From NCBI GenBank assembly GCA_964106645.2, contig OZ067044.1: a stretch of 64,000 nucleotides of DNA. One strand, written 5' to 3'. The first letter of the stretch is position 1. Each line of letters begins with the position of its first letter. The DNA is from Podarcis pityusensis (taxonomy: Eukaryota). Shown one piece after another: positions 1-64,000 of the stretch. Under the pieces are notes generated by a model that had not been told where the DNA came from, ran no database searches, and saw only the letters and a program-made list of their open reading frames with translations. Both the position numbers and the translations under genes were made by a program.

Positions 1-573
1 GATGCTAAGCTAAACTTACAATTGCTGCTTGCTCTCAACTCTCTGCTACACTGGCCAGAGACAGAAGGTGAGGGGACCTGGGGAAGTAGTGTCTGCTCCT
101 CTCACTTGCCTTTGCTCTCACCATAGGTGGTGGGGTTTGGCTCCACAGGGAGAACACAGGCAAAGTGCAGAAGCAACCATTACTCTGCACCAAAGCTTGC
201 TTAGCTCTCTCTCTCTCTCTTAGGAGTATGGCAAGAAGGTTTAGGCCAGTGATCATAACAAGGAGAAGCCACTGCTGCTTCAGTTTGCTCACCTGCAAAC
301 CCCACCCTAGAAGAGAATGAGTGGGAGCCAGGGCATGAGACAGTCTAAAGAAGTCACCTCAGGTGGTGGAATCCCTGCAGAGACGCCCCCCCCCCCCTTG
401 CCACCAGAGTAGTGAGGAGAAGTGGCAGCAGTGTCTTCCAAGTTCCAGTGAGATATCGCAAGAGCCCACAGAGGCCTCCGGAGGCCTTCTCATGGGGCTC
501 TCACTAGAGCAGTGCCAGATTAGGGCAGTGCAAGCAGTTCTCTTGTACAGGGCTCTGAGCCAAGGGGGTGCAA

Positions 574-613
<40 letters not shown>
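574..613. repeat. (AAT)n microsatellite
   Basis: Direct. Confidence 0.95.
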
Positions 614-614
<1 letters not shown>

Positions 615-1316
615 ATTTATTTATATGGGTTCCTACTAAGAAGATCAGTAAAAAATACAAAAAGGAATTATTGTGAAGATAAGAAATATTTTTTTCTTGG
701 GGGTGGGGTGGAGAGACACCCCCCAAATTTTGTACTTGCTCAGGGCACCATATTATCAAAGTCCGCCCCTGGCTGGAACCCAGAAGCCACATCTACACAA
801 CCCCATAAGTGAGCCTTGGGTGGGGGCAGCAGGTGGCACATATGTAGGGGCAAAATGAGATGGGCCACCTCTGGTGGGGGGCTGTACTTGCTTGCTTACC
901 CTTCCTCTTGATCTAGATGGCACAATGGGGAGGATTGGCTCCAGTCTCCAGCACTGCACCATCCCACAGTGCAGGGGAGTTAATGAGAGGAAGAGGAGGC
1001 TGCTTCTGATCTGAGCAACCACTTGCACATTTCTGCTCTGAGTCTGGACACTGTGAAGACTGGGGCAGCCAAGCTGCACCAGCTAGAGACTGTAAGTAGA
1101 CAGAGAGCTGTTCTTCTCAGACAAGTGGGGTCAGAAGAGCCAAGTCTCAGGATACTTCCTTTTCTTTCCCTGTGTTGCTGATAGAACAAGTAGCTTCAGT
1201 CTAGGTTTGTGACTATGGGACAGGAATAGTAGCTATTCCAGATGAATGAACCTGAAGTAAAAAGGATGCAAAATTGGTGTTATATGATGCAAACCATTAA
1301 ACAGTGTTGGGAGGTA

Positions 1317-1574
1317 CAGTGTTACCTCGGGTTAATAACTTAATTCGTTCTGGAGGTCCGTTCTTAACCTGAAACTGTTCTTAACCTGAAGCACCACTTT
1401 AGCTAATGGGGCCTCCTGCTGCTGCCGCGCTGCCAGAGCACGATTTCTGTTCTCATCCTGAAGCAAAGTTCTTAACCCGAGGTACTATTTCTGGGTTAGC
1501 GGAGTCTGTAACCTGAAGCGTCTGTAACCTGAAGCGTCTGTAACCTGAAGCGTATGTAACCCGAGGTACCACTG
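1317..1574. mobile_element. Tc1/mariner-type (Tigger-like) MITE
   Basis: TIR CAGTG(T/G)TACCTCGGGTTA...TAACCCGAGGTACCACTG, TA at both ends, internal TAACCTGAAGCG repeats; inverted sister copy at 21307-21548. Confidence 0.85.
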
Positions 1575-2012
1575 TACACTGATGTACAACAATTTCTAGG
1601 ATGGAGCAGTGCTTAAGCTGAGCCCTTCCCTTCTTCAGCTGCAGCTAAATCATAGATTTACCCTCCAACGGGTTGAGCAACAGTCTCAAAGCATTGCTCT
1701 TGCCCTTGCTTGCCCCTACCTGCTCACTCCTGCATCTCTACCCACCCTGTTCAACTGGCCAGCACTCAAGGCAACTGATCACCTTCCTATCCTGCTTCCC
1801 TGCCAGTGGGAGTTCTTAGCAGCTGGTATTGGAAACATTATACACATCCCATTTATGATCACAGGTAGCTGTTTCCATTATGCAACAGTAGAGTGCCTAT
1901 CAGTTAAATAATTGCTGGAATATGTAAAACTGGCTGACAGTGTATCAGACCATTAGCCCATCATTGACTACTCCAACAGGCAGCAAGTCAAAGACCTTGG
2001 GAGAACATCTTT

Positions 2013-2093
2013 CATAGAATCATAGAATCAAAGAATTGTAGAGCTGGAAGGGACCCAAATGGTCATCTAGTCCAACCTCCTGTAAAGCAGGAG
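2013..2093 (-). mobile_element. CR1 LINE 3' end
   Basis: CATAGAATCATAGAAT...GGAAGGGACC...GTCATCTAGTCCAACC; related pieces at ~33590-33660 and 41423-41530. Confidence 0.7.
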
Positions 2094-3996
2094 CCACAAC
2101 AACCTCTTTAGCTGGCAGTGGGAGGAATACGAATTGAGGACCTTCTATATAAAAAGCACCAAAGATCCCATATTTCTTCCTATCCACCAGCAGGAAAACC
2201 AGGAAAGTTGTACTTTGGTCAGATGAAATGTCTATTCAGGGATGCTTTTTTATAGCCTCAAAGAAAGCAAGATTGTACTTGCTTAATGCGATACTCTTCC
2301 AAATCCCACTTTAACAGAAATTCCCACCAAAGGCCTAGCTTCTAAAGAACAAAATTAAATGGCCAGAAAATGGCATGGGCATTAATGCCAATGTTAAATA
2401 CAGGAATGGAGAAGCTTCTTCATAAACATTAATAGTGCAGAAAATGGAGCTGAAAGACAGATTATTTGAAGTGCAGCAATTTCATAAGGCACATCGAAGG
2501 ATGGACAGTTCAAAGATATAAAGTCTGAAAATCAATTGAGGCTGCACCATGTTAATGGTGTAAAAGAGCTTGTGTCTGTGGGCATGCCACACCACACTGG
2601 ACAGTACCAGAATGACTGTTATTTTCACATCTTCTCCCTTTTTAAACATTCTCTCACTCTCTTCTTCTGCTTTAAACAACAAACAAAAAACTGTCCACCT
2701 TCTGACCCAAATAAGAACCCCCAAGGTGGCATACACTTAAAAGGATGAAATGTACACCCAGTATAATACAACAGAGAGAGCACAGAAAGCACGTGAAAAT
2801 AACAGAATGGTGCAGCAGGGGGTAAATATTCAGCACAGAGGAAATGTTAATGCTAACAGCTCGGCTATCCAAGTTCCATGACAAGGCAAAAATGTTACTT
2901 TCCCCCCACAAGGCCACTAGATAAGACTTTTTGCAGCGGATGTGCTTCTGTGTACCCCAGCCTGTTGATTCTGAATTGAAGGTCGACAACAATGGAAAAA
3001 AATAGCAAGCAATAGTGATAGCATATGACTAGCCAAACTGAGAATTCAGTGGGAGATCTGTGATTGGATCACCCCATACACTTTGCTTTTCCTAGTTTGG
3101 ATCAGTGCCACAGAATGGGAGCAAGACCTAAAAATCTTTATTGTGGCCTTATGGCTCTACTCAAACTTGCCTTCCTGGAACTGCTGTATTATGACAGCAT
3201 GCTTTCCCCCTCTTTGGTTACTGGCAGCTTGGCTACTGGCCCTGATCCAAATGTCCCCACCCCACCCCCGCTGACCTAGGCCAGTAAATTTATTGGTGAC
3301 AACTAGTCACACACCTATCACACTGCGAGCAAACGCTAAGCATCTGATTCCCATCACCACTGCAGCGAGTTCTATGCAGGCCTATCCTTAAAGCCACAGC
3401 AGAACCATGTGGCTTGTCTCCTGAAAAGGAACGAGGCCCTTCAGTTCTGTCTCAGTTGCCCTAGGCACTGTTTGCTTGCAAGATAAATGCTAGGTCTTTT
3501 CTTTAAAGCACCACTGTGGCGCACCTATACTATTGAACCCCTTACCAAGGAAGCCCACATGCCACCTTCATGAGTGCCCCATATATATTTGTTCCAAAAG
3601 GCCTTTGTTGGCAGCTGGCACTGCAGTTTTGGTTAGCAGCCTTAATGCCACGCACACACTCTGCTTTTATTGGCCATTGCTCTTACTTTTGCATTGTTTT
3701 TATGACTATGCTTATTGCAGGAGCTGTGGCTTATGCTGAGGGGTTTTATTGTTTGCATTATGACAGGTTGCTGCCGCTGCTGCTGCTGTGACTTGGATTA
3801 TTTATTCTATTTTTTTGGTGCTGTTTTCATATTGTAAATTACTAATGTAAGAACAACAACAATTCCAACCAGTGCTGCTCACAAACCTTTGAACTGAGCC
3901 AAATTCTTCATCAGGCTACTTTTTATGTTTCTGAATGAGGCACATAGTGTTGATCTCTGACTACAATTTATTTCAGTCTTAATTGAGAAATAGAGG

Positions 3997-3997
<1 letters not shown>

Positions 3998-4030
<33 letters not shown>
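3998..4030. repeat. (GT)n microsatellite
   Basis: Direct; similar tracts at 9498-9536, 53174-53209 and 55072-55103. Confidence 0.95.
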
Positions 4031-4033
<3 letters not shown>

Positions 4034-4178
4034 ACAGTCTTGAATGGACCTTTGCCTTGTGCAAATGTATCAGGTTGCATAGAAGGCAAAGAAGTAATGG
4101 AGGAACACCTACTGAAAATATAACAAGTTGCTAGCCGTGGAGGAAATTTATATCAGGAAAACACCACAGGCTAAAATA

Positions 4179-5321
4179 TCTTTCCATATTCTATGGGTCA
4201 TTAGACTAAAATCAGTCATGTTAAAAGGTCTGTGTGGGTGTGAAGCAAATATCCTTTGGAAACATATGCTTGAGGAATATCCCAAATCTGATGCAACCAT
4301 GCAAATCTATTCATGATTAGCTCTTGACTTCTTAGCTAGTCTCTCTGGATTGTGTGAGAGAGAGCCTCCTGGCTGACAAGCAAGCTTCTACCTACGTACA
4401 GCTTCTCCCTGATATATGCAGCTGGTAGCAGGGAGGAGCACACTATTTTCTGCACTGCAAGGGATCTTTGCCTTTGCTTTTTCCTATGGAGACATGAGCC
4501 CCACCTCAGCACTCACAAATGACATTTCTTTCACAATTTAAAGTGGATTTTCATTGTCTTCTTTCTAAAAATAGTGTCAATCATATCTATTTTATTAATA
4601 TTTTTGTGATTTATGAACAGCTTTTTGGCCACACAGAGGCAAATTTTAACAACCTCAAGATTATTTAGAAGGAAATGATAAAACCAAAATTTTGAACGAA
4701 TTCTAAAGACACTGTAATATGCAGTAGAAACAGTCTTAGAAAAAATTAAGCACTTTGGATGGGAAAGGTAAGCGTATGTTTAATCTCTCCGACTGAAGTC
4801 AAAATAAGGTTGTCTCTGTAGCCTTATCTGTCAGGTTTTCCTGGATTCTAGACATGTCACCCATTGTCTGTTTGAATCCTTAACTGGCCATGTTTCCCAA
4901 ATTTCAATTTAAAATAAAGAAACAAGTCTCTAGTCCTCATTGAATGTGGTTCTGGCTCTGGCTCTGCGAAGGGGGAGAGGCTATCTGGTTATTGCCCTAA
5001 AATGCTCAACAACTTTTTGTGTCCGGATTTTTACCTCTTGAAATCTGGCCACCCCATTATACAACCTTTAGAAGATATCTGAAGGCAGCCCTGCATAGTG
5101 AGGTATTTTTTATGTTGTATATGTTTTTATATATATTGGAAGCCGCCAGAATTGCTAGGGCAACCCAGTCAATTGTTGTTGTTGTTTTGTTGTTGTTTTG
5201 TTGTTGCATCAGATTTGGGATATTCCTCAAGCATATGTTTCCAAAGGATATTTGCTGCACACCCACACAGACCTTTTAACATGACTGATTTTAGTCTAAT
5301 GACCCATAGAATATGGAAAGA
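4179..5321. repeat. 119 bp inverted repeat (arms 4179-4297 and 5203-5321, one mismatch)
   Basis: Direct base-by-base comparison. Confidence 0.95.
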
Positions 5322-6350
5322 ATATTAAATAGGACGCCCCTATTTTCATCAGAGGTATATTGGAGGGTATGACACTAACTTCTTCCCCCCACCACATGAG
5401 ACAATAGGGGGAGTGCTGTGGGAGGGGGGCGATTTTGATTACAAAAAGAATTAGAAGGGAGAATGTTAATCACTCCTTCCTCCTAAGTCTCTTTCCTGCA
5501 ATCAGCTTTTAGTCCTTTGACCGCATTTCCCTAACAAAACAAAATCTTCAGACCAAACCACCATGCATACTTTGAGGCTCTGCACATGGTTAAACGTTGC
5601 CTTAAAATGATGCAGTATATATCATTAATCTCACCGCTGTCCTGCCCCATCATTTTCCGCTGATGGTTGGATTGGATTTATAGTCATATACATCCCACAC
5701 AAAATGCAACTCAGAGCACAGCAAAAGTCAGTCTGGTTAACGGTCCCCTCACATCAACTACCAGCCAAAAACCTGTTCATATGAAGTAGTATCATCAGAT
5801 CCTTTGCCCTCTTGCCTTTTGTGGGCTAAGACCATAGTTCTTAGGCCCACGACTGACAAAACCTCTCTCAATAGCTTATATGTAAAGTGCATTATAGCTA
5901 GCTTTAAGTGGTTAACAGCCAAATCCTGCATAGATTCTGCACAGGCTGTATGTAGATAAGCACATTGAAATTTACGAAACAGGGCTGTAAGGTTGCAATC
6001 CTGTGGACATTTACTGTTGGGAGTAAAATCCGTGGCACTTGTGGAGAGAACGACAATGGCATGTTCATGATTGCTTCTTGTTTACTAAATAACAAGTATA
6101 GGAAAGCCCAATCCAGACCGGGGCTGGGAGAGAGAGAAGATTCAAGCCTTTGCTCCTGTTGTGGTCCTGATCCAGATCACTGCCCCCAGCAGCTGTTTAC
6201 AAATTGATCACCATTGTGTCTATTTTCAACCTTACTTCCAAGTAAACATGTAAAGGATTAGGCTATTACCCAACTAATGACTACAATAGTTTCAGAATTA
6301 CCCTCACCTGGTGGCTTTTTCAATTTTCTAGTTTATCGCTGACCAAGTTA

Positions 6351-6766
6351 CTGTACTTTTCTGTCTATAAGACGTCCCCTTGTATAAGACACACACCTCC
6401 GTTTAAGAAAATGAGGGGAGATGGCCCAAAGTTGTTCAGCCTCTCCCCCCACGCAGCTGTGGGCAGAAAACACTCCCTAGATCATTTCCCACACGCAACA
6501 GCATTGGGTGAATTTGCGCTCCCGTCAAAGAGCTGGCTGGCAGCACGCTGCTTCTCCCCACCACGCAGCTGTGGGCAGTAAACACCCCCCAGATCGCTCC
6601 CCGCTCGCTGCAGCATCGGGGGAAGCCGCTTTCTAGCCCACCAAATGGCTGGCGGCACACCGCCCTTCTCCCCGCTGCCATGCTACTATCCATGTATTGG
6701 ACGACCTCAGTTTTCTGAAGTGATTTTTGAGTCAAAAACCCTCGTCCAATACACGGAAAAATACGG
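6351..6766. mobile_element. TcMar (Tc2/pogo-like) non-autonomous element
   Basis: TA|CTGTACTTTTCTGTCTATAAGACG...CGTCCAATACACGGAAAAATACGG|TA, with GC-rich internal repeats. Confidence 0.7.
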
Positions 6767-8535
6767 TATCTTGTTTTACACCTGTGTGCATAATAATAAT
6801 TCATAATAAAAATGTTCATTTCCCTGGAACATTCACAAGTCACTTGGGGAACCTAAGATCAAGAGTTGCCTTGCTGAATCAAAGCAAAATCCATCTAGAT
6901 CAGCATTCTGCTGTTAATATCAGAAAGCAAAGACCTCTGCAAGCTGTCAAGCAAGGCATAGAAATGAAAGGCACCAGCTGTTCCTTTGAGGTATACTGCC
7001 TTCATGTATGTAGGTTCAACCATTTTTCATAAAGCAATCTCATCACATCTTAGGATGCTGAGTTAATTATTAACTTTGTACAGAAGTATTTTCTTATGTC
7101 AGCCTTGAACTGTATGCAGACCACTTCTTTGAAGACCTTGAAATTATGAGATGAGAGGTAGGGGGAAATTCGCTCTCTACCCATGCTTTGCATAGTGATA
7201 AGAACATAGCCTCAACTGAAGCAATAAAATACATAACCTGTATGCCACAATAAACCTTTAAGGTAGTCATTGTGGGTTTTGCTGCAACAAACAAAAAACT
7301 GCTGACATTCTGGAGTAAGCTAGAGAGCAGAACATTTTCTATGTGAATTCTCAGCTACATAGAAGAGATAATAACAAATATATCAGGAATCCACTAGTTT
7401 GCTTTTCATGCCTTTGGTATCATATTCCATTATTCTTTGCAGAGTGGTTTTAATTAAACCAACTTGTGATCTTTCAGATGAAGGGTGGTATACAAATTTT
7501 AACAACAACAGGCCATTCAGTAAATGCTAATTTACCATTGTAGATATAACTTTAGAAATTGGTTGCCCGTAGTTCCTGCCAAAATCTGAGAAGCATTTTA
7601 AAACATGTTCAGTCAGAAAGCATCATCCTGTGTTAAGCTGCCACCTCTATTTGTCCACTGTTGCAGCAACTGATGACTCACATTTATCTTAGGATCAACT
7701 GAGTAACACCCAAACTTGGCTGCCAAATGTTTCCTTTTGCCTGCCATTTTTAAGTGGCCCGCCTTTATATCAAAAAGTTGGTTCTGATACAAAATTACAC
7801 ATGTGATTTGATGATTCAAGAGAAGCCCATAAAAAGAACAAAATGTCTTGTGGCACCTCAAAGACTGAAATTTGTTGCCTGAAAACAACAGAGTCTTTTT
7901 AAGCCTAGCAAATTTATTATGGCGAAAGTTTTTGTGGGCTAGAGTCCACCATGAAAGCTTATTCTGCAATACATATGTTAGCTGCCAAAGAATTCTCTTG
8001 TTTTCGTACTATGAAGCAAATCAATTGATTCAGCTGAGCCAGAACAGAACAGTATGAAACTTGCTGAGAAATTCTAGTACAGCAACTCCAAGCTGGAACT
8101 GCCTGTTTAAGTCTTTTTGCCAGAGTATTGTTAATTTGGGGTCACCAGCAGGGCATCCTGCTCTTCCACTGAATGTTGCCGTTTTTATATCAGATTTGTG
8201 TTCTTTAGTACAAATGGCCTGTTTATGGGCCTGCCTAATACATTTTGGCACCTGAGGCAAACCACAAAATGGCACCCCCTCCCTGCCAGGGAAGAAGGGG
8301 TGAGTGAATATCTACACCAGGAAAAAGGGAGGAATAAAGATCTGTTTTGGGATCTGCTGCCCCTGTAGATCCTGCCACCTGAGGCTGTTGCCTCTCCTTG
8401 TCTCATGGGTGATTCAGGCCTATTCAGACAAAGGCATTGTTGGCAATGGTGTTTTATGGGCAGGTGAATGAACTCTGATGGCATGGCTGATGTTATTAGG
8501 TCCTGTCTCCTGCTTGAAACCTTATCTGATAATGA

Positions 8536-8615
8536 TAATTTATTATTTATACCCCGCCCATCTGGCTGGGTTTCTCCAGCCACTCTGGGTGGCTTCCAAC
8601 AAAATATTAAAAATA
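8536..8615 (-). mobile_element. Unclassified squamate retroposon 3' end; a sister copy lies on + at ~5060-5200
   Basis: TTATTTATACCCCGCCCATCTGGCTGGGTTTCTCCAGCCACTCTGGGTGGCTTCCAA is complementary to TTGGAAGCCGCCAGAATTGCTAGGGCAACCCAGTCA at 5137-5171. Confidence 0.55.
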
Positions 8616-9058
8616 TTTTATCACTGCCTCCTTCTTTCTCAGTCAATTTCCCTAGCTTACAGATGACTTAGTCCTAACAGATGACAAATATTATCTTTAG
8701 CAGAGTCAATCCATTCAAATGAGTCTTATGCCTCTTTACAATTCCTATAATCCAATTTTAAAAAGGCAGAATCACATTTCAAGATTATTATTTTTAAACA
8801 GATGCAATGTGCAGAAGGGAGTAGTAGACATTGATCAGTCTGTAAGATCTTCTTGATCACAAGGGGACAGATGGATGCTGGATGCACACATACTAAAAAA
8901 AAAAAAATGGAGATAGGTGCTGCTTCTTAGTATTTGTCCAACCTTTGTGGAGGAGGCGCTCTCTTGGTGTGGAAGATAGAAACATGCAATATCATATCCC
9001 ATTTATAGCATGCTTTGATCCAGCATCTTCCCTCCATCACCCTTGATAGCCAGTATCC

Positions 9059-9289
9059 TTGCAAAATCCTATCACTGATCATAACACTTTAAATTCCGTG
9101 TTATACAGTTTCACCTGTGTTACAGAATGTAAGTACGCTGCGTGCCATATACACCATGTTGGAAAAACGAGGGCAGACCTTTGTTACAATTTCAAAAAAT
9201 CACAAATGAGTAGTCACACACACACAAGCCTTGAAAAACCTGTTGCCACCTGCTTAAACGAGCACAGCCTTTCAGATTTGGAAATATAG
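9059..9289 (+). mobile_element. Penelope-like GIY-YIG endonuclease relic
   Basis: YSFTC..C....C..HVGKT...L......EKPVATCLNEHSLSDLEI resembles the Penelope endonuclease C-terminal pattern (FTC...YIGxT...KPVxxHFN..HSxxDL). Confidence 0.6.
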
Positions 9290-9339
9290 CCAAAAGGAAA
9301 ACAAACAAAACTCATGTACTACTCATATTGCATCTGAAG

Positions 9340-9485
9340 AACTATGCCCAGTCCTGGACATCACATATTTAGAAGAATTTAGATAAATTGGAACAGGTTC
9401 AGAGGAGGGCAGCGTAGATATGGTCCATGGTATAAAAGGCAAGCCCTATGACTGGGTATGTTTAGCCTGAAGAAGAGAAGATTGT
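9340..9485 (+). mobile_element. CR1 LINE ORF2 3' fragment
   Basis: GATAAATTGGAACAGGTTCAGAGGAGGGCA...CTGGGTATGTTTAGCCTGAAGAAGAGAAGA. Confidence 0.65.
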
Positions 9486-9495
9486 GACAGTATTC

Positions 9496-9539
<44 letters not shown>

Positions 9540-10119
9540 GCAACAAATAAGACAAGGTATTTAAAATCAACACAAAGTAAAACTGATTTGTAGCTAAATA
9601 TTATGAAGTTGGTTGCGCTTGCAATAAAGTCTAGGAACACTATGTTAAACCCAGAACTGCAGTATAACATCTGATCAGTAGAGGGCAGACATAACCCAAC
9701 AAATTTGTACCAAAGAAGAAATTACATTCTTGCGATAGAATGATTGTCCTGTTACCTTTGAAGAATAAAGGGACAATTTTGACATTGTTAAATGTCTTCT
9801 TGGGTCCATTACCCTCAGATCTAAAGGAAAGTTCAAGCTTACCAGGTTCCATGAAAATATCTCACTTTATGGAAACATCCATACCTTATAGGTGCAGAAA
9901 ACTACTGTATATTCTATGTCAAGATACCACCTTTTGCTTATATTGTTCATCAGGGTTCCTCCCCCCTACAAAAGAAGGATCTTAACTAAGCAGTGTTCGA
10001 AATGCAGGTGAAATGTGGGTGCCACCGAGCTGCTTTTCTTCATTCTGAACAAGCAGGTTAGAAAATGGAAATATTACAGCCTTGCAGTCTAGGTCTTAAA
10101 ATGTATCTGTGATTCTCAC

Positions 10120-12666
10120 CTGTACACTGTTATCAGGGATGAGCTTTTCACCCAGAGATTCATTCCCAATTCCAGAATCGTCCTTCAGAATGGGATCATC
10201 TGTGGCCACTGAGGGGTTTGGTTTCAGAAAGGCAAACTCATTCCGGTCTGCCTTAGACGCTAAGCATACTTCATATGAATAGGGCAATGTCAATGTCCCA
10301 TTATTGTAATTGCAGGAAAATTTGTGTCCCAAGCTAGAGTACAAGTCAGTATTGTAGGATCCAATCACTGTTGGGCTTCTCTGTCTCCGACATTTAAGTA
10401 TTAAAACTGTTAAGACTGTAAAAAGGAATAAGAATGAGACCAAAGCCAAGGCTATAACTAAAATGGCATTCATATCAGACTGATACTTAGAGTCAATGGC
10501 TGGTTTGCTCATTTCCGGAAGTGCCTCTTGGAAGTTCTCAGCAACCACAAGATTGAGGACCACAGTAGCTGAGAGCGGAGCCTTCCCATTGTCCTTCACC
10601 AAGATGACCAGCTTCTGTTTCACAGCATCTTTCTCCAGAAGGGCTCGTGACGTCCTGATCTCTCCCGTGTGGGTCCCAATGGTGAAGAGGGCCGGCTCTG
10701 TGGCCTGCAGCACTTGATAGGAGAGCCAGGCATTGTGCCCAGAGTCAGCGTCCACAGCCACCACTTTGGTCACTAGGTAGCCTGGCTCTGCCGAGTGAGG
10801 AACCATCTCAAACAAGGCAGAGCCCTCAACACCCGGGACAGGATACAGAACGCGAGGGCTGTTATCGTTCTGATCCAAAATGTACACCCACACGGTGGCG
10901 TTGTTGCTGAGAGAGGGAGAGCCGCCATCTTGGGCCTTCACTTGGATCTGAAACTCCCAGAATTGCTCATAGTCAAAGGAGCGCTGTGCATAGATAGTTC
11001 CCGTCTCAGAGTTGATGGAGACGTAAGAGGAGAGAGGCAGCTCCTCCATGTTGCTGTTGAGGATGGAGTAAGTGATACGTGAGTTGCGGTCCAGATCCGG
11101 GTCCGAGGCTTTGAGGGCAAAAATGGAGGCACCTGAGGGATTGTTTTCAGGCACAAAGACACTGTAGGTTGATTTTTCAAAGGCAGGGGGGTTGTCATTG
11201 ATATCTGATATCTGAAGGGAGATAGTTTTGTTGGAGGAGAGAGGGGGGCTACCTTTGTCGGTGGCCGTGATTGTGATGTTGTATCCTGAGGCTTTTTCTC
11301 TGTCTAGCGGGCTCTCTGTAAGTAGCTTGTAGTAACTGTTAGATGAAGAAATAATTTTAAAAGGCAAATTATATTGTATGTGGCAAGTAACCTTCCCATT
11401 TTCTCCTTCATCTCTATCATCCACATTGATCAAAGCTATCACAGTTCCTGGTAAAGAGTCTTCAGGAACTGGACTAAACATAGATGTTAGCAAAATCTCT
11501 GGAGCATTATCATTCTCATCCAGAACATCAATCTCGACTTTACAATGTGCCAGTAGTCCACCACCATCTTTGGCTTCCACTAACATCATATAGCTTCTGG
11601 ATTCTTCAAAGTCTAAAGTCTCCCTAAGTAAAATTGCTCCACTTTCAGGATCCAGGCTGAATTTCTGTCTTGCTTTAGCTGGGATATTGCTAAAACTGTA
11701 TCTTATCTGTGCATAAGGACCTTCATCTGCATCTGAGGCTTTCACCTGGATCACTAACGATCCTTTTGGTGCACTCTCTTTTAGGCTGAGTTTATAGACT
11801 TCCTCAGTGAAAACAGGTGGGTTGTCATTGGCATCAGTGACATTAATCCATATCTGGGCTGTTCCAGTTTTTCTTGGTTCTCCACCATCCAGGCCTGTAA
11901 GGATCAAGTGGAGGCTGTGCTCACTTTCCCGATCCAGAGGTTTGCTTTGCACTAAAATAGGGTATTTATTTCCATCTGGACTTTCTTTAACTTCCAAGGT
12001 GAAGTACTGATTACTGCTCAGCTGGTAATTTTGCAGAGAATTTATCCCAACATCAGGATCTTCAGCACTTTCAAGGGGGAATATGGCTCCAGTCAAGCTA
12101 GATTCGCTTATTTCTAGCTTGATATCATCTTTTAAAAATTGTGGTGCATTATCATTAATATCCTCTATGGTGATGCTTATATGAAAAACATTTAGAGGGT
12201 TTTCAACCACAGTTTCAAAGTTAAGGACACAACTGGGTGATTTCCCACAGATTGCTTCTCGATCTATTTGGTCTCTGACATAGAAGTCTCCATGTTCCTC
12301 ATTCACAGTAAAGAACTGAGCATTAGCTGCAGAAACAATACGGAGCTTCCTCTTCACCAGGTCTCTCTTACTCAGACCCAAATCCGTGGCCAGATTTCCC
12401 ACAAGAGAACCCTTCTCCCTTTCCTCAGGAATTGAATACCAGACCTCTTCCGACATTGCCAGGCAGAACAAAGAGAATAACAAGGAAAGCTGTACTTGCC
12501 GCCGGAGTGGCTCCCTGCTCCCTGTGATCTTCATCCATTTCCTCGGCTGCTTTGTTTGCATCTTTTCTTTTCTGATTCGGGTCTTCAAGTTTCTTTCATG
12601 CTGCAAGAAGTTGTTGTCAGGAGCAGGCATCGTTCCATGATGCAGTCTCAACGGGGAGGGATCCAT
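10120..12666 (-). CDS. PCDHG: Protocadherin gamma variable exon, gamma-B-like (gene 1; divergent EC1-3 and TM/tail, B-type EC4end-EC6)
   Basis: 856 aa ORF with signal peptide, YSIPEE, C-x5-C in EC1, repeated DxNDN/LDRE/DxD cadherin motifs, TM and [12 protein letters not shown]. Phase-0 donor GTACAG|GTGAGA at 10120/10119. Start uncertain (ATGs at 12666, 12630, 12561, 12534). Confidence 0.95.
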
Positions 12667-12790
12667 TTTTGGTAGGATGCTATATTGTTGTCCCTCAATT
12701 CCAGCTCCTTCAGATTTGTAGAACTTAACTCAGTAATTGTTACATCACAGGAAAAGTGAATGGACCCCTGATTTCTATCCTTATCCCGTA

Positions 12791-12832
12791 TTGGCCAACA
12801 GCGGCACTCTGAGTCTCTGCTGGAAAACTGCA
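12791..12832 (-). promoter_or_regulatory. CSE / CTCF-type promoter element of gene 1 (CGCT box intact)
   Basis: Minus strand TGCAGTTTTCCAGCAGAGACTCAGAGTGCCGCTGTTGGCCAA; the same architecture lies upstream of every complete exon. Confidence 0.85.
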
Positions 12833-13987
12833 GGAGCACCTACTGGCACAACATGCTGATAAGAGTTCAGAGGCTGACAGGGTAGCAACATTTCTCATGA
12901 GATGTGCACAGGTTTATGCAATTATTTAGTTGTGTGTGCATTTCACACTTCTCCTTAAGGCAGTATGTGCAAGAGTGAACACACATATGGTGCATACAGG
13001 AAACACTCTGAAGTTATTACCTTAACTATCAGTGGGCTTTGTATCAAGAACTTCATAAACAAAGTTTCTGAGGCAGAAATATAGCACTCAGCACTTAATT
13101 TGAGAGGGTTTCCTTCACAATAGCCCCCCAAAGCAAAGCCTTAAATTCTTCAGAAGGTCTAAAGGCGATGCCCATAGTACCAGCTTTTGTGCCAGACTGC
13201 CAACCTCTTTTTTATGATTAGAGGAAGAAACTGAGGCAGAAAGGGGTGGGAGTCATTATGAAGAGCTGTTGTGTGGGGACCAACTACAAGTGCTGGGCCC
13301 TTGCTCCCCACCCGCTAGAATTTCTGAATCCACAATACTTCATTTCATAGGACAGGAATGGGCAGACATCAAATTAATTTATCAGTCAGAACCAGGTGCA
13401 AAAGACATAGGGTTGTAGTCAACTCAGTCCTACCCTGAGGTAGACTCAGTGACATAAGTGAACCTAAGTTTGTCATGTCCATCAACTTCAATAGGTCTGA
13501 GCAGGACTAGCATTGAGTACCACCCATAGAATTAAACAACAGGCTTCTTCTGAGCACATTCTGAGCCAAGGAATGTGTTTTCAGTACCAGAACAGAACTG
13601 TTTCACAATCATTCACACAAAAGTTCACTCCTGGTTAGTTTTCCTCATTTCAGTAGCCTAATTTAGGTGAAAAGAAGTTTTTTGTTATTGTTAAGCTGGG
13701 AGCCAGAAACCCTTGCCATTCTGCTGAAAAGCACCCAAAGATCTATTGGTGGATCCTGACCCACCGCCTCCCCATCTCTGTCTAGGATATTGCATGTGAT
13801 ACTTCTGCAATAATTGCAACAATTTTGTTTTTTAGCCTTATATCCTATTCAATCTACAGAGACTGAGGATAGGCAAGAATGTTATATAAACAAGTTGCAA
13901 ACGATAATTGTAGTCACTGATGACAAAATCACAGAGTTTGAAATATGTTCCTAAAATCAGTATGGGCCATACAGGAAGTATATGTCT

Positions 13988-15500
13988 GAGTCCACATCCA
14001 TGGCCACCACCTTAGTGACCAGGTAGGTAGCCTGGCTCAGAGGAGCGAGGGGCCAGCTCTATCCCTATGGAACCATCAGTGGGAGGGGAGGGGTACAGGA
14101 TTTGGGGAGCATTGTCATTTTGGTCCAGGATGAAGAGAGTCACTGAGATCTTGGAGCTGAGTGGTGGGGAGCCTCCATCCTTCCATGGAACTTAATCTCT
14201 TGGAACTTTTCATAAATGAAAGAACATCAGGCATAAATAACCCCAGACAGAATTAATAGAGTTATATAGACAAATTACTGATCTCATTTTTAATAAGTTA
14301 TTCTCAGTCTGGATATGTTGTTCTTCATGGACCTCACAACCCTGCCCCAGGACTCAATAGCTGAGATCCTGGCTGGCTCTCAGAATCTTCCTCATCTCTT
14401 TGGGGGCCACAGGCTCAGAGAAGAAGGTGAACCAGGCAGGAACATAAGAGTTGCCACAGTGCCTGGATAGCTGCTGCAGAGGCTACTCATGAGAAGGAAT
14501 CAAATGGAAACAAGTCCTGACTGAGATCTTGGAAGGGGTGGATCCTCTAGCTCCTGTATAAGTTCCCAGTCTAAGTTCCTTCACTGCTGAAGCAACAGCT
14601 CCCATCTCCTCTTCAGTCTGCTTGATGCACAGAAACATCCACCACCTGGCACCAAACTGTAATGATTGCTGATTGATTTCTTCAGTTTGAAAGGGAGACT
14701 GTTAGAACTAAACACAGGATTTCTCCATGGATTCTTTAATCCTGATTTTGCATGTTTAGGAGGGCTTCTGTTGTCATCTTGAGAGAGATTTCTTTGGGGG
14801 TATTTTTTTGGCAGTACAATATGTGAGGATATGGCTAATTAAAGAGCATAGCCATACACAGGTAACAAGGATAACAAATATTGACAATCTCCATATTGAG
14901 CCTGGACTCACTGAATAATGGAGGCTTGTTTAAAGCCCAAGGCACTGTCATTGCATCAAGAAATGTGACTCAGGTATTTGAAGTACCAGACCTTTCTGAC
15001 TCTCCTCCTTAATACACTGTGAGGAGCGGATGGTGAGCAGCTTCCTCTCTGTGGTTAAGAATTCTTTCTATCACAAGTTCAACATATCTGGCACCTCCAG
15101 CTGCTATTTTCACGTCCAGGATAAAATTATTCCTTTAGCTGATTTTGAGGTTCTAGAGAGAATTGGTTTCCAAATCAGTATCTTGTGCCTTATAGATGGC
15201 AAATTGGAGTTCTCTTGCTTTATTCTCACCAACTTTTGTTTCTGGTTCTTTTGATGGGAACCTGGGCGCATTGTCATTAATACCTATCGTTTCAATTTCC
15301 ACTCCATAAATTTTCATTGACCCCTCCACATATAACCACAAAATTCATGACACACTTCTCTACATGGCCACGAATTCCTCTCCATGTATTTGGTCTGTGG
15401 TGTGTAAATGACCAACTTCAGAGTAAAATACTGAAACCTATATTGTGAAAACTATGTACACCTCTCTCTGAAAGATCTCTTATATCCAGTCTCATCTCAT
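13988..15500 (-). pseudogene. Pcdh gamma-A pseudogene: EC1-EC2 remnant (~14940-15500) and EC5-EC6 remnant (~13988-14270) with EC3-5 missing
   Basis: LDIRDLSERGV, QYFTL, GHLHTT, EKCVMNF and [23 protein letters not shown] match gene 4. 13988-14180 is nearly identical to 31375-31560 but has a 4 bp duplication (aggtaggtag). Stops and frameshifts throughout. Confidence 0.9.
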
Positions 15501-17035
15501 TTGTGCAGAAGAAGCATGCACTCTGCTACTGAAGCCACAGTTCTCCCTTTAATTACTGTTAGAGCTGACCATGATTTGGCCACACCATTTTAAAGAGCCC
15601 CAGAATATGAGGAAAGCACTTTTGAGTATGTGTAGACTGCCTGTCTTTTATTGCTAAGTCACCGCAATAAACTTTCACGGGTCTGATGTTGGTGGGAAGT
15701 ATAACAGGGCACAGGTAAAGTTGGGTTCCAAAATATTGGTTGGGGTAGTACACAAAGCGTTCTAAAATATGAACAGATTATTTTAAATAGATTTTACGCA
15801 AGTACAGCATTGAAAATGTCTCCTGATACTACCTTCTTCAGAGACTCCTATTTCTATGTGGAGGTTTGTGGCCCACATCAATATACTATTAATTAGCAAG
15901 AAGAGATCACTTCCCTATCTCTTGACAGCTAAAAAAATAGTAACTTTTTAAAAAGCAAAGCTAATCAAGTAAAATTGCTACCTTATTTAATGAAAGTGGA
16001 TATAACAAACACGCTTCTCAGATTGTTATGAGCTCCTATTTGAATGGCAGTACTTCGTTACTTTATTCTGCTAAGCATAATTACATGTCAGGAAGTCCAA
16101 TAGATTTTAGTGAAGCATACTTCCAAGTACATATGATCATGAGAGCAGTCAATGAAAATCAAAGTTATTACTAGGAAACAAACCTAAACAGAAACAATGA
16201 TAAAGTAAAAATAAAAAAAATCCTTCCAGGAACACGGCTACCTATCTGTAAATGATAAAGTAAATGATTCACAGTGAGCTCAGTGGTCTAGATAAAGGAA
16301 AATGAGTCATTTCAGCAAGAGATGCCCACCTCATTGCCTCTTTCTATGGTTGTTCACTGATTATTCCTTCATGTGTAGAATTCATGCACATTCCCCAATG
16401 TTTGTGCTGTCTCTTGCCCTGTCCAACATCTGCATATTCAGTGGAGCATTGGGAAGAAGAACCTACACATTTACAGCCGTATGTGCATAGGTTTTAACCT
16501 GGCTTGGGTGTTATGACTGAACAAGGAATTGCAGTATTGTAAGGGTGCTTCATTATCAGGGTTCTCAATTGTGAGGAGGCTTCTAAGAGCTCAATGCAGT
16601 GGATGGAGTCAGCTGACTGCAGGGCTGGCAAACAGGACCCCATGCGCCTTACTTGTGTTACGATTCTTTTCAGGTATAATAAAAAAATCTCTTTGTACTC
16701 AGTTTCTGTTGCATGGATTCAGCCTCTCCTGCACTGAAGCCATTATGCCGCACCCTAGGCATCTCTTTTGTGTTATATCACATCTCCATGGCAGCCACTT
16801 TGTGTCAAGACACGCCCCTATAGCAGCCATTTGTGGCTGGTGCCCACAACACTCTCTCCAAATTCCAAATGTGCTTACTGGACAAAAAAGGCTGGCTACC
16901 CTGCTTTATATTCACTATGCAAGAAAGGCCATTATTTGACTTGAGCATTATCAGTTTGGACATTGTCCTGTGCAAATGTCAGAAAAAGTGAATGCATTAC
17001 ATATCTATATCTGTATCTAATCATCTATATCATTT

Positions 17036-17117
17036 CTATATCTATATCTATATCTATATCTATATCTATATCTATATCTATATCTATATCTATATCTATA
17101 TCTATATCTATATCTAT
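17036..17117. repeat. (TATATC)n microsatellite
   Basis: Direct. Confidence 0.95.
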
Positions 17118-18167
17118 TTCATTCTGCCAATTCACCTTGGATGAATGGCAGATTTTAAAAAACCTATGTTTATTTTAAGATAGGTTTCCTTTCATTTGGA
17201 GCTCAAAGGTCAAACCCTGAGGAAGATAAGGAAAGAGGATCGAGGTGGTCTCCTCAGGTGAAGTACAAAATGCAACATGAAAAGAATCCCAGGCTCACTA
17301 GATTTTTACTCCATTCCCATAAAAGCTCACTGGAATTCCTCAAACATATTGGGTTGAAATGAAGTTACCTTTTCTTTTATCTAGGTTTTATTCCATATTC
17401 TGATTGTAAAACATGCCACAGGAAATGTGAACATGGATGGCTCTCTTGCTAAAGAGCATATTTCATAGTCTGTAAGTTCTTTTCCAGGTGCTGTGACCCC
17501 AGCACACATATGATCCACACAATATCTGTTGTTGACACATGAACAGCCCAGACTATTCTCAATCACAGCCATGTGGTTGTGTGAACCAGCAATGTGTGAA
17601 CCAGCAATAAATGCAACCAAACAAAATGTCCATGATAAGGGAATGTCAAAAAAATGCTGACTCCTATATTTGTGTATTACTAGTTCACAACATGTAGTTA
17701 TATTATCCATGTTATCATGGGTGTCTTTGTTGTCAAGCTTCCGCTAGGATGGCATATGTGTGGGAGAACGCTATTCTATTAGATGCTATTAATTTTCGGG
17801 GATAGAAAACCATATGGATAGAATTAATCTACTCAACAGACTGGTAAAAAACAAGGGAAATTATTCAATCTATAGCTACACTGATATAGCCAGATCACAA
17901 CAAAGGCAGACAAATAAGATGCTCAGCTTAATTTAGGAAAGGACTCACTTGTAAGAGTGCCATGAATCCAAGTACCAGTTGGATGTGCTAAGTAAGCATG
18001 TTCAGAATGCCTCAGTGGCATGCCATTCAGGCAGGTCTAAGTACTGGTTCTTCCCATATAAAGCATCAGACACTTGAGCAGATAATGATCTAAAAGCAGT
18101 AGCTAATAATACCTATGAGGAAGAAAGATGTAGTGCCTACATCACAGTTTCTGAAAGCAGAGCTTAC

Positions 18168-20600
18168 CTGCTCACCAACCTCCTCTTTGGCATTGGCATC
18201 CCCACAGTTGCCATCCACAAGAACCACCTGAGAGCTATCATTGCATAGCAAGTTTTCTGCCACCTGGATATGGGGTTTCGGGAAAGAGATCTCCTCTTTC
18301 CTCATCTCTGACGATAGGCAGAGTTGGTAGGAATAAGGTAAAGTTCCTTCTTCATAGTTTGGTGGAAATATGACCTGCGCCTTAGAAAAAGCATTAGGTT
18401 CAAAGCATTGGAATAATTTGGGATTTCCTGATTGTCGAAGTTTCATGACAATGACCAGTATCACCGTCAGGAGGAATAAAAATGAGATCAATGCCAAAGC
18501 CAGCACCAAGTAAAACTGAAGGTCAGAATGATGTTCTGTGTCACTGGATTGCCTAGTCATTTCTGGAAGTGCCTCTTGGAAGTTCTCGGCAACCACAAGG
18601 TTGAGGACCACAGTAGCTGAGAGTGGAGCCTTCCCATTGTCCTTCACCAAGATGACCAGCTTCTGTTTCACAGCATCTTTCTCCAGAAGGGCTCGTGACG
18701 TCCTGATCTCTCCCGTGTGGGTCCCAATGGTGAAGAGGGCCGGCTCCGTGGCCTGAAGCACTTGGTAGGAGAGCCAGGCATTGTGCCCAGAGTCCGCGTC
18801 CACAGCCACCACTTTGGTCACTAGGTAGCCTGGCTCTGCCGAGTGAGGAACCATCTCAAACAAGGCAGAGCCCTCGGCGCCCGGGACAGGATACAAAACG
18901 CGGGGGCTGTTATCATTCTGGTCCAAAATGTACACCCACACGGTGGCGTTGTTGCTGAGAGAGGGAGAGCCGCCATCTTGGGCCTTCACTTGGATCTGAA
19001 ACTCCCGGAATTGCTCATAGTCAAAGGAGCGCTGTGCATAGATAGTTCCCGTCTCAGAGTTGATGGAGACGTAAGAGGAGAGAGGCAGCTCCTCCATGTT
19101 GCTGTTGAGGATGGAGTAAGTGATACGTGAGTTGCGGTCCAGATCCGGATCCGAGGCTTTGATGGATAAAATGGAGGCACCTGAGGGATTGTTTTCTGGT
19201 ACAAAGACACTGTAGGTTGATTTTTCAAAGGCAGGGGGGTTGTCATTGATGTCTGAAATCTGCAGGGAGATGGTTTTGTTGGAGGAGAGAGGGGGGCTAC
19301 CTTTGTCGGTGGCCGTGATTGTGATGTTGTATCCTGAGGCTTTTTCTCTGTCCAATGGACTATCTGTGAGAATTTTGTAATAATTGTTAGATGAGGATAA
19401 GATTTTAAATGGTACATTACCTTGTAGATGGCATGTAATTTTCCCATTTTCTTCAGAATCTTTATCCTTTACATTGATAACAGCAATTACTGTCCCAGGA
19501 ACAGAATCTTCAGGAATTGGACTAGATAAGGAGGCAAGAATGACCTCTGGAGCATTGTCATTCTCATCTATAATCTTTATTTCAATTTTACAGTGAGCCA
19601 CTAATCCTCCTCCATCTCTTGCTTTTATTGCCATAGTGTACTTTTCTGTTTCCTCAAAATCAAGATACTCTGTATTCATAATTATTCCATTTTGTGCATC
19701 TATCCTAAATTTCTTGTAGACTTTTTCTGGTACTTTACTGAAACTATAACTGATCTGACTATTTGAACCTTCATCTCTATCAGAGGCTGCAACCTGAAGT
19801 ATGGGAGACCCAGCAGGGGAATTTTCCCTCACACTGACCTCATAGACCTCTTGAGTGAAGACTGGTGGGTTGTCATTGGCATCTGTGACATTAATCCATA
19901 TCTGCGCAGTCCCAGTCTTTCTGGGTTCACCCCCATCCAGGGCCGTAAGGATCAGCTGAAGGGAGTGATCACTTTCCCGATCCAAAGGTTTCTGCAGGAC
20001 CAATTCTGCATATTTATGGCCATCCAGACTATCTTGAACCTCCAACGTGAAAAACTGATTTTGGCTTAACTGGTAGTCATGAAGGGAATTCTTCCCAATA
20101 TCAGGATCTTCAGCTTTCCCAAGGGGAAATCTGGCACCTGGCAATGTGGATTCAATTATTTCAAGCCTTATATTGTCATCCATGAAATGCGGTACATTGT
20201 CATTAATGTCCTGAATTGCTACACTTACATGGAAAACATTTAATGGATTTTCAACTAAGGCTTCAAGATTAATGAAGCACTGTGTGCTCTCTTTGCACAT
20301 TCCCTCACGATCTATCCTCTCACTCACATACACATTTCCATTTTCTGCATTGATACTAAAATATGGTTTTTTACCTTCAGAAATGATATGCAGGTTTCTA
20401 TTCCTCAGTTCTCTGGCATTCAGTCCCAAATCCTTGGCAAGATTTCCCACAAAGGACCCCTTTGCCATCTCCTCAGGGATGGAATAGTGAACTGACTCTG
20501 AGATCTCCCAGCAGAGGAAAAACAATAATAGTAGAAGCAAAATGTGGCTTCTGAATGCCCTGAAGCTTTCTCTAGGAATAACTTCCATCCTCATCTCCAT
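18168..20600 (-). CDS. PCDHG: Protocadherin gamma variable exon, gamma-B-like, B subfamily (gene 2)
   Basis: Full EC1-6/TM ORF with [33 protein letters not shown] and [10 protein letters not shown] (gamma-B hallmarks). First in-frame ATG 20600; donor CAG|GTAAGC at 18168; 811 codons. Confidence 0.95.
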
Positions 20601-20804
20601 TCTCCTGCTAATGAGCAGGTGAGCTTTTTTGTTGTTCAAAATACAGGGATACAGAAGAATAAGTTGATTCCCTTGATTTCCCTCTCAGTTTGCTTGTATC
20701 ACATTTGTTTCCTCAGCTCAGTAACAGCAGGCAGGTCTTTGTAGTCTGTTCTTTCTGCAGCTGGTAAGTAGCAATCTGACAGTGGATCCCTAATAGCTCC
20801 CAAA

Positions 20805-20846
20805 TTGGCCAACAGCGGCACTGTGAGTTCCAACTGAAGAACTGCA
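20805..20846 (-). promoter_or_regulatory. CSE / CTCF-type promoter element of gene 2 (CGCT intact)
   Basis: TGCAGTTCTTCAGTTGGAACTCACAGTGCCGCTGTTGGCCAA. Confidence 0.85.
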
Positions 20847-21306
20847 AGTGAATCAGCTCTAAGAATAAACCGGAAGAACTGAAATATATGCTTTCCCTCT
20901 CCATAAAAAAAAACATTTTAATACTTTGATAGCAACATTCAGTGACTAAAAGCAATTGTGTTATGTATTGCAGTACTAAGTTCTTGACCATATTGATGGA
21001 TGTGTGCAACCCCTTCAGACTTTTAATGTTTTCAACAAAATATCCCTCACAGGCCATTTGCAAGAAAATCACTTTATATACATAAAATATTATATTTTAA
21101 TTAGATGAAAGTTCTGGATTTCATCCCTTATATTCCCTTCTTTTTTGAAATAACAATTGCTTTTTAAAAAATTATCTACACTTTTAACATTCCTTATTTT
21201 TTAAAAAAAGTATTTGTAAAAAAGTATTTTTTTAAAAAACAGGAAAGGATCACTTTTTTGTAGATTCAGTCCAGTAAAGATGGTCTGTGTTCATAGGATT
21301 CTTGTA

Positions 21307-21548
21307 CAGTGGTACCTCGGGTTACATATGCTTCAGGTTACATACGCTTCAGGTTACAGACTCCACTAACCCAGAAATAGTACCTCGGGTTGAGAACTTT
21401 GCTTCAGGATGAGAACAGAAATCGTGCTCTGGCAGCGCGGCAGCAGCAGGAGGCCCCATTAGCTAAAGTGGTGCTTCAGGTTAAGAACAGTTTCAGGTTA
21501 TGAACGGACCTCCGAAACAAATTAAGTACTTAACCTGACGTGCCACTG
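21307..21548. mobile_element. Tc1/mariner-type MITE, same family as 1317-1574, opposite orientation
   Basis: TA|CAGTGGTACCTCGGGTTA...TGCCACTG|TA; reverse complement of the first copy. Confidence 0.85.
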
Positions 21549-21773
21549 TACCTGAAATGTTTGATGCCAATGGACAGTTTTCTGAAACTCTTCCCTCAAG
21601 ACCAGTAGATTTTTTTGACTTTGACTACTCACAACAATGTTTCAGTACATTTTCCAAATAAGGGAGGAAATGTGCCGCTAACAATTAGGCATGTAGATGT
21701 ATATGCAGAGGATACAACAGCTTGCCAATATGGCAAGGTTGAAAACATTTATACTACATCTATCACCAATGCA

Positions 21774-21951
21774 GATCCCCACAAACTGTGAGATGGGAGC
21801 ACCACTGAAATTCACACTCCCCGATTCAACCAGCTGAGAATTTCTCCATCTGTGCAACCTGATGGCCAGTAACACAAGGAGGAAGATGAGGAACAAGCAG
21901 GAGACAAAAGCCACTGCAAGGACCAGGTAGAAGGTGAGGTTAGACGGAGGA
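21774..21951 (-). pseudogene. Isolated Pcdh gamma-A TM/juxtamembrane fragment
   Basis: [59 protein letters not shown]; DNA close to 30950-31118. Confidence 0.9.
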
Positions 21952-22948
21952 GCAGATGATGGAACTGTCTGTGCTAACTTAGAGAAACATAGAGAGAGGA
22001 AACAAAGTCAAATTTCAGAACTATGTTAGAAAAAAAGAAGGTTCAGCACCAGAAGAGAGATTTATGGTGAACATTTCCAGTTGTAGGAGCAATTCAGACA
22101 TTGTATAGAACATTGTGCCGTATCATTCTTTGGATATTTTCATGAAAAATGTTATAAAAGAATTTATTAAGGAGTCTTTAAGTCTGGGGTACATTGCCTT
22201 AGATTAGTTTGCTTTCTCTTTCTCTTTCCTACAATATGATTTTTTGCTTCAGTGGGGGAACACTGGTGGGAGCAACACAGAAAGTAGAGTGGCCCAGATA
22301 CATTGCATGGAATTCATTCTCTTGTTGATCAGGAGGGGTGGAAATGTGAGAGGAAAGAGCACCTCTCAGGCCACAATACTCCCTTATATACACATCTCCT
22401 AAAAATACAGAAACCTATGCTTGTACCATATAACCTGCTGCTTCTGGTTAGTTAATCAGTTAATCCTACTTCTTTACTCATAAGCACTGATAAATTAAGA
22501 TCCTCACTATAAGAAACACACAGAAGGAATGTATAAGAGAGCATTTTTAGATTACAACTCTGAAAGTGTGTTTAGGGGGCAACACGTTTATGTTAAATGC
22601 TCTTAAGTATCTGCTATGAGAGAATGGGCAGGATTGGGATGAGATGGTGGTTTCATTGGTATGATGTTGCCTCTGATTCCCGGAATAGGATGGGTGTAGT
22701 AATCATGTGACCTGATATTTTGCTGCCATAAAAATGCTAAGTTTTGTCATAGTGCATTCGAGTTGTATGCAAAAATTACTACAGTAAGTCTGGAATGCAT
22801 CTGGAGAACAATTGCAAATCCAACCAAATGACAGGTTTGAGCAGGGTTTTAAAGACAGGCTTTAAAAGGAAACAGTTGTAGATGGTCTACACAGAAACCT
22901 AGGAGGATGCAACAAAGAAATAAAAGAAATAAAATTGAATCCATGTCA

Positions 22949-23101
22949 TAGGGTTGCCATACGTCCTCTTTTGCCAGGACATGCCCTCTTTTTCATGGGT
23001 AAGTAAAATGAGAGTTGTCATTTTACATACATTAAAACATTAGTTAAAAGTCGAGGTTGGCAAATGTGTCCTCTTTTTTCTATTCAAAATATGGCAACCC
23101 A
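22949..23101. mobile_element. hAT-like MITE
   Basis: TIRs TAGGGTTGCCATA...TATGGCAACCCA with GTCCTCTTTT subterminal repeats. Confidence 0.65.
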
Positions 23102-24094
23102 GGAAGATAAAAAATGATAAGAGGACCACAAGAAACAAATGAATGGAACAGAGATGGATCAGGTGGACTGAGTATTTCAAGGAGAATAGTTGACAAAGTG
23201 CAAATAGCAGAAGAATGGCAATAGAATGAAAAATTGTAAAACAAAATTATAATTTAATGGCACTATGCCATAAATAGAACTTCCGGTATAGATGAGATGT
23301 GTCAGAAAATGGAATCACAATGTGTAGTTTTTGTTCTCACTCTTACATTTAGCCTTATTTTGATTTACAGTATTTATAGCACACTCTTCATTGAATATTT
23401 CCAGTCCCAATGACTTGAGTCCACTAAAGTTTATACCATAACAAATATGTTTGGGTTGCATCCAACGCTCATGTTTCTTCTCCTCTCCCCTCCCCAGTTG
23501 TCCTAATAAACAGTATTTAAGAGATCAGCTTGGCCCTACAACACGGAAAAATGGCAAAGCCCAACCCCTACCCCAAATGAGGAACCAACTGCAAATGAAG
23601 AAAGAAATTGCCAGTTTGCATCTAAAGCAGCATGCTGGCCATTACTTTTGATGGGAATCCCATAAAAACTTCCCCTATACTTTTCCAGCCCCCAGAGCTC
23701 CAGTTTACAACTAGCTGCTCTATAGAGCTTAGATAATTTGAAGGCTGGGTGATGGGAGAAGAGAGAGGGCAGGAGAAGGCAAAGCCACACATAAAAAGAT
23801 GGCCAGCACATTGCCGTTTGTGTGCACCTGAGGATATGGCAGGAAAGAGGAGTGGAAGCAAGCAAGAAGCTTGCATACTGATGCATCCTAAATATAATTA
23901 TTCTTAAATCGTTCAGCACTTCTGCACACTACTTCTGGAAACCTCAATAAAGCTACTCCTTACAGACATCATTACTTTGAAAGTCCAAGACACTGAGACT
24001 GCAGTCTTATACATGTTCACTTCACCTGGAGTTCCTTTTGAGTAGACATGCATGGGATCCTACTGTTAACTTCCAACGTCATAAATACCACAGT

Positions 24095-24195
24095 CGAAAT
24101 AAAAAAATTCCTTCCTGTAGCACCTTAAAGACCAACTAAGTTAGTTCTTGGTATAAGCTTTCGTGTGCATGCACACTTCTTCAGATACACTGAAT
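24095..24195. mobile_element. Fragment of the same repeat family as 27483-27655
   Basis: GTAGCACCTTAAAGACCAACTAAGTTAGTTCTTGGTATAAGCTTTCGTGTGCATGCACACTTCTTCAG. Confidence 0.6.
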
Positions 24196-24492
24196 ACCAC
24201 AGAACTGGTTTAGTAGTCCAACTGAGTAAAGCAAAGCTACTCGGATCCAATGCTTAGATATTTTTGCCTTGACACTGTAAACCTTACTCTTTTATCATGC
24301 ATAAATCAGTAGACGGTTCATGAGGGGCCCAATAAATAAGGCTGAGCTACTGCTTTCCAGATTTAAATAACTCATTTTTCAGTAAACATATATGTCAGAG
24401 AAAATGAATTCTCCTCCATATAATGTTTCAGTGCCAGTTATGGTAAAAGATCATGCAGCGTGCAATGAAAAATATTCTGGAATAAACCCTAC

Positions 24493-26913
24493 CTTATCAT
24501 CACTTGCCATCTCAGAAATTAAATTGCTTCCTCCGTTGCCTGTAAAAGGCACAGCAGGTTTTTCACTGCCAATAATATTGTCTACCATCTGAACACTGGG
24601 TGTCAGGAAGGTAAACTCGTTCTTCCTGGACTCAGAAGACAGACACAGCTGGTAGGAATAGGGCAAAGTCCCATCTTCAAAGTTGGGTGGGAAGATGGCA
24701 CCATTCTTGGAATGGGGAACAGGACCAAAGCACTGAAGGAACCTGGGATGCCCTGATTGACGGAGCTTCATTGTAACGGCCAGAATCACAGTCAAGAGGA
24801 ACAAGAAGGAGATCACAGCTAAGGCCAGCACCAAGTAGAACTGCAGGTCAGACTGATACTCCGAGCTGCTGGGTTGGCTCTTCATTTCCGGAAGGGCCTC
24901 CTGAAAGTTCTCAGCAAACACCAGGTTCAGAGTCATGGTGGCCGAGAGAGGCGGCTGCCCGTTATCCTTCACCATAATGACCAGTCTCTGTTTCACAGCG
25001 TCTCTCTCCACAAAGGCCCTGGCTGTCCTGATCTCTCCAGTATGAGAACCAACCGTGAAGAGTGCCGGCTCAGTGGCCTGAGTCAGGTGGTAGGAGAGCC
25101 AGGCGTTGTGTCCAGAATCTGCATCCACGGCCACCACCTTGGTGACAAGATAATCTGCCTCGGCCGAACGAGGCACCATCTCAAACAAGGCTGAGCCCTT
25201 GGCTTCTTGGGAGGGGGACAGGATACGAGGGCTGTTATCATTCCTGTCAAGAACAAACACCCTGACGGTCACATTGCTGCTGAGAGGGGGAGAACCCCCA
25301 TCTTGGGCCTTCACTTGCAGATGGAACTCTCTGAATTGTTCATAGTCAAAGGATCTCTGGGCATAGATGGTGCCGGTCTCAGAATTAATGGAGATATAGG
25401 AGGAGATGGGAAGCTCCTCGATGTTGCTGTTGAGGATGGAGTATGTAATCCGTGAGTTCTGGTCCATATCAGGATCAGAGGCTTTGATGGTGAAAATGGA
25501 GGCACCTGAAGGATTGTTTTCTGGCACGTAGATGTTGTAGGATGGTTTCTGAAAAGTAGGGGCATTATCATTGATATCTGAGATCTGTAGTGAGATTGTT
25601 TTGTGTGTGGAAAGAGGTGGAGTTCCTTTATCAGTGGCTGTGATTGTAATATTGTATGCAGGAGCTATTTCTCTGTCCAAAGGACTGTCTGTCTGGAGTT
25701 TGAAGTAATTGTTAGATGAGGGAAGAACTTTGAAGGGTAAATCATTGTTTAAGTAGCAAGTAACCTTTCCATTATCACCACTATCTTTGTCATTCACATT
25801 AATCAGAGCAATTACAGTTCCCGGCAGAGAATCTTCAGGAACGGGGCTGAACATGGAGGCTAAAGTCACCTCTGGGGCATTATCATTCTCATCAAGCACA
25901 GTTATTTCAATATTGCAATGTGTTAACAGTCCGCCACCATCTTTTGCTGCAACCATCATTGTATATTCTTCAGTTTCCTCAAAGTCCAATGGATCTATAA
26001 GAGTGATTGTACCATTTCTTGGATCCACTCTGAATTTCAATTGGACATTTGCTGGTATATTGCTGAAATGATACCTGATTTGGGCATTTGTACCTTCATC
26101 TTTATCTGAGGCTGCAACCTGAAGTACAGGAGATCCAAGGGGAGTATTCTCCCTCAAGCTGACCTTGTACACCTCTTGAGTGAAAACAGGTGGGTTGTCA
26201 TTCACATCAGTAACATTAATCCATATCTGGGCAGTCCCAGTTTTCCTAGGCTGACCGCCATCCAAGGCTGTAAGGATTAAGTGGAACATCTGTTCATTTT
26301 CCCGATCCAGTGGTTTATTTAGCACTAATTCTGCATAACTATTTCCATCTTTTCTCTTTCTAACTTCCAAAGTGAAGTACTGATTGGAGCTCAGCTGGTA
26401 ATCCTGGAGAGAGTTCATCCCAATGTCAGGATCTTCCGCTTTCCCAAGGAGAAATCGTGTGCTTGGCAGAGTGGTTTCAAGCATCTCTAAATTGATATTG
26501 CTATTCAGGAACTGGGGTGAATTATCATTAACATCCTGGATTTCTACTGTTACATGGAAAACATTCAGCGGGTTTTCTACCACAACTTCAAACTGAACAA
26601 AGCAAAGTGGATTTTTGCCACATATCCCCTCCCTATCAATCCTGTCATTTACATAGAGGTTTCCATTCTCTGCATTGATACTGAAATGCTGCATTTTAGC
26701 CACAGACACAGTGTGCAGATTGCGATGTTTTAGTTCTTTGGTGCTCAGTCCCAGGTCCTTGGCGAGGTTCCCCACAACGGAACCCTTTGCCATCTCCTCA
26801 GGGGTTGAATAATGAATCTGCTCTGATGCAGCCCAACAGGTAAAAGACAATAGAGAGAGAAGCAGTACTTGCCTTGTGAGTGCCCTGCCATTCCCTGGGT
26901 GCCTTCTCTCCAT
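24493..26913 (-). CDS. PCDHG: Protocadherin gamma variable exon, gamma-B-like, M subfamily (gene 3)
   Basis: ORF MERRHPG... with six EC repeats and TM. Donor AAG|GTAGGG at 24493 gives 807 codons, the same length as genes 6 and 8. Confidence 0.93.
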
Positions 26914-27184
26914 CTGGCTGGTTCTCTCAAAAACAGGTTGCTTCCTTTTCTCAGTTTCCTATGCTCAAGCTCTCACAGTGATGAAGGAAACAACATGAGG
27001 TATCACTGAGGAAGAATAAACTGCCCTTGTTCTCATATGTGTGCAAAGCAAAAGAGATTTTTCCTTCTCTGCGAGAGTTCCCTGTCTCTGTGCTCTTCAG
27101 TTGGCCTGATCTGAATAACAGTGATGGGAGTTACTGCAGTCTAGGAAGCATCAATGGATCTCTATCCTCTCTCTGGCTGTCATA

Positions 27185-27226
27185 CTGGCCAACACTGACA
27201 CTTGGAGGACTACTGAAGGAACTGCA
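27185..27226 (-). promoter_or_regulatory. CSE-type element of gene 3 (CGCT replaced by CAGT)
   Basis: TGCAGTTCCTTCAGTAGTCCTCCAAGTGTCAGTGTTGGCCAG; same 42 bp spacing. Confidence 0.8.
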
Positions 27227-27482
27227 AGGAAAACCATGTTCACCATAACATAGAAAGATGGAACTGAAAGAATGTACATGTTTCTACAATGTGAACTTTC
27301 TCTTTAGCCAACTGCAAGTGGGGCATTTGAAAAAGCTTTTCCTTGTTTCACCTTTGTTTAGCATATTTATTACTTATTACTTTTATTGTCCACACCTTCA
27401 GCAACAGAGGCTTCCAGGGTGGGGTACAGGTCCAAAACAGCAATATAAATAAAACAAAAATAAAATAAACTACACTCATAAT

Positions 27483-27655
27483 AGAGACCAACTAAGTTTG
27501 TTATTGGTATGAGCTTTCATGTGCATGCACACTTCTTTGTGCATGCACACGAAAGCTCATACCAATAACAAACTTAGTTGGTCTCTAAGGTGCTACTGGA
27601 AGGAAATTTTTTATTTTGTTTCAACTACGGCAGACCAATACAGCTACCTACCTGT
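27483..27655. mobile_element. Short interspersed-repeat insertion (Penelope-like) with fold-back structure
   Basis: 15 bp TSD AACTACACTCATAAT (27468-27482 and 27656-27670); 50 bp inverted arms; same repeat seen unpaired at 24095-24195. Confidence 0.65.
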
Positions 27656-27814
27656 AACTACACTCATAATGTTTGGTTATGAACAGATTTCATTTATTTT
27701 CTAACTGGCCTCAATCCAACTCCCTTTCAAAATGGGATTGGTGGCTCTGGCAGATTTTCATTATTCCCCTTACACATGCATGCAAAAGAAGCACAAACTA
27801 TCCCTTTTTAAATG

Positions 27815-28600
27815 CAGTGAAAGGCCCTTTGAGATACTAGGTGTGGATAAACTTCTGGATTATTTCCCCCCGCTTCACTCAGTTCCCTTCAGCAACAAAG
27901 TGAAGTATTGGCTCTCTTTTCCCTGCTACTCTTCTCAGTAACCTCAGTTCATGGTAGATGTGGGCAGAGATGGCAGTTAGCGGTTTGCAGACATATTCAA
28001 AGGAAGATTCCTCTTTTGCCTTCCTTGTCAATAATGGGTGTAGCTTCTTCATGCCCTAGGACTTTGACTGAGGAGGCTGCAGCTCCCAGAGGAGACCAGT
28101 GGCTCTCTCCAAGGTCTTCAGCAAAGGGGTCAGAAGACAGCAGAGGAACACAGAGGCTAGAGCTACTTTCAGTGGCTTTTTAGATAGTACTGTGAAAATT
28201 GAGATTGCATCTGGGACTGCAGTTTCGCTTACATGAAGATGATACTCATGTCCATTTTTTATTGGTAATATGGTGACATTGTTAATATATATACTTGTGT
28301 ACAGATATAACCAGTATATTTAACGTTCCCCCACCATATTACATATCTGTGTTGCACAAATAAACTGTGCCATTAATTTGAAGCAGAGAATTGAATCCTG
28401 TCATGGTAAACAGTGTGGGGTGGTTTCATGGTTTGAGAGTTTCTTTATCACCAGTAGTTGCTGATCCTTGGTGATACTTCCAAGTGAAGAGCCTTCCTCC
28501 ATTTCCTCAGGGAAAAAGTGGCGAATCTTCAAGGAGTGGTAATGACTTGCCAATGTTAACAGATAAAAGAGACAGAGTGATAAAAGAATTGTAAGTCTAA
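27815..28600 (-). pseudogene. Decayed Pcdh variable-exon 5' part (signal peptide, EC1, start of EC2)
   Basis: LTILLSLCLFYLLTLA...KIRHFFPEEMEEGSSLGSITKD, then RIQFSASN, LHVSETAVPDA, SQYFTL and YPHLVSQRAF in shifting frames, colinear with EC1-EC2. Confidence 0.7.
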
Positions 28601-29100
28601 GGTGTTAGAAGCGAGATCTTCTGATTCTGAGGTATAAATAGGACCAATGTGAGCAATTTTGTTAGCAGGTTTTATTGAAAATATGCCACCGTGGTCTTTA
28701 GGAGGTAGCTTGCTTTGGGTGGTGGGGATAGATTGAGTTGTAACTTCCTGTCAACAGCTAAAACAGTCCTGCATGGCACCCCCATGCAATTTCAGCGAAC
28801 AAAGAAACTCTCTTTGCTGCTCCTAAGACAAATCATAGAAATGCAAACGGGCCTTGTGCCATGTTCAGACATATTTAACAAAAGCCTGACATTCTTTATA
28901 AAGTTATCCAACTCCATCCAGAACTGAAAGATTTTCATTGCTCTCATAGCTTCTCTCATTCAATTGCAGAAAGTTTTTTTTTTAATCATATAAAATACAA
29001 GGATGATAAATATACAATTACATATGGCTTGAGCTAACTGGAGGCAACTAAAGGAGGACACACGTAAAAACTACCCCCCTCCCACCCTTGGGACTTTGCA

Positions 29101-29363
29101 GAGTTATGCGGCCACTGCCAGATCCACAGCCCTGCTGTTCACATTAGCCATAGCAGAATATGGAGATCCAGAATGACCTGGTCCGAGTCTGTTGCATGAC
29201 TGCAGCAAGACTGGCTCAGGATACAGCAGTTACTGGGCCAGCTCAGCCACGCCCCTGCCCTCAGAATGCCCCATTTGGGGCTCTCCATTGGCTCCTGCGC
29301 ATCCAGCAGGTAGAAGGTGATGTCAGCTGAGCCGAGAGAGCCAGGCAGGGGGACGTCTCTGCC
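29101..29363 (-). pseudogene. Decayed cadherin EC2-end/EC3 relic
   Basis: One frame reads GSADITFYLLDA...HATDSDQ (cf. [12 protein letters not shown]...KATDLDE); a shifted frame gives GSGRIT. Confidence 0.45.
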
Positions 29364-30753
29364 TAATCCAACCCCGTTCCCTAGCTCAGTGGAAATGGGG
29401 CTTGGTTTGCGTTGTGTATCATCACTGGCTTATTAAAATACCTGTCTGGCCTCTTTAGACTCTCAGATGAGGCCAAATATTATTGCTCAAAATGTGAAAT
29501 AAATTTGCCTTGTTATAATATCCTACTACACAAACATTTAACACACCATTGTTTTCTATATGATGAAATTCTGGGAGACTGAACCAATGGAAGGGAAAGA
29601 GCAGGGAGCCATTCCCCACTGGCAGAGACAATACTTGGCCATTATATGGCACTTCTGAGTGTTAGGCCAGTGTTATTTATTGCACTGGTATTACAGATTT
29701 GCAGCTGAGAATGAGAAAAAGTAACATGCCTAATGAGAGCAAAAGTATATGTGGCTTTAAATGTTTTATTACATTGAATGAAAATGCATTCTTAATGGAA
29801 ATAGATGTCATTGGGGGAGCAGGATCATGACCATGGGTGCAGAGACAGTATCAATGGGACCTTTCTTCTTCTCAGTGCAAATAATGAAGTGGGTTAGGAT
29901 TTTTCTTGCAACTCTGCTTCTGCTGTCCCATCCAAGGGATCTATTTCCATTTTTAAATGCAATAAATCATTTAATGTCACCAAAGTTTGTGGCAAGAGCC
30001 AAAATTCAAATTACAGATCTCATGCCTATCAGCTCACATACTTGGCCAATAAACTAGATGAGTTCTTACTTAGTATACAGGTTTAATTCCTGATATCTCC
30101 AGTTTTTTAAAACATCTAATAAAACTAGGCTGAGAAACACCTGAGTTACTACCTACTGCTCATAAGGCTGGAAAATACTAATTAGATAGATTATTGACCC
30201 TGTTTAGTAAACACACAACTGATCTATCCATATGAGTAAAGACATAAACTATTTCAGACACAGAATTAGAGGGCAGTAAATAAAAGTTCAAATATTTTGG
30301 GAAGCCTGGATTTTCCACAGATACTATTATTTGAGAACTAAATAACCTTTCCAAGAGGCAAGAAGGTCAAGAAAGAAGCTCTGAAAGAAGCATTCAATTT
30401 AAACAAGATAACCATCACAATCATGCAAAAATTGCTGAACAAGAAAATATATGAATATCTCTAATATTTGTCTCATGGTTGCTCTTTAAGCACTTAAGCT
30501 CTTGTGGGACAAGCTGTTTACAATTCTCCTATCTCTACACGCATTTGCTTGTGACAGAAACAACCACATATACAAAAAGTAAACTATGTGAACTCCCAAA
30601 CCTCATTTTATCTGAAGAGAACAAGTATAAATGAGAGAATATGTCTCCAGTTCCATTTCTTCAGAACAAGTGCAAAACAAATAATATAAATGGCATTAAT
30701 GTCTAACTGAAAATATAAAGTGAAAAACCTTTGATTTGATAGCAAGACTTCAC

Positions 30754-33168
30754 CTGTATATTGGCTGAATCCCCATTACTGTTTGCAATCTCTTCAGCAA
30801 TGAGAAAGGGATCATTTATCTCACAGGGCTGGTGACTGGTCATAGTATTGGAAATATTTCCCTTGGGAAATCCGAAATTGCTCTTCCTAGAGTCTGTAGT
30901 GAGAGAAACCTCCTGGCAGTAGGAGTGCAGAAATGCTCGGACTCCGTCAATCCCCACAAACTGTGAAACTGGAACTCCACTAAACTTCTCAGTTCCAGAC
31001 TGTGAATATCTCCACCTATGAAGTTTAACTGCCAGTAACACAAGGAGGAAGATGAAGAACAAGCAGGAGACAAAAGCCACTGCAAGCACCAGGTAGAAGG
31101 TGAGGTCAGACGGAGGATCTACAGGAGCTGAGATGCTGCTCAGGTCTGAGAGGACTGCAGGGATGGTGTCAGCCAGCACCACAGTCAGAGTGGCTGAAGC
31201 AGAGAGAGGTGGCTGCCCATTGTCCTTGACTAAAACCACCAGGCTTTGCTTGAGGGCATCTTTCTCCAGAAAGAAGCGGGCCGTCCTGATCTCTCCCGTG
31301 TGGAGCCCCAGAGTGAAGAGGCCTGGCTCGGTGGCCTTGATCATCTGGTAGGAGAGCCAGGCATTCTGGCCAGAGTCCGCATCCACGGCCACCACCTTAG
31401 TGACCAGGTAGCCTGGCTCTGAGGAGCGAGGGGCCAGCTCTATCCCTGTGGAGCCGTCAGTGGGAGGGGAGGGGTACAGGATTTGGGGAGCATTGTCATT
31501 CTGGTCCAGGATGAAGAGAGTCACTGAGACGTTGGAGCTGAGTGGTGGGGAACCTCCATCCTGGGCCTTGACCAGGAACTTAATCTCCCTCATCTCCTCA
31601 TAATCAAAAGAGATCAGGCCATAGACAATCCCAGTCTCAGAGTTAATGGAGAGGAAGGAAGATACTGGCGAGTCACTGATGTTGTGCTCAATGATGGAAT
31701 AAGTGACTCTGGAGTTCTCTCCACAGTCTGGATCATCAGCCTTCAGGGAAAATATGGAGGCCCCTCTTGGGTTGTTCTCCATTAAATAAGAAGTGTAAAC
31801 AGATTGCAGGAAGTGTGGAGGGTTGTCGTTTGTGTCTAAAACCTCAAGTGGAATAACAATCGATGTGGAAAGTGGAGGGGCCCCATGATCCGTGACTTTG
31901 ACAGTGATGTTGTAGGCTGCCACCTGCTCTCTGTCCAGGGCTCTTGCTGTCACCAAACTGTAGTAGTTGCCATAGGCTTTTGTCAGTAGAAAGGGGAGGT
32001 TGCTGGGGATAGAGCACGTGACTTCTGCATTCTCTGCCGAATCCTCATCTTGCACATTCAGAAGGGCTATTGCAGTCGCTGGTGGAGAGTTCTCAGGGAT
32101 GGAGCTGATAAGTGAAGTTATTTCCAGTTTGGGTGCATTGTCATTTACATCAGTAACAAATACTATGACAGTTGAAGTGTCAAATAGACCTCCACTATCA
32201 TGGACCTGGACCTCCATTTCATAAAGAGCAGAGTCTTCGTAGTCTAAGCTTCCTATGAGAGTTATCTCACCTGTGTGTGTATCTAAGTGAAATATCTGGG
32301 AAATCTTTTCCGTGATTTTTGCAAATGAAAATGTCATTTCTTTGTTGGTCCCTTCATCCAAATCAGTAGCTTTTAATGTAACCACAATGGTTCCTATAGG
32401 TAAATCCTCCCTTGCGCTCACTTCATAAATGCGTTGGCTAAAAATTGGTGCATTGTCATTCGCATCCAAGACTGTAATGTGCAGCTGTGCAGTGCCACTC
32501 CTGACTGGATCCCCACCATCATATGCGGTGATGATAAGATTATGAACTGCTTCTTTTTCATGGTCCAGAGGTCTTTCCAACACAATTTTTCCATATTGTT
32601 TGCCCTTAACTGATGTTTGGAGAATCAAAGAAAAATGGCTTTGATTGTTGCTGAGTTTGTACCCCTGTAGAGAATTGTTTCCTAAGTCAGGATCTTGAGC
32701 TTCCAAGAGGGGAAACTGGGACCCCAAAGCTGCATTCTCGCTGATATTTATCACTAGTTTCTCTGACGGGAAGGTGGGCGCGTGGTCATTGATATCTGTG
32801 ACTTCCACTTCAACTCCATAAATTTTCATTGAATCTTCAACTATAATCTCAAAATTCAAAATGCATTTCTCTTCCTGACCACAGATCTCCTCTCTGTCTA
32901 TTCTCTTTGTGGTGTGCAAATGGCCACGCTTATAATTCAAAGCAAAATACTGAGTCCTACCTGGGGAAACAATGCGAATTCCACGATCTGAGAGCTCCTT
33001 TGCGTCCAGTCCAAGATCCCTTGCAATATCCCCCACCAAAAAGCCTCTCTCAGTTTCTTCAGGAATGGAGTACCTGATCTGTCTGGTGATGGCTTGGCAG
33101 ATGTTAGCAAAGAGAAATAAAAAGAAAACTCTCCTTTTGCAAGCTTGAGGATACTTTGCTGTTGCCAT
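30754..33168 (-). CDS. PCDHG: Protocadherin gamma variable exon, gamma-A-like (gene 4)
   Basis: [43 protein letters not shown] and [27 protein letters not shown] are gamma-A signatures. ATG 33168; donor CAG|GTGAAG at 30754; 805 codons. Confidence 0.95.
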
Positions 33169-33354
33169 TCCTGGTCTGATATGAAGCTGTTGGGGAGATC
33201 TGTGATTCAGGATGACGGAGTGTTGCCAGAAAGGGTCTTGCAGCTGAGATTCCCAAAGCAAAAATGTTCACTGAAACTCTGATCTCTCAGCATTTTCTGA
33301 GCTGAGCAGCTCATATGGGAAGGATGAATTTCTCAGTGCATTTCTTAGCCTTGG

Positions 33355-33395
33355 TTGGTCAACAGCGACACTCAGAGTCACAGCTAGGAACTGCA
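33355..33395 (-). promoter_or_regulatory. CSE / CTCF-type element of gene 4 (CGCT intact, spacer 1 bp shorter)
   Basis: TGCAGTTCCTAGCTGTGACTCTGAGTGTCGCTGTTGACCAA (41 bp). Confidence 0.88.
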
Positions 33396-34389
33396 CACAC
33401 TACATTTTTTGTTTCGATTCTCATTGTATATCCAACTCCATGTATATATATATATTTAAAAATAATGAGAAATATTTAAATACAATGCACAAATTAATTA
33501 CTAACCTGTTTTATCACTGAATGTCATGCTTGTGTTTCCTTGCTCTATCAATTTAATGCATTTATTTGCGTCAATACACAAGACATATAATAGGATCACA
33601 GATTTGGAAAGCACCACGAAGGTGATCTAGTCCAATCCCCTGCAATTCAGGAATCTTTTTGTCCCACATGGGGCTCAAACCCACATCCCTGAGATTAAAA
33701 GTCTCATACTCTACTGAACTGAGGTATCCCACATAAGCGGGAATGCTGCTGATGTGCACACTGTTTCACAGATAAACAAAACCAAGTGATTATTTATTTT
33801 AATTTATCATGAAACACCAGGTTATGCCTTATAAGCGTAGAAGTGGATTCTTATTCGCTAGAAAAGGAGAGAACCCCAATAACCAACAAGTCAGTTAAAC
33901 CTCCCTTGGTAAGATTAAGTTTTCTACATAGGTATGTAATGTGCAACTCCACAGTTACCGCATAAACAAGTATGGAAATTTGTACACAGGAATCCTAATG
34001 TTAGATGAAAATCATGAAAATCTTATGTTTTTATGCATTTTCCCTAGCTCTTGGAACATTGACTCCTAAATATATATAGTATTTTAAGAACATTTTTACT
34101 GGAAATATGTGTGTCTTTTCAAGGCTCAATACATCATAGCATCTACTAAGAATTCCTCACAAAACATTATGAGGGCAGGTGAGGGGAGGGAACTTGTAAA
34201 ATAATTTCAAAGTAAAACATTCTAAAAAAAAATTATATGAAAAATGCAAACTAATGGATGCTTAATTAAACATTTTCTGAAAATTTATTTATTATAATTA
34301 TTTTCTTCAGCAGAAGGGTTGGAATAATTCTTTTTTGAATCTTTCCTAAGTTGTTAGCTGTCTGTCGATCAGCATTTACGGAATGCATG

Positions 34390-34660
34390 TATCCAGAACA
34401 GTTATTCTCGGTCCCTAGTAGGAATCTGGCTACTCCAAGAGTTCTCCTGTAAATGCAAACTACGCATGGTCCAGCTCTTTTGCGCCACAGCATCACAATG
34501 CTGACTCATATAACAGTATTCATCTAGCATCTGCTCCCTCTGTCTTTCAGAAGTGCTATTTTCTGTGCTTTTGATTATAGTTTCCTTACAAGTCCTTACA
34601 GTTGAATCTTTACAATCTGCCAAATTCTGGAGGTAAGGAACATTTTCAGAGAAACCCATG
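34390..34660 (-). pseudogene. Decayed Pcdh EC1/EC2-start relic
   Basis: QNLA, SERQREQM, LHLQENS then frameshifted LGVARFLLGT (cf. [32 protein letters not shown]); CSE-like core ~330 bp upstream. Confidence 0.55.
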
Positions 34661-35087
34661 CATCTTCCTTCCTTCCTTCCTTCCTTCCTTCCTTTCTGTT
34701 TACTGAGGGTACAATAAACAGCTTCTATTTAGACAGCGCCTGTTTACTGAGGGTACAATAAGCAGCAATGTTAAGATCTCTCCCGCTTCTACTTAGGCAG
34801 TGGTGGGTCATAAAAATCTGTTCACTGGTATTAGTTCCATAGCAGACCCTGCCTCCTGCCTCCTACTTGCTGGTGCCATGCAGAGCTCCTTCTGCAGCAT
34901 TTGCTCCCCTGTGGCCAGAGCAGGATCTAACCACCAATGCAGGAACAATTACAGTAATTGCTCTACCAGCGCTTGGCATGGTATTGGATCCAACAGCGTG
35001 AAATAGGTTTGTTGGACACCATAGGCTGTGTACACATGTAGCCTCTAAAATGCACAGGGGAAATCCCCCCTTCACTTTGTACGTAGT

Positions 35088-35219
35088 NNNNNNNNNNNNN
35101 NNNNNNNNNNNNNNNNNNNNNNNNNNNNNNNNNNNNNNNNNNNNNNNNNNNNNNNNNNNNNNNNNNNNNNNNNNNNNNNNNNNNNNNNNNNNNNNNNNNN
35201 NNNNNNNNNNNNNNNNNNN
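35088..35219. other. Assembly gap (132 N)
   Basis: Run of N. Confidence 1.
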
Positions 35220-35591
35220 AGGAACTCCCAAAGTTGTTGAGCTTCTTTTTGGGAGCCGTCAAAAACACACGCCACACCAACTACCTTAAAAAGAGCCCAA
35301 AACACTCACCAGGCCAAGTCCCAATCCATCCCAGGTCTGCCGGAACGCTCAGGAGAGGTGCTACTGGAAAAAAGACCTGGTTGTTTGCAATTTCACACAC
35401 CTTTGTGCAATAACATCATCCAAAGTAGCAGCTACTCTCTGTGCTGTCTGTACACAGGTGGGCATGTTTTCAAACTAGTGTGTAATGAAGTTCTGTGTTC
35501 CCCTCCCCATCAGTACTTCCTATTTTCACATACCTTTTTAAAAGCACATATTTTTCAGTCTTTTGAGAGGGGGTTGGAAACTGATGTGTTG

Positions 35592-35637
<46 letters not shown>
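35592..35637. repeat. (TATACA)n microsatellite
   Basis: Direct. Confidence 0.95.
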
Positions 35638-36774
35638 GTTTCTGGAGAGAGCTAAGTTGCTGTACTGCTCCGTTTTTGTTTTTGCCTCTTTCATTCACAG
35701 ACAGGTTAAACAAGGTGAGTTGCAGTGGCACAGCCATGCAACATCAGTAGATCTGCTCCAATAGGAGGTGACCTAAGAAAGCATTCTTGGTCTACACATG
35801 CATGCAACAAGTGCTTGAGAAGTAAAATCTTGGCACAAAACAGATTATAACCATTCCAGAAGGATACACCTAAAATGACAAATAGTGTGGGACAGGGCTG
35901 ACATCGGGATGACGTGTGCACAGCACCCCCAAAAGACGTATCTGAATCCGGCACTGAATGCACATTATCATGCAGTTTGTACACACCATTACTGGTATAT
36001 TTGAACTCATAAGCTCTAGATGAAGGAGGATGTCAAAGGATTGCTAGATTAGAGACTTTGGCAATTAAGTAGTATATGAAAATACATTAAATGAAAAGAT
36101 TGTGATAATTACATTATGACAATCAGGAACTGAGAGCAATAGAAAGACAAAGTAAGAGAGTGATACAAGAAATCAAGATATCTAATTCAGAAGGATTTTA
36201 TGATACTGTAGAGGTTTCCTTGGAAAATAACAGAAGTAGTTTGATTTTGATTTGTCCACATTAATGGTAATAGCCCCTATTATTGTTCTGTATAATAGCC
36301 CACAAGATGCAATTTCCCCCCATTAATTAAATTCATTAAATTTTCATCTTACGGTCTGTCTCACAACACCACACAGCATACCCTTGCACAGAATTCCATT
36401 CCATGAAAACATAAGAACAGTCCTACTGAATCAGACCATTGACCTATCCAGTCAAGCATCCTGTCTCCCACAGTGGCTGGCCAGATTCCTCTCAGAAGCT
36501 CCATTCTTGGACCACAGCAACTAAAATCAGGGGCACAATGCCTCTGGGACTAGAGGTAATATTGCCACCATGACTACAAACCAGTGATGGCTTTATCCAC
36601 CATAAATTTCTTTATTAAATTTACATCTTGCCATTTTTCCTGTAGGAGCCCTCATATGATCTAATTCTCCTTAAAGCCACCAAGTTGGGGGTGATCACTG
36701 CATCTTGTAGTAGCAAATTCCATAGCTGAACTATAAGGTGAACTATAACTTACATTGTTATAAAGAACAAAGAA

Positions 36775-37400
36775 ACATAACATAAGAAGAAGCCTGCAAT
36801 ATTGGCCCAAAGGTGGAGCTTGTCCAGCACTCATGGAGGCCACCAGAAGCCCATGGGAAGCCCCCAAGCAGAACATGAGCACAGCAGCACTGCCACCACC
36901 TGTGATTCAATGAAACTCATACTCACAGGCATATAGCCTCTGGCAGTGGAGGCAGAACCTAGACAACATGGTTAGTAGCCATGGAATTTGTGTAAACCGC
37001 TTTTAAAGCCATTCAGGCTGTGGGCTATCACAGCCTCTTGTTAGTTATGAGAGAGAGAAAACTTTTCTATTTCTGCATTTTCCACACTATGCTGAAATCT
37101 ATGCCTCTCAATTATGTCCTTCCTTATTTGCCTTTTCTCCCCTAAACTTAAAAATAAAAAATATCATAACCTTTTTTCATAGGGGAATTACTCCACCCAC
37201 CTGTCATTGTGCTTGCTCTTTCCTGAACATTCTTCAGTTTTATTTTTAATTCCTTTCCTAACAATTTCTACCATGGTTTTCACCTTTTCCACACCTGTTT
37301 TACACTGTGTCGATATCTTCATCAAGCTATCCACTATGACTCCAGGATCTTATTCCTAGTCAGTCACCGCTGATGACAAAATATGTGAAAAAAAGATTTC
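36775..37400 (-). mobile_element. Decayed CR1-type LINE fragment
   Basis: ACATAAGAAGAAGCCTGC terminus and CR1-like body; related ends at ~36410, 47787-47985 and 60920-61150. Confidence 0.55.
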
Positions 37401-37536
37401 TTTGCACTTTCTTACATGGGGTCTTACATTGAATTGCTGTTACCTTATTACTGATATCTACATTAGTACGGAAAACTCAAATTCACCGCACTCTTCCATT
37501 TCATTCATAATTACTAGAAGTTAAACCATAACAACA

Positions 37537-37895
37537 GGGACGCGGGTGGCGCTGTGGGTTAAACCACAGAGCCTAGGACTTGCCGATCAGAAGGTCGGTG
37601 GTTTGAATCCCCGTGACGGGGTGAGTTCCTGTTGCTCAGTCTCAGCTCCTGTCAACCTAGCAGTTTGAAAGCACGTCAAAGTGCAAATAGATAAATAGGT
37701 ACCGCTCCGGCAGGAAGGTAAACGGCGTTTCCGTGCGCTGCTCTGGTTTCGCCAGAAGTGGCTTAGTCCTGCTGGCCACATGACCCGGAAGCTGTACGCC
37801 CGGCTCCCTTGGCCAATAAAGCGAGATGAGCGCCGCAACCCCAGAGTCGGCCACGACTGGACCTAATGGTCAGGGGTCCCTTTACCTTTACCTTT
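37537..37895 (+). mobile_element. Full-length Sauria SINE
   Basis: GGGACGCGGGTGGCGCTGTGG tRNA-like head, (ACCTTT)n tail, TSD TTAAACCATAACAA (37521-37534 and 37894-37907). Confidence 0.9.
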
Positions 37896-37914
37896 AAACC
37901 ATAACAAGATCAAG

Positions 37915-38085
37915 ACTCACCTGAACATAATTTTCAGCTACAGCATTGAAAATGCCCCTGCCATTGCAACTTGAAGGCTTGCAAAAAAAAATCTCTACAT
38001 TCTGAACAGCAGGTTCTAGTAATATAATTTTATGTTTTTCTAGTTCTCTCATGTACTAAATCAGGTAGGTAAGAGGAAGACAAGC
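37915..38085 (-). pseudogene. Ghost gamma-B cytoplasmic tail with intact donor, downstream of gene 5
   Basis: LPLTYLI*YMRELEKHKIILLEPAVQNVEIFFCKPSSCNGRGIFNAVAENYVQ|GTGAGT, ungapped similarity to [37 protein letters not shown]. Confidence 0.75.
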
Positions 38086-38284
38086 TAAAAATATTAGTTT
38101 TACTCAGTGCAATTTGTCTAGGCAAAGAGGTGCCTACTTTGTTCTCTTATAATGGCAAAAGAGCCTACCTGAGCGGCGCCAGAACTGAGTGCTGGTGCAT
38201 TCTGACAGAAAGAAAGGTCTGGTTTTATTCCTACAAGGAGCAAGCCTGTGCTGCCAACATCACAGTTCCGAAAGCAAAGCTTAC

Positions 38285-40714
38285 CTGCTCACCAACCTCC
38301 TCTTTGGCATTGGCATCCCCACAGTTGCCATCCACAAGAACCACCTGAGAGCTATCATTGCACAGCAAATTTTCTGCCACCTGAATATGGGGTTTCGGGA
38401 AAGAGATCTGCTCTTTCCTCATCTCTGACGATAGGCAGAGTTGGTAGGAATAAGGTAAAGTTCCTTCTTCATAGTTTGGTGGAAATATGACCTGCGCCTT
38501 AGAAAAAGCATTAGGTTCAAAGCACTGGAATAATTTGGGATTTCCTGATTGTCGAAGTTTCATGACAATGACCAGTATTACCGTCAGGAGGAATAAAAAT
38601 GAGATCAATGCCAAAGCCAGCACCAAGTAAAACTGGAGGTCAGAATGATGCTCTGTGTCACTGGATTGCCTAGTCATTTCCGGAAGTGCCTCTTGGAAGT
38701 TCTCTGCAATCACAAGGTTGAGGACCACAGTAGCTGAGAGTGGAGCCTTCCCATTGTCCTTCACCAAGATGACCAGCTTCTGTTTCACAGCATCTTTCTC
38801 CAGAAGGGCTCGTGACGTCCTGATCTCTCCCGTGTGGGTCCCAATGGTGAAGAGGGCCGGCTCTGTGGCCTGCAGCACTTGGTAGGAGAGCCAGGCATTG
38901 TGCCCAGAGTCCGCGTCCACAGCCACCACTTTGGTCACTAGGTAGCCTGGCTCTGCCGAGTGAGGAACCATCTCAAACAAGGCAGAGCCCTCGGCGCTTG
39001 TGAAAGGATACAGAACGCGAGGGCTGTTATCGTTCTGATCCAAAATGTACACCCACACGGTGGCGTTGTTGCTGAGAGAGGGAGAGCCGCCATCTTGGGC
39101 CTTCACTTGGATCTTAAACTCCCGGAATTGCTCATAGTCAAAGGAGCGCTGTGCATAGATAGTTCCCGCCTCAGAGTTGATGGAGACGTAAGAGGAGAGA
39201 GGCAGCTCCTCCATGTTGCTGTTGAGGATGGAGTAAGTGATACGTGAGTTGCGGTCCAGATCCGGGTCCAAGGCTTTGATGGCAAAAATGGAGGCACCTG
39301 AGGGATTGTTTTCAGGAACAAAGACACTGTAGCTTGATTTTTCAAAGGCAGGTGGGTTGTCATTGATATCTGAAATCTGCAGGGAGATGGTTTTGTTGGA
39401 GGAGAGAGGAGGGCTACCTTTGTCAGTGGCCATGATTGTGATGTTGTATCCTGAGGCTTTTTCTCTGTCCAATGGACTGTCTGTGTGGATTTTGTAGTTA
39501 TTCTTAGATATTGATGCTATTTTAAATGGTACATTATTTTGTAAGTGGCAGGTAATTTTTCCGTTTTCTCCAGAATCACTATCCTTTACGTTGATGAGAG
39601 CAATTACTGTTCCAGAAACAGAGTCTTCTGGAATCGGACTGGATAAGGAGGCCAGAATGATCTCTGGTGCATTGTCATTCTCATCTATAATCTTTATATC
39701 AACATTACAGTGAGCTACTAATCCTCCTCCATCTCTTGCTTCAATGGTCATAGTGTACTTCTCTGTTTCCTCAAAGTCAAGAGCTTCCTTAATTGTAATT
39801 GTTCCACTTTGTGGATCTAGTTCAAATATTTGGTGGGCTGTTTCTGGGATGTTATTAAAAATATAACTAATATGTGCATTTAGACCTTCATCCCTATCAG
39901 AGGCTTTTACTTGGAGTATTGGGGACCCCACAGGGGAATTTTCCCTCAGGTTAACTGTATAAACTTCTTGAGTGAAGACTGGTGGGTTATCATTGGCATC
40001 TGTGATGTTAATCCATATCTGGGCAGTCCCAGTTTTTCTGGGCTCACCCCCATCCAGGGCCGTAAGGATCAACTGAAGCGAGTGCTCACTTTCCCGATCC
40101 AAAGGTTTCTGCAACACCAATTCTGCATATTTATGGCCATCTTCTCTCTGTCGAATCTCTAGAATGAAATAGTGATTTGAACTCAGCTGGTAATTTTGGA
40201 GAGAATTAATCCCAATATCAGGATCTTGAGCTTTCCCAAGAAGAAATTTGGCACCTGGCAATGTGGATTCAATTATTTGAAGCCCAATATTGCCCTTTAT
40301 GAATTGTGGGATGTTATCATTAATGTCCTGAATTGCTACACTTACATGGAAAACATTCAATGGCTTTTCAACCACAGCTTCAAAATCAATAATGCAGTGT
40401 GTGCTCTCTCTACACATCCCCTCACGATCTATCCTCTCATTCACATATAGGTTTCCATTTTCAGCATTGATAGTGAAGTATGGCTTTTTACCTTCAGAAA
40501 GGATATGCAGGTTTCTGCTCTTCAGTTCTCTGGCATTCAGTCCTAGATCCTTGGCAAGATTTCCCACCAAAGATCCCTTTGCCATCTCCTCTGGGATAGA
40601 ATAGTGAACCTCTTCCAAAACTGCTCCACAGAACAAAGATGAAAATATCAGAAGTGTTATATACCTCCCTGATGTTTGAAAGCTCTCTCCATGAAGGATT
40701 TCTCTTCTCTTCAT
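38285..40714 (-). CDS. PCDHG: Protocadherin gamma variable exon, gamma-B-like, B subfamily (gene 5)
   Basis: Full ORF; ATG 40714 (the track start at 40738 is GTG); donor CAG|GTAAGC at 38285; 810 codons. Confidence 0.95.
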
Positions 40715-40962
40715 TTTCCTCTTCTCTTTGATGAGCACAGGATTTCAGATTTCCACCAAGAGAGGAGATTTTTTTTTGCACTGTAAAAAAAAAGAACTGG
40801 ATCCTTGGCTTAATTTGTATATGCTGCAGTGTTTTCTTTTTCCTTTTTCCAGCTGAAACGTTTGTTCCAGCTTTTGCTGGTATTCCCGATGTGCAGTTTG
40901 GGACAAAGAGATCTCTCTGCAGAAAGCATCAGTGGAACTTCAGCTGCCCTTGGATTGCCGCC

Positions 40963-41004
40963 TTGTCCAACAGTGACACTGTGAGTCTGAAGCAGAGAAC
41001 TGCA
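40963..41004 (-). promoter_or_regulatory. CSE-type element of gene 5 (CGCT replaced by CACT)
   Basis: TGCAGTTCTCTGCTTCAGACTCACAGTGTCACTGTTGGACAA. Confidence 0.8.
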
Positions 41005-42019
41005 ATCTTTTCCCAGTGATTTTTCTTCCCTAATTCATGACATGGCATGGTGGTATTTATATTTAATGACTCAAACTATATTCTGATACAGGATATGTGA
41101 ACCCTCTTCTGTTATAAAGCAGAAATATTTGTGTTTTGTTTGTGTTATCTTTTCACTAGCATTACAGGTAAAAAAAAATCAACTTCAAAGGAGTATTTGC
41201 AGTATGAACAAGCAATAAAAACATAGTATAGATTCATTTCCTCAATTTAAAGCACTTACAATTTTTACCAAGAATATCAATCTGTAAACCTCTCTAAGAG
41301 AAAAATTGAATTTCTCTAGTGGATTTCTCTATGAAGTGTTACGGTGTACAAAGAAAAAGACGATGGGAGAATTGAGGAAATTATTTTACTCAAGGTTTTA
41401 AAAACCTCCAAGGAAGGAGAGATAGAATGATGAAATCTTAGAGTTGGACGTGACCTCAGGGGTCATCCAGTCCAACCCCCAGCAATGCAGGAATCTCATC
41501 CATGGCAGATGGCCATCCAACCTCTGTTTATAAATTGAATTAAGTGCAATTCAAGTGTTCAGTGTGCTTTAAGTGTCTTCAGCTGGTGTAGTGTAAGAAA
41601 CAGAATAGTAATGCAGTTTGTGTCTTGCATTTGGCATGAACTCAGCAGGTTCCTTTAAGTAAGCCACACTTCCCTCAAGGCTCTTCCTGCAGTATGGGAA
41701 TAATTGCACTAATACTATATAATATCATACATTGTAAGTATTATAACACAGGAAGTAATGTTGCTGTTCTGACAAATCCTGGATATTTGAGGAACTTTAC
41801 TTAGCTTTAGCTCCAGACTTAGCCTGCAATCTTTTGCACTGCGCTGGTGGTGGTAGGGTTTGGATTGGTTGGAGCTGTTCCTCTGCCAAGCTCTACCAGC
41901 CTCCACTGGCCTCTACCCACAGGGGGTCACTCTGCTGGGGCAGAATTGCCTGTTCCCTCTGCCAAATGTATGCTTGGTTAGTAGTCATGCCAGTGGGATC
42001 TCCACTCATGGCAGCTGAT

Positions 42020-43260
42020 GAAAGATTCTGAAAGGGGCAAGGACAGGGAGAGACAGGAGCCAGTCCCACTACTGTCCTGGGATGGCAATGGGCCTGATGT
42101 GGGTCTAAGGTGCCCCTCCACCTTCTGCCCAGACCAGCAGCAATGCTGCGGATGTGACAGTGGTCTCTTTGCTCTGTTATGCCTCACAATGCCCAAGCCA
42201 GGATTTGGATAGCAGCCTTAGTCATGGTTATAGCTGATCCACGAAAATCAATGTGGTTTAACTCAGTAATAGCTAACTTGTCAAGTTGATTTCAATGCTT
42301 CAGCTCTATGTATGGCCAAGTCTGGATCCAGCCCACTATATACATAACCCTACTTAAAACATATACCTTCCAAGATAACCACAATTCACATTTCTTCAGC
42401 AAAAGCAGCCTCTAAGCAGTTTACAACTATAAAATAAATATGATCAACTAGTTGTGCATAAAGGGCTTTAATGTATCTCCAGCTAAATAATCAATATCCA
42501 CGCTCTACTCTAGAAGACCACTGGCAATTAGTCTTGACCTGGTGGCGGATTTTATATCACACATACTGAAACATGATTGAACTACACAATACAGGTAAAA
42601 AGAAAAAAAAGTGTGGTCTGTGTTTGCTTCCACACCCCAGCATGAAGCCAGACACAGTGGATGGATTTGACTATGTGCCACAACTTATTTATTTACAAGT
42701 CTGATCTACATATGATTAAATTATACTACTTCTACAACCTCAGTGATGACATACTTAATGCCAAGATGGAGGCTAGGAACTGTCTTTTCTGCCAGACACA
42801 TTAAACAGTTGTCGCCATTCTGGGTCCAAGTATTGGATCAATATTGAAACTGGTCTTTTCTCTTCAGTGCCCTCCTCCCCAGCTCCACTGAGTGCAAATG
42901 AGGACCTTTAGGTATCATCAGCCCTGAGCCAGTAAGTCAATGAGGTCATCAGTACAGACGAATAATTGCCATGACCAGATTCTCCCAAATTAGTAAGAAT
43001 ACCATGGAGGTTGGTTTGGGTAACTCTCCTTTCAGGTCTTGGGCTGCTCACTATAGGATCCTTATGTTTTCTAACCTACATAGCACTTGCCAGTTGTGGC
43101 ACATTTAAAAAGAATGGCTGGGGTCCAAATACAGCCAGTCTTTAATTATTGGCTGCCTAGCAGATGAGAAAGCTCCTGTCATTCATCCTCTCATTCGGCC
43201 AATTTAGCAACAAGAACAAAATACTACCATTCAGCCCCAACTGGGAACTGATAGATCCTG
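42020..43260 (-). pseudogene. Highly decayed Pcdh EC5-EC6-TM relic
   Basis: LGLNGSILFLLLNWPNERMNDRSFL (cf. [25 protein letters not shown]), KTGCIW, AAQD, YLKV, IVRHNRAKRPLS/TSAALLLVWAE and VVGLAPVS in colinear order. Confidence 0.45.
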
Positions 43261-43621
43261 CCTTGTTTGAAGCTAGAAGGAGAAGGCCAGATACTGCCAT
43301 GCCAAACAGAGGCCTAGAGATGGTGCCACCATGCCCACCCCAACTGTCCACAGAGGCAGCGTTGAGAACATGCTGCACAATTAACGCCTCCGAAAGATTA
43401 AAGTAAAAGCATCTTCTGTGGAGTTCAAAGATACACATAAAAAGGTTGCATCCACATTACACATGACCTCCTACATTAAAACAATGGGTTAAGCATTGCA
43501 TCCAGTGCTCAATTAAATACCAACAATTTGATCAGTGAAATCCAATCTGCACTGTTAAATGAAACAGGGAAACTCTAGATCCGAACCATGATGTCAAAAT
43601 ACTTTGTACAATGTTCTTCAA
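42822..43621 (+). repeat. ~800 bp non-coding duplicon, near-identical to 54017-54821
   Basis: Shared sequence from GGGTCCAAGTATTGGATC to TACTTTGTACAATGTT; twin ORF translations in the track. Confidence 0.9.
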
Positions 43622-43957
43622 CATGAACCACAAGTAGCCTATTCAGACTTTTGTAAGGACTCTAGTATATCCGAAATTAAAATCATTTTAGACCTAGTGA
43701 AGCCATATCATATTATTTTAAATCCAGGTAGCTACAATGCACTACTGGTGAAAAATGATACATTGTACTCCAATAATTGAATGTTGTAGTTGACCATTCT
43801 TGATTCAAAAGGAAAGAAAGAAGGGGGCTATGATTATAAAATAGAAGCATCAGCACATTGCTCCCACCCCATGTCATGAAATGATCAGAAAATAATTATC
43901 TTCCTCATTTACTATATTATTTAATGTTCAAGCTACTTATGCTGGAAAGCTGGAATA

Positions 43958-44208
43958 CAATCGTACTTTGGATCCCGAACACCCTGGAACTCGGAAGTTT
44001 TGGCTCCCGAATGCCGCAAACCCGGAAGTGATTGTTCCGGTTTGCATACATTTTTTTGGAACCCGAATGTCCAGTGGGGGTTCTGAGACTTCTGATTGGC
44101 TGCAGGAGCTTCCTACAGCCAATCAGAAGCTACAATTTGGTTTTCAAAGGTTTTGGAAGTCAAACGGACTTCCAGAATGGATTCTGTTTGACTTCCAAGG
44201 TAGGACTG
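43958..44208. mobile_element. Degenerate mariner-type MITE
   Basis: Imperfect TIRs CAATCGTACTTTGGA / TCCAAGGTAGGACTG; internal palindrome CTTCTGATTGGCTG...CAGCCAATCAGAAG. Confidence 0.65.
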
Positions 44209-44718
44209 CACAATCTAGGAGTAAGCCCTACTGAACTCAATAGCACACAACTGCCATACAGAAAGAAGTATACCTTCTCAATTATATAATAAAAACGTCG
44301 GCACATTCCACACCCACTCATAAGATTAAATAAGCAATATATATATCCATTTCACTTCATTTAATTTCATGTTCCCACTATTCAAATTCCAAAGCTTAAA
44401 TCCTAAGCACTCTTACCTGACAGAAAGTCACACTGAATTCAACAGGACTCACATCTGGGTAGATATGGTTAGGACTGAACTAGAAATCTCAAAATGCAAT
44501 GGAGAAAATAGACTATACCTGCAATAGGTAGTTTAGCCTCAGCTGTTTACTATATATAAAGAAGATGATGATTCATGAATCTAGATGGAAAATTAACTAA
44601 AGTCTGAAAAATGAAAAAGCAAGTACATATGATGTATAAAAGGTTGTATTGAAATGTCACTTAACGGTAAAGAACTACAGAGTGTACCATGCATGTAACT
44701 GCAGAGAACAAATCTTAC

Positions 44719-47139
44719 CTCTTCACCATTAGCCATCTCAGACTGAAAATTGTTTCCACTGTTGCCTGTAAAAGGCACAGCAGGTTTCTCACTGCCAAGA
44801 ATATTGTCTAGTATCTGAACATTGGGTGTCATGAAGGCAAACTCATTCTTCCTGGTCTCAGAAGACAGACACAGCTGGTAGGAATAGGGCAAAGTCCCAT
44901 CTTCAAAGTTGGGTGGGAAGATGGCACCATTCTTGGAATGGGGAACAGGACCAAAGCACTGTAGGAACCTGGGATGCCCTGATTGACGGAGCTTCATTGT
45001 AACGGCCAGAATGACAGTCAAGAGGAACAAGAAGGAGATCACAGCTAAGGCCAGCACCAAGTAGAACTGCAGGTCAGACTGATACTCTGAGCTGCTGGGT
45101 TGGCTCTTCATTTCCGGAAGGGCCTCCTGAAAGTTCTCAGCAAACACCAGGTTCAGAGTCATGGTGGCCGAGAGAGACGGCTGCCCGTTATCCTTCACCA
45201 TAATGACCAGTCTCTGTTTCACAGCGTCTCTCTCCACAAAGGCCCTGGCTGTCCTGATCTCTCCAGTATGAGAACCAACCGTGAAGAGTGCCGGCTCAGT
45301 GGCCTGAGTCAGGTGGTAGGAGAGCCAGGCGTTGTGTCCAGAATCTGCATCCACGGCCACCACCTTGGTGACAAGATAATTTGCCTCGGCCGAACGAGGC
45401 ACCATCTCAAACAAGGCTGAGCCCTTGGCTTCTTGTGAGGGGGACAGGATACAAGGGCTGTTATCATTCCTGTCAAGAACAAACACCCTGACGGTCACAT
45501 TGCTGCTGAGAGGGGGAGAACCCCCATCTTGGGCCTTCACTTGCAGCCGAAACTCTCTGAATTGTTCATAGTCAAAGGATCTCTGGGCATAGATGGTGCC
45601 GGTCTCTGAATTAATGGAGATATAGGAGGAGATGGGAAGCTCCTCAATGTTGCTGTTGAGGATGGAGTATGTGATCCGTGAGTTCTGATCCATGTCGGAA
45701 TCAGAGGCTTTGATGGTGAAAATGGAGGCACCTGAAGGATTGTTTTCTGGCACATAGATGTTGTAGGTTGATCTCTGAAATGTAGGGGCATTATCATTGA
45801 TATCTGAGATCTGTAGTGAGATTGTTTTGTGTGTGGAAAGAGGCGGAGTTCCTTTGTCAGTGGCTGTGATTGTAATATTGTATGCAGGAGCTATTTCTCT
45901 GTCCAAAGGGCTGACTGTCAGAAGTTTGTAGAAATTGTTAGATGAGGAAATAATCTTGAAGGGCAAATCACTGTTTAAATAGCAGGTAACTTTTCCATTA
46001 TCACTGGCATCTTTGTCATTTACATTGATCAGAGCAATTAAGGTTTCAGATGGTGAATCTTCAGGAACTGGGCTGAACATGGAGGTTAAGGTCACATCCG
46101 GGGCATTATCATTCTCATCAAGAACCCTTATCTCAATATTGGAATGAGTCACCAATCCCCCGCCATCTTTTGCAGCAACTGTCATAGTATATTCATCGTT
46201 GTCCTCAAAATCCAGTCGCTCCAAGAGGGTGATTATGCCACCAATGGGATCTAGACTGAATTTCTCTTGGGAAGTTGCTGGTATGTTGCTGAAATAATAC
46301 CTGATTTGGGCATATGAACCTTCATCATCATCAGAGGCTATGACCTGGAGCACCGTGGATCCAATAGGAGCATTTTCACTCAAACTGACCTTGTACACCT
46401 CTTGAGTGAAAATGGGAGGGTTGTCATTGGCATCAGTGATATTAATCCGTATCTGAGCTGTTCCAGTTTTCCTAGGCTCACCCCCATCCATTGCGGTAAG
46501 TACTAAGTGAAGGGTTTGTTCTTTTTCCCGATCCAAAGATTTCTGCAACACCAATTCTGCATATTTATTTCCATCTTTTCTCTCTCTAACTTCCAAATTG
46601 AAGTACTGATTGGAGCTCAGCTGGTAATCCTGTAGGGAGTTCATCCCAATGTCAGGATCTTCAGCTTTCCCAAGGAGAAATCGAGTGCCTAGCAAAGTGG
46701 ATTCAAGCATCTCTAAATTGATATTGCTATTCAGGAACTGGGGCGCATTATCATTAACATCCTGGATTTCTACTGTTACATGGAAAACATTCAGCGGGTT
46801 TTCTACCACAACTTCAAACTGAACAAAGCAAAGTGGATTTTTGCCACATATCCCCTCCCTATCAATCCTGTCATTTACATAGAGGTTTCCATTCTCTGCA
46901 TTGATACTGAAATGCTGCATTTTAGCCACAGACACAGTGTGCAGATTGCGATGTTTTAGTTCTTTGGTGCTCAGTCCCAGGTCCTTGGCGAGGTTCCCCA
47001 CAACGGAACCCTTTGCCATCTCCTCAGGGGTTGAATAATGAATCTGCTCTGATGCAGCCCAACAGGTAAAAGCCAATAGAGAGAGAAGCAGTACTTGCCT
47101 TGTGAGTGCCCTGCCATTCCCTCTGTGCCTTCTCTCCAT
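44719..47139 (-). CDS. PCDHG: Protocadherin gamma variable exon, gamma-B-like, M subfamily (gene 6)
   Basis: Full ORF MERRHRG...; donor GAG|GTAAGA at 44719; 807 codons. Confidence 0.95.
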
Positions 47140-47407
47140 CTGGCTGGTTCTCTCAAAAACAGGCTGCTTCCTTTTCTCAGTTTCCTATGCTTAAGCTCTC
47201 ACAATGATGAAGGAAACAACATGAGGTATCACTGAGGAAGAATAAACTGCCTTATTCTTATATTTGTGCAAAGCAAAAGAGATTTTTCCTTCTCTGCAAG
47301 AGTTCCGTCATTGTGCGCTTCAGTTGGCCTGATCTGAATAACAGTGATGGGAGTTACTGCAATCTAGGAAGCATCAATGGATCTCTATCCTCTCTCTGGC
47401 TCTCATA

Positions 47408-47449
47408 CTGGCCAACACTGACACTTAGAGGACCACTCAAGGAACTGCA
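47408..47449 (-). promoter_or_regulatory. CSE-type element of gene 6 (CAGT variant)
   Basis: TGCAGTTCCTTGAGTGGTCCTCTAAGTGTCAGTGTTGGCCAG. Confidence 0.8.
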
Positions 47450-48253
47450 AAGAAAACCATGTTGTGCAATGTACAGTACTTTCCCTTTAGCAAATTTCAA
47501 GTTATTTGCTTTCAGTTTGTAGACATTAAAGCAACAGCTCCTCTGATTGCTGCGCATAACAGGTCACAAGACTCAAAACCCAGTCTGGAGATACAGTATA
47601 CAGCCTATTGAAAACATGTTTTGCCTTGATGTCTGTCCCACTGAAATTGAACCCCGTTGAATGGAAGCTACATACCCAAGGGATCACCAGCAGAGCATTG
47701 CCTCACTTTAACACACTTATAGTCCTTTGTCCACCAGTCTATCACACAACATCAGGACACACAATTCCTTTCATTAAAATGTAACAACATAAGAAGAGAC
47801 TCGATGGATCAGACCCAAGGCCTTTCTTGTTAAGCAACTTGTCTCCCACTGTGGCATTTGGAGGCATCCTACTTCTAGTACCTGACGGGATATAGTCAGC
47901 ACGACTTGCGGCCACCATGAAGTTGTCTATAAGGCATCCAAGTTAGTGGCCATCACAGCTTTTTGTGGGAGCAATTCCCATAAGTTATTTAGTTATTAAA
48001 ATGTGTATGTGTGATTGTTCTGTATAAATAAAAATAATGGCTGGATACAAGTTTCAATAGTTTCATATTATACACTCAAAGAAAGCATACTGATTTATAA
48101 AGTTTCTAACAGTGTGTGTGAGTCTGTATTATCTTCAACCTTATTGTGCAAATTAAGTATGAAAATGTTGTATTTTTCCACAACAATGTTATCAGTCTCC
48201 GCACTCTGACTCTTACCATATTCATTAGTTTAACCATAGATAAAATATCCCAT

Positions 48254-48512
48254 CGTTCTGTCCCAGCGCCTGCCAACCTAGCAGTTCGAAAGCACCCTCG
48301 GGTGCAAGTAGATAAATAGGGACTGCTTACCAGCGGGAAGGTAAACGGCGTTCTGTGTGCTGCGCTGGCTCGCCAGATGCAGCTTGTCACGCTGGCCACG
48401 TGACCCGGAAGTGTCTGCGGACAGCGCTGGCTCCCGGCCTTTAGAGTGAGATGAGCGCACAACCCTAGAGTCTGTCAAGACTGGCCCATACGGGCAGGGG
48501 TACCTTTACCTT
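48254..48512 (+). mobile_element. 5'-truncated Sauria SINE
   Basis: Homologous to the 37537 copy, ACCTTT tail, TSD TAAAATATCCCAT (48241-48253 and 48513-48525). Confidence 0.85.
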
Positions 48513-48805
48513 TAAAATATCCCATACTCCACTCCTGTAAAGCTGGTGTTCTTAACCACACACTCCACTCAACTTATACCAAATAGTTGTTCTTGCTATA
48601 GTTAACAAGTCTTGGACTACTACTCTGCTAGTATTAAACCCTTAATACAACTGAATAAAACAATCAGAATAACCGTTGATAAAGTGTATCCTGTTATTAT
48701 TTCAGCTTCCCTTATTATATCCACCTGGAACCTTTCATTTCAGGACATGCCCCACAAAAATGTTGTTTCCTAGCATTGGTTGCCTTGCACCTCCCACTTA
48801 AATTA

Positions 48806-48974
48806 CCGTATTTTTTGCACCATAACACTCACTTTTTTCCTCCTATAAAGTAAGGGGAAATGTCTGTGCGTGTTATGGAGGGAATGCCTACGGGTGGCAT
48901 GCCTACGGATTTTCCTCCTCTAAAAACTACGTGCGTGTTATGGTCGGGTGCGTGTTATAGAGCGAAAAATACGG
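48806..48974. mobile_element. TcMar (Tc2/pogo-like) MITE
   Basis: TA|CCGTATTTTT...AAAAATACGG|TA; the paralogous spacer near 61680 shows the empty site. Confidence 0.8.
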
Positions 48975-49439
48975 TACTTGCTGTCCTGTAGATGTGGTTG
49001 AAATGTGGCACTGGCAGGACCAGCTCTCTCATATCGCTTCTCCCTTGTCTTTGATCTATACTAAATATTGTTAAGTATTGCATTTTTTTCCGAATAAAGA
49101 AGTTGTTCCACCCACTTGACCATCTTAGTTGTGCTTTTCTGAGCATTCTGCATTTCATACAAGTTCTTTCTACATGAATCTTCCAGAGAAGTTCAAAACA
49201 CTCCAAAAGATCTACTATGAACAAATAGGAAGCATTCATGTTTTACACATTTTTCAGTTAACTCGAATCAGAACAGGATGAATAAACTATGTGAGTGAAC
49301 AAAGTAAAACTCCACATATCTAACCTCTAGGAGGAACTAAAAAATAACTACTGTATATAACGATAGTGATATTTTAATAATCTACAGGAAGAAAATTACA
49401 AGGAGGAAGAACAGGATATAAATTCCATAATTCATGAAG

Positions 49440-49612
49440 ACTCACCTGAACGTTATTTTCAGACTTAGCATTGAATTTGCCTCTGTCATTGCAATTTGTA
49501 GACTACTTGTAAAAAAAGTTTTCTACAGTCTGAACAGCTGGTGCTAGTAATATAATTTGATTTTTTTTAGTTCTCTCATTTAGCAAATTAGGCAGTTAAG
49601 AGGAAGACAGCT
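49440..49612 (-). pseudogene. Ghost gamma-B cytoplasmic tail with intact donor, downstream of gene 7
   Basis: LPLNCLIC*MRELKK/NQIILLAPAVQTVENFFYK*STNCNDRGKFNAKSENNVQ|GTGAGT; paralogous to 37915-38085. Confidence 0.75.
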
Positions 49613-49686
49613 AAAAATACTAGTTATGCTCATACAAGGAACAAGGTTGTAATGCCAACATCACAGTTTCTGAAAGCAAAACTTAC

Positions 49687-52116
49687 CTGCTCACCAACCT
49701 CCTCTTTGGCACTGGCATCCCCACAGTTGCCATCTACAAGAACCACCTGAGAGCTATCATTGCATAGCAAGTTTTCTGCCACCTGGATATGGGGTTTTGG
49801 GAAAGAGATCTGCTCTTTCCTCATCTCTGACGATAGACAGAGTTGATAGGAATAAGGTAAAGTTCCTTCTTCATAGTTTGGTGGAAATATGACCTGCGCC
49901 TTAGAAAAAGCATTAGGTTCAAAGCATTGGAATAATTTGGGATTTCCTGATTGTCGAAGTTTCATGACAATGAACAGTATCACTGTCAGGAGGAATAAAA
50001 ATGAGATCAATGCCAAAGCAAGCACCAAGTAAAACTGGAGGTCAGAATGATGTTCTGTGTCACCGGATTGCCTAGTCATTTCCGGAAGTGCCTCTTGGAA
50101 GTTCTCGGCAATCACAAGATTGAGGACCACAGTTGCTGAGAGCGGAGCCTTCCCATTGTCCTTCACCAGGATGACCAGCTTCTGTTTCACAGCATCTTTC
50201 TCCAGAAGGGCTCGTGACGTCCTGATCTCTCCTGTGTGGGTCCCAATGGTGAAGAGGGCCGGCTCTGTGGCCTGCAGCACTTGATAGGAGAGCCAGGCAT
50301 TGTGCCCAGAGTCCGCATCCACAGCCACCACTTTGGTCACTAGGTAGCCTGGCTCTGCCGAGTGAGGAACCATCTCAAACAAGGCAGAGCCCTCAACACC
50401 CGGGACAGGATACAGAACGCGAGGGCTGTTATCGTTCTGATCCAAAATGTACACCCACACGGTGGCGTTGTTGCTGAGAGAGGGAGAGCCACCATCTTGG
50501 GCCTTCACTTGGATCTGAAACTCCCTGAATTGCTCATAGTCAAAGGAGCGCTGTGCATAGATAGTTCCCGTCTCAGAGTTGATGGAGACGTAAGAGGAGA
50601 GAGGCAGCTCCTCCATGTTGCTGTTGAGGATGGAGTAAGTGATACGTGAGTTGCGGTCCAGATCCGGGTCCGAGGCTTTGAGGGCAAAAATGGAGGCACC
50701 TGAGGGATTGTTTTCAGGCACAAAGACACTGTAGGTTGATTTTTCAAAGGCAGGGGGGTTGTCATTGATATCTGAAATCTGCAGGGAGATGGTTTTGTTG
50801 GAGGAGAGAGGGGGGCTACCTTTGTCGGTGGCTGTGATTGTGATGTTGTATCCTGAGGCTTTTTCTCTGTCCAAAGGACTTTCTGTGAGGATTTTATAGT
50901 AGTTCTTTGAAGTTGACACTATTTTAAATGGTACATTACCTTGTAAGTGGCACGTAATTTTTCCATTTTCTCCAGAATCCCTATCCTTTGCGTTGATGAG
51001 AGCAATTAGTGTTCCAGAAGCAGAGTCTTCAGGAATTGGACTAGATAAGGAGGCTAGAATGATTTCTGGAGCATTGTCATTCTCATCTATAATCTTTATA
51101 TCAACATTAGAGTGAGCCACTAATCCTCCTCCATCTCTTGCTTCAACGGTCATAGTGTACTTCTCTGTTTCCTCAAAGTCAACGGCTTCTTTAATTGTAA
51201 TTATTCCATTTTGTGGATTTAGGTCAAATTTTTGGTAGGCTCTTTCTGGAATATTACTAAATGTATAATGAATTTGGGCATTCACACCTTCATCCCTATC
51301 AGAGGCTTTTACTTGCAGTATGGGGGACCCCACAGGGGAATTTTCCCTCAGGCTAACTGTATAAACCTCTTGAGCGAAAACTGGTGGGTTGTCATTGGCA
51401 TCTGTGACGTTAATCCATATCTGGGCAGTCCCAGTTTTTCTGGGTTCACCCCCATCCAGGGCCGTAAGGATCAACTGAAGGGAGTGATCATTTTCCCTAT
51501 CCAAAAGTTTCTGCAGCACCAATTCTACATATTTATGGCCATCTTCTCTCTGTCGTATGTCTAGAACGAAATAGTGATTTGGACTTAGCTGGTAATTCTG
51601 GAGAGAATTAATCCCAATATCAGGATCTTCAGCTTTCCCAATATGAAATCTTGTACCTGGTAATGTGGATTCAACAATTTCAAGCCTCATGATTTCCTTT
51701 AAGAACTGTGGCACATTATCATTAATGTCCTGAATTGCTACAATAATATGGAAAACATTCAAAGGATTTTCAATCACAGCTTCAAAATTAATCAGACAGT
51801 GCACACTGTCCCCACATATTTCCTCACGATCTATCCTTTCATTTACATACAGGTTTCCATTTTCAGCATTGATAGTGAAATATGGCTTTTTACCTTCAGA
51901 AAGGATATGCAGCTTTCTGCTCTTCAGTTCTCTGGCATTCAGTCCTAGATCCTTGGCAAGATTTCCCACCAAAGACCCCTTTGCCATCTCCTCAGGAATG
52001 GAATAGTTAACCTCTTCCAAAACTGCTCCACAGAACAAAGATGAAAATATCAGAAGTGTTATATGCCTTCCTGATGTTTGAAAGCTCTTTCCATGGAGGA
52101 TTCCTCTCATCTTCAT
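49687..52116 (-). CDS. PCDHG: Protocadherin gamma variable exon, gamma-B-like, B subfamily (gene 7)
   Basis: Full ORF; ATG 52116; donor CAG|GTAAGT at 49687; 810 codons. Confidence 0.95.
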
Positions 52117-52360
52117 TTTCCTCTTCTCTTTGATGAGCACAGGATTTCAGATTTCCACCAAGACAGGAGATTTTTTTGCCCAGTAAAAAAAGAACTGGAT
52201 CCTTTGGCTTAATTTGTATATGCTGCAGTGTTTTCTTTTTTCTTTCTCAGCTGAAACGTTCGTTCCAGCGTCTGCTGGTATTCCCGATGTGGAGTTTGGG
52301 ACAAAGAGATCTCTCTGCAGAAAGCATCAGTGGAACTTCAGCTGCCCATGGATTGCCGTC

Positions 52361-52402
52361 TTGTCCAACAGTGACACTGTGAGTCTGAAGCAGAGAACTG
52401 CA
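52361..52402 (-). promoter_or_regulatory. CSE-type element of gene 7 (CACT variant)
   Basis: Identical to the gene 5 element. Confidence 0.8.
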
Positions 52403-53170
52403 ATCTTTTCCCAGTGATTTTTCTCCCCAATACATGTCACACAAGGTCTCTGTTGGTGTTTATATGTGATGACTCAAGGCAGGCTTTTAAACAGAATATG
52501 TGAACCTTCTTTACTAGCTTTAATTTTCACCCCAATCTTGATATTTTGTAGGTTAATTTTTTACTCTACGTTGATAGAGATATTTACAATTATTTCCAAG
52601 CTTATTAATTTGCAGTGCTGCTGACAAAAATGGAATTACAGGCTGCACAATTAAACAATATCATTTATAGTATGGGACTATTTAGAAATTGAGGAAAATG
52701 TATTATTGCCTATAGTTAGGCCTTCACATGAACCTTAGAAACAAGAATGTCTGCTTTTAGAGGTATATATCTTCTTGTGTTTGAGTGTATATCCTAAGGA
52801 AGCATCTTGTATTACATTGCTTATCACTGAAATTAGTCCCACATCTCATGCTTAGTTTTGTCATCTCACCTCGTATTAGCGCTCAGAATATTGGTCTATT
52901 TGTGTAGACAACCCCTTCAATAGATTTATTTAGCAGCTCTCAACTTTGCCATTGTTCCCCCCACATTCATGTGCTCCAGTAATTCAGTCACGGTAGATAG
53001 CTTTCCAATTTCTAGTGTTAATTTAATTTACTATGTGTGCTTCTGACCTTGCACATCTACTTCACAGTCTCACAGGTATGGCTCATCACCCTCTTCTTTA
53101 CACAGAACAATAACATTATAGGTTTTTTGTAAGCCAATAGTATGTAAGGGATCCTGAGTATGCAGCTTGA

Positions 53171-53212
<42 letters not shown>

Positions 53213-53579
53213 TTAACTTCCTCTGCATGGCCTGGCTGGCCTCCACTGGTTTCCACCCACAAAGTGATGTTAGTGCCACTCTGCTGGTGCATAATTGTCC
53301 ATTGTTAGCAGACCTTTCAGCATGAATCAGATTGGAATAATCACTTTCAGTTTCTGGAGTTCAAATGCTTCATTCATGCAGAAACTATCTACAGGATGAA
53401 TAGTGATGATAGAGAGAAACAGCACACATCTTATTTCAACAAGTTGGGAGACAACTACAAAATCGCTCAGCTTTTAGGGGTGAAGTAAACTTAGACATAA
53501 TAGATACAAACAAGTGCTCACTAGATGGTTACAGAAACAAGGATTAATTATAAATTACTAACAGATGACATCCAACTGT

Positions 53580-53995
53580 CTTACGGACTACACTCTGGAT
53601 TTGTGTAGGGTGTACTCCTTAGCTTTCTCTTCTCATGAAGATAGCCTGCAAGGCAGCAGAGTTTTGGATCAGAGTTTTCCTTCCGCTAAATGTGTTACCT
53701 TCCCAGGTTGAAGAGGAAGTGATCTGCCACTCACTTCCCTCTATGGCATGTGCAGTAACCACCTTCTTGATTGCTGAACCCACTATTGGTTTTCTCTGCT
53801 CAATCCACCACAACTTGTCTTCACATACAGAGAAAGTCCCTAACTCATTGAGGGTTTGAGACCCATCAGCTACCCTCACTTGCTTTAGCCAGTCAGTCAA
53901 AGTCATATTGCAGGATGTGGCACCTGCCATAGTGCCTGTGTGCATGGTGGGGACCAAAGACAGACAAACTACCTCAGAAGTAGGATGACGTTTCT
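53580..53995 (-). pseudogene. Highly decayed Pcdh EC2-end/EC3 relic
   Basis: REK...HTGT, frameshifted REN, VGSAIKKVVTAHAIEGSEWQITSS (cf. [24 protein letters not shown]), EEKAKEYTL. Confidence 0.5.
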
Positions 53996-54016
53996 CCCTT
54001 GATGCCCACCCCCCCA

Positions 54017-55069
54017 GGGTCCAAGTATTGGATCAATATTGAAACTGGTCTTTGCTCTTCAGTGCCCTCCCCCTCAGCTCCACTGAGTGCAAATGAGGAC
54101 CTTTAGGTATCATCAGCCCTGAGCCAGTAAGTGCTACAGTCAATGAGTCATCAGTACAGATGAGTAATTGCCATCACCAGATTCCCCTAAACTAGTAAGA
54201 ATGCCATGAAGGTTGGTTTGGGTAACTCTCCTTTCAGGTCTTGGGCTGCCCACTATAGGATCCTTATGTTTTCTAACCCACATAGCATTTGCCAGTTGTG
54301 GCACATTTAAAAAGAATGGCTGGGGTCCAAATACAGCCAGTCTTTAATTATTGGCTGCCTAGCAGATGAGAAAGCTCCTGTCATTCATCCTCTCATTCGG
54401 CCAATTTAGAACAAGAACAAAATACTACCATTCAGCCCCAACTGGGAACTGATAGATCCTGCCTTGTTTGAAGCTAGAAGGAGAAGGCCAGATACTGCCA
54501 TGCCAAACAGAGGCCTAGAGATGGTGCCACCATGCCCACGCCAACTGTCCACAGAGGCAGCGTTGAGAACATGCTGCACAATTAACACCTCCGAAAGATT
54601 AAAGTAAAAGCATCTTCTGTTGAGTTCAAAGATACACATAAAAAGGTTGCATCCACATTACACATGACCTCCTACATTAAAACAATGGGTTAAGCATTGC
54701 ATCCAATGCTCAATTAAATACCAACAATTTGATCAGTGAAATTCAATCCTCACTGTTATATGAAACAGGGAAACTCTAGATCTGAACCATGATGTCAAAG
54801 TACTTTGTACAATGTTTTTCACAATTGTTCACAGAGGCAGCATTGAGAACATGCACAACAATTTATATCTCCATACGATTAAAGCAAATGCATCTTCTGT
54901 GGAGTTCAAAGATGCACAAAAAAAGGTTGCATCCACATTACAGATGAAGTCCTGTATTAAAATAATGGGTTACATGTTGCAGCCAATGTTCAATTAAATG
55001 CCAACAATTTAAGGAGAGGAACCCAATTCTTGCTATTGAATGGAACAGGGAAATTCTGTATCTGAACCA

Positions 55070-55105
<36 letters not shown>

Positions 55106-55150
55106 TACAATGATCTTCAATATAAACTATAGGCAACCTATTCAGACTTG
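54017..55150 (+). repeat. Recent copy of 42822-43621 followed by an older diverged copy (54822-55150) of its 3' third
   Basis: CACAGAGGCAGC...GGTTGCATCCACATTACA...GAACCA occurs twice in tandem. Confidence 0.85.
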
Positions 55151-56855
55151 TAAATATGAGCACCCTATTACTAGATTAAAATCAATTTATAACATAAATC
55201 CAGATTGCTACAGCTCACTACAGGTTAAAAACGATACAGATACACTATATTGGGTGATAATAATAATAGTATAGTAATAGTAATAACTGCAATAGTAATA
55301 GCAATAGTAATAGTAATAACTCGGTGAATGTTGTAGTTGTCCATTCTTGAGTCAAATTGATGCCAAAAAACACAAGGTACTTAGATAATCATGTCACAAC
55401 GTACTTTATGCAAGGTATACATGTGCGTTGTGTGTGTATGTGTGTAACCAACCCCCTGCCCCTGAACAAATCTTGAAAAAAAGAGATTTATAACTAGCCT
55501 AGCTTTAGGGAGATTTAAGTAAATCATAAGGCCCCCCCATGCCATTTTTATTGTGACTCATGATGATGTATGAATGCTTATTTTGTTTTTGGTTCTTTGT
55601 TAATGTTCTTGATATTGTTTTGTGGACTATGAGAGCTGTAATGCTTTGTGAATTTTATAATATGACTTTTCTTGTGGCTGTGCTGTTTAGCCTATTTTTA
55701 AACTTGTTTTGTTAAAAGTGTATTTTAAAAGGTGGTTGTTTTACTTTACTGATGATTTGTTTATTATTTTATATGATTTTTATTGTGCTTGTGATGTTCT
55801 ACTGTGTTATTATTTATGGTACAATAAGCCGCTTTGTGACTAATGTGAGTGAGTGTCCCATATCTTCCTGCTGAAATCCTGCAACTTTTTATAATACCAA
55901 TGTTCTGGTTTATTCTTTGTCCCACTTTCATTATACAGTAGTGCCCCCACAAATGGCAATAGTTTAACTAGCAAGTAGTGATATTTTTCATGTAAGTTTA
56001 TGTAAATCTTATTACCTAGTTTAGATTTTGTTACCTCGCTCTGTGCTAAGGACTAATGCAATGACAGCTGTTCTCTTAAAAATTGCAATAACACTGGGGA
56101 GGCAGCGCAAAACAACTAATAAAGAAGAATGATGTGTGGACAATCCAGTATACATTTACTATTAATACACTATTATTGTGTCAAATGTTGAAGAACAAAA
56201 CAAAGAACAAAAAATTGCAATATCCCCTGAAAGTAGTATGTACTTATAAGCAAAAGTATGTATATCACTGATGATATTTTCTGCCAACAGAAAGAAGTGT
56301 ATTTCCTTGATTATATAGTAAAAAAAATGACATACTCCAAACCACGTGCCATAAAAGGAGCACAAAAACCTCACTTCTTATCATTTAATATTAAATTTAT
56401 TTAAGCACTAAAGCTGAAATCGTAAGCCATCTTCCCTGGAAGTAAGCCTCGTTGAATTCAATACAACTACTGGGTAGATATCCTTGGGATTGAACTGTCA
56501 ATATAAAACAAAACAGAAAATGGAATACCCCAACTGACTACGAAATGGCTAATTGCACCAGGTGGTTTAGTCTCATCTACTTAGACTAGATAGGAAAGAT
56601 GATGACTCATGAGGGCATTTATATTGCAAGCTGCCATGTGATCTTTGGATGAAAGGTAGAATAGAATGCTAATAACTAATTAAAATGAACATAAAAAACA
56701 AAATAAAGACCCACCTATTAATTTCTATATGAAAAACTAACTAAAGACTAAAAAAGGCAGGTACACTTGCAGTATAAAAGGTTGTATTGCAATGTCACTA
56801 AAGCTAAAGAACTACAGAGTGTACCATACATGTAACTGCAGAGAACAAATCTTAC

Positions 56856-59276
56856 CTCTTCACCATTAGCCATTTCAGAATGAAAATTGTTTCCACTGTT
56901 GCCTGTAAAAGGCACATCAGGTTTCTCACTGCTAAGAATATTGTCTATCATCTGAACATTGGGTGTTAGGAAGGCAAACTCATTCTTCCTGGTCTCAGAA
57001 GACAGACACAGCTGGTAGGAATAGGGCAAAGTCCCATCTTCAAAGTTGGGTGGGAAGATGGCACCATTCTTGGAATGGGGAACAGGACCAAAGCACTGTA
57101 GGAACCTGGGATGCCCTGACTGACGGAGCTTCATTGTAACGGCCAGAATCACAGTCAAGAGGAACAAGAAGGAGATCACAGCTAAGGCCAGCACCAAGTA
57201 GAACTGCAGGTCAGACTGATACTCTGAGCTGCTGGGTTGGCTCTTCATTTCCGGAAGGGCCTCCTGAAAGTTCTCAGCAAACACCAGGTTCAGAGTCATG
57301 GTGGCTGAGAGAGACGGCTGCCCGTTATCCTTCACCATAATGACCAGTCTCTGTTTCACAGCGTCTCTCTCCACAAAGGCCCTGGAGGTCCTGATCTCTC
57401 CAGTATGAGAACCAACCGTGAAGAGTGCCGGCTCAGTGGCCTGAGTGAGGTGGTAGGAGAGCCAGGCGTTGTGTCCAGAATCTGCATCCACGGCCACCAC
57501 CTTGGTGACAAGATAATCTGCTTCGGCCGAACGAGGCACCATCTCAAACAAGGCTGAGCCCTTGGCTTCTTGTGAGGGGGACAGGATACGAGGGCTGTTA
57601 TCATTCCTGTCAAGAACAAACACCCTGACGCTCACATTGCTGCTGAGAGGGGGAGAACCCCCATCTTGGGCCTTCACTTGCAGATGGAACTCTCTGAATT
57701 GTTCATAGTCAAAGGATCTCTGGGCATAGATGGTGCCGGTCTCTGAATTAATGGAGATATAGGAGGATATGGGAAGCTCCTCGATGTTGCTGTTGAGGAT
57801 GGAGTATGTAATCCGTGAGTTCTGGTCCATATCGGGATCAGAGGCTTTGATGGTGAAAATGGAGGCACCTGAAGGATTGTTTTCTGGCACGTAGATGTTG
57901 TAGGATGGTTTCTGAAAAGTAGGGGCATTATCATTGATATCTGAGATCTGTAGTGAAATTGTTTTGTGTGTGGAAAGAGGTGGAGTTCCTTTATCAGTGG
58001 CTGTGATTGTAATATTGTATGCAGGAGCTATTTCTCTGTCCAAAGGACTGTCTGTCTGGAGCTTGAAGTAATTGTTTGATGAGGGAAGAACTTTGAAGGG
58101 TAAATCATCCTGTAAATAGCAAGTAACCTTCCCATTATCTCCACTATCTCTGTCATTCACATTGATCAGAGCAATAACTGTCCCTGGCAGAGAATCTTCA
58201 GGAACAGGACTGAACATGGAGGCTAATGTCACATCCGGGGCATTATCATTCTCATCATGAACCCTTAGCTCAATGTTAGAATGTGTCATCAATCCACCTC
58301 CATCTTTTGCAGCAACTGTCATTGTATATTCATCGTTGTCCTCAAAATCCAGTTGCTCCAAGAGGGTGATTGAGCCACTGATGGGATCCAGCTTGAATTT
58401 CCGTTCGGCAGTTGCTGGTATGTTACTAAAATGATACCTGATTTGGGCATATAAATCTTCATCCTTATCAGAGGCTGCAACCTGGAGAACAAGTGACCCA
58501 ACAGGAACATTTTCAGATAAGCTGACCTTGTACACCTCTTGAGTGAAAACAGGTGGGTTGTCATTGGCATCTGTGACATTAATCTGTATCTGGGCCGTCC
58601 CAGTTTTCCTAGGCTCACCCCCATCCATAGCGGTAAGAACCAAGTGAAGGGTCTGTTCACTTTCTCGATCAAGAGGGTTCTGTAGCACCAGTTCTGCATA
58701 TTTATTTCCATCTTTTCTCTCTCTCACTTCCAAATTGAAGTACTGGTTGGAGCTCAGCTGGTAATCCTGGAGTGAGTTCATCCCAATGTCAGGATCTTCC
58801 GCTTTCCCAAGGAGAAATCGAGTGCCTGGCAAGGTTAGTTCGCCTGTCTCCAGGTTGATGTTGCCATTGAGGAATTGTGGTGCATTATCATTAACATCCC
58901 GGATTTCCACTAGTACATGGAAAATATTCAAAGGGTTTTCCACCACAACTTCAAAATTAACAAAGCAATTTGGATTTTTGCCACATATCCCCTCCCTATC
59001 AATCCTGTCATTTACATAGAGGTTTCCATTCTCTGCATTGATACTGAAATGCTGCATTTTAGCCACAGACACAGTGTGCAGATTGCGATGTTTTAGTTCT
59101 TTGGTGCTCAGTCCCAGGTCCTTGGCAAGGTTCCCCACAACGGAACCCTTTGCCATCTCCTCAGGGGTAGAATAATGAATCTGCTCTGATGCAGCCCAAC
59201 AGGTAAAAGACAATAGAGAGAGAAGCAGTACTTGCCTTGTGAGTGCCCTGCCATTCCCTGGGTGCCTTCTCTCCAT
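56856..59276 (-). CDS. PCDHG: Protocadherin gamma variable exon, gamma-B-like, M subfamily (gene 8)
   Basis: Full ORF MERRHPG...; donor GAG|GTAAGA at 56856; 807 codons. Confidence 0.95.
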
Positions 59277-59545
59277 CTGGCTGGTTCTCTCAAAAACAGG
59301 CTGCTTCCTTTTCTCAGTTTCCTATGCTCAAGCTCTCACAGTGATGAAGGAAACAACATGAGGTATCACTGAGGAAGAATAAACTGCCCTTGTTCTTATA
59401 TGTGTGCAAAGCAAAAGAGATTTTTCCTTCTCTGCAAGAGTTCCGTCATTGTGTGCTTCAGTTGGCCTGATCTGAATAACAGTGATGGGAGTTACTGCAG
59501 TCTAGGAAGCATCAATGAATGTCTATCCTCTCTCTGGCTCTCATA

Positions 59546-59587
59546 CTGGCCAACACTGACACTTAGAGGACCACTCGAGGAACTGCA
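59546..59587 (-). promoter_or_regulatory. CSE-type element of gene 8 (CAGT variant)
   Basis: TGCAGTTCCTCGAGTGGTCCTCTAAGTGTCAGTGTTGGCCAG. Confidence 0.8.
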
Positions 59588-60295
59588 TTTTGTTCTATGA
59601 AAATAGACAGAGGTGAATAAATGCAGATGTTTCTACAGCACATACTGTACCTTCCTTTCTGCTCACTGAGTGGAGCATTTGAGAAAGCTTTTCCTTGGTG
59701 TTCTTTCTTAGTGTACAGCTACCCTCATTTATGTTCGTGGCTTTTCAGTACTGTGAAAATTGGGGTTGTATCTAATACTGCAATTACATGAAGGTTATGC
59801 ACATCTTCATTTTTTATTGGAAGTATGGAAACATTATTATTAATATGTAAATATCCAGTTATATAGTAAAACGAGAGCTGTAAGTCTCCTGTATTTTTTT
59901 CTTAAATAGAATTAATATAAACACCCTACTGAAATTACTCTCTTTTTTATCTCTCCTAAGTTGTTGGATGTCTGTTCATCAACATTTATGGAACATAGTA
60001 CAAGTTCTTCTCAGTGTTGGGTAGGAATTCCAAGAGTAACTTACTATTCCAAGAGTTCTCTCTCTGTTTTTTGAGGATAAGATAAGATGCAACACTTGCA
60101 GCTCCTGTCTGGACAGCACTACGTAATAAAAGTGTGTTCGCTGGTATTGGTTCTACATCAGACTCTGCCACCTGCCTCCTACCTGCTGGTGCCATACAAA
60201 TGTCTTTGTGCTTAGCAGTTGCTCCCCTGTGATCAAAGCAGGAACACAGCACAAGTGCAGGACCAATGGCTGTAGCTGCTCTACCAGCAGTAAAA

Positions 60296-60470
60296 AAAGG
60301 TAAAGGACCCCCGGATAGTTAAGTTCCGTCAAAGGCGGCTATGGGGTACCGGCGCTCATCTCTCTTTCAGGCCGAGGGAGCCGGCATTTGTCCACAGACA
60401 GCTTTCCAGGTCATGTGGCCAGCATGACTAAACAGCTTTTGGCACAACGGAACACCTTGACGGAAGCTAG
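60296..60470 (-). mobile_element. Sauria SINE 3' fragment
   Basis: AAAGGTAAAGG tail and GGTCATGTGGCCAGC core on the reverse strand; absent from the paralogous site near 34970. Confidence 0.8.
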
Positions 60471-61701
60471 GCATGATCCAACAGGATAAAATGTTTGTTG
60501 GCACTTTACATGTGAGCTCATATCATGATAATAGCATCATGAAGTTTGGGAACTGAGAACAGTGGAGAGACAAGAGGTGTTCGAAGAAATCAATTGTGTC
60601 TAATTGAAAGAGTATATGATACAGGTCTTATTAGAAAATAACTAAAGTAATTTACTTTCAGTTTGTACGCATTAAAGGTAATAGCTCCTCTTATTGCTCC
60701 ATAGAACAGCCTACAAGACCATAAACCCAATCTGGAGATGTGTATCCTCTTCAAATATTTTTGCCTGGCATATATCCCCTGGAAACTGGAACCCCACCGC
60801 ACAGAACTGACATTTCCAAGTGATCACAACCAGAGTGCTGCCTAATTTTCAACATGCTTCTAGTTTTTCATGTGCTAGTCTATCACACAGAAACATTGCA
60901 CACAACTCTATTTCATAAAAACATAAGAAGAGCCCTGCTGGATCAGGCCAGAGCTCTATTGAGTCCAGCATCCTTCCTCCCACTGTGGCCAACCAGATGC
61001 CCCTCAAAAGCTCTGCCCTTGGTCCACATTCAGAGGTGTCTGATACTAGACATAATATAGCCAATGTGACAATGATTTTTTCTAATCCCCCTTTAAAACC
61101 ACCCAAGTAGGTGACCATCGTTGCACCTTGTGATAGTGATTTCCATTGTTTGTTTGTTTAAATAAGTAAATTATTTAGAAATGGTTTATATAAAAACAAA
61201 ATGGCTAGGCATACAATTATCATTAAATTCCTATTATGAAATCAAATAAAGCATATAGCCTTCATAAAGATCTGAATAAAGTATGTGGGTCTGCGTTATC
61301 TTGAACTTCATTGCACCAATAAATTATGAAAAAACACACAGAAAGTTATCAGACTGCCTCCCCTCCCTGACTCTTAGTTGTACCATTGATAAAATATTCC
61401 ATGCTGTAGTAATCCATTCCCCTAAAGTTGGTGTTCTTAGCCCCTGCTAAGACAAATAGTTGCTCTGGCCACAGACAGTAACTGTTGGAGTAATTATCTG
61501 TCTTCTGTTTTACTAAATCCTTAAAATAACTAGAGAAATCAATGAGAGGATCCATTGGCAAATTGCATCCTGTCATTATTTCATTTTCTCTTATTATATC
61601 CACCCACAAATTCTTAATTTAGGGACATGCCTCCCAAACCTGTTGCATCCTAGCATTGGTTGAATTGTACTTCCAACGTAATTATTTGCTGTTCTATAAA
61701 T

Positions 61702-61804
61702 TTGACCAAACTGTGGGAGGCAGTGGAAGACAGGAGTGCCTGGCGTGCTCTGTCCATGGGGTCACGACGAGTCAGACACAGCTAAACAACTAAACAACAA
61801 CAAC
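61702..61804 (+). mobile_element. RTE/Bov-B-like LINE 3' end
   Basis: GCCTGGCGTGCTCTGTCCATGGGGTCACGACGAGTCAGACAC followed by a (CAA)n tail. Confidence 0.75.
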
Positions 61805-62521
61805 TAAAATGTGACGAAGCCACAGCAGTGTCATATACCATCAAAAGATAAACTTATACAAGTGTTTCTTAAGATTCACACTAATTGTTTGCTGCCATAT
61901 CCATTTACACTGTTTACACTGATCTGATGTCCCAGACTTCTCTGGCAATTACTTTGTTGCATTTAATTGTCAACAAGGAATTCCATAGTTTAACTATGCA
62001 TTGTATAAAGAAGTACTTCCTTTTATCTGTTCTGTATTGCCCAATGTTCAGCTTCATCCAGGCTCCAGTAATATGAGAGAGGGGGATCTATCTATTCATT
62101 TTCTCAACCTCATTCATAATTCTATACAGCTGTTTCACTTCCCTTCTTGTATTTTATCTAAACTAAGTATCCCTACAGAAGTTGTTGCACCCATGGATCA
62201 TTTGGGATGCCTTTTTCTGTGCTTGCTGTTATTTCACACAACTTCTTTTTATGAATCCTCCAGAGAAGCCCCACATAGTCCAAAATTATACTACAAATAT
62301 ATAGGAAGCATTCCATGTTTTATGCATTCTTCAGTTAAGCTGATCATAACAGGACAAATAAACTGTGCTTTGTGTGAGTGAAAAAGTACAAATCCTTATT
62401 TTTAATTGATGAGGGATGTATAAATAACTATATATTTATGGTGACATGCTAATACCCCACAGGAAGATTGAACACTCAAGCTGTATGCATGCCTACATTT
62501 CCTTTAATTTCTGAGATGAAG

Positions 62522-62665
62522 ACTCACTCTGTCATTATTGTATGCCTCAGAATTTATGCCGCGTCTACCATTGCAATTTAAAAACTACTTGTAGGAAAAG
62601 TTCTTCACAATCAGAACAACTGATGCTAATACTGTGATTTGATTTTGCTGACACCCTTATATAGT
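62522..62665 (-). pseudogene. Ghost gamma-B cytoplasmic tail with GTGAGT donor, downstream of gene 9
   Basis: QNQITVLASVVLIVKNFSYK*FLNCNGRRGINSEAYNNDR|GTGAGT; paralogous to the other two copies. Confidence 0.65.
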
Positions 62666-62730
62666 AAAACAAAAAATATATATGAGTTTTATTCCTATAA
62701 GGTAAGGCCATTTCTGAAAGCAAAACTTAC

Positions 62731-64000
62731 CTGCTCACCAACCTCCTCTTTGGCATTGGCATCCCCACAGTTGCCATCCACAAGAACCACCTGAGAGCTA
62801 TCATTGCATAGCAAATTTTCTGCCACCTGGATATGGGGTTTTGGGAAAGAGATCTGCTCTTTCCTCATCTCTGATGATAGACAGAGTTGGTAGGAATAAG
62901 GTAAAGTTCCTTCTTCATAGTTTGGTGGAAATATGACCTGCGCCTTAGAAAAAGCACTAGGTTCAAAGCACTGGAATAATTTGGGATTTCCTGATTGTCG
63001 AAGTTTCATGACAATGACCAGTATCACCGTCAGGAGGAATAAAAATGAGATCAATGCCAAAGCCAGCACCAAGTAAAACTGGAGATCAGAATGATGTTCT
63101 GTGTCACTGGATTGCTTAGTCATTTCCGGAAGTGCCTCTTGGAAGTTCTCGGCAATCACAAGGTTGAGGACCACAGTAGCTGAGAGTGGAGCCTTCCCAT
63201 TGTCCTTCACCAAGATGACCAGCTTCTGTTTCACAGCATCTTTCTCCAGAAGGGCTCGTGACGTCCTGATCTCTCCTGTGTGGGTCCCAATGGTGAAGAG
63301 GGCCGGCTCTGTGGCCTGCAGCACTTGGTAGGAGAGCCAGGCATTGTGCCCAGAGTCCGCGTCCACAGCCACCACTTTGGTCACTAGGTAGCCTGGCTCT
63401 GCCGAGTGAGGAACCATCTCAAACAAGGCAGAGCCCTCAACACCCGGGACAGGATACAGAACGCGAGGGCTGTTATCGTTCTGATCCAAAATGTACACCC
63501 ACACGGTGGCGTTGTTGCTGAGAGAGGGAGAGCCGCCATCTTGGGCCTTCACTTGGATCTGAAACTCCCGGAATTGCTCATAGTCAAAGGAGCGCTGTGC
63601 ATAGATAGTTCCCGTCTCAGAGTTGATGGAGACGTAAGAGGAGAGAGGCAGCTCCTCCATGTTGCTGTTGAGGATGGAGTAAGTGATACGTGAGTTGCGG
63701 TCCAGATCCGGATCCGAGGCTTTGATGGAGAAAATGGAGGCACCTGAGGGATTGTTTTCTGGCACAAAGACACTGTGGGTTGATTTTTCAAAGGCAGGGG
63801 GGTTGTCATTGATATCTGAAATCTGCAGGGAGATGGTTTTGTTGGAGGAGAGAGGGGGGCTACCTTTGTCAGTGGCCGTGATTGTGATGTTGTATCCTGA
63901 GGCTTTTTCTCTGTCCAATGGACTGTCTGTGTGGATTTTATAGTTGTTCTTAGATATAGATGCTATTTTAAATGGTACATTACTTTGTAGATGGCATGTA
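62731..64000 (-). CDS. PCDHG: Protocadherin gamma variable exon, gamma-B-like, B subfamily (gene 9; 5' part outside window)
   Basis: EC4-EC6/TM/tail nearly identical to genes 2, 5 and 7. Donor CAG|GTAAGT at 62731; runs off the window edge. Confidence 0.9.

Follow-up and report, generated by a model that had tools for sequence, protein, structure and literature searches.

Why should three protocadherin gamma (Pcdh-gamma) variable exons each be followed, beyond their own splice donor, by a broken second cytoplasmic tail that ends in another donor, and is that spare donor kept for use or simply left over? In the accepted model (PMC7339444), a promoter is chosen first and the variable exon is then cis-spliced to the constant exons; PMC4835542 summarises the rule that the cap-proximal donor is used. 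The 64-kb stretch of DNA analysed here (the window) contains nine Pcdh-gamma variable exons, all on the minus strand. Genes 2, 5, 7, and 9 possess a tail of type X and genes 3, 6, and 8 a tail of type Y; the tail of gene 1 is of a further type, neither X nor Y, and gene 4 is taken by us to be gamma-A-like. No constant exon was seen in the window, and the relic copies compared are those of the window. Our preferred answer, at a probability of about 0.7, is that the second tail is the neutral remnant of a deleted sister exon, whose donor was inherited as an unselected leftover.

Gene 5 is a host-type X Pcdh-gamma-B variable exon coding to its true donor at 38285–40696 (minus strand; this is the translated range, and the start codon is located slightly upstream of it, by a few codons). 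It encodes six cadherin repeats and a Cadherin_C_2 juxtamembrane domain (Pfam), and its tail shows 94–99% identity to lacertid proteins named protocadherin gamma-B. The true donors, written with a slash at the exon–intron boundary, are CAG/GTAAGC for gene 5 (38279–38284), CAG/GTAAGT for gene 7 (49681–49686), and CAG/GTAAGT for gene 9 (62725–62730), all on the minus strand. Behind gene 5, a read-through stop is found 17 codons beyond the true donor (38231–38233, minus strand). In related lacertids, predicted models with the host-type ending (n = 11) fall into three sets: five are spliced from the true donor to the constant exon, five read through, and one joins other DNA. Extension to the spare donor would also give the read-through protein, so protein models cannot separate a used donor from an idle one.

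The relic tail behind gene 5 comprises 53 codons with one stop (37921–38079), the copy behind gene 7 has one frameshift plus stops (49446–49612), and the copy behind gene 9 is the most diverged (62528–62665), all on the minus strand. The frame is thus broken by stops in all three copies. An earlier note on this DNA had claimed decayed gamma-B tails past the true donors of these three genes, and this homology is upheld and not due to chance: the gene 5 copy indeed carries a single stop in 53 codons and, in an ungapped comparison with the host tail, agrees at 12 of 37 positions, and none of 2000 shuffles reaches its score (p = 0.0005). The relics start approximately 60–200 nt after the host donor, in the variable region and on the coding strand, leaving no room for a promoter. 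No ectodomain match was detected between host donor and relic by tblastn with the live exons masked, Pfam gave no cadherin match on the three relic pieces (41–53 residues), and a direct protein search with the relic scored none of its 70 candidates. P0089, one of four representative-library matches to the relic, was rejected as an unrelated repeat protein. Judged by its sequence, the relic derives from the 3' end of a gamma-B variable exon and has since decayed.

Each copy ends at a GTGAGT, with CAG/GTGAGT and a strong U1 match behind gene 5 (37915–37920) and gene 7 (49440–49445), and AGA/GTGAGT with a decayed exon side and a weak U1 match behind gene 9 (62522–62527; all on the minus strand). 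The distances from the true donors (38284, 49686, and 62730) are 364, 241, and 203 nt, in line with the 200–370 nt given before. The hexamers are where they had been placed, except that 37921, 49446, and 62528 are the last exon-side bases and the first G is at 37920, 49445, and 62527. The junction is in phase 0, as had been stated, in the relic's own frame; it is not so from the host, where 364, 241, and 203 are not multiples of three and a stop intervenes. That stop had also been described correctly, ending 310, 184, and 167 nt ahead of the spare junctions of genes 5, 7, and 9.

Genes 1–4, 6, and 8 are without such a relic within the window. A candidate fourth relic behind gene 2, where a GTGAGT occurs at +219, was rejected: nhmmer returned nothing up to E 10, the pairwise p values were 0.16, 0.16, and 0.56, and the donor is weak (−5.7). 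Likewise, a GTGAGT at +266 behind gene 6 was dismissed as a weak site without relic homology. Two minor features lie near the gene 5 copy. The 33 C-terminal residues of model P0012 match 38033–38131 (minus strand) in a frame differing from that of the relic, probably a gene-prediction artefact. In addition, approximately 125 nt at 38102–38226 (minus strand) are found behind gene 5 only and hold a donor-like CAG/GTAGGC at +116.

What was the parent of the relic? The earlier note had described it as a ghost second cytoplasmic tail, a decayed copy of a gamma-B tail. A tail of gamma-B type it is, but a paralogue, here called W, fits it better than the host's own tail. W is a gecko protocadherin gamma-B1-like exon (P0046, XP_056718423.1; P0091; P0092), chosen as the best among the tails of 86 proteins found with the gene 5 tail. 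When these 86 tails were scored, P0046 came first for all three relics (67, 64, and 55, against 63, 44, and 38 for the next best), with z values of 8–12. In global alignments, the relics of genes 5, 7, and 9 score 56–66, 50–64, and 49–55 against the three gecko W tails and 47, 46, and 8 against the gene 5 tail. The relic measures 53 codons from LP to the donor, compared with 58 in the host tail, and its C-terminus EN..Q agrees with the W ending END/NDQ. When 13 proteins were compared with the window by tblastn, live exons masked, relic matches came from two gecko W proteins only (E 0.018–0.044); none of the nine window proteins matched a relic, and the gene 9 copy was unmatched.

In a tree of 30 tails, the relics, arranged as ((5,7),9), group with W at 93/95 (short of a star), and the host group X stands apart at 98/96. 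The ectodomain tree of 23 rows, which left out one anole row missing the anchor motif, places gecko W and gecko X as sisters at 99. In the fused gecko model P0091, W follows a Y-type exon, which counts against an X–W pair. An intact lacertid counterpart of W was not present among the five candidates of a word-limited search with the W tail, in which two further gecko proteins came up; this absence may be taken as a weak sign of loss. These W scores, together with the tail tree, the ectodomain tree, and the masked tblastn, favour what the earlier note had listed as an alternative, the remnant of a deleted neighbour exon. Descent of the relic from W rather than from the host is thus favoured by the sequence comparisons, not proven.

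Alternatively, the same neutral relic could have arisen if the host exon had long ago been duplicated in tandem over its last 55 codons, together with its donor and the beginning of its intron. The 12 of 37 matches to the host tail are in line with such an origin, and AU tests over 58 columns do not reject relic plus X (p 0.41), nor relic plus lacertid X (0.26) or relic plus Y (0.26). Moreover, the intron start of the gene 9 relic resembles that of host X (best p 0.002 among 27 comparisons), a likeness that is not clear for the relics of genes 5 and 7 and that fits a sister paralogue, but equally a host duplicate. Nevertheless, all three copies score lower on the host tails than on the gecko W tails, the shared ending is that of W, and at the DNA level Y-type tails (z 4–5) fit the relics of genes 5 and 7 better than host tails do (z up to 2.2). 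We therefore consider a duplicated host tail unlikely and retain a deleted sister exon as the source.

The occurrence of the relic behind three genes is explained by duplication. Genes 7 and 9 are homologous over 1.9 kb that include the end of the host exon, the relic, and the following intron. The relic's own downstream intron behind gene 7 (49095–49439, minus strand) is homologous to 62174–62521 and partly to the DNA past an insertion behind gene 5. This insertion (37534–37896, plus strand), which we presume to be a squamate SINE, lies roughly 20 nt downstream of the relic donor of gene 5, is flanked by the direct repeat TTAAACCATAACAA, and has related copies at 48257–48514 and 60296–60443. 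The gene 5 copy has the relic in common with them (82%) and, past the SINE-like insertion, a portion of the later intron as well. Homology of both relic and intron in genes 5, 7, and 9 points to recurrence by duplication and not by convergence; as the alignments indicate, the three copies are descendants of one relic by segmental duplication and are not independent.

Gene 2, the remaining X-type exon, belongs to another X sub-lineage in the ectodomain tree. Synonymous distances among genes 2, 5, and 7 are 0.22–0.82 in the first 400 codons and 0.08–0.22 in the remainder, a pattern of gene conversion over the 3' half, as read from the sequence. The homogenisation ends within about 50 nt of the true donor, short of the relic.

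Is anything in the relic maintained? Variable columns over the last 41 codons are distributed as 19, 16, and 17 among codon positions 1, 2, and 3, without third-position bias. Coding constraint was considered and rejected: dN/dS values of 0.35–0.61 looked low, but other frames give values as low and neutral simulation covers them. The relic pN/pS falls within the neutral simulation (P 0.06–0.44 over nine settings), these neutrality tests resting on 120 nt and having low power. For the live tails of genes 5 and 7, dN/dS is 0.03. Identity between genes 7 and 9 is 67–77% in the relic and 74–78% in the following intron, depending on the gap setting. The relic thus appears to decay like intron DNA, and nothing in these weak tests points to constraint.

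The donor itself is a separate matter. Its strength was expressed as U1 duplex energy, a proxy for splicing strength, with a U1 motif that we assumed for the scoring, and was compared with 2404 intronic GT sites. The relic donors of genes 5 and 7 reach −12.2 kcal/mol, among the best four of the 2404 sites, and are as strong as or stronger than their true donors (−11.0 and −12.1). The gene 9 donor has lost the match at −2/−1 and scores −6.5, a level reached by 121 of the 2404 sites, itself included. The description as a perfect spare donor therefore applies to genes 5 and 7 and not to gene 9. The hexamer GTGAGT is the same in all three copies; 3 of 178 upstream six-column windows are as conserved, and a tree-based p is 0.036. 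No invariant run in the alignment exceeds the one that it opens (9 nt); the next longest, of 8 nt, lies inside the relic. Positions +7 to +9 and +11/+12 past the donor are also identical in all copies. For the gene 5 and gene 7 donors alone, nine unchanged bases have p 0.14, and the nine-base donor site is lost in one of three copies (gene 9). The contrast drawn earlier, of a diverged relic with an unchanged hexamer, holds in so far as the hexamer is mildly unusual (p about 0.02–0.04), but the identity runs on past the donor and the exon side of gene 9 has decayed. Because identity extends beyond the donor and an invariant 8-nt run exists in the relic, a slowly evolving block explains the hexamer as well.

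These data bear on the possibility that selection has kept the relic donor as a competing 5' splice site, so that the exon would be extended past the read-through stop and isoform output lowered through nonsense-mediated decay (NMD). Such a role would agree with the sites of genes 5 and 7 rivalling the true donors, with the hexamer being kept in all copies at p about 0.02–0.04, with the stops 167–310 nt ahead of the spare junctions, and, by analogy, with the chelicerate sDscam precedent discussed below. Against it, such strength is to be expected of any site that was once a real donor, the two strong donors alone give p 0.14, the invariance goes beyond the donor so that a slow block suffices, and the gene 9 site has dropped to −6.5. 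Furthermore, gene 2 has no detectable relic and gene 6 has a similarly strong site without one. We consider a selected donor improbable. The built-in dosage or off switch proposed by the earlier note is accordingly not borne out: a strong donor is present in only two of three copies, the hexamer reaches only p about 0.02–0.04, the gene 9 donor has decayed on its exon side, the identity extends beyond the donor, the relic shows no constraint, the acceptor is not shared, and gene 2 has no detectable relic.

The donor-like site behind gene 6 is CAG/GTAAGA (−11.0), located 302 nt behind the gene (44411–44416, minus strand) and without a tail relic. The homologous place of gene 8 appears as CAG/GGAAGA, decayed.

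Use of the relic as an exon would need an acceptor. The TTTTTAG that the earlier note had seen before the copies of genes 5 and 7 is present there and is missing in gene 9. Behind gene 5 it forms a weak acceptor candidate (38085–38091, minus strand) that would define a 200-nt intron and a 164-nt cassette with a stop at codon 8; behind gene 7 it ends at 49611 (minus strand) and would define a 76-nt intron and a 165-nt cassette with a stop at codon 5. Both sites have a tract of five T only, with other AGs a little upstream, and are weak as acceptors. In addition, a T-run followed by AG occurs exactly 57 nt before the donor in all three copies, and the phase-0 frame of 19 codons in between is open.

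The last 57 nt could on this account be an in-frame cassette that lengthens the variable cytoplasmic domain by 19 residues; alternatively, the TTTTTAG piece could be a poison cassette. The T-run, AG, and open frame shared by the three copies would suit the former, and the early stops of the gene 5 and 7 TTTTTAG cassettes the latter. On the other hand, the 57-nt pieces lack third-position bias (5/4/4, 8/7/9, and 9/6/8), their pyrimidine tracts are short with other AGs nearby upstream, gene 5 offers only AAG, and no six-residue word of the 19-residue pieces is found in the 98 fetched proteins (predicted models only). Gene 9 has neither TTTTTAG nor a strong donor, and the gene 7 intron would be just 76 nt. 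A functional cassette of either kind is hence highly improbable, the 57-nt piece being an unlikely mini-exon on sequence grounds. The poison cassette suggested in the earlier note is likewise not supported: no credible 3' splice site is shared (TTTTTAG in two of three), and the relic is not more conserved than the intron around it.

U1 binding can suppress early polyadenylation, and the relic donor might act as an unspliced U1-binding decoy of this kind in a very long first intron. The part that is conserved is the intron-side hexamer, which would suit a decoy, and AATAAA or ATTAAA occurs less than 400 nt from the true donors of genes 5, 7, and 9. However, U1 can already bind the true donor 200–360 nt upstream, in genes 5 and 9 the closest AATAAA (at +56 and +38) sits before the relic and its donor, and genes 1–4, 6, and 8 manage without such a relic, all of which makes a decoy function a very remote prospect. 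Given this AATAAA, a short unspliced transcript could end upstream of the relic.

A deleted sister exon accounts for these features in the following way. An ancestral tandem pair would have consisted of a host-type exon X followed by the sister exon W. A deletion would then have taken out the promoter of W together with about 2.2 kb of its sequence, almost the whole exon. The first ~60 nt of the intron behind X would thereby have come to adjoin the final 55 codons of W, whose donor and intron would have been kept. The X-plus-relic unit would have been duplicated later. Transcripts from the host promoter presumably splice at the true, cap-proximal donor, and the relic would be lost as part of the intron. 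If some splicing leaked to the spare donor, the junction would lie 167–310 nt behind the stop, and such transcripts are predicted to be cleared by NMD as noise; their protein would be identical to the short-tailed product of the unspliced form. NMD acts on stops more than about 55 nt upstream of a junction, a distance that the measured 310, 184, and 167 nt exceed. In this respect the relic resembles NMD-coupled alternative 5' splice sites and poison exons, whose junctions fall more than 55 nt behind the stop. Conservation of these elements tends to exceed that of the flanking DNA, unlike that of the relic, in which, moreover, one of the three donors has decayed.

Relics of variable exons have been described in similar clusters. 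Each of the three human clusters has variable sequences labelled as relics or pseudogenes (PMC7766791), and the similarly built Ugt clusters also carry them (PMC2819257). For the anole cluster, PMC2764143 reports 71 genes along with 14 pseudogenes, and the gamma-b subgroup is expanded there. The present copies agree with the human and anole relics in being variable-exon fragments between live exons, on the same strand and with a broken frame, within the birth-and-death turnover of gamma-B. They differ in that the piece here is the extreme 3' end with its donor kept, has multiplied together with its host, and lies with its donor 203–364 nt behind a live donor, within a plausible exon-extension range. 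Gecko W provides the best match to all three relic tails, with similar length and ending, but W is intact and is modelled in P0046 as spliced to constant exons. The relic as such is ordinary, one more trace of exon turnover in the squamate protocadherin gamma-B array.

A downstream donor in use is known from the chelicerate sDscam genes, where downstream donors splice to the constant exon (PMC4835542). Type II sDscam shares with the present locus tandem 5' variable cassettes, a donor beyond the cap-proximal one, and retention of the DNA in between. There, however, a live cassette supplies the downstream donor, and RT-PCR demonstrated its use; the donor considered here is a putative one at the end of a dead fragment. 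By this analogy, leaky use of the two strong candidate donors of genes 5 and 7 is not far-fetched. Actual recruitment, in which these donors compete with the cap-proximal donor and lead to decay, or close the 57-nt mini-exon and so lengthen the tail, is quite unlikely; if true, it would be a post-promoter tuning of single protocadherin isoforms built from a relic. Similarly, a spare donor both used and selected would represent a splicing-level dial on a system regarded as governed by promoter choice. No report of a relic donor competing in a protocadherin cluster was found in the literature searched, where most subscription papers fell outside. As a leftover of a deleted exon, the relic marks a likely lost paralogue and the duplications behind genes 5, 7, and 9. 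Moreover, two donors of equal U1 match, 241–364 nt apart behind a 2.4-kb first exon, offer a natural test of the nearest-donor rule.

Three other exon relics were detected within the window by tblastn with live exons masked. A decayed gamma-A-like pseudogene is located between genes 2 and 1 (13987–15422, minus strand); one piece of it (14024–14182) shows 92% protein identity to gene 4, perhaps a recent conversion patch. A lone transmembrane plus juxtamembrane fragment with 78% protein identity to gene 4 lies between genes 3 and 2 (21774–21950, minus strand), and a faint signal-peptide plus first-repeat fragment between genes 4 and 3 (28455–28625, minus strand; E 0.002). In the lacertid model P0002, an X-type true donor is joined not to the constant exon but to DNA matching 14276–14413 and 13628–13657 (minus strand), and the window counterpart of the joined piece has a stop in that frame. 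Finally, a 248-nt direct repeat with 81% identity is present at 54542–55069, with a counterpart at 43341–43588.
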